A DNA stretch of 51,029 bases, from the NCBI RefSeq assembly GCF_001447785.1, contig NW_015164196.1, forward strand, positions 937,558 through 988,586, in the 5' to 3' direction. Within the stretch, counting starts at the first letter, position 1. Every line of letters begins with the position of its first letter. Position numbers and translations under genes: made by a program. This document shows positions 1 to 51,029 of this stretch, in pieces. Below the pieces are notes generated by a model. It was given only the letters and a program-made list of their open reading frames with translations. It was not told the DNA's origin and ran no database searches. Origin of the DNA: Gekko japonicus (taxonomy: Eukaryota).

Positions 1-719
1 AAAGAGAGGAGGGCTTACATCTTCCAGCTGGCTGCACTATTTTACTGACATGAATTTGAACCCAATCCCTGCATACCTGAGTATAGATTAACTCCAAAAC
101 ACATCTGACCTGCAGATAGATCCAAGAATTAAAAGTCCAATTTGCCACAATGGCCTGTGATGTCACTGGATCCTCCCTATGATGTCATTGGGTCCCAGTT
201 CTTTAAATGACTTAGCAATGCCTCTGGCCCAGCCCCAGCCCCCAGGAAACTGGAAAGTCTACGCCCTTGCCTGGGATGGAACCTGCATGCAAAGCAAATG
301 CTCTACCACTGACCCACTTTGAACCAATTGCCGAAGCAGAGGGGCTACCAGAGAAGTGCTTTTAGGGCTGGTGAAAGGCGTTCATGGCAATAAGCACCTG
401 CCAGAAGTTACGCTGCTGTGTTTTGTACCAGTTTCCATTCCCAAAGGCATGCCCATGTGCAGCGCATTGCAGTAGGGCCAGTGGTCCACCTAGCTCAGTA
501 TTGCGTCTCCTGCTGATTATGGCTGCCAGGAAGGAGGAGGCCTTTCCAAACACTCCCTCCCAGTAACGTCAAATACTGAACCTGAGACCTTCCATATGCA
601 CTTGAGCACAGAACTCCCCCCCTCCTCCCGGCAGTGTGAAAGCCAATGCCGGAAAAGCTGTTGAAAAGCAAGGAACGTGACAGGCAGAGAAAGATCTCTG
701 CAGGGCAGGGGGCAAGTGT

Positions 720-924
720 TAGGCTTGCCACCCTCCAGGTTGTAGCTGGAAATGTTCCGCTACTATTACCACTGATCTCCAAGCCACAGAGGTCAGTTCC
801 CCTGTAGAAAATGGCCGCTGTGGAAGGTGGACTCTGTGGCATTACACCCCACTGCCTGCCACCCTCCTCAGGCTCCATCTCCAAAATCTTTGGGTATTTC
901 TCAAACCTGGAGCCAGCAACCCTA
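720..924. mobile_element. Non-autonomous hAT-like MITE (TAGGGTTGCCA-type termini)
   Basis: Starts TAGGCTTGCCA, ends CAGCAACCCTA; degenerate 8-bp flanks GCAAGTGT/GTAAGCGG; internally similar to 6477-6679. Confidence 0.7.
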
Positions 925-1221
925 GTAAGCGGTGTGATTATTCGAGAATTACAAATATATGCATTGTTGTTTCTGTTTGGGAAACATTAAAAAGGTGTGC
1001 TTCTCTAGCCAAGAGAGTACCTACCGGGTCCGGAGACACCGTGCACAAACCCCAGCACACTCTCGTTCTCTGCATCCCCAATCTTGGGAAGTTTGGTGAA
1101 GTCCATAGCTTCAGGAGGTCAGTTGGGGCTGTTGGAGCAATCACGATGCATACAATATCTATATCGAAAGGAAATATAAAACGAACAACAAAAAAAAAAA
1201 GAATGGAGAAAACATGAGTGG

Positions 1222-1410
1222 GGAACTGTATGTGGTTTAGTGGCTAAAGCACTGGAGGAGGATCTGGGAGTCCCAGGTTCGAATCCCCACTCTTACAGAG
1301 GAGCTCGGAGGATGACCTTGGGCCAGTCATGCACTCTAGGCCCAACTTACTTCACAAGATCATTGTGAAGATAAAATGGAGGACAGAAGAATGATGGAAG
1401 CATCTCTGAG
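1222..1410 (+). mobile_element. tRNA-derived SINE (Squam3/MIR-like), degenerate
   Basis: A-box-like TGGTTTAGTGG, B-box GGTTCGAATCC, core TGACCTTGGGCCAGTCA; boundaries approximate. Confidence 0.7.
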
Positions 1411-1419
1411 GAGAAGTTG

Positions 1420-1850
1420 TGTTTTTATACACGGCTTTTCTCTGCCTTAGGGAATCTCCAAGGGGCTTACAATCGCCTTTCCCTTCCTCTACCCACAAAA
1501 GGCACCTTGTGAGGTAGGCGGGACTGAGAGAGTGGTGACAGAATGAGAGAACATTGACCGGGCCAAGGTCACCCAGCAGGCTGTATATTGCCCTTATGTA
1601 TATTGCCCTTCACTTGGAGTCTCAGAGCAGCTTACAAACTCCTCTCCCTTCCCCTCCCCACAACAGACACCCTGTGAGGTAGGTGGGGCTGAGAGAACTC
1701 TGACACAAACTGCTCTTTCTCAAGGACAGCTGTGCCAGAGCTTGTGACTGACCCAAGGTCACCCAGCAGCTGCAAGTGGAGGAGTGGGGAATCAAACCCG
1801 GTTCTCCCAGTTCAGAGTCCGCACACTTAACCACTACACCAAACTGGCTC
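1420..1850 (-). mobile_element. Squam3-like SINEs (one partial, one near full-length ~1600-1850)
   Basis: Minus strand reads GAGCCAGTTTGGTGTAGTGGTTAAGTGTGCGGACTC...GGTTTGATTCCCCACTCCTCC...GGGTGACCTTGGG; closely similar to 16108-16388. Confidence 0.8.
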
Positions 1851-1884
1851 TGAGTGGGGAACCAAACCCAGTTTTCTAGATCAG

Positions 1885-2048
1885 AGTCTGCTGCTCGTAA
1901 CCACTACATCTTACTGGCTCTCACTGCGGAGGGAAGTGAGCTATAAATAAAGTAAACAAGCAAATAAGAGTCTGCTGCTCTTAACTACTACACCTTACTG
2001 GCTCTCACTGTGGAGGGAAGTAAGCTATAAATAAAGTAAACAAGCAAA
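1885..2048. repeat. ~83-bp tandem duplication
   Basis: AGAGTCTGCTGCTC...CTTACTGGCTCTCACTG...GCTATAAATAAAGTAAACAAGCAAAT occurs twice head-to-tail. Confidence 0.85.
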
Positions 2049-2311
2049 TGAATAAATAAAAACCCTGCTGCCCTGAGTTCCTTGGAGGAAGGGTGGGATT
2101 AAAATGTACAAGTGGATAGATTCCCACAGAGGCAGCTGGTCACACACCTTCCCATCAGTTTGTAGAATTCAGCTGGTGAGTCACAGCAGATAGCTGGGCC
2201 AGGGCCTTTGGTATTTTTCGATCGTATTTTTTTATCCCAGTCATCCTCCAAGTAGCTCAGGGCAATATACACAATTTTCTGTTAGCAACCATCCTATGAA
2301 ATGGGTTAGAC

Positions 2312-2831
2312 TAGGGATCAGCAAACTTTTATAATTAAAGAGCTACTACATCAACATTTAGAACAAGTGACTGAGAGAGAACCAGCAGGAGAAAGACCAT
2401 ATGTATAACTTAAAAATCAATAACTGTACATTAAAATAGATAACTTTACATTAGTGATTTCCGCATCCCAAACACTAGTTGTCGTAAGTCTTTTATTAGG
2501 AGGCGCCACACATGAGATCTCACACTAAGTCCTCAATGTACACAGGAACACCCCTGTGCGGTTGTCTGTGCATGGTTCTCACTGGGATCATTACTGGTAC
2601 CTGTTCACCTCTTTCATAGCATCTGCTGTTAAGCGTCTCTAAAAAAAACACCCCTCAGACCCATAAAAATCTTTGCCTGCCATTCCCACCGCACACTGGT
2701 TCTTCTGGGATGCCACCACCTTCCCCTCCAACTTATCTTGACTTAAATATTTCATTTTCCCCTTTAAAGAGCCATTGTTGGCTCTGAACTGAGCTACGTT
2801 TGGCTCTAGGGCCATAGGTGGCAGAAACCTG
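2312..2831. mobile_element. Non-autonomous hAT element inserted in a SINE
   Basis: Imperfect TIRs TAGGGATCAGCAAAC / GGTGGCAGAAACCTG; perfect 8-bp TSD GGTTAGAC (2304-2311, 2832-2839). Confidence 0.75.
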
Positions 2832-3093
2832 GGTTAGACTGGGAGGGAGTAATTGGCCCAAGGTCAGCCAGCGGTTGCTCACAAGACTCCACAGCTTAGA
2901 GGGAACATTGCCGCACACTGGTTCTTCTGGGATGCCACCTTCCCCTCCAACTCATCTTGACTTAAATATTTCATTTTCCCCTTTAAAGAGCCATTGTTGG
3001 CTCTGAACTGAGCTACATTTGGCTCTAGGGCCATAGGTGGCAGAAACCTGGGTTAGACTGGGAGGGAGTAATTGGCCCAAGGTCAGCCAGCGG
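2689..3093. repeat. Near-perfect ~185-bp direct duplication (2689-2874, 2911-3093) separated by a 36-bp MITE terminus
   Basis: Copies differ by one 3-nt indel and 2 substitutions; spacer 2875-2910 matches the end of the CAGTGTTCCCTCTAAG MITE family. Confidence 0.92.
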
Positions 3094-3259
3094 GCTTCGT
3101 GGCTGAGTATAGATATGAACCTAGAAAAGTCAGATGCTCTAATGGCTATAAGCATGATGGCTTTCAAAGGGGATCAGACTCATCAGATTCACCCACCTCT
3201 TACAGATCCGGATTCTAGAGACTCTGGGGACTTTGCTTCCATTGAAGAAGCCGAGCCGA

Positions 3260-3855
3260 GCCCAGATCTCGTCAGAGCATGGAAACGAAGCAGGGTCCAG
3301 TCTGGGTTAGTACTTGGAAGCAGTGTTCCCTCTAAGCCAAGTTAGTGTGAGCTAGCTCACAGTTTTTTAGCCTCCAGCTCACACATATTTATTTATATTA
3401 TTTATTTCTTCGACTTGCTACCCCGCTCTAACCCCCGAAGGGGTCTCTGAGCGGCTACAGTTATTCATTATCCCTAACCTATGGCCACAATTCTTAGGGG
3501 TGGGGACATCTCATTTGTACCCCGCCCTCCCTGCAAAGCAGGCTCAGGGCGGCTCACAACCAATGCATAAGTACAATTAAAACAACATAAAATCATCTAA
3601 AACAATTCAGTTATAACTAATACAAGTTCAGGAAGGATGCAGTAGCCAAATCGCTCGCTCACAGCTTTAATGCCAGTAGCTCACAAAGTAGAATTTTTGC
3701 TCACACGATTCCACAGCTTAGAGGGAGCATTGCCCTTGGAAGTTGCTGGTGTGCAGAGGAAGGCGATGGATGGGAAACCACCTCTGCTCATCTCTTACCT
3801 GGGAAACCCCGTGGTCCTGGGGTCACCACAAGTCAATTGCTACTCGATTGCACAC
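3260..3855 (+). mobile_element. 5S rRNA-headed Sauria-type SINE interrupted by a hAT MITE (3321-3732), itself interrupted by SINE-tail fragments
   Basis: 5S-like GATCTCGTCAGA...AAGCAGGGTC...GGTTAGTACTTGGA before the MITE; Sauria/BovB-like tail AAACCACCTCTG...GGGGTCACCACAAGTC after; MITE ends CAGTGTTCCCTCTAAG / CTTAGAGGGAGCATTG. Confidence 0.72.
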
Positions 3856-5333
3856 AATGACTATTATTCAGGTGAACCACACCTTAGGTTTGCCAACTTA
3901 ATTTTTGATAAACTTTAAAACTGCCTGGAAAGCTGTTCTTGGCAAGGCATCAGCAGAAGGCAAGCTTTATGGGGTGAATTTCTGCAGCTATTAAAGGCAG
4001 AGGAGCCAAGCCAGGGGGAAAAAAAATCTTAGCAATCCTGTTCAAAATGTGTTCTTATAACCTCTCCCTCCCCTCATTTCTGCATGCCAAGCCTTACCCT
4101 CTGGAAGTGCGATGCCCAAGAGTAACAGGAAGCCCTCCTTGTGAGTGAATCCTCCGCCTGTCCCGCTCCTTCTGCCCTGGAGAGTTCAGCAAAAAAAACT
4201 TGTTGGGGTGGCGGCTCAGCCTTTGAGGAGGGGGAGGAGGTTATTATACAGCCAAAGTGGCAGAGAAAACAGGTACGGCATGGCTACCTTCTGCCCTGGA
4301 ACTAGCTTCAACCTGATGGTGCCACAGAGAGCTCAATAGGAGCTGGAGGTCATTGGAAGAGCAAAGCCTTCAGAAGGAACAGCAAACAGCCATTCTGTTT
4401 ACTGTCAACAGTTTGGCCTCCTCCTTCCTTGTACTTGGGACAGGATCCTGGTACCATAAACAGTTTGCTCGAAAGGCAGAAACTCCACTTGCACAGCTTC
4501 ATAAGCTGCCCCTATTGGGGAATTTGTATTTTATATATTTATGTCCTTCAACAGGCAATGTCCCAGTTTTTGCCTTTTGAAGATGCCTTGGTAAAATGTT
4601 TTGAGTGCGAATTCTGAGCATGTAAGACAAAACACCTCTGTCCCTGATTGTGTTTCCCCAGGCCAGTTTGAGAAAACACACAAAAGCAGTCCTGTAGAGT
4701 TGGAAACCAAAAAAATAATGTATTAATTAATAAGGAAGAATACAGATTCAAGGGTTTTGGAACCTTGAATACCCAACAGATTCTTCAAATGTTACAATGG
4801 GTGAAATAGCATTTTATACTTCACATTACATCAGAGAAATAAAACAGAATTATTGGTTCCATCAAACATTGTCAAATTTCATCACCTATTTCCCATTGGG
4901 TTAAGACCGGGGTGGGGGGGGCTGTTCCCAGGCAGAGTTCTTCTTTTCCTAACAGAACAATACACTTTTCTTTCGGAAGCTATGAAGTTGCATGTTGTAT
5001 CTATATAACTGATATGGTTACAGAGTGCTTACTGTTCTTCATTCTAGCTAGGTTAACTCACATTAGAAACATGCGCAGTTGTAGCTGGCCAGAACAAGCA
5101 AGGTCGTGGGTAGCATAACTGTGTATCAGCATTTCAGCCTTCTTCCCAGCATGCATTCAAACAACAGTCACAAATGAACCAAAGTTAATACCTGAATACA
5201 TTCATGATGTCAGAAACATATGCATTATGGAAGTGCTAAGCACACCTACCAAGTCAAACCTGTTAGGCAATGGCAGAGTACAAAGTGGTTCATAAAATGT
5301 GCGTACAACACTAAATGTCCCACACTGCCATGA

Positions 5334-5525
5334 AGCTTGCTGGGTAACCTTGGACCACTCGATGTTTCCCAGCCTGAATTTGAAGCTTGCTGGGTAACCT
5401 TGGACCACTTGATGTTTCTCAGCCTGACTTGTTGTTGTGAGAATAAAATGGAGGAGGGGAAACAGATGTATGCTGTCCGTGAAGGAAGGGTGAGATGAAA
5501 AGGTACTAAATACATAAATAAAGGG
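5334..5525 (+). mobile_element. SINE fragment with internal 47-bp tandem duplication
   Basis: AGCTTGCTGGGTAACCTTGGACCACTYGATGTTTCYCAGCCTGA twice, then SINE tail ATAAAATGGAGG...ATAAATAAA. Confidence 0.65.
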
Positions 5526-6132
5526 GAGCCTGTACGTCCCTGAGGCATGGGTCTGTGATTTTAATTTTAGATTGTGATCTTGCCTGGTCTATTTGAGACC
5601 TATTTACAGCTGGCAAGAATTTTATTCTCTAGGCCAACCAGCAGAAGAGAAAGATTGGAAAATCGACAAAGGAGATGTGTATGTGTCCACATTTGCTGTT
5701 TTAGAAGTTCTTCAGTTGTTATAATGCCTCCTGAGGAGAACACTACAAACATGTTTAGGGGCACTTCTTGCCCTAATATCATTAAAAAAAAAAATTCCTT
5801 ATCAGAAGCAGAAAGAACTCTGCACAAGCTCAGGGACATGATTTGTGGTGCAAGGTTTTTTAGAGCCAACCCTCCCCCCTGCTTGCTATTATATCTTCCA
5901 TCTGCCTCCCTGCCACCCCTCTTCAACCTCTGCTGTTGCCGCTTATTATTCCTCTGCCTGCTTCAAATGCTTTCTGGATTCCTCGTGATGCTACTATGCT
6001 GGTCATAACCCAACCCTCCACCCCTGAGTTATTTATGCTCCTGCAAACTTTACCACACCAAGCAAATGCTTTCTGGCAGGGCCTGCGTTTCTCTGTAGCA
6101 GCAAGAATCCGTCATCAAGACACACCAGTGTG

Positions 6133-6197
6133 GTTGCTATGGGCTCCCGGTTGCCAAGTAACCAGGTTCTGCAGTGGTTTCCTCGCTTAAGGTAGGC
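6133..6197 (+). promoter_or_regulatory. KLHDC9: RFX X-box motifs followed by a 5' splice site; candidate KLHDC9 promoter/non-coding exon 1
   Basis: GTTGCCAAGTAAC (6150-6162) fits GTNRCC-N(0-3)-RGYAAC; half-site GTTGCTATGG at 6133; donor AAG|GTAGGC at 6191/6192. Confidence 0.45.
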
Positions 6198-6476
6198 CTG
6201 ATTTACTGTTTTTAATCTTTAGAACTCAAAAAAGCCACACGCCATTCTGGTTTGGGGCAACATTTCCACAACACAGCTGGAAACAAAAATATGACAGGAT
6301 AGGCTCAGCGCAAGTTGGTAGATAATGCAATCAGTGCTGGCAAACTGGCTGGATGTGGGTCCAGCCTAGAATACATAGCTCTTGCAGGAAAAAAAGAACC
6401 CTTTAAAAACCAGAAATAGATATATGAAACCCTAAGGTTTGGTAGCAGTGTCGTTCCAAATGCAAGATGGGGGACA

Positions 6477-6679
6477 TAGCGATGCCAGCCTCCAGGTGGG
6501 ACCTGGGGATCCCCCCAAAATTACAGCTCATCTCCAGACTAAAGAGATCAGTTCCCCCAGAGAAAATTGATGCTTTGGAGGGTGGTTTCTATGGCATTGT
6601 ACCCTGCTGAGGTCCCTGTCCTCCCCAGGCTCCATCCCCAAATCTCCAGGAGTTTTCTAACCTGGATGTGGCAACGCTA
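6477..6679. mobile_element. hAT-like MITE (TAGGGTTGCCA family)
   Basis: Termini TAGCGATGCCA / TGGCAACGCTA; homologous to 720-924. Confidence 0.7.
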
Positions 6680-6888
6680 TGCCTCCCATCCCCCAACAGT
6701 GGCCAGGGGCGCCTGGCAAAACACGGTGGAGGTAAACAACAGAGGAAGACCTTGCTTGTGGGACTCCTGGAGGATGAAGCCTTGGCTGGCAGGCCTACTG
6801 CTACCAATCTTTGTCCCCTACTGCAGCTTGATAGGGTGGCAGGGGTAAAATGGGAGGGATGCAGTGGCATTCCACAGTGCTATAACGT

Positions 6889-7216
6889 TAGGGTTGCCAA
6901 GTGCTTTTTTAGCCGCAGCAGGGGACTCCCAGCTGCTGGATGGAGTGCGCGCACACACGCCACATGCACGTCACCCAGAAGTGACGTGACGCCGCCGGGC
7001 ATGCTGGGGGCGGGGCCAGCCCATCTGAGGGAAAAACATAGAGTTTTCCCTCGGATGACCGTGGCCCTGTCCCCAGCGTGCCCAGCATGGTCACGTCACT
7101 TCCGAGTGACGTGCACATCGGGGTGGGGTTCCCCCTGGGGCCCGATCCGGCAGCGGCAGGGAACGGGCCTCTGTGGCTGGGGTTTCCCCGCCCCCCGGGG
7201 GGACTTGGCAAGCCTA
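6889..7216. mobile_element. Young CpG-rich hAT MITE
   Basis: 14-bp TIRs TAGGGTTGCCAAGT / ACTTGGCAAGCCTA (1 mismatch); perfect 8-bp TSD TATAACGT (6881-6888, 7217-7224); internal inverted repeat. Confidence 0.9.
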
Positions 7217-7469
7217 TATAACGTTCACTTCAGGCTGAGTAACGGAAAGTGATGTCACCGTGTAATGGGATGCTCTAGTGTTATATTGAACTCTATGGTT
7301 TCAGGTGAATCCTAGATTGTCCCATGGCATGTTGATGTCACTTCCGCTTACACAGCCAGAAGTGATATTGCCACGCCATTTGGGTGACACTCACCCCTCC
7401 AGTCTCCAGAGGGAGTGACCACTCTTGAGAGCGGATAGTCTGATCGTGGTAGACATACTTAGATCCACA

Positions 7470-8000
7470 AAGGCTGCGGTCACACGGAGCATTAGACACG
7501 CTACAGAGACGGACGATAGGCGGATTTTCCGGGCGCGATCACAGCGCCACATCTGGGAAGCGTAGAGCTCCCGTGGCGAACCCGAGGCTTCCCGCCGAAG
7601 ATGCGGGGTAAAAAACTAGTACCTCTGAGGTACTAGTTTCTGGAAACCGCTCCACGGGATGCGCACAAGCACCCAACGGCGCATGCGCAAACTTTGTTTA
7701 AAAACAAACAACGCAGCCCCCTCTTTTCCGTACCCCCCCACTCCTGGCTCGGCCTGCTCTAGAGGAACTCTCTGCACCGGGCGGCAAAGGGGGAGGTGTA
7801 GGGGGGGGTGTGGCGGGAGGGCGGCCCGGCTGAAGCTCCTCCTGGAGGGGACCGGATGGAGGATACAGTTTGCATTCCTCTGGAGCCCTGGAAGGGATTA
7901 AACCCGCAGAGGCTTTTGCTAGAGAGGCCGCTTCTTTGCCGCGCCGCAGGATTGTCCTGTGATCGGCACCTCCCCCTTAACCACGGGACCTCGACGGGAC
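7470..8000. promoter_or_regulatory. CpG-rich segment with NRF1-like site and perfect palindrome (promoter and/or young TE)
   Basis: Dense CpG; GCGCATGCGCA at 7679-7689; AAACTAGTACCTC-T-GAGGTACTAGTTT at 7613-7639; ~500 bp upstream of the KLHDC9 acceptor. Confidence 0.4.
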
Positions 8001-8502
8001 AAGGACTGTATATCAGTATTGAAGTATTTTATGGTTACATATTTTATTCTGTTGTGTTGATTTTATATGCTTAAGACATCTGGTTGAAAGAGCTTATTAG
8101 TGAAAGGACCAAAATGGGGGAGGAAAAGCACTTGTTGGTTTTGAAAATGGCAGACGAGGATATTGCAGAATAAATGAAAACAATTTGTGAAGGGGAGGGC
8201 ACTCTGGCAGTGGTTTTTTGAGATGAGAACCGAAGTGTTGCAAGCATGTCCCTGCTTTGTGAAAGAAGCGTTTTACTTTGTCCTGGCTTTTGTCCTGACG
8301 TTTAACATCCAATCTGAAGAAGCTTTCTAGTGAGTCTGAAAGCTTGCTCATTCCTTTGTGAATTTCCACATTGCCATAAGAAAAGTATTTCTGCAAATGT
8401 ACATTCTCATGGACTCACAATGCCCCCACAGTTCTTGTGGTTGATTTCAATCCAGTTTGCCGTCTACCTTTGTACTTCTGCCTCCTGCAGGTCAGACCTG
8501 GT

Positions 8503-9014
8503 ATGACGGCTGCCGGCAGCAACTGGAAGTGGAATCCAGTTGTGCGCAGTGACCTCGTAGCACGGGGTTTCCATTCATGCAATGTGCTGCGAGGGAAGCT
8601 CCTCATCTTTGGTGGCCTGAAGTCACCAGACACCACCCAGGAGCCACCCCTGGGGGATGTGGTGGCTTTTGACCCAGCTCTCCAGACCGTTCAAACAATC
8701 ACTCCTGAATGCGGCTACCGGCGCAGCCACCACGAGGCTGTGGTCCTGGCTGATCGTTGGCTGTGCGTGGTGGGAGGCTGGGATGGCTCCCGAAGGGTCT
8801 CAGATGTGTGTGGCTTTGACTCTGAGCAGGCGCAGTGGGAACGCTGGACCGAGGGATCCTCCAACGAGTCTCCCGTGGGGCTGAGCAGCCACACCTGTAC
8901 CAAGCTATCGGACCATGAGGTGCGGGTGGTGGGCCGTGAAGGTGGGCTGCGTACGCAGAGGCGCTATGCCAGCATCTACACATTACATATCAACCCTGCA
9001 ACCAAGACTTACCG
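8503..9014 (+). CDS. KLHDC9: Kelch domain-containing protein 9, coding exon 1
   Basis: Acceptor CCTGCAG|G at 8490/8491, ATG 8503; MTAAGSNWKW...ARGFHSC...LIFGG...VVGGWDGSRR...GLSSHTC...GREGGLRTQRRY kelch motifs; donor GTATGT at 9015 (phase 2). Confidence 0.93.
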
Positions 9015-9214
9015 GTATGTCATGTATTTATTTATAAGCCATGTATCCTGCTTCTCTATAAAGCATACCCAAGCCTGCTTATGAGATGAGTGATAATAGT
9101 GTAATCTGAAACCAATGAAATCACTCTCCAATAATAAACCTGCAGCTGCCTGGGGCGGGGGTGATGGAAGTTAAGCCGGTTTACGCATCTTTGTAACATC
9201 ACTCTACTTGCTAG

Positions 9215-9383
9215 GTACAGAGAAGAAGAATCTCGCACAGCCTCACGCGCTGGCCACTCTGCAATGCTGCTGCGCGAGACCAGCTCCAGTGGAAAGAGCA
9301 GCGGATACAAGCTTGTGGTGTTTGGCGGACGTGACTCTGCTGACTTTGACGTGGCTGGACACTGGGGAAAGGGGAAAATCCAT
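9215..9383 (+). CDS. KLHDC9: KLHDC9 coding exon 2
   Basis: CTAG| acceptor; YREEESRTASRAGHSA...VVFGGRDS...VAGHWGKGKIH; donor GTGAGT. Confidence 0.93.
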
Positions 9384-9599
9384 GTGAGTACATGCATACG
9401 GAGGTGGGGTCCTGGATATGGCCAGCGCAAAGATTTGGCTCGAGCAGACAACCTTGGGTGCAAGAAGCTAATTCAGATGGGAAAAGTGAGGTGGCTCCCC
9501 ATAGAAACTCTCACTTCCCACCCCAAACAAGTCTTCCCAGCTGGCTGTCGCCTGCAGCACTCTGGGAAGAGCTACAAGGTGACAGCTCCTACCCCACGG

Positions 9600-9960
9600 T
9601 AGGAACAGGAGTTGTAAAAGGAAATGCTTCTTTACAGAGACAGTGATGAAAACTTACTGGAATTTGCTGCCTGAGGATGTAGTGGTGGGCACAGGCATAG
9701 ACGACTTTAAAAGGGGATTAGATAGATGCATGGAGGATAGGTCTATCAATGGCTACTAGCCATGGTGACTAAAGGGAACCTCCGTGTTCAGAGGCACTAA
9801 AACCTCTGAATCCCAGGGCCAGGAGGTAACATCAGGGGAAAGCCTTGGCCTCTATGCCCTGTTGTTGGCCTTCCAGGGGAACTGGTTGGCCGCTGTGAGA
9901 AACAGGATGCTGGATTATGTGGACCACTGGTCTGATCCAGCAGGGCTCTTCTGATGTCTT
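9600..9960 (+). mobile_element. CR1 LINE 3' fragment
   Basis: GAATTTGCTGCC...TTTAAAAGGGGATTAGATAGATGCATGGAGGATAGGTCTATCAATGGCTACTAG typical of the squamate CR1 ORF2 end and 3' UTR. Confidence 0.8.
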
Positions 9961-10752
9961 GGTGATAACAGGAATCAACTTGGTAAGTTGGAGGCCTTGA
10001 CATGAGAAAGCTGAAGCCACATTTCTGGCTGGTGGTAGTGTACCCATGAATATTTCTTAGGAATAAGGTTGCTGGTAAGACCCGTTTTCATGCCAGCAAT
10101 CACTGCCTCTGCTTTGTCTTCTATGTGCCATATCCATTTAATGTTAACGTCTTCCACTGACTTAAGACCCTGGAGGATTTTTCTAAAGAAGTAGACATCA
10201 TTGCTTTATAATTTCAAAACAGACCTGAGCCGTTGTGGAGTATGAATTGGCAGGTGATGCATTGCAGGACACTTCTGTGTCCATGCATATTCCTTGAAGT
10301 CAGAGATGATGAATCCATTCCACTCTCGTGATTCAGAGACCTTCTGAGGGAACTGACCCCTGAAAAATGACTATGTCAGCAGTGCATGCTGACAAGACAA
10401 AAACAAGGACAAAAAGAGACAATCCCATATCAAGGGCAAATACTAGAAAACAGGCACTATCCCTGATCAACATATGTAGCAGTTCAAATGAATATGTGTG
10501 GGTCTGTCTTTCTTTTAAACATAACTTTAAAAGTATGGTTGCTACTCTTTGGTCTCAAGCCTCCCTAGCTCCCTGAGGACCTCCTCTAGCAATTCCCCCA
10601 TCCTATTTCTTTCAACCCACTTGGCTTCTGTTTCAGCTACACCTGCTGGTAGCCCCCTGCCTTTAGTGCTATGAAAGTCTATAATCCTAAAGGAGTCCCT
10701 CCAGTTCTGTAGCAGCCTCCTCATAAGTTTCCCACCCCATTTTCCTCCCCAG

Positions 10753-10951
10753 GTTGATTCTGTCCACGCTCCTGAGCTGACGGAGCAGATCAGTTGTTTG
10801 GTCAGCACCGAAAAGGGATCCCGGCAGGCACCCAAAGGCTTGCGGCACCAGTCCTGCACCATGGTAGGGCCTTTTGCCATCATCTTTGGAGGGGAGACGT
10901 TATCCAGAGGCAGGGATGCCGTTTGCAACGACCTCTACGTCCATGATACAC
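10753..10951 (+). CDS. KLHDC9: KLHDC9 coding exon 3
   Basis: CCCCAG| acceptor; VDSVHAPEL...PKGLRHQSCTMVGPFAIIFGGETLSRGRDAVCNDLYVHDT; donor GTAAGG (phase 1). Confidence 0.95.
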
Positions 10952-10984
10952 GTAAGGGAGGGTTTCTTCTTTGAAGTTGACTTA

Positions 10985-11120
10985 TACTGAAACAAACTGT
11001 AGGTCGATCAGTAGCATCTACTCAGACTCGCAGCAGCTCTCCAGGGTCTCACGTAGAGGTCTTTTCCATCACTTACTACCTGATTCCTTTTTAACTGGAG
11101 ATTAACCAGGGATCTTCTGC
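10985..11120 (-). mobile_element. tRNA-derived SINE fragment (Squam2-like)
   Basis: Reverse complement resembles 30565-30770. Confidence 0.6.
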
Positions 11121-11567
11121 AACAAAGGAGGCACATTCAGCGCATGCAGCCACAGGGTGTCCAAGTGATTCTCACAATTCCCCCAAAAGGTGATTGCACA
11201 ATACATGACAAGCAATAAATGCTATTTATTTTTTCCAGTGGGTAGTTTTTCCATGATTTCTGTCTATCGCCACAGCTCCTGTAGAAATACTGCAGATCCT
11301 GTAGCAGGCAAAATTAGAAAAGCATAGTCCAGTGGGACTTTAGACCTCCCCCCTCCCAACAACAGTCTGCTTGGTTTCATACTGCAAACTGCTTCTCAAA
11401 CTCATTTCAAAAGTGATTCTTTATGCATTCCCAACTTAACAGTTTAGAACACCCTTCTATAGTCTTCACCTAAGAGCTTCCTTTACACCCAGCTAGGCGG
11501 GGCAATAGAGTAGGAAAGGCGATCCTCTTCCATGAATCTCAAAGATGCCTACTTTCTGCACATTCAG

Positions 11568-11734
11568 GGACTTCACCAGGAACCTGGTACCACTTCCCTG
11601 GTTCTGATCGAGCCCAGAAGAGAGTTGGTCATCGCACCTGCCTTTGGAACGACAAGCTCTACCTCATCGGGGGATTTGGGGCTGATGGCAAGACACCCCG
11701 CCCAGAGATCTGCGCTTTAGAGATCTCTGTGTGA
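11568..11734 (+). CDS. KLHDC9: KLHDC9 coding exon 4 (stop TGA 11732-11734; CDS 1047 nt, 348 aa)
   Basis: TTCAG| acceptor; TSPGTWYHFPGSDRAQKRVGHRTCLWNDKLYLIGGFGADGKTPRPEICALEISV*. Confidence 0.95.
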
Positions 11735-12297
11735 AGACAAGGAGCCCATTCTGTTCAAGTGAGCCTCTGATCTCAAGTCTGCCAAAGAGCATCCCTACCT
11801 CAGTGGGGGAAGGTTGTCCTTTGTTTACGGTAAAAAAAAGGCCCCCCCCCCCCGCTTGTCAAACAAGCTTCTCTGGTCTTTCCACAGGGAAATGGGGAGC
11901 AGGGCTGATCAAAATCGTTGACATTACAAAGAAAATGCCTCGGCTTAAGGGGAAAAACAATTTCAAATTTAGGAAGAAAGTTTTATCAAGTTGAAGGCTT
12001 GCTCTCTGCAGCTTTGTAAAATCTAAAACTGATCCACATGGGAAAGACATATGTGAACAGCCTCAATGCCGTGGGTGTGGAGATCACAGGAAATTGTGTG
12101 CCAGCTAACACAAACTCCACATGAAAAAAAGCTGAAATCTATCTACATTATGTACACACGTGTGATTTCACTTGGTTTTAGGGCTATCGTCCATTTAAAA
12201 GAACTCTTAGCCACATGAATGGGTTTTCATCAATTAATGGTATATGAACGATTTGAAGGGGAAAAAAGCAGTTTCTAGGTAAGACATTATCTTACAG

Positions 12298-12512
12298 GAA
12301 GATGGGTAGCCGTGTTAGCCTGTCTGTAGCAGTAGAAAAAAGCAAGAGTCCATTAGCACTTTAAAGACTAACAAAATTTCTTGCAGGGTAGGAGCTTTCA
12401 TGAGTTATCTGAATAGTTATAAAGTATCTGAAGAAATGAGCACTGACTCACAAAAGCCTGCTACAAATTGTGTTAGTCTTTAAGGTGCTACTGGACTCTT
12501 CCTCTTTCCTAC
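12298..12512. mobile_element. Penelope-like fold-back element (inverted terminal repeats)
   Basis: Arms AAGAGTCCATTAGCACTTTAAAGACTAACA / TGTTAGTCTTTAAGGTGCTACTGGACTCTT; 10-bp direct repeat TATCTTACAG on both flanks; degenerate hammerhead core CTGAAGA. Confidence 0.75.
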
Positions 12513-13172
12513 TATCTTACAGCAAACGTCACCGAAGAGACATTCCCTCCTGTGAGAGAAAAGGTAGAATGCCTCTAAGACAGACTTCATTTGTAAAGAT
12601 CATGTTTTTTTTAATGTACACTAAATGTGCTGTCTGATTAATTGGGCATACTTTTTTTTAGTCTATCAAAATTTGCTCAATAGGTTACTGCAACCATTGA
12701 CCAATCATCAAGGCCTTCGTTTTGCTCAATTTCATGGAATAATTTTAAAAGCTATGCAAGTGTCTTGGCAAGTGACAGAACAAAGAGGCACACAAAAACC
12801 CTGCCATTCATGTGCAGTAACTATCTTTGCCATTATAAGGACTATAAGCTTTTTTTGCAATGAAGCAGAGATTGAGAAAATGGAAACCCAACCATCAGGT
12901 TACTCTAATTCTGTGCTCATGCAAAACTGTCACATATGCACAGCTTTACTTACACGGAATAAGCCCACAGTTTCCCCAGCCTGGTATTTTGTCAGTTTTC
13001 TGCCAGTGAGAGAAGTTTCCCGGATCAGCTACAGAGATCCTTTTACACCACAGTTGCCCTAGATTCAACTTGGGACTTTACAGACCTTCTGCTCTACCAC
13101 TGAACAAGGGAGAGAAGGTGATCCAGTACCACTGCCCACCGTCACACCAAAGCAAGTGACGCACAAAAACTG

Positions 13173-13178
13173 TTTATT
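13173..13178 (-). terminator. PFDN2: PFDN2 polyadenylation signal
   Basis: AATAAA on the minus strand ~140 nt after the stop, followed by GT-rich sequence. Confidence 0.8.
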
Positions 13179-13314
13179 TTAACAAAAATACTGTAAAGAG
13201 AGGACACCAAAATAATAATAACAATAATAATATTAAAGTTAAGCCTTTGAGATCAGGAACTGCAACTCTGGAGCGAGAGGTGGAAAGTCCTTAGAGAGCA
13301 AGCCCCTCTTCTCC

Positions 13315-13494
13315 CTAGGAGACCAAGACCCCTGCAGAGCTGGCTTTGGCGCCTGCCCCCTCAGGACTTTCCTTGGAAGGAGCTTTCTGGTCATCCTCGC
13401 CCATCAGACGGATGTTGTGTTTTTCCCGGAATTCATTCAGCTCCCGGCCTTTTGTCTGCAGCTGCTGGCTCAGTGTCTCTATGATCTTGCTGAT
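13315..13494 (-). CDS. PFDN2: Prefoldin subunit 2, exon 4 (stop TAG; CDS 495 nt, 164 aa)
   Basis: ISKIIETLSQQLQTKGRELNEFREKHNIRLMGEDD...GAGAKASSAGVLVS*; acceptor GCACAG. Confidence 0.97.
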   Translation of the reverse strand: MSKIIETLSQQLQTKGRELNEFREKHNIRLMGEDDQKAPSKESPEGAGAKASSAGVLVS

Positions 13495-14139
13495 CTGTGC
13501 AGGGAAGCAGAGCAGGGAAAATGGGTCAGGGCGAGCAGCTGGACAGGTGAAGAGCTCTCTGCAGGAATGGCAGAGAGGAGACTCCCCACTTCCAGTACCC
13601 TCCATCGAGGGAGAACGCTGGGAGCATTTTGCATGTTTCACTGACAGGTGGCGTGGCAAGCCTTCAATTTTGCCGGATTCGCACACTTAGCCTTGTGTGA
13701 CTATTTATGATCCCAGATGGGGGTGGAGCTCATGGGGATATCATTCATCGAGGAGACAGAAGGAATCATGTGTTGGCTGAAATTGACACGACCCTTCATT
13801 TGTGCTTCTGTGCTGCCACAAAACGGCCCCCTGTTTTAACATGTGTCTGCCAGGCATTGTGTGAGTGGGGATCACAAAGACACCCTTCCACACGTTAAGT
13901 CTTAAAAATGTGCACTGGGAGTATTACATATCATATCTGTGTTACAGAAATATTTATTTATATTTATTTATTATATTTGTATCCCACCCTCCCCGCTTTC
14001 GGAGGGCTCAGGGCGGCTAACAACATAAGTATAGATAGATACATTAAAACTCCAATACGTATACTAAAACCAACATTCCATTAAAATTACAATATAAACT
14101 ACAAATACACTGCACATAGCTATAACACAGATGACGACA

Positions 14140-14374
14140 AATAAGTGGTAGCAAGGAAAGTTACAAGTGAGAAGACACGAATCACTGGAAAAGACAATAA
14201 TGCTAATAAGAAAAGTAGAACCAACATGAGATGGATTGGGCTCTATAAAGGAAGCCACAGCCACCCATTTACAAGACCTGAGCAAGGCCGTCAATGATAG
14301 GTTGTTTTGGAGGTCATTATTTCATAGGGTTGCAAAAATCAGAAGCGACTTGATGGCACTTAACACACACACAC
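14140..14374 (+). mobile_element. RTE/BovB-like LINE 3' end
   Basis: SLEKTIML...MRWIGSIKEAT...LSKAVNDRLFWRSLFHRVA, ending in a (CA)n tail. Confidence 0.75.
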
Positions 14375-14382
14375 ATTCCAAG

Positions 14383-14837
14383 CAGAGGTCATTTCGCGGG
14401 GGATCGCAGTTCCCCCGGGGTGAGGTACGGGGGGTGGGGCTTGACAAAGCCCCGCCCCCTGCTTCCGGCCGCCCCGCTTCTGGCCCTCATTCAGCCAGGA
14501 GGAGACAGGAGAAGATGGAGGGTAAGTTGCTTCCTCCATGCCTCTCCCCACCCCTGCCTGCCTGGGGCCAGGGAGGGCCTTCGCGGGACTTCCTTGCACT
14601 CCCGCCGGCCTTGCAGGTCCACCGCCAGGCCCCTCATGGGGCTCGGCAGTGGAGCTACAAGGCCGGCGGTGGCGGCCGGGACCGTTGGGGGCGGGGTATG
14701 TGGCCTTATGACACACTTCCAGTGATGTCAGGGGGTGTGGCCTTATGACACACTTCCGGTGATGTCAGGGGTGTGGCATATGCTAATGAGTTATGCTAAT
14801 GAGTTCCCCTAGCTCTTGTTCTACGAAACGACCCCTG
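14383..14837. mobile_element. GC-rich non-autonomous hAT element with internal ~36-bp tandem repeat
   Basis: TIRs CAGAGGTCATTTCG / CGAAACGACCCCTG; 6/8 TSD ATTCCAAG/GTTACAAG; TGTGGCCTTATGACACACTTCCRGTGATGTCAGGGG twice. Confidence 0.75.
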
Positions 14838-15031
14838 GTTACAAGTGTGCCATTCTTTATGGTCAGTTTGAAAATGGGCACTCATTCCATTGCCTCTGGC
14901 AACTACCAATCACCAGTAGGGGACCAGGTGGAAAGTTCTTGGCAGTTGGAAGAGGGGAGAGGCTAACAACTTCTTAGTCTAAGGGAGATGCACGAAATCT
15001 GAAACCTTCCTACTTTGAACAGAGACGTTAC

Positions 15032-15155
15032 CTGCTCTTTGTTGTTTTCTAAGGCGGGAAGAACCTCCTTGACAGTGCGTTCCACTAACACTCCCCCCAC
15101 CATCCGGTAGCACTTCCTAGTAGGGTCCACCTCCCGGAGAGTTTCAAGGACCAAC
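15032..15155 (-). CDS. PFDN2: PFDN2 exon 3
   Basis: LVLETLREVDPTRKCYRMVGGVLVERTVKEVLPALENNKEQ; 124 nt; AG and GTAACG boundaries. Confidence 0.97.
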
Positions 15156-16107
15156 CTGTGAGGAGAAAGAAATGTGGAAGATCAGTGCATCCTGCACCAG
15201 CGTGCAATAAAGACACCCCCTCACTCTAGAAATCCACCCAGCTAAGAGCCATGCCTGTCAGGAGCCCTCAAGCCACAGAGGAAAGCATTTCTGCTTAATG
15301 CCCTACAGCCAAAAGAAGGCTGCATCACTCACTGCTTTTCTATCACACAGTAAAGGCTGCAAGGTGGCACCTGAGATACATGTTAGGGTCACTAGGTATA
15401 TTTTGAGAAGTTAACTTTTATTTATGGGGTTTACAGCCTGCATTTACGAAATAAAATTTCAAGAAAATTTTAAGAAACAATAAAGAACATCAACATCCAA
15501 AGAAATGGTGAAATTAAAAAAATTATGCGAATGACTGGGAAAAGTCTATCACCTCATCACCCAAACCTAGAGACTAACTTCCAGAAGCTAACAGGAAGGA
15601 AAAAGCTTCCCTCTTCTACTGCAGAGAGAGGCTTAAGTGCACAGCCAGGCAGGGCACTTGAAAGCAGCAACAGAGAAGGTCCTGTTTCTTGCAGAGAAGC
15701 TGGTACTTGAGGAGGGACGTTTCCTGCTGATCTCTGGCCATGTGTGTATGCTAGTTTTGTACAAGAGCCAACATCCCCCAAGACGTGCAGGGCCCAGACT
15801 CTGCATGCAGCAGAATGAGATGGAGGCAAAGCCCAGAGGGGACAGAATAGAGAATATTGTTTTAGACTATGGGTGTGGGATCATATTTCTGAAAGTCTGC
15901 AGGTGTTAACAGAAAGTCTCCCTGCAAGCAGAAAACTAGCAAAGCGGGAATCTGGCTGGGTCTCAACCTCTCTCCCAAATGTGCTGTTGGTGGGAACAGA
16001 GCATGCTTCCCCACCTCATCTCCCACTGCAGCATTACCGCCCACTAGACCACCTCACTCTGGTACAGAGGCAGACCAGTATTCAAAGGATCGCAACAAAT
16101 CCATGTA

Positions 16108-16388
16108 GAAGAAGAAGAGAAGAGATTGGATTTATACCCCGCCCTTCACTACCCAAAGGTGTCTCAGAGCGGCTTACAAACTCCTTTCCCTTCCCCTCCC
16201 CACAACAGACACCCTGTGAGGTAGGTGGGGCTGAGAGATCTCTGGCAGAAACTGCCCTTTTTTCAAGAACAGCTCTTATCAGAGCTATGGCTTGCCCAAG
16301 GTCATCCAGCCAGGTGCAAGTGGAGGAGTGGGGAATCAAACCCGGTTCTCCCAGATTAGAGTCCGCGCACTTAACCACTACACCAAAC
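16108..16388 (-). mobile_element. Full-length young Squam3-like SINE
   Basis: tRNA head TTTGGTGTAGTGGTTAAGTGCGCGGACTC with B-box, core, and (TTC)n tail. Confidence 0.85.
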
Positions 16389-16461
16389 CGCACACTTAAC
16401 CACTACACAGTACAAACTGCGAAGAACACCTATACTTTTAAAATCCCTGCCCAATGCATAC

Positions 16462-16550
16462 TTGTGTTCGTTCAGCTCCATCTCCAGCTCAGCTGCCTTG
16501 GAGGCCAGGCCGCGCTGTTCCTGACGCAGGCGGTTAAATCCAGCCACCAC
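16462..16550 (-). CDS. PFDN2: PFDN2 exon 2
   Basis: VVAGFNRLRQEQRGLASKAAELEMELNEH; 89 nt; acceptor TTACAG, donor GTATGC. Confidence 0.97.
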
Positions 16551-17130
16551 CTGTAAGGAGAAAACAATCAGCTGCAGGCCGCTGGATTAAAACACCCCTC
16601 CCCCACTCAAAGCGGCAACTCAGTTTAATCAAGCAAGAGCTGTTTTTCTTACATTGGTCCTTCCTATCCCCGCCTGCTGTTTCTTTCTACCATCAAACTT
16701 CATGATCTCTGTGGGCTAGCAAACCTGGCTTAATTGTACTGATATTGCTGATTAGCTTGCTTGACACTGGTGTGAGTCCTCCACATCAGCCAAAGAGAAG
16801 GATTAGGTTTGTGGGTCCTTGGAACAACTGTCCACTGCCTTGTCTCATGGTCCCTTGTCTTTCCCTTCATAATCCACACAGGGATGACGTGTTGGGTGTT
16901 TGACGGTTTCAAACACCAACTGCATGCAGTCAGACCTTTTTCTCCACCTGTTTCTAAACTGTTGCACTTCTGGTTCCATTCAGATGATATTGTCCTATTA
17001 ATATCCTTTTCCCAGAATGAAGTTTGAGTCCAGTGGCACCTTTAAGACCAACAACATTTTATTCAACAGCTATAAGCGTTTGTGTGCATGCATACTTCTT
17101 CAGATACAATGAAATGGACATTACCAGTGC

Positions 17131-17978
17131 ATATGTTCCCTCTAAGCTGTGGAGTCTTGTGAGCAAAAATTCTACTTTGTGAGCTACTGGCATTAAAGTT
17201 GTGAGCGAGCGATTTGGCTGCTGCATGAATTACTTTGCTCTGGAACCCTCCTTCCTGAGCTAAGACAAAAATGTGTCAGCCGGAAGCTAAAAAACTGTGA
17301 GCTAGCTCTAGAGATGTAAAATTTCTGGAAATTTTGAAGCTCGGAAAAAAACCCGTTTTTTCCCAGTTTTTTTCGGAAAAAACGCAAATTTTCGGAAAAC
17401 TTGGAAAAAATGCTACATTAGCACTTCTTTTCTTTTTTCTAGATTGAAAGTCATTCTGTTACTTTAGGAACATAAAACATGACTATGGACATTTTTACTT
17501 GGCATGAAATTATCACAACTAGCATATTAAAAATATAGTGTATCCAAACAGTTATTACAAACAGAATACCTGCCCACATGCAAAAACAAAACTGAAACCT
17601 TTTTCTTTTCTCGTGACAATAGCACCTCCTAAAGGAAGAAATGCATCTTGTTCTTGCATTGGAGAGTTCAGTTTGTAACCTAGGACTTGCTTGTTCTCAG
17701 TGCACAGAAATTAGATCAATCTGATACCATATATATATATTTTAGAAATGATTTAGAAAATATTTGAACACCTTGTCTTAAAATATTTTATTCATCATGT
17801 TAAAATAAAACGTTCCATAATCAATTTTTTTCTTTTCTTTTTTCAATTTTTCCAATTTTTCGGAAAAAAACAAAAAGGCTTCAGGAAAAAAATGGGGAAA
17901 AATGGTTTTTTTTCCAAATTTTTCCGGGCCTTCACATCTCTAGCTAGTTCACACTAACTCAGCTTAGAGGGAACACTG
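17131..17978 (-). mobile_element. CAGTGTTCCCTCTAAG-family hAT MITE, split by a second hAT element
   Basis: TGTTCCCTCTAAGCTG ... CAGCTTAGAGGGAACACTG; the halves rejoin when 17309-17950 is removed. Confidence 0.85.
17309..17942. mobile_element. AT-rich non-autonomous hAT element
   Basis: TIRs TAGAGATGTAAA / TTCACATCTCTA; 7/8 TSD GCTAGCTC/GCTAGTTC; subterminal TTTTCC/GGAAAA repeats. Confidence 0.85.
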
Positions 17979-18533
17979 TGAGCAGTAAATTAGCATACAG
18001 CATGCTAAAGATGTCTAACACATTCAAGGACCAAACAGGAATAACAAGCTTAGTTTATATGGTTACCATTTGTTTGGATTTAATTCCGGGGTTGAAAACA
18101 TAGTGAAGAAAATAAATATGTCAAAACTGGAGATTGATGAGCAGATGTATCCTTAATGGTGGAATGCTGAGAGTAATTAACTGGGGTGCTGTCATTACGC
18201 TCCAACCAACTCCTCTCAAGCATGGAGGCAACCTTACAGTATCTTTTTCTATGAAGTGGGGCAACTGGCTGTATAAAGTTATCTCCCCTGTCCCCAGACC
18301 AAAGAAATACATTCCAATCTACCATTCCAAATTACATTACATTCTACTATTCATTATGTTACATTACAATCTAGTATTCTAATCTATTATTCCAATCCAA
18401 ATAAGAAATAAAATACAATAAAGAGGATATATGGCCCCTCTGGGGAATTGGTGAGAATACAGTTGTAAGGGCTGAATGGGGTTAGCATATGTAGTGAGAT
18501 AAAGAAGTATGGACCGGTAATTTCCATTTCATT

Positions 18534-18571
18534 GTATCTGAAGAAATGTGCGTGCACATGAAAGCTTATAC
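18534..18571 (+). ncRNA. Minimal type I hammerhead ribozyme motif (Penelope-associated)
   Basis: GTAT-CTGAAGA-A-ATGTG(CGTG)CACAT-GAAA-GC-TT-ATAC: stem I, core boxes, stem II, palindromic AGCT stem III. Confidence 0.65.
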
Positions 18572-20105
18572 CTTGAATAAAGCTTTGTTGATCTTAAAGG
18601 TGCCACTGGACTCAGACTTTGTTCTGCTGCTTCAGACCAACATGGCTGCCCACCTGAATCTACCCTTTTCCCAGGCATTCTCTATTCCCAGTATGTTCTC
18701 TCTCAAACCTGATCAGTATGATCCAGAAAGAACACCAATCCAAGCATGCTAGCAAGCTATCTGAACAGGAAGGTGTGCATTTTCAAAGGTCTTGCCCACA
18801 TCAGCGCCATTTTCCCTCCATCAGCCCCTAGTGAAATCCATTTTCCCTGCTGCACTACCAAAGGGCTTTAAAAAAAAACACCCGACCACAGGCAATTACT
18901 ATTCCACTACAGTGCAATAACATTATGACAATCTAGTGTCACAGTCTACTAGTTCCTCTGAATTCCTTTAATCATCTTTTAATGACAACTGGGAATTCAG
19001 AGACCCTAGTTGCTCATGGCAACAGATAGTCATGATTTTTTAAAAGTCCTCCAGTACCATGGCAGGGTGAAAATCCAGGAAAAATCGCAGCTGACCAAGA
19101 AAAGACTGCACAAAACTACTGTGTGGATGCTACAATGTCATTGTGCAGTCACAACCATGATAAAAAGCAGTATTCTCACAGGATAGATGCAACTCTTGTC
19201 AACCATCCAGTTAACAGACCACCATATGACTGCAGCAAAATACTCCAAAAAGATGAGAAACGTGGAAAGTTTCCCTTATCGTTTCATTCCGACCAAACCT
19301 TTTCTCAATTGACCCAAAAGCCAACCCAATCCTTCCAGCTTCAGAGTGCTTTCTCTCTACCCACATCCTCCTCACCTTCTTAAAGCCTTACGTAGCCTCA
19401 GTTTTGCTACTGATCCTTATTTCACAGTACAGAGTTAAAGCTAATTTAGTTGCTACTTGAAGATGCTTGCAGTGTCCAGAGATGCTCACCACTTTATCAT
19501 AGCTTCAAAAAAATACCAGCAAGGACTGCTATTTACAACAGATACTCAGCTTTGCTCACACTCAGAGGACCTCTTTTTTCCTGCATTTAAACCTTCCCAG
19601 AAACAGAAAAACAAATAACTAGCTAAATGTGCTGGCTCAATGTTAACACATATCCCTTCAACACAACCTCATTCCTTCAAAAATAATTCAAAATAAATTC
19701 AGGCTTACATGACACCACACAGCCTCCACTCCTTTTCTCAAATACCTCACCTATCCCATGGCTATCCAAAACTGGTCTTTCCAATCCTGCAAAGACCCTA
19801 CTGCAACCCCTTCTCCCCGATTTCAAAGCCAGGCGCTGCAGAACGACCTTGATTACATCATACTCAACACTCTGGACATGCCCAAAGGCACTCCCGTCTT
19901 TCCTCTGAAGACACAGCTAAGCAACACTATCGAAGGACTTGGTTTATATTGGATCTTGTGTACCACACACAGGGAAAAAGCCATGATTTATGCCACGCCT
20001 CGCACTCTGTCCATGGCCAGAGGCACCCCACCCCATCCCATGGCTTCCCCAAGCCTACCACCTCCCTTTGCCTTTTCCCTCTGCTTCGCCTGCTCAGTTC
20101 AGCAC

Positions 20106-20207
20106 CTGCTCTGCTGTCAGGGGCTTGGCAGCACCTCCAGCCGCGGTACCACCTCCCCCACCGGAAGGAGCCGCCGGGCCGCTTTTGCTCTTGCCGCTCT
20201 CCGCCAT
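20106..20207 (-). CDS. PFDN2: PFDN2 exon 1
   Basis: AAAATGGCG start; MAESGKSKSGPAAPSGGGGGTAAGGAAKPLTAEQ; donor CAG|GTGCTG, phase 0 into exon 2. Confidence 0.92.
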
Positions 20208-20847
20208 TTTCCCTCCTAGCGTAAGAGAGAAAGAAACACACAGAACGAACTTAACGGATCTCGAACTTCCGGGGGTTGGAGACCACGAGAGCCCTCGTGA
20301 CCGGAAGTCTCGTTTTCTGCGTCCCTCACGAATTCACTTCCGGGCCACGATCTCCGGTCTCATAATTTCCCCCTTTTACATCCTTAGAAGGAACACCTGC
20401 GAAGTTCTGATTCCCCCGATACCTGCTCTTAATGTTCCCCATCAATTCAGGCGCCATCTTTGTTAAGGGCGTTTAGTGAAGAATTATGCTCTCTAGGTTA
20501 CTAAAGAGCGAAAATAAGTAAACAGAAATGGTCAAGAAGAAACCTGACACCGATTATGGTAACCCTTTCCTCTCTCGTTAAGATCTATCGTCGCCATTTT
20601 TGTTGAGGGTATAGCTTTTTTTCCCTTTTCGACTGCCATCTTTGTTCCGGACTGTGGTTGCCTTGCGTCGCCATCTTAGCTAAGGGACCCCATGTAGTCT
20701 ATGGCATAGAGTGCTCTATCGGCCATTTTTGTTACGGATGACTTTGACTAGGAAGAGCCATCTTTGTTAGAGGCACTGACCGACTTCCTGCTTGGACTTT
20801 TGATCCTGGTCTTGGGGGCGTTCTCACCCGCTTCCGATTTTCTACTC
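20208..20847. promoter_or_regulatory. PFDN2/NIT1 bidirectional CpG-island promoter and 5' UTRs
   Basis: Head-to-head genes; ETS/GABP motifs ACTTCCGG (20265, 20336) and CCGGAAGT (20301); six GCCATYTT YY1-core motifs 20453-20774. Confidence 0.85.
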
Positions 20848-20849
20848 AT
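20848..20849 (+). CDS. NIT1: NIT1 exon 1 coding part (AT of a split ATG)
   Basis: CTCAT|GTACGC donor; joined to the G at 22659 it gives an ATG in frame with all downstream exons. Inferred. Confidence 0.55.
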
Positions 20850-21766
20850 GTACGCATGGGGGGAAGAGGGAGAAGGGTCGGTATGTGGGTGAAGGAAAAG
20901 CGTTGCTTGGTTTTAATAGGATAGAATTTTGGGATATGGGGACGGGGGGGGGGGGGCGGGACGGAGCGTGACACTATTGGGGGTCGGGCAGGAGGGGAAT
21001 GTGATTGAAGACAAACTTCTGGTTGTTATTAGCCTGAAGGGACTCAACGTGACGAGGGGAGAGAGAAAGCTCAAGTCGGGAGCAGGCTCAGGAGAACGCA
21101 GGGCCGAGAGAACTGGGTTGCTGTTCTGTGGAACTCCTTGCCACTGGATGCTGAATGAGGGGGTGCTTTAGCTGCCAGCTTTCAATGGTTTATTTTCACC
21201 TTTGACAATAGCCCAATGCACAGAAACGCAGCTGGTAATGTTTCTTCCCACCCTGTATCTAGGTTAATCTTGCCTACATTGTCCTTTCCTGGAATGCTTA
21301 GAGAAACGGGAGGTTTAAATGCAGCCTCAATTGCTTGTGCCACCTCATTGGCTGGGTTATAATGCCTTTTCTTAACTGTGACCTCTAACAAAATGTGAAT
21401 CAGAATGTTTTCCACTGCCCGAAATTGAGCAAGTTCTGATTTAGCATATCAAATTTTGACTTTAAAATTTAAAAGTAACCCAGCTTAGTTTTATGCCCAC
21501 AAGCAAAAAAAAATAAATTTGAACTGAAATATTTGATCCAGGAGGTAGGGAATTAAGTGTGGGTGAAACGTTCAAACAAAATCAAAATTTAAATTGGGAG
21601 ACTGGGTGCAAATGTTTAAAAACCATATAGATCTCTTTACATTGGTTAAATATAAAACCCAACTCCCACAGGCACTGAAAACTGTTGGCACACTGATAGT
21701 GCCATCTTACGCAGAGTAACTGCAGTTTAAGCCCATTGATTGCAATGGGCTTAGTTTTCATAGGAT

Positions 21767-21984
21767 AGCCCAGGTTAGCATAACCTCGTCAGATCTCAGA
21801 TGCTAAGTAGAGTCAGCCCTGGTTAGTACTTGGATGGGAGAAGTACTTGGATTCATCAAAGAAGTCCAGACTTGATTTGCAGAGGCAGACAATGGCAAAC
21901 CATCTCTAATCATCCCTTGCCTTGAAAAACTCAAGGATTCACCATAAGTCAACTACGACTTAAGGGCAATTCCCACCACCGTTC
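21767..21984 (+). mobile_element. 5S rRNA-headed Sauria-type SINE inserted in a small palindromic MITE
   Basis: CTCGTCAGATCTCAGATGCTAAG...CCTGGTTAGTACTTGGATGGGAG; tail GGCAAACCATCTCT...TTGCCTTGAAAA; flanking repeat TTCATAGGAT; host hairpin AAGCCCATTGATTGCAATGGGCTT. Confidence 0.75.
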
Positions 21985-22658
21985 TTCATAGGATTGACCT
22001 GTACTTCCAGCATGCCTAAAGATTGGTGCATGCTGTTAATGTGGTTGTCCACTCATCTCTTTCAAAAGAAACCCTTCCACAGAGGCCACTGGGAGACACT
22101 AGGCTCACTGTCGCTCTCCACTGCATTATTTAGTTCCATATCCATGCATATAAATACACATTTTAGCTTTGAAACAAGGTTATAGTCCGGTGACACCTTT
22201 ATGACCAACAAAACATGGCTACCCACCGGAATCCATTTTAACTTCGGTTTTGACTTGACCTGCACAGCCAATCAGTGGATTCATGACTGGGTTTTCTAAA
22301 TCTGGATATGTATTTGTGGTTCCCCCCATCCCAGTGTACAATAACACACACTTAATCCCTAGGAGTAAGTAGGAGGGTATCACCTGAAAACATTAATTAC
22401 AGCTTTGAAACGGCTCACTTGGTATTATCTTGGCAATGGCACCTGTTCATTGATGCTTGTTTTAGGGAGCAGTAGATCTTTAGAAATGGAAGATGTTCCA
22501 CAGAAACATATGGTGCTGGAAAACCTTCCATTCTGTAACAGTTTCCACCCCACAGCCCTGCTGTTTGCCCATGCAGCTCTTTGGATCCAGTCTTGACTGC
22601 AGGCTGTTTGCCCAGAAGCCTTGAAAGACCACCAGATTTCTCATCTTGTCTGTTTTAG

Positions 22659-22766
22659 GCTGAGAAGAGCAGTCCAGAAACCTCTGCAAACCTATCTGGA
22701 GAGCTTCTTCCTCCCCAGGCCCTGGAAGCAATATTGGCAGATCAAAAGCCAGACACCTGCCCACAG
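22659..22766 (+). CDS. NIT1: NIT1 exon 2 (putative mitochondrial presequence)
   Basis: TGTCTGTTTTAG| acceptor, AG|GTAATT donor, 108 nt, open in the required frame: (M)LRRAVQKPLQTYLESFFLPRPWKQYWQIKSQTPAH. Confidence 0.7.
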
Positions 22767-22793
22767 GTAATTAGCCATGGATATGCTCAGGGC

Positions 22794-22998
22794 CAGTGTT
22801 CCCTCTAAGCTGAGTTAGTGTGAGCTAGCTCACAGTTTTTTAGCCTCCAGCTCACACATTTTTGTCTTCGCTCAGGAAGGAGGGCTCCAGAGCAACCTGA
22901 TTTATGCAATAGCCAAATGGCTTGCTCAAATTTTAATGCCAGTAACTCACAAAGTGGACTTTTTGCTCACAAGACTCCACAGCTTAGGGGGAACATTG
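22794..22998 (+). mobile_element. CAGTGTTCCCTCTAAG-family hAT MITE (205 bp)
   Basis: TIRs plus perfect 8-bp TSD CTCAGGGC. Confidence 0.92.
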
Positions 22999-23007
22999 CT
23001 CAGGGCC

Positions 23008-23062
23008 CAGATTCAGTAGCTGCAAATACTGATCAGATTCAGTAGCTGCAAATACTGATCAG
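23008..23062. repeat. 26-bp tandem duplication
   Basis: CAGATTCAGTAGCTGCAAATACTGAT twice. Confidence 0.85.
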
Positions 23063-23119
23063 TAGCTCCGTTTCCACCCCGTCTCTCCTCAAAATATTCC
23101 TGTGAGGCTGAAAAGTAAT

Positions 23120-23335
23120 TCATGAGTGTCAGACTAGGATCTGGGTGATTCCAGGTTCGAGTCCCCACTCTGCCACGGAAGACTGCTGGGTAAACCTTGG
23201 CTGGTTACACGCTCTCAGCCTAACCTACTTCACAGGGTTGTTGTTAGGATAAAATGGAGGAAAGGAGTATGCTGTTAAGTGACTTTGGGTCCCCTTTGGG
23301 AAGAAAAAGGGTATAAATGAAGTAAATAAATAAAA
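23120..23335 (+). mobile_element. Squam3/MIR-like SINE
   Basis: B-box GGTTCGAGTCCCC, core CTCAGCCTAACCTACTTCACAGGGTTGTTG, A-rich tail. Confidence 0.7.
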
Positions 23336-23577
23336 ATGTTTGAACTCAGAATATAGCTATTTTGCGTTTTCACAGGTCTTAGCCACCAATTGGGGGTGGG
23401 AGTCTTGGGCATGTATTTTCTTATACCAACTACACTGTAACTGGTGGGAGATTAATTTAAAATATCTGATTTAACTATGTTGTTCCAGAGCAACCACTTG
23501 AATCCTTTGATGCTTGTTTTAGGAAGCAGTGGATAGTTAGATAGAAAACCCTGTCTGCCTACTGTTCACTTTCTCAG

Positions 23578-23850
23578 ACTCTCTGCTGCCCCCTGTGGAT
23601 TCAGAGTCATGTCTACAGGCACCGGAACCCTGAAGCCTCTCATTGCTGTCTGCCAGGTGACCTCAATCCCCAACAAAGACCATAACCAGGAATGCTGCTC
23701 ACGCCTCATCCGGGAGGCAGCCCAGCGGGGCGCCTGTGTGGTCTTCCTCCCTGAAGCCTTTGATTTCATTGGCAGCAACACAGAAGAGACCCTCAGCCTG
23801 GCTGAGCCCCTGGAAGGAGATCTCATCCGGTATTACGCTAGCCTAGCCAG
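23578..23850 (+). CDS. NIT1: Deaminated glutathione amidase (nitrilase-like 1), exon 3; in-frame second ATG at 23609
   Basis: MSTGTGTLKPLIAVCQVTS...REAAQRGACVVFLPEAFDFI containing the catalytic Glu; TTCTCAG| and |GTAGGG. Confidence 0.95.
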
Positions 23851-25019
23851 GTAGGGTTCCTGGGATTTCCCAGCAAGGAAAGAGCTTGCAGGGGCTCATC
23901 TGTGTTCTGTGGGTGCAGTCATGCTGGGAAGTAAAGAGAGTGGCAGGGTGGTGGGAGCATGCAGCATGGGCCATCCGGTTGCTCACCCAGTGTCCTGCCG
24001 CTGAGGGTGGAGGGGCAGCTGCCGCATCTTCCAGCCACTGCACTTTCCAGAGCCATGCTTGTAAAATATGTCTAGTATTTCCTTAGCCTTCTCTTCCTCC
24101 AAGGAGCTAAGGGTAGCATATGCGGTTTTCCCCTTCCTCCTTAACTAACAACTGCAAGGTAAGCTAGGCGGAAGGAGCCTGAGTGGCCCCAGGTCAGCTG
24201 CCAAGTTTCATGGCCGTGTGATGATCTAGATCCAGATCTCCCAGAGCAGAGTCCAGCATCCTAGTGGCTACTGTGCGCTGAGTCTGTGTATTGGAACGAT
24301 TGGTCCTGAAGTAAGGGGAGGCTTCGCTCCACTCCAAATATAGCCAGGTTCTGTATTCTAAGGCCTTCTTGGGTCCAGATGTGCATTTGTGCACACTGTC
24401 CTGAAACTTCTGTAGGAACATCTTTGACTTTAGGAGGGGCCCTACTTGGCATGCAGAAGGTCCCAGGCTCAACCCCTGACAGCTTCCCAGCTGCACCCTC
24501 ATGAGAGCCTTTTAACAGGAAATGTGATTAGATCCAGACTAATGTTCCTCAGGCACAAGGCCCTGGAAATCATGTTCCTAGGAAAGGGGACCCCCAAGAA
24601 GAGAATTTCAGGTGACATTTTGGAAGGGCAAGGGAGGGGGGGAAATAGAGACAAAAGTTTTTTGAAATTATTGTATGGCATTGTGTGTGAAAAAGCCAGA
24701 CGATCCCAAGGGGCAGGGAGTGTTTGGCTGCTGAAACTGTAGCTCTTTTTTGGCACCACTAGGTGGCGAGCTATGCTTATTTTAAGACTGAGAGTGCTGT
24801 GACTTGCCTAAGGTCACCCAGCTAGCTTCAAGCGAGGAAGAGGGGAATTGAACTTGGTTCTCCAGATTAGAGCCCGCTGTTCATAACCACTGCACCAAAC
24901 ACTTAGCCTGGATCCAAGTCATACCTTTGATTCATCTAGCCTGGTAGTTTTTACTCTCATCTCAAGAATGTTCATGTTAGGGGACTTGCCAGCCATTACG
25001 TCTCTTTTATACTCTAAGG

Positions 25020-25345
25020 CAGGGGTCCCCAACACGTTGCCCTTGGGCTCCATGGCACGCCCCAAGTGTTTCTAGAAAGTACACGGGGCCAGGTGGGGCT
25101 TTTGCCCAGCAAGACTTTTGATTGGCCATTGGAAATTTCATTGGCTGTGCAGATTTTTTAAAACGCTGCTTCAGCAACAGCTGTCACCATAGCACACAGA
25201 TCTTCACTGTGTGACTGAAGTTATGTTGTGGCAATCATTTTGTGGCTGGCTCTGCCTCCTGTGGCAGCCATTCTGTAGCTGTGCCCACCACGCCCTGTCA
25301 GAACTCCAAAGGGGCCCACAGGTGTTAAAATGTTGGGGATCTGTG
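25020..25345. mobile_element. Non-autonomous hAT (Charlie-like) element
   Basis: CAGGGGTCCCCAAC / GTTGGGGATCTGTG termini; perfect TSD CTCTAAGG; related copy at ~42682-42996. Confidence 0.85.
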
Positions 25346-25433
25346 CTCTAAGGCTGCAGTGAGAACAGCATGTGCTCAGATCCTTCCCACCCCACCCCCC
25401 ACGGTTTCTTCTGTTTCCCGTCTCCTCTGCCAG

Positions 25434-25537
25434 AGAATGTGGGGTCTGGTTGTCCCTTGGAGGCTTCCATGAGAGAGGCAGCGACTGGGAGAGCACGCAC
25501 CGGATCTACAACTGCCATCTGCTCCTGGACACCAAAG
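25434..25537 (+). CDS. NIT1: NIT1 exon 4
   Basis: ECGVWLSLGGFHERGSDWESTHRIYNCHLLLDTK; 104 nt. Confidence 0.97.
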
Positions 25538-25829
25538 GTGAGAAGGCTTCCTTGGTACTGGATCCTTTTCCCCCAAGTTGGTCAAGTCTTCTTAAGCCTA
25601 CATTTCTGGAATGTGGGACCAGTGTTTCCTCTCTAAACTTCCTGTGTCTTCCTTTTGTCCTTCTCCAGAATCTTCTCCCAGTACTGCACACATGCACCTC
25701 TTTGCTGTGTACCTAAGGAACTGGGTCTTGGGGCACTTATCCAATACTGGCATTAGAGGGAAACCAGAGTGGGACATGAGATTTCCCTCCTCATAGCCAG
25801 CCAGGCAAGGAGGAAGCCACGGCAGTGGA

Positions 25830-27090
25830 CTGATATCCTCTCGTACCGAGGATACGGGTCTGGGGGGAGTTGAGCTTCTGGTAGTGGGTGATTTGATCAT
25901 TAGAAATATAGAATGGGGTCTGTGACAGGTGTTTTGACCACATGGTGACTTGCCTGTCTGGTGTGAAGGTTGTGGACCTAACACTGTCTAGACTGATTGA
26001 TAGATAATGCTGGGGAGGAGTCAGCTGTCATGCTGCATGTTGGCACCAATGACATTGGGAAATGTAGTCGTCTGGTCCTGGAAGAAAAATTAGGTCACTA
26101 AAAGCAGAAGGTTAAAGGCCAGGACCTCAGAGGCCGCATTCTCAGAAGTGCTGCCAGTTCTACATACAGGGCCAGCTAGACAGGGGCTTCAATAAGTGGG
26201 TGAGAAAGTGGTGCTGGAGGGAAGGGTTTAGGATTTGCTAGGCACTGGGGAACTTTCTGGGACAAGCTGAACCTGTACAAAAGACAGGCTTCACTCGAAC
26301 CAAAAGGGAACCAGACTGCTGGTGATTCAGATCAAAAAGGTGTCAGAGCAGCTGTTAAAATAATTCTAGGGGAAAGCTGAAAGGCGCTGGGGAGTCAGTA
26401 CAAGTCAATCCAAAGGTATGACTGCGCAAATGCTCAGGGTAATATTGATAGGAGCGTAATAGAACTTGGGAGTGAGGGCATGATGGTGACTGAGGGCCAC
26501 GTGTGGCGACTAAGGGGCCGAGGGAGGTGAGGGTTACTGGAGAGGGAAACACATTATGGGTACCTGTATGCCAATGTTAGAAGTCTACAAGCCAAGATGG
26601 GGGAGCTGAAGTGCTTGGTATTCAGTGACAATTTAGATGTATTAAGTATTTCAGAAACATGGTGAAAGGGGGGAAATCTATGGGATACAATCATTCCTGG
26701 GTATAAGTTCTATAGGCAGGACAAGGAGAGATGGATTGGTGGTGGTGTTCAAAAAAATCAAAAATGGCACAGAATCAAATAAGTTAAAAACCATCAGGGG
26801 AATTAATGCCCCCAACAGAAGTTATATCGGTGGAAATACGGGCCCTAAGGGTTACTTAAAAGTGGGGGTCTACTATTGCCCATCTGAAGGGAATAAAGGA
26901 GGTGACTAAGGCAGATATTATGCTGGGAGACTTCAACTACCCTCACATTGACTGGGTAAATGTGTGCTCGAGTCATGCCATAGAAATGAGACTCCTAGAC
27001 ATCATAAATGACTGTGCACTGGGACAGTTGGTCACAGAGCCAACCAGAGGGGTAGTGATCTTGGACTTGGTTCTGAGCAGGTCTCAAGAA
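25830..27090 (+). mobile_element. Degenerate CR1 LINE 5' part: ORF1 SGNH esterase and ORF2 AP-endonuclease remnants
   Basis: LLVVGDLIIRNIE and MLHVGTNDIG (esterase blocks); YLYANVRSL, SETW, GDFNYPHIDW, EPTRGVVILDLVL (APE); stops and frameshifts. Confidence 0.85.
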
Positions 27091-27881
27091 CTGGAAGCAC
27101 CTTGGCACTGAGGGCGTGGCAACATTGGCTCCAGCGATGATTGCGCTCTGGCGACACCTGCTGCTGCTCTTGGGGGGAGTCGCCCTCCCTCTGGGCGGGG
27201 GGGGGAGCTGCCATGAGTGAGCCAGGGAGGGTGGCTAGGGTTAGGCTCTTCTATTTTTGTTATATTTTTGTGACATCAGAAATGACATCATACCCCCCCC
27301 CCCAGTGCTTCCCCACTGAAAATCATCTAGCTACTGGGTGACCTTGGGCCAGTCACACACTCTCAAGCCTAACCTTTCTCTCCAAGGAGGACCCACCCCC
27401 CAAAGCAGCTTACGTTGCTCTCCTCCATTGCACCCTCACAACAAGCCTGCGAGGTAGGTTAGACTGAGAGTATGTGGATGGTCTCAGGTCCCCCAGGCAG
27501 CTTCCATAGCAGAGTCGGGAATCAAACTTGAGTCTTCCAGAGCCTAATCTAACACTAAGCACAAAACCACCCTGGCTGACTGAAATATCTGCTGAAGGGA
27601 AGTGCTTCTGGTTGTACTTGGATCCTCTCCCCTCCCTCCCTCTGAACTTTCCCTGTCCCATTTTCCTGAGAGGTTTTGCCACCATGAGCAGATGGTTTTG
27701 TCTAGAAGCACAGCGGCCGGGATGTTCCTTTCTCCACCTTTTCTGATGGCACTATACTTTTTAGTAGGATAATGCTGTTGTTGGGGTCTTTGGTCAACAT
27801 TAAAGAAGCATCTTTTACACCTCCAAAGCTTCACTCTGCCCACTAATTTACCACCTTGACCCTTGCCACGGCTGGCTTTAG

Positions 27882-28015
27882 GAACCTTGGTGGCCGCCTA
27901 CAGAAAGACTCACCTCTGCGACGTGGAGCTGGAGGGACGGGTGTCCATGAAGGAAAGCGCCTTTACCAATCCAGGTTTGGAGATTGTGTCGCCTATCAGC
28001 ACCCCGGCTGGAAAG
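27882..28015 (+). CDS. NIT1: NIT1 exon 5
   Basis: GTLVAAYRKTHLCDVE...STPAGK containing the catalytic Lys; 134 nt. Confidence 0.97.
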
Positions 28016-28163
28016 GTATGCGTGAGATCCTTGGGGGCCGTTAGCCAAAGTATTTCTTTTCCTTTGCTAAGTCATCAAGTTTGAGGCTTAGAAACCACCA
28101 CTGTTGTGAGTCAAGGAACTCCAAAATGCATCCAGATTTTAAAGATCGCATTCTTTATCCCAG

Positions 28164-28398
28164 TAGAAAAGAGCAAGAGTCCGGTAGCACATTAAAGACT
28201 AACAAAATACGTGGCAGGGTACAAGCTTTCATGAGTCACTGCTCACTTCTTCAGATACAGCCAGAATGGGAGTCCACCCGTCCTATATATTGGAAAATAT
28301 AGAGGACGGATGGACTTCCTTTCTAGCTGTATCTGAAGAAGTGAGCAGGCTTACGAAAGCTCTGCCACTACAGACAGACTAACATGGCTACTTGTCTT
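28164..28398. mobile_element. Penelope-like fold-back element with two opposed hammerhead motifs
   Basis: Perfect 14-bp flanking repeat ATTCTTTATCCCAG (28150-28163, 28399-28412); long inverted repeat centred near 28293. Confidence 0.8.
28219..28258 (-). ncRNA. Minimal type I hammerhead ribozyme motif
   Basis: Minus strand GTAT-CTGAAGA-A-GTGAG(CAGTGA)CTCAT-GAAA-GC-TT-GTAC. Confidence 0.6.
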
Positions 28399-28619
28399 AT
28401 TCTTTATCCCAGAAATCTGTCCAGCAGCACTGTAGACAAGGCCTTGGAAGCCCAAGCTTGTAGCCCTTCTGACCTTGGCCCTTCCCTCAGGAGAAGGGTC
28501 ATCTACAGCATCACACTTAGATGTTCTGAGCACGGGTTGAGGCCAGGGGCAGACCGCCTGCCCCACTAACCACCTCCTAGCTCAGGGAGAGAGTGGGACA
28601 TCATCCCTGCGAGCAAGTG

Positions 28620-28810
28620 CCTTCAGTTTGGGTCTGTCAAGGTCAGTCTTGTCTACTCTGATTGGCTAGCAGCTCTCCCAAGTTCTCAGGCGAAGGCCTT
28701 CCATATCACCTGCTACCTGAGAGCCTTTTCAGCGGGGGGATGCCAGGGACTGGACCGCGGAGCTTCTGCCTGCCCAGCAGGTGCTCCAACATTGAGCCGT
28801 GGCCTCTGCT
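28620..28810 (-). mobile_element. Squam2-like SINE
   Basis: Reverse complement resembles 30565-30770. Confidence 0.65.
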
Positions 28811-28974
28811 CAGGGCCAGAATGCTCACAGTGAGGAGCAACAGTCAGTGTGGCAGGCAAATCTGTGGATTCCCCCCCCCAAAAAGGTATGATATGTATTA
28901 TCTCCTCCTTCCTCAAGTGACAGAGGGAGAGCTGAGAATGATGAGAGGTTTGGTCTCAGATTTGAACCGATAGC

Positions 28975-29181
28975 CAGTGTTCCCTCTAAGTTGAGTTAGT
29001 GTGAGCTACCTCACAGTTTTTTAGCCTCCAGCTCACACATTTTTGTCTTAGCTCAGGAAGGAGGGCTCCAGAACAGACCTAATTTATGCCGGAGCCAAAT
29101 CGCTCACTCACAACTTTAGTGCCAGGAGCCCACAAAGTAGAATCTTGGCTCACAAGACTCCACAGCTTAGAGGGAGCGTTG
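28975..29181 (+). mobile_element. CAGTGTTCCCTCTAAG-family hAT MITE
   Basis: TIRs; 6/8 TSD CCGATAGC/CCGGTAAC. Confidence 0.88.
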
Positions 29182-29601
29182 CCGGTAACTCGTCAGTTCA
29201 CAGCTTGGATGTGTCGCCATTCACACTGTGCCGAGACGACTCCCCCGACACGACCCTACGCTCACTCTGAAATGAAACCCATTCACAAAGCTCTACCACT
29301 GACAGTGCCATCCTAGGCAAACTTGAATCCTCCTAAAGTCTACTGAAGTCAACAGTCTTAGAAGGGCGTGACTCTGCTTAGGACGCCCGTGTTGGAGATG
29401 GAAAGCAGCTGCAGACTTTTCCCACCTCACCCCAGGAATGGCCCAAGATGGTTTGCAAAAGTACTTTGCTGGGGAAGACGTGGCCATCTCTGGCTCTCGG
29501 CCCCAGCCTGCTTCCCCAGCTGCATTAAATCCAAGCACACACACACACCCCTTCCCTCAGGGATCCCAGCCAGCCTCCCACTGGTTCCCCTTTCCTTTTA
29601 G

Positions 29602-29727
29602 GTTGGCCTGGCCATCTGTTACGACCTACGTTTCCCAGAGATGTCACTCGCTCTGGCCCAGAAAGGGGCAGAGATCCTGACCTATCCGTCGGCCTTCACG
29701 GTGACCACAGGTTCTGCTCACTGGGAG
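29602..29727 (+). CDS. NIT1: NIT1 exon 6
   Basis: [42 protein letters not shown] containing the catalytic Cys; 126 nt. Confidence 0.97.
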
Positions 29728-29857
29728 GTAAGAAGCTCTGGTGCCGAAGCGGGGGATTCTTTGATCCCCTGTAATATTTTTGCGAAACCCTTCGGTCTGT
29801 CGTGAGCAGTGGAGGGGGGGGGGTTTCCCCAGGTCCTCACTGTTTGTCATCCCCCAG

Positions 29858-30121
29858 GTGCTGCTACGAGCTCGCGCCATTGAGACCCAGTGCTACGTAG
29901 TCGCAGCCGCTCAGACAGGCAAGAACCACGAGCGCCGCACCTCCTACGGCCACGCCATGATAGTGGACCCCTGGGGCAGCGTCATCGCCCAGTGCCAAGA
30001 GGGACCGGGCCTCTGCTATGCTGAAATTGACCTGGCTTACTTGCATCACATCCGGCAGGAGATACCCGTCTTCCAGCACCGCCGGCCCGACCTGTATGGC
30101 CGGGTGGCCCCCTTGTCATGA
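29858..30121 (+). CDS. NIT1: NIT1 exon 7 (stop TGA; long CDS 1011 nt, 336 aa)
   Basis: [21 protein letters not shown]...[12 protein letters not shown]...[14 protein letters not shown]. Confidence 0.97.
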
Positions 30122-30480
30122 GCAGGCACCCTGCCTGCCACACCGAGGACTCTCAGCTGCCACTGGGCTTGCCTCTGGAATCAGGGGGTGTGACCCACGT
30201 GATTATGAGGAGGAGCAGCCTCCGTCCATCCTGGACCTAATCGATTAGCACTGTTGATTCGTGCACCGGTAAAGAGCTGCGGTGCTTGCGAGAGTGGGTG
30301 CAAAGTGGGACTGACGGACAAACCGAGCACCATACAGGCCAGATTAAGAACACTTTACACCATCCCTGCTAGAGAAGCAAGTGTCTACTCAATTCTGCCA
30401 TTACTGGAAATGCCATCTTGGGCACAGATTTCCTTCTAGGCCTCTGGCACTCCAGCAGGTTCCAGATCATTTTTCACCCA

Positions 30481-30486
30481 AATAAA
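30481..30486 (+). terminator. NIT1: NIT1 polyadenylation signal
   Basis: First AATAAA after the stop (~360 nt). Confidence 0.7.
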
Positions 30487-30564
30487 GCTTTATTGCCACT
30501 TTACACTCCTCCAGGACCATGATCCATCCCTTTGTCTCCATTTCTAATCCTTGTTTATAACAGG

Positions 30565-30770
30565 TGGGGAGAGGCTGTGGCTCAGTGACAGAGCATCTGC
30601 TTGGCATGCAGAAGGTCCCAACTTTGATCCTTGGCATATCCAGTTAAAAGGATCAGGTAGTAGAAGTGAGAGGAAAGCCCTCTGTTTGAGATCTTGTAGA
30701 GCCACTGCCAGTCTGAGTAGACAAGCCTGACCTTGATGGGACTGATGATCTGATTTGGTAGAAGGCTTCT
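30565..30770 (+). mobile_element. tRNA-derived SINE (Squam2-like)
   Basis: GGCTGTGGCTCAGTG...GGCATGCAGAAGGTCCC...GATCC head; GAGCCACTGCCAGTCTGAGTAGAC body. Confidence 0.75.
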
Positions 30771-31970
30771 GCGTGCCAAAGCAGATGCTCTACCACTGAG
30801 CTTTGTGTGTTCTTGTGCTTTCAACTCAAGCCAGGTTGAGGAAGTGGGGGTGGGGGAGGCTGGCAGAAATAAGTGTTTCTACTCCACAGGCATTGGGTGC
30901 TTGACACAAGACAGAATTACAGTTCTGCCTCCAGGTAGTCCAAATTCTGCAACTGACACAAACCCACATAACTTTCTTTTCATGATTACGTCTTTGCTAG
31001 TCATGAGAAGGGACGAACATCCTCTGGGATTTACATTCAGCAACACATGCTGGCATCTTTAAGCACCTTGAGCTCTTGCAGTGTTTGTGTGCAATCAAGA
31101 CATATTATTTATACACTACTATCAAAGGGATTAGAGAGACTGCTGAAATGCATCTGACAATGAAGCTCAAGATAAGTCCACCTGGACTTAATCGAGACCT
31201 AGGTTTCCTGTGTCACAAGGTGCTTTACCAAATACAAGACGACAAGGCTCTGCCCCAAGGAGCTTACAGTCTAGTAGCAGCAGAAGGTAAAGTAGGAGTA
31301 GGTGGGACAAAGAAGAATGTGTGTCTGTAGCCCGCTCTGGTCTTAGGGCTGCAGTCCGAGACATTGTTTCAAGACACTGACCTGCCTAACAAATCTCAAA
31401 AACCAAGAGCAGCTGAATACAGTTTCTAAAACTCACTGAGTGAAACTTCAAGGCCTTTAGATCAGTGGTTCCCAACCTTTTTGGCCTGGTAACCCACAAG
31501 TCTGAATTTACTTGGTATGGTGACATATTCAGGGGTGGCTCAAGGTTTTTTGTCGCCCTAGGCAAACTATGACTTTGGCATGCATCTATTTCAGCATTCC
31601 ATTTCTACAGTGACAAACCAGATGGTTTTGAGAAACCAACAAACACCACACAAAGGCCCCAGCTGCCCCCAATATGTGCCCCAAGCAAGCGGCATTCCAG
31701 ACAGCCTTTTCATATGGACGTTACATCCAGCCTTTGATCACCCTTTCTTTCTCCGTTAGCCCTATAATCGCTCCTAAAATTCTAAAAAAGTTGTTCCAGT
31801 AATCATCAGGACATGTTTATGCAATGAAGGAAAAAATGGCAACTAGTATATGACATGGAAGATAACTTTCCAGGGTCATATTTTGGTTTCTAAAATACAA
31901 AAGAGAGCAATGGAAAGGGCAGGGCTGGCCATTAGGGAGGGGGCTTTGCAACCCACTTTTGGGTCCCAAC

Positions 31971-32178
31971 CATTGTTCCCTCTCAGCTGAGTTAGTGTGA
32001 GCTAGCTCACGGTTTTGTAGCCTCTGGCTCACACCTTTTTGTCTCAGCTCAGGAAGGATGGCTCCAGAGCCAACCAATTTATGCAGCAGCCAAATGGCTC
32101 CCTCACAACTTCAATGCCAGTAGCTCACAAAAGTAGAATTTTTGCTCACAAGACTACACAGCTCAGAGGGAAGCACTG
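31971..32178 (+). mobile_element. CAGTGTTCCCTCTAAG-family hAT MITE
   Basis: TIRs; perfect TSD GTCCCAAC. Confidence 0.9.
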
Positions 32179-32545
32179 GTCCCAACCTACACTGCTCTAG
32201 ACGAAGACTGTTGGGAGCCTGCAAGGATCTTTTCACATACACCCCCTTTATGTACGGTAGTCCTGACGCATGGCTCAGGCAGGTCCTTTCCTGGCAGCCA
32301 GCCCCACAGCTCAATACAGCATGTTTTTGAACAAAACACACAAGCCCAGGAAAGCCAGATATTTCTCCTAGCACAACACGTTCTCTATAGCAGAGGCCAC
32401 CAATGTTCTTTAATGGAACTATACTTCCAGGTAATGAACGATATCCCAAACTACTCCCCACCCCCGTGTTACCAAGATTTTTCCATCCAGGATCTTAGAA
32501 GCCAAGCAAGGGTCAGCCCTGGTTAGGACTTGGATAGGCAACCAA

Positions 32546-33493
32546 CAGGCCCGTAGCCAGGATGTTTTTGTTCGGGGGGGGGATTTAAATTTTTAAGGGG
32601 GCAGTTAAAGTTATTTAAATTAATCTGAACACCTGTCCTTTAAAGGGGAGGCTCCGAGCGTGACAGTTCCTAGGAAAAAAACAGAGGGCATTTAATTGCC
32701 TTCTCAATGTTCCCTCTAAGCTGTGGAGTCCTGCGAGCAAAAATTCTCCTTTGTGAGCTATGGGCATTAAAGTTGTGAGCGAGCGATTCGGCTACTGTGT
32801 AAATTAGCTTGCTCTGGAGCCATCCTCCCTGAGCTCAGACAAAAATGTGCGAGCCAGAGGCTAAAACACTGTGAGCTAGCTCACACTAACTCAGCTTAGA
32901 GGGAACACCGGAAGACATCTAAATGCCTTTTATGTTCCCTTCCATGGGGTAAGAAAGCTTAGACGGGCACTCAAGAGTGGCGCCTTCAGCACTTCCCCAA
33001 TCATTCCCCCCCCCACACACACACACTTTCTGCTAGCCCGGTCCTGCTGGATACCACCTAGGTCATGATTTCCCAAAGGCTCATGGGGATGGCTTTTGAA
33101 AGACTCACAATGACCTAGGTTGTATACAGCAGGACGGGGCTAGCAGAAAGGGGGCCTGATGGAGAGGTATTGAAGGTACCGCTCTTGAGTGCCCCTCTAA
33201 GCTTCCTTGTGGAAAAGAACCTAAAAGGCACTTAAATGCCGTCTGAGCTGTCTTTTCCCAGGGCCCGTAATTCTCCCCCCCCCCAAATTCCACAGTGGGA
33301 GGGAGAGGGAAGCGTGAGGCGAGGCCAAGCCACGCCAGAGTGCTCTCACCCTGGCCACCGCCAGCAGCAGGCAGTGTGTGTCTGTGGGGGGTCCTCTCCT
33401 CAAAAATAAGGTTTCTGGCATGGCTATTGGCAGGGTAGGGCTTTTGATTAAGGGGGCAGGGCCCTGAAATGTCCCATTGTAGCTACGGGCCTG
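32546..33493. mobile_element. Non-autonomous hAT element with large internal palindrome, inserted in a 5S-Sauria SINE (~32490-33600)
   Basis: Perfect 12-bp TIRs CAGGCCCGTAGC / GCTACGGGCCTG; 6/8 TSD GCAACCAA/GCGACCAC; SINE halves on either side. Confidence 0.8.
32705..32910 (-). mobile_element. CAGTGTTCCCTCTAAG-family hAT MITE nested in the element above
   Basis: CAATGTTCCCTCTAAG ... CTTAGAGGGAACACCG. Confidence 0.88.
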
Positions 33494-33887
33494 GCGACCA
33501 CCAAGGGAGTCTTGAGTTGCTACACAGAGGCAGGGAACGTTCGTCTCTTACCTTGAAATCCCCACGGGGTTGCTGTAAGTCGGTTGCAACTAGATGACAA
33601 AAAACCAGCCGCGAGAAACAGACGCATAACAGAAATGCAGCTATTGGCTAAGCAGCAGAGAAAAAGCCTAGGAAAGAAAAAAAATTACGGAGAAAGCCCC
33701 GAGCAGACCTTTTCCTGGGTCTTCTAGAGGGCGCACGAGCCACTCTGCGGCAGCTGCCAGGCTCCCGGTCGCTCACAAACTACTCGTCGGGAGACTGCCG
33801 CTCTGCAGACACAAAGGCGAATCCCTCACCGAAGTACTGGCCAAGCACCATGCGGACCACCAGCAATAAAAGGCAGATTTTTGTTTT

Positions 33888-33893
33888 TTTATT
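33888..33893 (-). terminator. DEDD: Probable DEDD polyadenylation signal
   Basis: First minus-strand AATAAA I could find downstream of the DEDD stop; marks the end of a ~3.1-kb tract with no recognisable TE. Confidence 0.55.
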
Positions 33894-36800
33894 TTGAGAA
33901 AACAAAGCTACACTGGGATTATTACCAGTTATACTGGAAGTTCCTTTTTTAAAAAAAAAAATACAGAAGCCATGGATTTTTTTTTTACACAAATTTGTGC
34001 CGGAATTGACGGGAGCAATTACGCGTGTGTGCACACGGGAGGAAGGGAGGCGCTGCTGCACGCTTGGCTGAAACACCCTTGAGGACGCCAAGAGCTGCCA
34101 GGTGCTCGTGCAAAGGCCGGGCTTTGACTCAAAGCAGGAGGCGACCAGCTCTCTGCTCTTGCGAGCCTGCTGGGAGCGAGTTGGGGGCTCAGGGCCGGTT
34201 TATGTGGTCATCAAGGGCAGCATAGGCTTTCCCTGGACTGTACCAAACTGGGCTGCAGTGCAGAGGGGTTGCATTGTTTGAATGCTTGCCACACAAATAC
34301 CTGGCATAGGCAAGGATGCGGGTAACCTGGAACCTCTGTCTTAAGTCCATTTTTCTGGAGACTTGATAAAAAATAAAAAGCTACGCCTGGGAGGTTTACA
34401 GTAAACGTGACCCAGAGGGGGAGAAGAGTAGGACCGGAAAGCACAGGAAGCTACCCCAAAATGCCCCCTTTCTTGTTTGCGTGTAAGGAGCTTTTCATGG
34501 AGAAGCAGACTCTTCCCTCCTCCCAGCGGGGGCTGAAATGGTACAGTCCAGAAAACGGGCCAGCTATTACCCACCGACCATATAAACTGGCCCTCAGTTG
34601 GAATCCCATTTGGCGCCACCCTTAGACGGGCGTTTGCCTGCTCGTTTAGCAGGAAGGAGAAGGAGAAAACAACCATTTCTACCAAATGGAAGGAGGCTTT
34701 TTTGGGGTGCGGGGGGTGCGGAGGGACCCACAGAAGTTCTTTGCCCAGAGACGGAAGACGTCTAGCATGGATGCCAGATGTCCGAGTGGCTCTCTCGGGT
34801 AGCCTCCCAAACCAAAGGTCGCTTCCAGCTGCTTCCAGTTTAGTGTGATCCAAAAGAAACCAACGCAAGACACAGAGGCAACAAACAGGAAAACAAATTC
34901 AGAAACAAAACTGATTTAAAAAAATCCCATATGAAGATAGACCTGGATCCTCATTCTTGCTCCCTCCCCCTAGGCCACAGCTTCGTGTGATTTTTGCCAT
35001 GTGTTGACATCTCCCTTCTCTGCGACCGGAGCCCAGAGCAATTATCTCCTGGAACTGAGCAGGAAAAGGATTCTCACTGTACCGACATGAAGTGCAAAGG
35101 AGACATATATATATATGTATACTTTGGGACAAGGAAGCGGTAACCCCCAACACATCGGTGTTACCAAAATGTAAAAGTGCCCTTGAGCTCTCCCAAATTA
35201 CAAAACCGTTTACACAGATGGCCCAGTAGCTCCCTCGAGCTTTTACAACTCCGACATGTCTGCCCTACCCAGGACACTGTCTGCTGCCTTTATCTCCCCC
35301 CCCCCACCCCCCACTCACGCCCTCTGCTGAGGATATTCATCCTGAGGCTCCTCCCGGGGAAGCTCCAACAGTCTTCTAAAAAAAAAATGCATCATGAAAT
35401 AAAAGGAACATGGGAGGCAGCGGCCATGACGCTTGGCAGCAAGAATGGAATGGCAGCTGGGAAACCAAGATCCATCTCTTCCCCTTGTCCCTCCCGCCCC
35501 AAGCGGGCTTCCTACAAGATTTGCTCCCAAAGCCCTTCACAGAGAGCCAGACCGGGGCCAAATCCAGGTCCGAAAATGGGATGAGGAGTCCCAGCAGCTG
35601 GGGGGTGGCGGCGAAGCCAAAGAGCAAGGAGAAACTGTGGGGATTTCCCGACTGGCATTTCTTGCCCTACTGCCTTTGGTCTGACATGACCATTCACAAA
35701 CAGCACATTCCTCTTCCTTCCCCTGCTCCTGTAATCCCAGCTGCCTCTTGGAGGCAACTGAGAGGGGTCTGTGTGTATGTGTGTGGGGTGGGGGCGTTCA
35801 AGGAGGGGAGAGGAAGAAGATCCTGAGGAGCATTCCTTTCTCTGTCATCTTTGGAGGCAGACGCTCCCTCTAACCAAAAACGGTCGAGGGAAAGGCACAC
35901 ACAGTGGAGTCAAGAGAGGGGCCTGGCAGCTCTCCTCGCTCAGGACGCCTGGCCAAGGACAAGTGCTTGGTGCGGGGTGGTGGTGGTGGTTGGGGGGTTG
36001 GAGGGAGAACACCCGGGGCCCCCGTTTCAATTTAGTGTTGCTAGCTGGGTTTGGAGGAGGCTTCAGGAGCAGGACCCCAAATAGACATCCTTATCTCAAA
36101 TAAGGACAACCTCCCCGCCCAAGGAGAGCTGATTTCAAAGAAGACGGGAGCTGAGGTCAAGAGGTCTCTTGACCATCTTGCACAATGGACCCTCATTCAT
36201 TCCGCGAACAAGCTATTTCCTTCCAGAGAGGGAACTCCCCCACCCCAAATTCAATTGCATAACAGTTCATAAATCAGACTCACCGCCATCTTACAGATAA
36301 TGCTACATCGTGGAGGTGGGTGGACAGATTTGGTTTAAATTAAGAGCATCTTTCTGGTTCTCACAGTCCAAGACACCAAATTCCTTCCCTCCTCTGTGCA
36401 CAACCCCCCCCCCAACCCGCCCTAAACTCACAGCTTTGAAAGAAAACACTGGCATAAGATGCTCCCCTCACAAGAACGGCTACGTCTGGGGTCAATTCAT
36501 TATTTTTTTTTAAAATATAAAGAGACGACCTGAAGTCTCATTTTCTGGGCCAGGCTATACTCACTTCAGACCTTTCTGGGCAATAGCTAAGTGCGCCAAG
36601 GGGTCGTCTAATTTCTGGAGACAGAGGGTACCAACAAAAAAACCCCAAACAAACCAAAAATAAGTAGTAGAAGAAGTAGACAGCACGAGAGAGAACGTGG
36701 TAAGGAAGGACAACGGACCTGGGGAGCTTCCAGCAAGCAGCCAGAAATGCTCTCCTAGGCTGTAGGGAACGGCCCTCTCCAAAGGCCTCGTAAAGAAGGG

Positions 36801-37022
36801 CCCGGGACCAAATGCTCGGAATTTTTCCTGCCTCCCATTTTGGTTCCCAACCAGAGGGAGGGAGGGAATCAACTGTATCCATTTCCACATTGGCAGGTCT
36901 CACAGTTGCTCAGGATTTGACTCCTTAAGAGAATATCCCCGCCCCCCCTTTTTTAAGGAAAAAAAAAATCCCAATTCCATTCCAAAGAAGAGGCAGTTGA
37001 GAAAAAAGGGCAAGGGTGGGGT

Positions 37023-37399
37023 TCAAGGAGCCGTCTGGAGCATCAAGTTCCTCAGGAGTTTCTGGCGGCCCACCTCGTAATCCTCTTCGTCCACATTGAC
37101 CAGAAGCTTGATGGCTTCGTGGCCCACCGCTTGCTTGAGCGAGTCCGTGATAAAGACGCCTTTCAGGGCCTCCAGCAGCGAACCGTTAATGTAGTCGCGC
37201 CAGAAGGCGTCGAGGTAAGTGAGCTCCGAGAACTTTATGTCACAGATGATCGAGCCCAGGTCCCGGGATTTCAAGATCGTGTTGGCCTGGCTAAAGCGCT
37301 CAAACTGCCGCTCGAGAGGGTCCTGCTTGTTGGAGAAGACATTCCCCTCCAGGGCCGTCTCGTGCTGGCAATACTCCGCTCGGACTCGGAGGCGGATGT
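37023..37399 (-). CDS. DEDD: Death effector domain-containing protein, last coding exon (CDS 957 nt, 318 aa)
   Basis: DIRLRVRAEYCQHETALEGNVFSNKQDPLERQFERF...LLVNVDEEDYEVGRQKLLRNLMLQTAP*. Confidence 0.98.
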
Positions 37400-37427
37400 C
37401 TGGAAAGAAGACACCAGACGACAGGAT

Positions 37428-37750
37428 GAGAACATAAGAGAAGCCATGCTGGATCAGGCCAATGGCCCATCCAATCCAACACTGTTTCACATAATGGCCA
37501 AAACCCAGGTGCCATCAGGAGGTCCACCAGCAGGGCCAGAACTCCAGAAGACCTCCCACTGTTGACCCCCAAGCACCAAGAATACAGAACATCACTTGCC
37601 CCAGAGAGAGTGTTTCATCTATACCTTGTGGCTAATAGCCACTCATGGACCTCTGCTCCAGATGTTTAAACAATCCCCTCTTGAAGCTGACTATGCTTGT
37701 AGCCACCACCACTTCCTGCAGCAGTGAATTCCGCATGTTCATTTCTCTTT
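37428..37750 (-). mobile_element. CR1 LINE 3' fragment
   Basis: AGAACATAAGAGAAGCCATGCTGGATCAGGCC...CCCCTCTTGAAGCT; reverse of the family at 49340-49780. Confidence 0.85.
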
Positions 37751-37999
37751 GTATGTACATTAAGAACATAACCATTGTGTGAAATCAGACAAATACTCTG
37801 GCTCGGTAGCGAAGTCAGATTGCTTCTGGAAGCCCAGGAGCAAACCACAAAGCCTGAAGCCCTCCTTCTCTTGTTGTTCATCTGGGGTCCCCTCCCCCAG
37901 AAGTACACTGCTGCTAGCAGAATCTCCCCTGGTACCTTTACCTCCAGTTTTGGCACATAACAGATCATCTACAGCTTCCATCTATCCTGCTTACTCCCT

Positions 38000-38480
38000 T
38001 GTCAGATTTTGAGTGAATACTGAAGAACATGGATTCAGGACGCAAAGGTCTTATTGCAAAGCTATATGATATATTTCTTCAACTGGATGGCAAGAGCCCT
38101 CTGAGTTATCAGTCTCCTTGGCAACAAGACTGCAACATCATCTTGACTTAAGATCAATGGACTATGATATGGACCTCCTCTCTTTTCACTTCTTCAGCAA
38201 TCTCCACTAAACTACAAGCTAACAAAATCTAACAGCTAACAAGGTGGTACTTCACCCCCCAAAAAGCTAGCACTAATAACCTCATCACACTCCCCACTCT
38301 GTTGGAAAAACTGCAGAGAAATAGGCACTTTTGCTCATTTTTGGTGGCAATTTAAATAAAAGCCTTCTGGATGGAAGGTCTTTCACAAATCTCCATCGTA
38401 ACAGGCTACACAATCCCACTATTGCCAGAAATTCCGTTCCTTAACTACTGGCATGGTTTCTCTTTTCCTAAAGTAAGATG
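38000..38480 (+). mobile_element. Degenerate L1-like ORF2 C-terminal fragment
   Basis: RWYFTP and CWKNCREIGTFAHFWW resemble the L1 Cys-rich C-terminus. Confidence 0.6.
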
Positions 38481-39374
38481 TGAACTAATCATTAGCCTAC
38501 TTTCGTTGTTGTCATTCAGCCGCACAGTCGAGTCCGACTCTTTGCGACCCCATGGACCACATCACGTCAGGCCCTCCTGTCTTCTGCCGTCCTCCAGAGT
38601 TTGCTCAATTTCTCCCTCCCAAGAAGGGCTTGGGGTGGCTGCGGGTGTTTGGGCTTGGGGACGGGGCTTCCCCTGCCGGCCAGCTGGCCGGCGGGTTGAA
38701 CCCCCTCCCCAAAAGTGGGTAAACCCCGCAAGACCAGGGGGTCTGGCAACCCTAATGGGAGGAAGGCTCAAAGCAGAAAAGTCTTCGACCGCCGGCAGAA
38801 AGCAATAATAGAAGGTGTGGAGAAATGCCTTTTTTTATTTTGAGGTTCAGACTGAGTAAAACCTTCTCCTTTAGTTTTAAAAAGTTTCCCTCTCTCTTGG
38901 CAGAGAGCAGGCGGGGAAGGGGGAGAGACAATTCATTCGCTTTCCAGCCTCACCCTCCCAGGCTTTAAGACATGCTAAGGGGAGACCTGGCTGGATAACA
39001 ATGTGATGGTCAAGTCACACAAACAAACAGAGCTGCAAAGGTCACATCTATCAGGAAACAAGAGTTTGGGAGGTTGAAATCCCTGAAGAAGTCTTTTCCT
39101 GGAGAGTTCAGGAAAAGCTTCTTTGACCTGCCCTGCCCTGCCCGGGGGTGGGGAAACAGAGATAATAAAATCCTTGGCAAAAGGAGGAGGGTCTCTTTCG
39201 TGTGGTTTCCATCAAGTCCGAAGGAGCTCTTACCTGGGGTCTGCTAAAAGTAGCTGTTGCCATGTGGAGGCCTGCAGGCCTGAGCAGAGGCTCCAAGGTA
39301 ACAGGAACCCTTTAGAGCCTCTTTAAGTATTGGTTAGAACCACTTTAAGTATCAGTTCTGGGCCCAGTATGTTT

Positions 39375-40240
39375 CAGTATTTTTATAAATGAACTGGATG
39401 AGGGGATGCAGGGTCCTTAAATTTGCAGAAGACACCAAATTGGGAGGAGTAGTGAACATGCCAGAAGAGACAGAATTCAACAAGATCTGAACACACTGGG
39501 AAAGTGGGTGGATGTGAACAAGATGCAATTCAATAAGGATAAGTGCTGAGTTCTGCATCTGGGTAACAAAAATGAGAGGCACACATACTCGATGGGGGAT
39601 ACACTTCTGAGTAGCAGTGTGTGTGAATGAGATCTTGAGCTATGGGTAAGCTTAATATGAGCAGTCAGTGTGATGCAGCAGCAAAAAAGGCTAAAGTGGT
39701 CTTGGAGTGTATCAACAGAGGCATAACATCCAAATCGCAAGATATCATAGTCCCACTGTAGACTACATTGGTCAGGCTGCACCTTCAAAGGTTGTGGACA
39801 GAATGGAGTGGGTGCAGAGGAGGGCGACCAAGATGATCAGGGGCCTGGAGACCAAGCCCTACAAGGAAAGGCTGAGGGTATTGGGAATGTTCAGAATGGA
39901 GAAGAGGAGGTTGAGGGGGGACATGATTCCTCTCTTTTAAGTATTTGAAGGGCTGTCCCTTAGAGGAGGGCAGGGAGCTGTTCCTGTAGGCAGCAAAGGA
40001 TAGGATTCACAATAATGGGTTTAAATTATGGGCAGAAGGGTACCGGCTAGATATTAGGGGGAAAAAATGTTTACAGTAAAAGTAGTTCAGCAGTGGAATC
40101 AGTTACCTAGGGAGATGGTGAGCTCTCCCCACCCCCACAGGCAGGTGGATGAACATTTATCAGGGATGCTCTAGGCTGATCCTGCATTGAGCAGGGTGTT
40201 GGACTAGACGGCCTCTATAGCCCTGTCCAACTCTATGATT
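39375..40240 (+). mobile_element. CR1 LINE RT and 3' end, degenerate
   Basis: [41 protein letters not shown]; tail CCAACTCTATGATTCCATG. Confidence 0.9.
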
Positions 40241-40585
40241 CCATGCACTTTCAAGATTAAGGAGCCTGCCTTAAGTTAACATCAGCTAGGGCATGTACAG
40301 AAGAAGGGACAGAGGAACTGCGTTTTACTCTTTTCTTTTGGATCCCTTGCTCTATCTGTTGCTGTGCTGGGAGTATGAGTGTGGGCATTTTCTTTTTAAT
40401 AAATGTTTTGTAACCTTTAATGCTGGTAGCTGTTCTCTGTACTACACAGACCTTCACTGGCAGATGGCAGGAGCACCAGAGCAGGACTGCTGAAGATAAC
40501 CACAGTGGCTGGGTAGGTTTGCACGGGAGTAGGTGATCCTTGAACCAGCAGCATTTGGAGGAGAAAAGTCCTGTTACCAACTTAC

Positions 40586-40732
40586 CGCACGTCTGTTTGT
40601 CTTTAGGGTCTGGCGTCACCGACTTCCTCCTTTTCCGCTGGCTACCAAGGAGGGCTCTTCCCCGACCAGACCTCTTGGTACAAATCTGGGGACCTGAAGA
40701 GGAGCAGCAGACCAGCGGGTGGTGGGGAGGCA
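40586..40732 (-). CDS. DEDD: DEDD coding exon 3 (basic NLS-like region)
   Basis: VPPHHPLVCCSSSGPQICTKRSGRGRALLGSQRKRRKSVTPDPKDKQTC; 147 nt. Confidence 0.96.
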
Positions 40733-41109
40733 CTGGAAGGCACAAGAAAGGAGGCTGATCAGCTACTATGCCAAAGTGTTGTCACAGTCCTTGAGCTCAC
40801 CCTTCACTCTAAGTTCAGAGTGCCTTTCCTGGGATTAGTCCCATTTCAACCTCATCCTCTTACCTCCAGGCCAGTCCCTCTCCTAGCATGTGGGCCATAG
40901 TTGTGCAGAGAATACTGTGCACAAAGAAGATCGCAGGCTCGTGGCATCTCCACTTAAAAGAGCATCACAGGCAGCAGGAGGTGTTAGAGAAGACCTCTCT
41001 CTGCTTAAGAGAGTAGAGAGTATTGAACCAGGAGAAACAACCGTCTGGCTAAGTGTAAAGCAGGCTCATAGGTGATTAAAGAGGGACTATCTCTCAGTGG
41101 CACAGCACA

Positions 41110-41620
41110 TGCTTTTATGCAGGTCTCAGAATCAAATATGGAAGAAAAAGGACATCAGCCTAGCAACCAAATACAGATTAGTCCGTGCTATTGTGTTTCC
41201 CATAGCAACCTATGTCTGCGAAAGTTGGACCATGAAGAATCAAGACAGGAGGAAAATTTACTCATTTGAGCTGTACTGATGGAGAAACCTCCTGAGCATT
41301 CCTTGGATAGCAAAGGTGACAAACAAGTATTGGAGTGCCTAAAACCAGACATGCCATTGGAAGGAAAAATCATAAAACTGCGACTGACTTATTTCAGCCA
41401 TGTTATACAGAAGAACTCACTAGAAAAGGCAATTATGCTTGGATTGGTCAGTGGCAAAAGGAAACCAGGCTGCCAAAGAACATGGTGGCTGGACATCATA
41501 AAAGTCGACACCAGCCTGAGCATGGAACAACTAAAAGAAACCATACAAGATCAGAAAATGTGGAGAGACTTGGCCCATAGAATCGCCCAAGAGTTGAACA
41601 TAACTGAATGGCTAACAACA
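41110..41620 (+). mobile_element. RTE/BovB-like LINE 3' fragment
   Basis: IWKKKDISLATKYRLVRAIVFPIATYVCESWT; KLRLTYFSHV...SLEKAIMLGLVSGKRKPG. Confidence 0.88.
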
Positions 41621-42259
41621 ATACAAGGCAGCTTCATATTTTCTTGTCCACGGTAAACGTTTGCTTATAGAAAGCCAAAGATCCGGAAAGTCACTGGGTT
41701 GCATGTACAAAAGTAGTTTTTGTTAATTCCCCCTCCCCACCACAGTTCTCCAACTCTCCTGTTATGCTCCTCCTGGGGGTCTCCTGTCCCTCAGAAGCCA
41801 CATTTTGGGAGCATTTAGGGCTGCAGTGGTATGGGGGAGGCAAGGAAGGCACGTTTCCGAGCATGGAATTTAGACGGGATCCAAGCCACAAGGATCTCAA
41901 AGTTTTCTGTATTCCTAAAAAGCCACAAAAGCATTTATTAGATCACTATTTCCAGTTTTCTCAGCTGAATGGACCTCCTTTAACTCAAACTGCAACAGAG
42001 AACCCACTTAATTTTTAAACACAAATGTATCAGTTTTTTCTCCACTTCTCTTAAGCGTGACCAGACGACAAAGAAAGGAGTTCAGTACTGTTAATAGCTG
42101 CATTGAAGAAATGGAATTTTAGCAAGTACGGTTTATCTTGTAGGGGCAGAAAGAGTGGCTCTTATTGACGTATGAAATTGTCTTATACTGAATCCAACTC
42201 TCCAACCACTATGAACCATGAGGAAAGGCGAGATATCAATGTTTTAATCCAGTGAAAAT

Positions 42260-45200
42260 GGGAGCTGGTAGGTATGGAGGAGGGATTTATCACAGATAGC
42301 CAGTCTCTGGCAAGGATGCTCTCTGCTTCTCTAACCTCCGTTGTATCCCAAGTGTTGATGATACAATGGCCCCCATTTCCCCCACATCTATACTAACGTT
42401 GTGCAATCCCAGATCAGTGAAGCACAAAACTGCACACCTCTATGAGATGTTCCAGGAAGAAGAAATTGACCTGGCTTGCGTCACAGAAACATGGCTGGAA
42501 TACAATGACGTATCATGTCTGTCCCAGCTAACAACGCCTGATTATGCAGTTCTCCTGCCCTGCACAACTGGCTGGGGAGGAGGCATGGCTATTATCCTCC
42601 ATGTGCCCTTCAACTTCTGCAGACTTCCAGTGCAAACGACCATTGGCATTGACTGTATGCTCCTTACAGTAGAAATAAGGCCACAGGTCTCTTCCTGGCA
42701 CCAAGCGTTTTTAGAAAGGGGGTGTGGTCAGGCAGGGCTTTTGCCCAGCATGGCTTCTGATGGGCCACTGGACATCTGATTGGCTGTGCAGATTTTTAAA
42801 AACGGTTCATGAAAAAAACATCTGTCTCCACAGCTCCAGGATCTTCACTGTATGAATGGAAGTAAGCTGTGGCTGCTGCTGGCTGGCTCCACTTCCTGTG
42901 GCAGGCATTCTGTGGCAGGCATTTTGTGGCTTTGCCCACCATGCTGTGTCAGAATCCCAAAGGTGCCATCAAGCACAAAAATGTTGGGGACCCCGGCACT
43001 AGGCCTTCTGGTCTACTGGGCACCTAGTTTCCCAATGGGCACCCTGTGTAAGTGGGCAGAGGTACTGTTGGATGTGGTGCTGGAGACTCCTACATTTAGT
43101 TCTGGAGGATGTCAATATTCATCTTGTCAGGCCTGGCCCAAGACTCTATAGCTTCTTTGACTGCGCTGGGTCTCGCTCAGATCATGACTAGTCCAAGACA
43201 TGAAAGAGGCCGTGCCTTGGACTTAATCTTTTGCACTGAGATTTTGAGGGAAACTTCCATTCTCCTGACCTTGCACAAGCTATGCAAAAATGGAACTGTT
43301 CAAGAGAGCTTTTCTGTGCAGGTAATATGGTTGCACTGCACGAAATGGTTCACAAACTTACTGGATAAATGACTGGTACTTGTGGTCTAGACTGCTGTGT
43401 ATAGCTTACTGTAAGTAGAATCCTATTATGTAATTTCTGTCCCACTTAATATGTCCTGTTAGTACTTTTGGTATGCTTCAGTTCTTTCTGGTGTTTCCGG
43501 ACCTCTAAAATCCCAATGCCTTGGTTACTGAAAGTCTCATACTGTTGACTGTACTGATTCACTCTGTGCAATCCGCCTTGAGTTCCTGTGAGAAACGTGG
43601 ACTATAAATAACATAAATAATAAATAAATAAATAAATTTTTGCCCCTCCCCAGAAATGCAGCAAAAGTGTTTACACTCACTGCTTCCTCCTCAAGGGTAG
43701 TGGGCTCACTAAGGCGGTCTGCCCCAGGTGCATGATGGATCCCAAAGGTTTCCTTGGAGCTATACGCATTTTAGAAATAGTGTAAATTTCTGGACACAGA
43801 TCCCCCAGTATCACCTGATTTGGCCCTTGGTGAGTAGCACAAGGGTAAGCAGTTCATTTGTTGTGAACACCAATCTCCCAGAGGACTGAATTTCATTTTA
43901 TGACTGTGACTTCACATGGCTTTTGAACATATTCTGCATTATTCTAATGCTGAAATTGTTACCTTAAAGCGAATAAAGAACTTCAGTCAAAATTTGCAGG
44001 GGGAGGTTTCCTGCCAGCGCCTGGGGATTTTCCTACCTCGGCTGCTGACGATTCTACCTGATCACTCTCTGGAATAGGGAAACGGCCCAGGCTGTTGACA
44101 CAGTCACCCCTAAGTACCACCCCCACCCCAAGACAGAGTCAAGCAGTCTCCCTGGCTTACTGGGGAACTGACGGGAGGGATGACGGCTAGAGTGCTGCTG
44201 GTGGGAAAGTCAGGGCGACACAACCCATATTAGAGCCTATTCCATGGCGGTGACAATGGTGAAAATGCAGTATTTCTCCACCACCACAGAGTCTGTACGT
44301 ACTCATCCAGCTGAGCTGTACTGTGCAGTCTGGTGGCTTTTACGACACAGCCCCAGAGAACGGGATTCTGACCACATGACGGCCTGTTGTGATCAATTTG
44401 CTACTTACTTTCCAGACAAAACCACCCAGATCTGCTATGGGTTAGATGACAGCATGAATGCGGGTTCAGATGATGCAGCTTTGGCACCTGTTTGTCTGTT
44501 TTATATGGATACCTTCCAGCTTGTGGAGCCAGAGGATGCGGACAAGATCCTTGGAGAGGTGATACCTATCACCTGTGCTCTCAAACCTTTGCCCTTCCTG
44601 GCTAATAAAAGCTGCCAGCGGGGGTCTGACTCTCTAAGGGGAGTGGCAAATGCATCCCCGAGGGCAGGGGTTGTTCCACCCATGCTTAAGGAGGCAGTGA
44701 TTACACCTGTTTTTTAAAAAACCCTCCCTAAGCCCTACTACGTTGGAGAACTTCCAGGCAGTCTGATTTTCTGGACCCATTTCAATCTGGCTTCAGGCCT
44801 GGATTTGGACAAGAGACTGCTTTCATCGTCTCGGTTGATGAACTCTACCGAGAACTAGACAGGGAGAAGGTAACCCTGTTAAATTCTGCTGGATCTCTCA
44901 GTGGCCTTCGATACTATCAACCACAGTATCCTACTGAGCCTCCTCTTGGCACTGTAAGGCATCATGTTACGAATCTAGTTCAAGTCCTACCTGGAGGGTC
45001 AGTGTCAGGGTGGAGCTGCAGGATTCCTGTTCTGCCCCATGGCCATTCACTCATGAGTCAGTCAAATCTGCGGGGTTCCAAAGGGTTCAGTCTTATCCCC
45101 CATACTATTTAATATCTATGTGAAGCTGCTGGGAGAGGCTATCAGGAGGTTTGGGCTGTAAAGTCATAGATATGCAGATGATACTCAGCTCTACCTCCCC

Positions 45201-46240
45201 CCCCCCCCCCAATAATTCCAACAATACTGTTGATGCTCTGAACCTGTGCTTGGAGTCAGTAACGGGTTGGATGAGGGTAAGCAAGCTGAAACTTAATCCT
45301 GGCACGACAGAGGTTCTCTGGGTTAGTAAGAAAGGCAGGGCAGGTGTTTCAGATCTCTGCTGTCTTGGATGGGGATCTACTCCTCTTGAAAAGCCAGGTT
45401 CACAGCTTGGGAATGCTAAACACAGCAGTCGCCTTAGACAAGCAGAGAGCTGCAGAAGTCTGGAGTGCTTTTGCCCAGCTCTGGTTGTTGCATCAGCTGC
45501 ATCTCTTCCTGCTCCGGTCAGAACTAGCCACAGTGTTTCATGCCTTAGTTACGCATAGATTGAACTATTGCAATGTGCTCTACTTGGGGCTACCCTTGAA
45601 GAGTGTTCGGAGGCTGAAGCTAGTGTGGAACGCTGTGACTAGACTGCTGATCAGGGCCCACTATCCGGAGGGTGTCACCCAGATATTAAATCAATTACAC
45701 TGGCTACCAATCCACTCCTGAGCCCAATTCAAGGTATTGGTTTTGCGCCTTAAAGTTTTGCATGCTTTGGGACAATGGTGTTTGAAGGACCATCTTTTCC
45801 CATATGCCTGAGAATCAAAACCACAGGGAGAGGCACCTTAAAGTTTTGCATGCTTTGGGACAAGGGTGTTTGAAGGGCCATCTTTTCCCATATGCTCCTG
45901 CCTGAGAATCAAAACCACAGGGAGAGGCCCTCCTGATTGTCCCATCAATCAAAGAAGATCATCTGCTGGGTACACAAGAGAGGGCCTTTTCAGTGGCAGC
46001 CCCATGAATGTGGAACTACCTCCCCAGGGAGGTGTGCCTGGCCCCCCTCACCTTCAATCTTTAGGGGGAAGCTGAATGCAGCTTTATTTAAGACTGCGTT
46101 TCACCAAAGCAGTTCTATATGGTGGTTTTAAATTTTGGGTTTTTCATGTATTTTATTTTTTGCACTGTATCGGGGCTGTAAGCCGTCTTGAGCTCCATAA
46201 GGAAGAAAGGTGGCTAATAAATGTTTTAAATAAATAAAAT
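42260..46240 (+). mobile_element. Long degenerate L2-clade LINE (APE, RT, 3' tail), interrupted by other insertions
   Basis: LTLCNPRSV...DLACVTETWL (APE); LLDLSVAFDTINH, GVPKGSVLSP, YADDTQLY, KLKLNPGTTE, RLNYCN, LHWLPI (RT); (TAAA)n tail; ~90-bp internal duplication near 45748-45928. Confidence 0.88.
43605..43637. repeat. (AAAT)n tail/microsatellite
   Basis: Run of ATAA repeats ending an L2/SINE-type tail. Confidence 0.85.
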
Positions 46241-46476
46241 AAGCGTGAGCAGCTCTGGTTAGGATCAAGATATGAAAATAAAAAATTGCTGGGCTGCCTC
46301 CAGATCCAGACGCTATTAAAGAAGTACAAATTATTTTCTTTTTTTAAGGCTAAGAAGACACGGCTGGATTCAAAGGGGCAGGAAGGACCACAGCAAGACC
46401 ACCTTAAAACGCAGGACACGGCATCCTCAGGGAAGCCGAGCTGGCAAAATCCAGGCTTTGGCCCATGAAGTCTCAC

Positions 46477-46584
46477 CTGATTTGTGTTGGTGTGCAGGAG
46501 CGTGTTCCGCACTAGTGTGCGCGCGTGGCGTCACATAGCGAATGGAAGTCTCTTCGAGGTACTTGTCTACGAGATCAGGGCACA
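46477..46584 (-). CDS. DEDD: DEDD coding exon 2
   Basis: VCPDLVDKYLEETSIRYVTPRAHTSAEHAPAHQHKS; 108 nt. Confidence 0.96.
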
Positions 46585-47648
46585 CTGTGGAAAAAGAGAG
46601 CACATGAGAAGGGGCAGGGTTACCTGTTCCCAACAAGCGGAAAACAGGTACTTGGTACGAACAGCAGAAGGCCATGATACGGATCCCCCTTGCCAGAGGT
46701 CAGTTCACACGAGAAGGGGGAGTTGAGGGAAGAGAAGAATGCTGGGAGGGTGTCCTTAAAGAAAGGGTGGGGTGGGGTTAAAGAATTTGCATGCCACACC
46801 ACCTCAGAAGTCTTTTTTTGAAGGTCCTGAACGAATAGGGCCAGTTTCTCCTAAATGAGGGGAATGAAGGGGAAACCATCTCCACGTGGGTTTTTTTATT
46901 CACGCCGAGGACAGCGTAGGAACACCTGGGGATCTTGCATGGAAGGTTTTTTTGTTTTTTTAAAGGAGCCCTACTGTTGAAAGAGACTTTGGTTCATGAG
47001 GCTGAGAAGAAGCAATCTGGGGAGGGATTTTAATGGGATGTCATTGATTAATCACTTTGGTTGATTAATCATGCCTGGAAGTGGGCAAGAAGCAGCCGGG
47101 CACCACCATGCCTAGATCCAGCTCCAACTGAATCCCGCCCCCTCCCATCACTGGCTGTTAACTGAGGCGACCATCAGAAGAGGTCAAGAAGCAGCCAGGC
47201 ACCCACCCACCCACCCTAGCCAGATCCCACTGATAACCCCCCCCCCAATAGATCACTGGAATTGAATTTTGATGTCATTTGTCTTCCTTTTAATAATCCC
47301 CATGGGCTGCTTTAGAGCCACATTTTGGCAAAAAAAAGTAGGGCAGATATATATTTTTACTCATTAGTAAGTATATGCTTACCCTCTATTATAAAAAAAG
47401 AATGTAGGTCTATTATGTATGCATATTAAAAAAGGGAACCTCCATGGTTATCAAACCAGATACTGGAACAAAACAGCTTTGTGATCTATTAGTAAGCAAG
47501 CCAGGGCATCCAGTGGCCCCCACTGCAAACAAATGAGACAGGAATTGGTCCATCCAGGTACCCTCATTTCTATTGTTTCAGCGCACTCAACAGTGGCTCC
47601 AAGAAGTCACCATCAGACCCATGAAAGCCCAAGCGAGAGGAGACGTAC

Positions 47649-47973
47649 CAGCCCTCCTCCTCTTCAAAGTGACATAGGGCAACAAGTCGTGGCGGGTGAT
47701 GATCCTCAGCAGCTGCAGCACCTGGCGGAAGTTGGTCTCGTCACAGCGGCCCTGCCTCTCCAGAGCCAGCAGAAAGTCCCGGCCGCTGCGGATCATCCCC
47801 CGCTCGTAGTCATCGATCACGTCCACAAAGAGGAAGGACAGGACCCGGACGTCCCTGTGGGTCAGGTGGGTGCCCACGATGTCGAACATGCGGTGCAAGC
47901 TGTAGAGGCCGTGCTCCCGGTCGCCCTCTTCCTCTGGCCAGGCTTGCTTCCGGTTCCGTTTCAAGGCAGCCAT
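47649..47973 (-). CDS. DEDD: DEDD coding exon 1 (death effector domain); exon starts at 48039
   Basis: AAGATGG start; MAALKR...HGLYSLHRMFDIVGTHLTHRDVRVLSFLF...LLRIITRHDLL (RxDL motif); acceptor TTCTAG, donor GTACGT. Confidence 0.98.
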
Positions 47974-48202
47974 CTTGCGTGACTGCCAGGCCCAGTTTGG
48001 CCCACCCAGCTTCCTCAAGAATTGGGGCACGAATGGCTCCTAGAACTGGGACACAAAGATGCAAAAAGAGACTTTTCCATCTGTCTGGTACTGAGGTAAC
48101 AACTTGGCACTGATATTTTTGTGGCCAAAATTACATCATATCCTGGTTCTCTAATATAAAGCAAATTTCAATTACATCAAATGGTGTTTTGCTGGTTTAC
48201 AA

Positions 48203-48301
48203 ACAATATGAATCTTCCAATAAAAATCAACAGCAAACTCCTTTGTATGACAATATGAATCTTCCAATAAAAATAAAAATCAACAGCAAACTCCTTTGTA
48301 T
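48203..48301. repeat. ~48-bp tandem duplication
   Basis: ACAATATGAATCTTCCAATAAAA...ATCAACAGCAAACTCCTTTGTAT twice. Confidence 0.85.
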
Positions 48302-49339
48302 TAAAATAACCAAAAGGTGTAAATGAACAGAAGAAATGAAATCAACCAAAGGCAGGCATGCTAACCATCATAGCTACATGTCTCAGCATCGCAATCTAAA
48401 TGGGCCTCTCCCCGGTTACCAACTACCTCGTCCCAAGAGACAGAGGGACCTGAGGAAGACCCCCAAGGAGGATCTCTGTTAACTGGAGCAACGCAGCTCT
48501 TCAGATACTCTGGGCCCAAACTGTTTCAAGGCTTTATAAACATTATGTCATGGCTTCACAATATGGAGTGTTCAAAGTGTTTCACATTCATTAGCTTTTT
48601 TAGTCCTTCCACAATTACTGAAAGGTAGACCAGTATTGTTATCCCCATAGGGCAGACAAGGGGCTGAGAACAGCTGGCCTAAATCCGCATTGTGAGGCAG
48701 GATTCAAACCAATGAGTTCCTGATCCATAACCTGGGATCTTAGGGCCAAATGCATTATGGCTTTTAAAGAGTTGGGTCTGAGTTCCCCAAGTATCTGTGA
48801 ACACAGGACAGCAGGGGATGTAACTTCCTCCCACACTTTTTTCATGTGGGAAAATGACTGGGGGGGGAACCTTTCCTCCCCCTGCGGTGCCATTTCGAGA
48901 CCATTTGGGTTCTCTTTTTTAAAAATATAGCTGTTCCCTGCAGCTGTTGTGTGGCTGCACGGAACACGAGCTGGGTCTGGGCAACCTGGACCCAACTCTT
49001 TAAAAACAGTAATGTGTCGTTTGGCTCTTCGTCTCTATGCTATTCTATTTCAACTTAGATGGGGCAAGACGTCACTCGTGCTATTAAGTCCTGCCACACA
49101 CATTGGAACCAATTTTTGACCTACCCTCTTCATAAGGGTTACAGGAGCAAAGGAAAGGTTCTTCCCTTGGTAGTCTTCTGCTTTCTCATTAATGACACAT
49201 TGACTGTAGCGTGGTGGGCAGTATGTTCTGGCAATCTTAGCCATCACACACTGCAAAAAAAAGGTAGTGGTCTCTTAGGGTTGCTGAACCCAACACCTTT
49301 TGGGATCTCTAGGTCAAACACCACTTCATCTGCTTAGCT

Positions 49340-49780
49340 GGATAATCTAGATACTTTTCTCCCTTTCTCACAATACAAGAACTTGTGGGCGCTCAATGAA
49401 ATTGCTGAGCAGTCGGGTTAGAACAGATAAAAGGAAGTACTTCTTCACCCTAACAGTGATTAACACATGGAATTCACTGCCACAGGAGGTGGTGGCAGCT
49501 ACAAGCCTGGACAGCTTCAAGAGGGAATTAGATCAGCATATGGAGCAGAAGTCCATCAGTGGCTATTAGCCACAAGGTATGGATAGGGACTCTCAGGCTG
49601 GGGCATGTGATGCACTGTATTCTTGGTGCCCGGGCGGAGGCAACAGTGGGAGAGCTTCTAATGTCCTGGCCCCACTGGTGGACCTCCTGATGGCACCTGG
49701 TATTTTTGACCACTGTGTGACAGCGTGTTGGACTAGATGGGCCACTGGCCTGATCCAACATTATCTTCTCTTATGTTCTT
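49340..49780 (+). mobile_element. CR1 LINE 3' fragment
   Basis: ACAGATAAAAGGAAGTACTTCTTCACC...TGGAATTCACTGCCACAGGAGGTGGTG...TCTCTTATGTTCTT. Confidence 0.88.
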
Positions 49781-49904
49781 AGATCAACTGAAGACTCCAG
49801 ACAAAACAGGGGTGACGGTGTCAGGGGATGTCAAGTGTGAAAAAAATGGGAAGCTCTTGGAGACCCAAAGAAAAACACTTTTATTATCAGTCTTTATATC
49901 ACTG

Positions 49905-50115
49905 TTTTTTGCCTTCAAGTCCAGCTGACTCATGGCGACCCCATAGGGTTTTCAAGGCAAGAGACGTTCAGAGGTGGCTGGCCATTGCCTGCCCCCACCT
50001 CACAGCCCTGGTATTCCTTGGAGGTCTCCCATCCAAATGCTAGCCAGGGACACCCCTGTTTAGCTTCCAAGATCTGTTGAGATTGAGCCAGCCTAGGTTA
50101 TCCATGTCAGGGCAT
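49905..50115 (-). mobile_element. 5S rRNA-headed Sauria-type SINE
   Basis: GGTCTCCCATCCAA...TTAGCTTCCAAGATCTG (5S reverse) and GGTTTTCAAGGCAAGAGACGTTCAGAGGTGG tail. Confidence 0.8.
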
Positions 50116-50806
50116 TAGTCTACCAAAGAACAAAAGACAGCAACGACAAGAACAAGTGATCGTCAGGAGGAACAACCAGAGAGATTCCGCTGAAACCCAG
50201 AAGTTCCCATCTGGGCTGAATTCCAAAGCAGTTTATATAGTATCTTCAGTACACATAGACTAGCAGTATTCCATGCAGGTCCTGAATTAGTTTCTCACAC
50301 CAGATTAGGCTGTAACCTGACCTTGAGAGCTAGTATATACAAGTTGTTTCCTCTTCCCAGACACTGTGCTTACATTTGCAACTGTAAATCACTGTAAGGC
50401 ACATGACATTCTTTAACAAAGCATACTGTTTAATACAGACAACGGAACACATATCTAGGATTAGTTGTCCCTCAGAACTTTTCAGTGATTCCACACAAGT
50501 GTTGTGAAAGAGATGGATTTAACTACAATAGATGGGATACTACTACTACCGGATAACTTTATATTCTGCCTTTTTGCCATGGCATTCAAGATGGATTACA
50601 ATTTAAATGTTAACACCTACAATACATGCCACTCAAGAGCAGACAGAAAAGGGAGAAGAAAGAAAGCAAATTCAGGCACTAACTCTTAAATAACAGCCAG
50701 GCAGAATGCAAGACACCTGTCTAGGAAGTTACCAAGCCAATGGCAGATGGTGCAAAGTAAGACAGAAGGAGACTTTTCTGCCTTCCTTCATACTCTGTTG
50801 GAAAGG

Positions 50807-50924
50807 ACCCAACAAAGACTACCATGTTAGATCATGTTAAGAGCTTTGAGGAAAAACACCCAACGAAAAAGACCCAACAAAGACTACCATGTTAGATCAT
50901 GTTAAGAGCTTTGAGGAAAAACAC
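50807..50924. repeat. Direct repeat, ~53-bp unit at 65-bp period
   Basis: GACCCAACAAAGACTACCATGTTAGATCATGTTAAGAGCTTTGAGGAAAAACAC twice. Confidence 0.9.
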
Positions 50925-50959
50925 ATGAACACAGAAGGACTATCAGCGAACATGAAGCT

Positions 50960-51029
50960 GCTAGTTTGGTGTAGTGGTTAAGAGCATGGACTCTAATCTG
51001 AAAGAACTGGGTTTGATTCCCCACTCTTC
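50960..51029 (+). mobile_element. Squam3-like SINE 5' end, cut by the window edge
   Basis: AGTTTGGTGTAGTGGTTAAG...GGTTTGATTCCCCACTC. Confidence 0.8.

What the first reader, a model, noticed from the sequence alone, without database searches (positions are those of the whole stretch)
20453..20774. Array of six co-oriented 18-bp motifs (GCCATYTTTGTTNNGGG) with unique spacers in the PFDN2/NIT1 bidirectional promoter
Seen: GCCATCTTTGTTAAGGGC (20453), GCCATTTTTGTTGAGGGT (20593), GCCATCTTTGTTCCGGAC (20635), GCCATCTTAGCTAAGGGA (20670), GCCATTTTTGTTACGGAT (20722), GCCATCTTTGTTAGAGGC (20757); all on one strand, start-to-start spacing 140, 42, 35, 52, 35 nt, with dissimilar spacers. Knowledge: GCCATNTT is the YY1 core. 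The shared TGTTNNGG extension goes beyond the usual YY1 motif, suggesting a longer zinc-finger footprint, a YY1-plus-partner composite, or an RNA element in the NIT1 leader. Motifs retained while spacers diverge argues for selection rather than a decayed minisatellite (inference). This is the strongest unexplained structure in the window.
Basis: partly seen in the sequence, partly recalled or inferred. Interest (0 to 1): 0.7.

Follow-up and report, generated by a model that had tools for sequence, protein, structure and literature searches.

The report
Six YY1-THAP1 docking sites, shared promoter
Six same-direction DNA words lie between the start sites of the PFDN2 and NIT1 genes; each is a YY1 motif followed three bases later by a full or partial THAP1 motif, a pairing already known from human promoters that likely docks these two partner proteins, and only the number of copies is unusual.

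Summary
The six motifs are real, single-copy and far above chance. RNA reads place them between the PFDN2 and NIT1 first exons, not in a leader. The unexplained extension is a THAP1-type site (TNNNGGCA) three bases after the YY1 core; copy 6 matches perfectly, the others at 2-4 of 5 letters. Elsewhere in this genome the same geometry marks CpG islands: 12 of 18 sites at spacer 3 against 11 of 73 at other spacers, and 13 of 17 unselected neighbouring YY1 cores carry it. It occurs at PSMB5 (three copies) and GUSB, published THAP1 targets; all 10 promoters I could name have a human THAP1 peak. THAP1-YY1-HCFC1 co-binding and a gapped THAP1 motif are published, and this scan found a similar five-copy array in a skate. 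Against: no binding data, no orthologue available, no human THAP1 peak listed at PFDN2/NIT1, and one other DNA sample changes a key T. Verdict: a new, copy-rich member of a known element, most likely activating PFDN2.

The parts
20453..20471 (+). Composite site 1: YY1 core, 3-bp linker, THAP site at 4 of 5 defined letters; preceded by C (CpG form of the core)
20593..20611 (+). Composite site 2: THAP site 4 of 5; its T (20604) reads G in DNA run X1
20635..20653 (+). Composite site 3: THAP site 3 of 5
20670..20688 (+). Composite site 4: THAP site 3 of 5, variant linker
20722..20740 (+). Composite site 5: THAP site 2 of 5 (weakest)
20757..20775 (+). Composite site 6: perfect TNNNGGCA match, next to the NIT1 first exon
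20106..20290 (-). PFDN2 first exon (start codon at 20207; 5' end approximate), spliced to exon 2 near 16550; a plain YY1 core without THAP site overlaps the start codon (20203)
   Evidence: 66 junction reads in 3 runs
20265..20343 (.). Three ETS/GABP-type words (20265, 20301, 20336) between the PFDN2 start and the array; motif name recalled
20783..20790 (.). ETS-type word at the NIT1 end of the array; motif name recalled
20780..20849 (+). NIT1 first exon (5' end approximate), spliced to 22659; the junction forms an ATG opening a frame into exon 2
   Evidence: 14 junction reads in 2 of 3 runs
19800..21000 (.). CpG island covering both first exons and the array (CpG observed/expected 0.5-1.1)

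Best explanation
The array is six same-direction copies of a YY1 core followed after three bases by a full or partial THAP1-type site, lying between the PFDN2 and NIT1 first exons, and each copy likely docks YY1 and THAP1 side by side to activate the promoter, most likely towards PFDN2. Shown: the sequence, position, register and genome-wide spacing bias. Inferred: THAP1 binds the GG(G)CA half and stabilises YY1 on the neighbouring core (published: YY1 occupancy falls when THAP1 is lost), THAP1 recruits HCFC1, and the complex keeps the CpG island active. Several imperfect copies likely add up to what one to four better copies give at other promoters. The copies may have arisen by local duplication, after which the spacers decayed.
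For: (1) Register: all six have T at position 12 and G at 16; 21 of 30 defined TNNNGGCA letters match, reached in 0 of 200,000 simulations at local base frequencies (the motif is; register chosen after seeing other loci). (2) Letters not used in the search: among 83 other genomic hits of GCCATYTTTGTTNNGG, the next three letters are GCA in 9 of 18 CpG-rich against 1 of 65 CpG-poor loci (p=1e-6). (3) CGCCATYTTWG-N4-GGR lies in CpG islands in 12 of 27 loci examined against 0 of 30 for the N4-CCY control (81 and 89 hits in all). (4) Spacing scan, first 90 of 197 loci: CpG-island sites are 12 of 18 at spacer 3 and 11 of 73 at spacers 0-2 and 4-6 (p=3e-5). (5) 13 of 17 neighbouring YY1 cores that no search selected have GG at 16-17, and 10 have GGC[AG] there; offsets away from the G run give at most 4 of 17. 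(6) Three co-oriented copies sit at the PSMB5 promoter and one at GUSB. All 10 named promoters have a human K562 THAP1 peak, 7 with both signal columns at 9 or more against 14 of 176 rows hand-counted in two table parts. (7) The genome encodes a THAP1 with a near-identical DNA-binding domain. (8) In those 10 promoters 18 of 20 listed sites read AAGATGG towards the gene; here that strand points to PFDN2.
Against: No binding or reporter data exist for this genome. Only 1 of 6 copies is a perfect THAP site and copy 5 matches 2 of 5 letters. The human THAP1 peak table has no row labelled NIT1 or PFDN2 and none between USF1 and DEDD, so the human orthologous promoter is apparently unbound in K562. 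DNA run X1 differs at the THAP T of copy 2 (20604) and once in a spacer (20535), so that single comparison shows no sign of purifying selection. Raw genome counts do not favour the extension (87 NNGG against 174 NNCC; repeats inflate these). Thousands of THAP1-bound promoters do not change on knockout. The genome has 19 THAP-domain matches, so another THAP protein is possible. The array is 250-554 bp from the PFDN2 start codon but abuts the NIT1 start, so the target gene is open.
Confidence: 0.78

Rival explanations
1. The composite is real, but the second half is read by another THAP-domain protein, or a different factor, rather than THAP1.
For: 19 THAP-domain matches in the genome; five of six copies deviate from TNNNGGCA; Kheradpour and Kellis read the extension of the first THAP1 motif as HNF4-like.
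Against: The same geometry sits at PSMB5 and GUSB, and all 10 named promoters have human THAP1 peaks.
Confidence: 0.1
2. A plain YY1 cluster of the Peg3 or YY1-intron kind, whose shared extension is a neutral leftover of tandem duplication.
For: Linker TGT is shared by 5 of 6 copies, more uniform than at other promoters; copies 2 and 5 share a 7-letter upstream word (p=0.076); X1 varies at position 12 of copy 2.
Against: Similarity skips positions 13-14 and returns at 16-17, in the register seen at unrelated promoters; spacers do not align. Duplication may explain the origin but not the register.
Confidence: 0.08
3. One long zinc-finger protein, or YY1 plus an HMG-box factor on CTTTGTT (motif recalled), reads the whole word.
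For: CTTTGTT is present in copies 1, 3 and 6.
Against: The linker varies freely at other promoters that keep the core and GGGCA; the core also occurs alone, as at the PFDN2 start codon.
Confidence: 0.03
4. An RNA element in the NIT1 leader.
For: None found; reads in the bin 20737-20797 may touch copy 6.
Against: Zero depth over 20493-20736 in 3 RNA runs, at low coverage; folding z=+0.75; no credible Rfam match.
Confidence: 0.01

Closest known systems
THAP1 gapped ChIP-seq motif (UA4, Wang 2012, PMC3431495; first THAP1 motif of Kheradpour and Kellis 2014, PMC3950668; passages read, logos not visible)
   Same: UA4 is described as a gapped, extended THAP motif with a GGGC half; the other as a YY1 match with added specificity. 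Both descriptions fit this word.
   Different: Identity is inferred from text because the logos could not be seen. Neither passage states a 3-bp YY1-THAP spacing, a polarity towards the gene, or arrays.
THAP1-YY1-HCFC1 module at PSMB5, SHLD1, ECH1, CUEDC2 (bioRxiv 2024.06.11.598406, 2020.07.19.210773, 2021.08.03.454996; passages)
   Same: THAP site TNNNGGCA, YY1 co-occupancy, CpG-island promoters; human PSMB5 has three THAP sites, and this genome's PSMB5 has three composites.
   Different: Six mostly imperfect copies; PFDN2/NIT1 is not in the human K562 peak table; no function tested here.
Clustered YY1 sites (Peg3 intron 1, YY1 intron 1, ECMFinder list; PMC2665242 parts 1-3 and Supplementary Table 1, PMC2743690 part 1, PMC2615030 passages)
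   Same: Three or more cores within 500 bp, same orientation, unconserved spacers; Peg3's cluster acts as an orientation-dependent activator beside a bidirectional promoter.
   Different: Intergenic rather than intronic; each core carries a fixed second half; Nit1 and Pfdn2 are not among the 31 mammalian genes, while Psmb5 is.

Membership tests
THAP1-YY1 composite promoter site | YY1 core (C)GCCATNTT | tested here: met
   6 of 6 have GCCATNTT, 3 of 6 with the leading C; consensus
THAP1-YY1 composite promoter site | THAP site TNNNGGCA | tested here: inconclusive
   perfect in 1 of 6; 4, 4, 3, 3, 2 of 5 letters in the rest; 21 of 30 overall
THAP1-YY1 composite promoter site | Same spacing as at known THAP1 targets in this genome | tested here: met
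   spacer 3 at PSMB5 and GUSB and enriched in CpG islands
THAP1-YY1 composite promoter site | CpG-island promoter near active start sites | tested here: met
THAP1-YY1 composite promoter site | THAP1 gene present with conserved DNA-binding domain | tested here: met
THAP1-YY1 composite promoter site | Human orthologous promoter bound by THAP1 (supporting, not defining) | tested here: not met
   no NIT1 or PFDN2 row in 4,845; none between USF1 and DEDD; one cell line
THAP1-YY1 composite promoter site | Occupancy by THAP1, YY1 and HCFC1 and dependence of expression on them | not testable with these tools
   needs ChIP, EMSA or knockdown
Clustered YY1 sites (ECMFinder definition) | Three cores within 500 bp near a start site | tested here: met
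   six in 322 bp; definition
Clustered YY1 sites (ECMFinder definition) | Cluster kept at the orthologous promoter of other species | tested here: inconclusive
   no relatives held; metagenome scan gave no orthologue; absent from the mammalian list
Minisatellite or transposon-borne repeat | Alignable units or many genomic copies | tested here: not met

The most novel reading that the evidence does not exclude
YY1 and THAP1 bind as one rigid, polarised unit (core, three bases, THAP site, with AAGATGG facing the regulated gene) that is kept across amniotes, and this lineage has placed PFDN2/NIT1 under THAP1 control by building a six-copy array that the human promoter lacks. This would give a DNA-level geometry for the dystonia mutation F81L, which keeps DNA binding but loses YY1.
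Probability: 0.35. Interest if true: 0.55.

Novelty: new member of a known kind. Interest (0 to 1): 0.36.

Why it matters
THAP1 is the DYT6 dystonia gene and YY1 its partner, but the passages I could read treat their motifs as separately enriched. A fixed spacing and polarity visible from genome sequence alone gives a direct test of how they cooperate and a better predictor of real targets among thousands of peaks. The array itself is a natural dosage series of six graded sites. As a locus it is a housekeeping promoter with more copies than usual, so its own interest is modest.

Tried and rejected
The 87-against-26 excess over the reversed-pattern control was rejected as evidence: the control contains a CpG, and the NNCC control gave 174. 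CGCCATYTTTG alone is not enriched (1066 against 1088). A repeat origin was tested: arrays of GCCATTTTAGGT-type words exist at dozens of loci (89 pair matches), but 26 of those loci gave no blastn hit to this promoter and the promoter is single-copy. The metagenome scan (76 loci) gave no orthologue by blastn or tblastn (the first protein check was out of frame and was redone). No RNA holder was listed by the run search; raw-read runs were laid instead. Rfam gave only a sub-threshold hit outside the array. The extension profile was partly trained on loci chosen with array-derived patterns, so its score (p=3e-4) is not counted; one search is the unbiased test. Gene naming failed for most of the 20 ten-kb loci. 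Of the 10 named promoters, 7 rest on PDB matches (weak, 89, 90), PTRH1 on a Pfam family, and SREK1 and B3GALT6 on recall; the human peaks for COQ9 and B3GALT6 are labelled CIAPIN1 and SDF4 (shared promoters, recalled). Papers not held: Kim 2006 Genome Research, Kim and Kim 2009 on longer YY1 motifs, Yellajoshyula 2017. The THAP1-knockout RNA-seq table was too large to read, so any effect on human PFDN2 or NIT1 is unchecked; bioRxiv supplements were closed. No complex was predicted, since the tool takes no DNA.

Full report
Observation. Local shuffles give 0.047 YY1 cores on average against 6 observed. Spacers do not align (1 of 15 pairs at p<0.05), TRF finds no array, and the 481-bp stretch matches only itself in the 2.49-Gb genome. 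That the organism is a lizard is my inference and was not tested.

Position. Reads from three RNA runs (low depth) show PFDN2 exon 1 on the minus strand spliced to exon 2 (66 junction reads) and a short NIT1 exon 1 ending at 20849 spliced to 22659 (14 reads; mapped). No read covers 20493-20736. The array therefore lies between the two first exons of a CpG island, flanked by ETS-type words. The RNA folds no better than shuffles and Rfam has nothing credible.

The extension. Raw genome counts did not favour it, but context did. Among the 83 other hits of GCCATYTTTGTTNNGG, the three letters after the pattern were GCA in 9 of 18 CpG-rich loci and 1 of 65 CpG-poor loci. CGCCATYTTWG-N4-GGR was in CpG islands in 12 of 27 loci examined, the CCY control in 0 of 30 (about 8 control loci belong to one repeat family). 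T-NN-GGGCA fits the THAP1 site, given as TNNNGGCA. A scan of spacers 0-6 between core and THAP site (197 hits, first 90 loci examined) put 12 of 18 spacer-3 sites in CpG islands against 11 of 73 others, 8 of these at spacer 6 and mostly one repeat-like family. In an unselected test, 13 of 17 further YY1 cores within 400 bp of such sites had GG at positions 16-17 and 10 had GGC[AG]. The array is in this register: all six have T12 and G16, copy 6 is a perfect site, and 21 of 30 defined letters match.

Known targets. One of the first spacer-3 hits lies at the PSMB5 promoter, which has three co-oriented composites; human PSMB5 is activated by THAP1 through THAP sites and carries three (passages), and Psmb5 is on the published list of YY1 clusters. 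Another is at GUSB, linked to THAP1 in a preprint seen only as a listing. Ten promoters could be named; all have a human K562 THAP1 peak and 7 a strong one, against 14 of 176 rows counted by hand (column meaning inferred, background rough). Clusters of three or four copies occur at PSMB5, COQ9 and ELOA; six is the most among the loci I fetched. The genome encodes THAP1 with a near-identical DNA-binding domain.

Mechanism. Shown: sequence, register, position, spacing bias, polarity. From papers (passages): THAP1, YY1 and HCFC1 co-occupy promoters; YY1 occupancy drops by over 75% in F81L and over 90% in null cells at three targets; THAP1 is mainly an activator. Inferred: each copy holds YY1 and THAP1 side by side, THAP1 brings HCFC1, and several weak copies add up. 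In the 10 named promoters 18 of 20 listed sites read AAGATGG towards the gene, which here points to PFDN2; I put that at about 60%, since the array abuts the NIT1 start.

Against. The human peak table lacks PFDN2/NIT1. Five copies are imperfect. DNA run X1 changes the T of the THAP site in copy 2. No orthologue could be obtained, so selection on this array is untested. Most THAP1-bound promoters do not respond to knockout.

Known or new. Wang 2012 describes a gapped THAP1 motif with a GGGC half and Kheradpour and Kellis a YY1 motif with added specificity in THAP1 peaks; I could not see the logos, but these are most likely this word. Searches for the exact words, for YY1 with PFDN2 and NIT1, THAP1 with NIT1 and THAP1-YY1 spacing showed no paper on this locus or on the 3-bp spacing, within an open-access library and mostly from listings. 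I reached the THAP1 reading (note) before seeing that this scan had reported a five-copy array of the same kind in a skate; that note led me to Wang 2012. Other papers seen in passages only: PMC1904287, PMC2615030, PMC13631171, PMC5511047, PMC12698189, PMC5933800, bioRxiv 2024.05.28.596138.

Verdict. Real; a new, copy-rich member of a known element; interest 0.36.

Noticed in passing
L011-L040 (e.g. L016, L032, L037); A multicopy repeat family carries short tandem runs of co-oriented YY1-like words (GCCATTTTAGGT type) upstream of a conserved, broken reading frame. It resembles a DIRS/Ngaro retrotransposon gag by recall; Pfam gave no match. Unrelated to the array.
   Followed up: partly
window 20251 (minus strand): Three reads in run X22 splice from an upstream donor straight to PFDN2 exon 2, skipping the stretch with the start codon.
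   Followed up: no
L422, G000:C4486:1002499: A perfect composite in a CpG-rich stretch about 14 kb beyond the window, facing DEDD; human DEDD has a very strong THAP1 peak. Whether it is the DEDD promoter was not checked.
   Followed up: partly
L315, L300, L182, L198: Inverted pairs of composites within about 50-200 bp at several promoters, possibly serving two divergent genes or a THAP1 dimer.
   Followed up: no
L419, about 190 bp upstream of the THAP1 start codon: A YY1 core with GGG in the THAP register but lacking T12, in the THAP1 gene's own promoter.
   Followed up: no
L257 (PSMB5), L213 (COQ9), L306 (NDUFS2), L344 (ELOA): In 4 of the 7 promoters with a mapped start codon, the ATG inside a composite's YY1 core is the start codon itself.
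   Followed up: partly
window 6241-6259: An isolated near-composite (one core mismatch, perfect THAP site) outside a CpG island.
   Followed up: no
window 20849/22659: The NIT1 exon 1-2 junction creates an ATG opening an N-terminal extension before the hydrolase domain.
   Followed up: no
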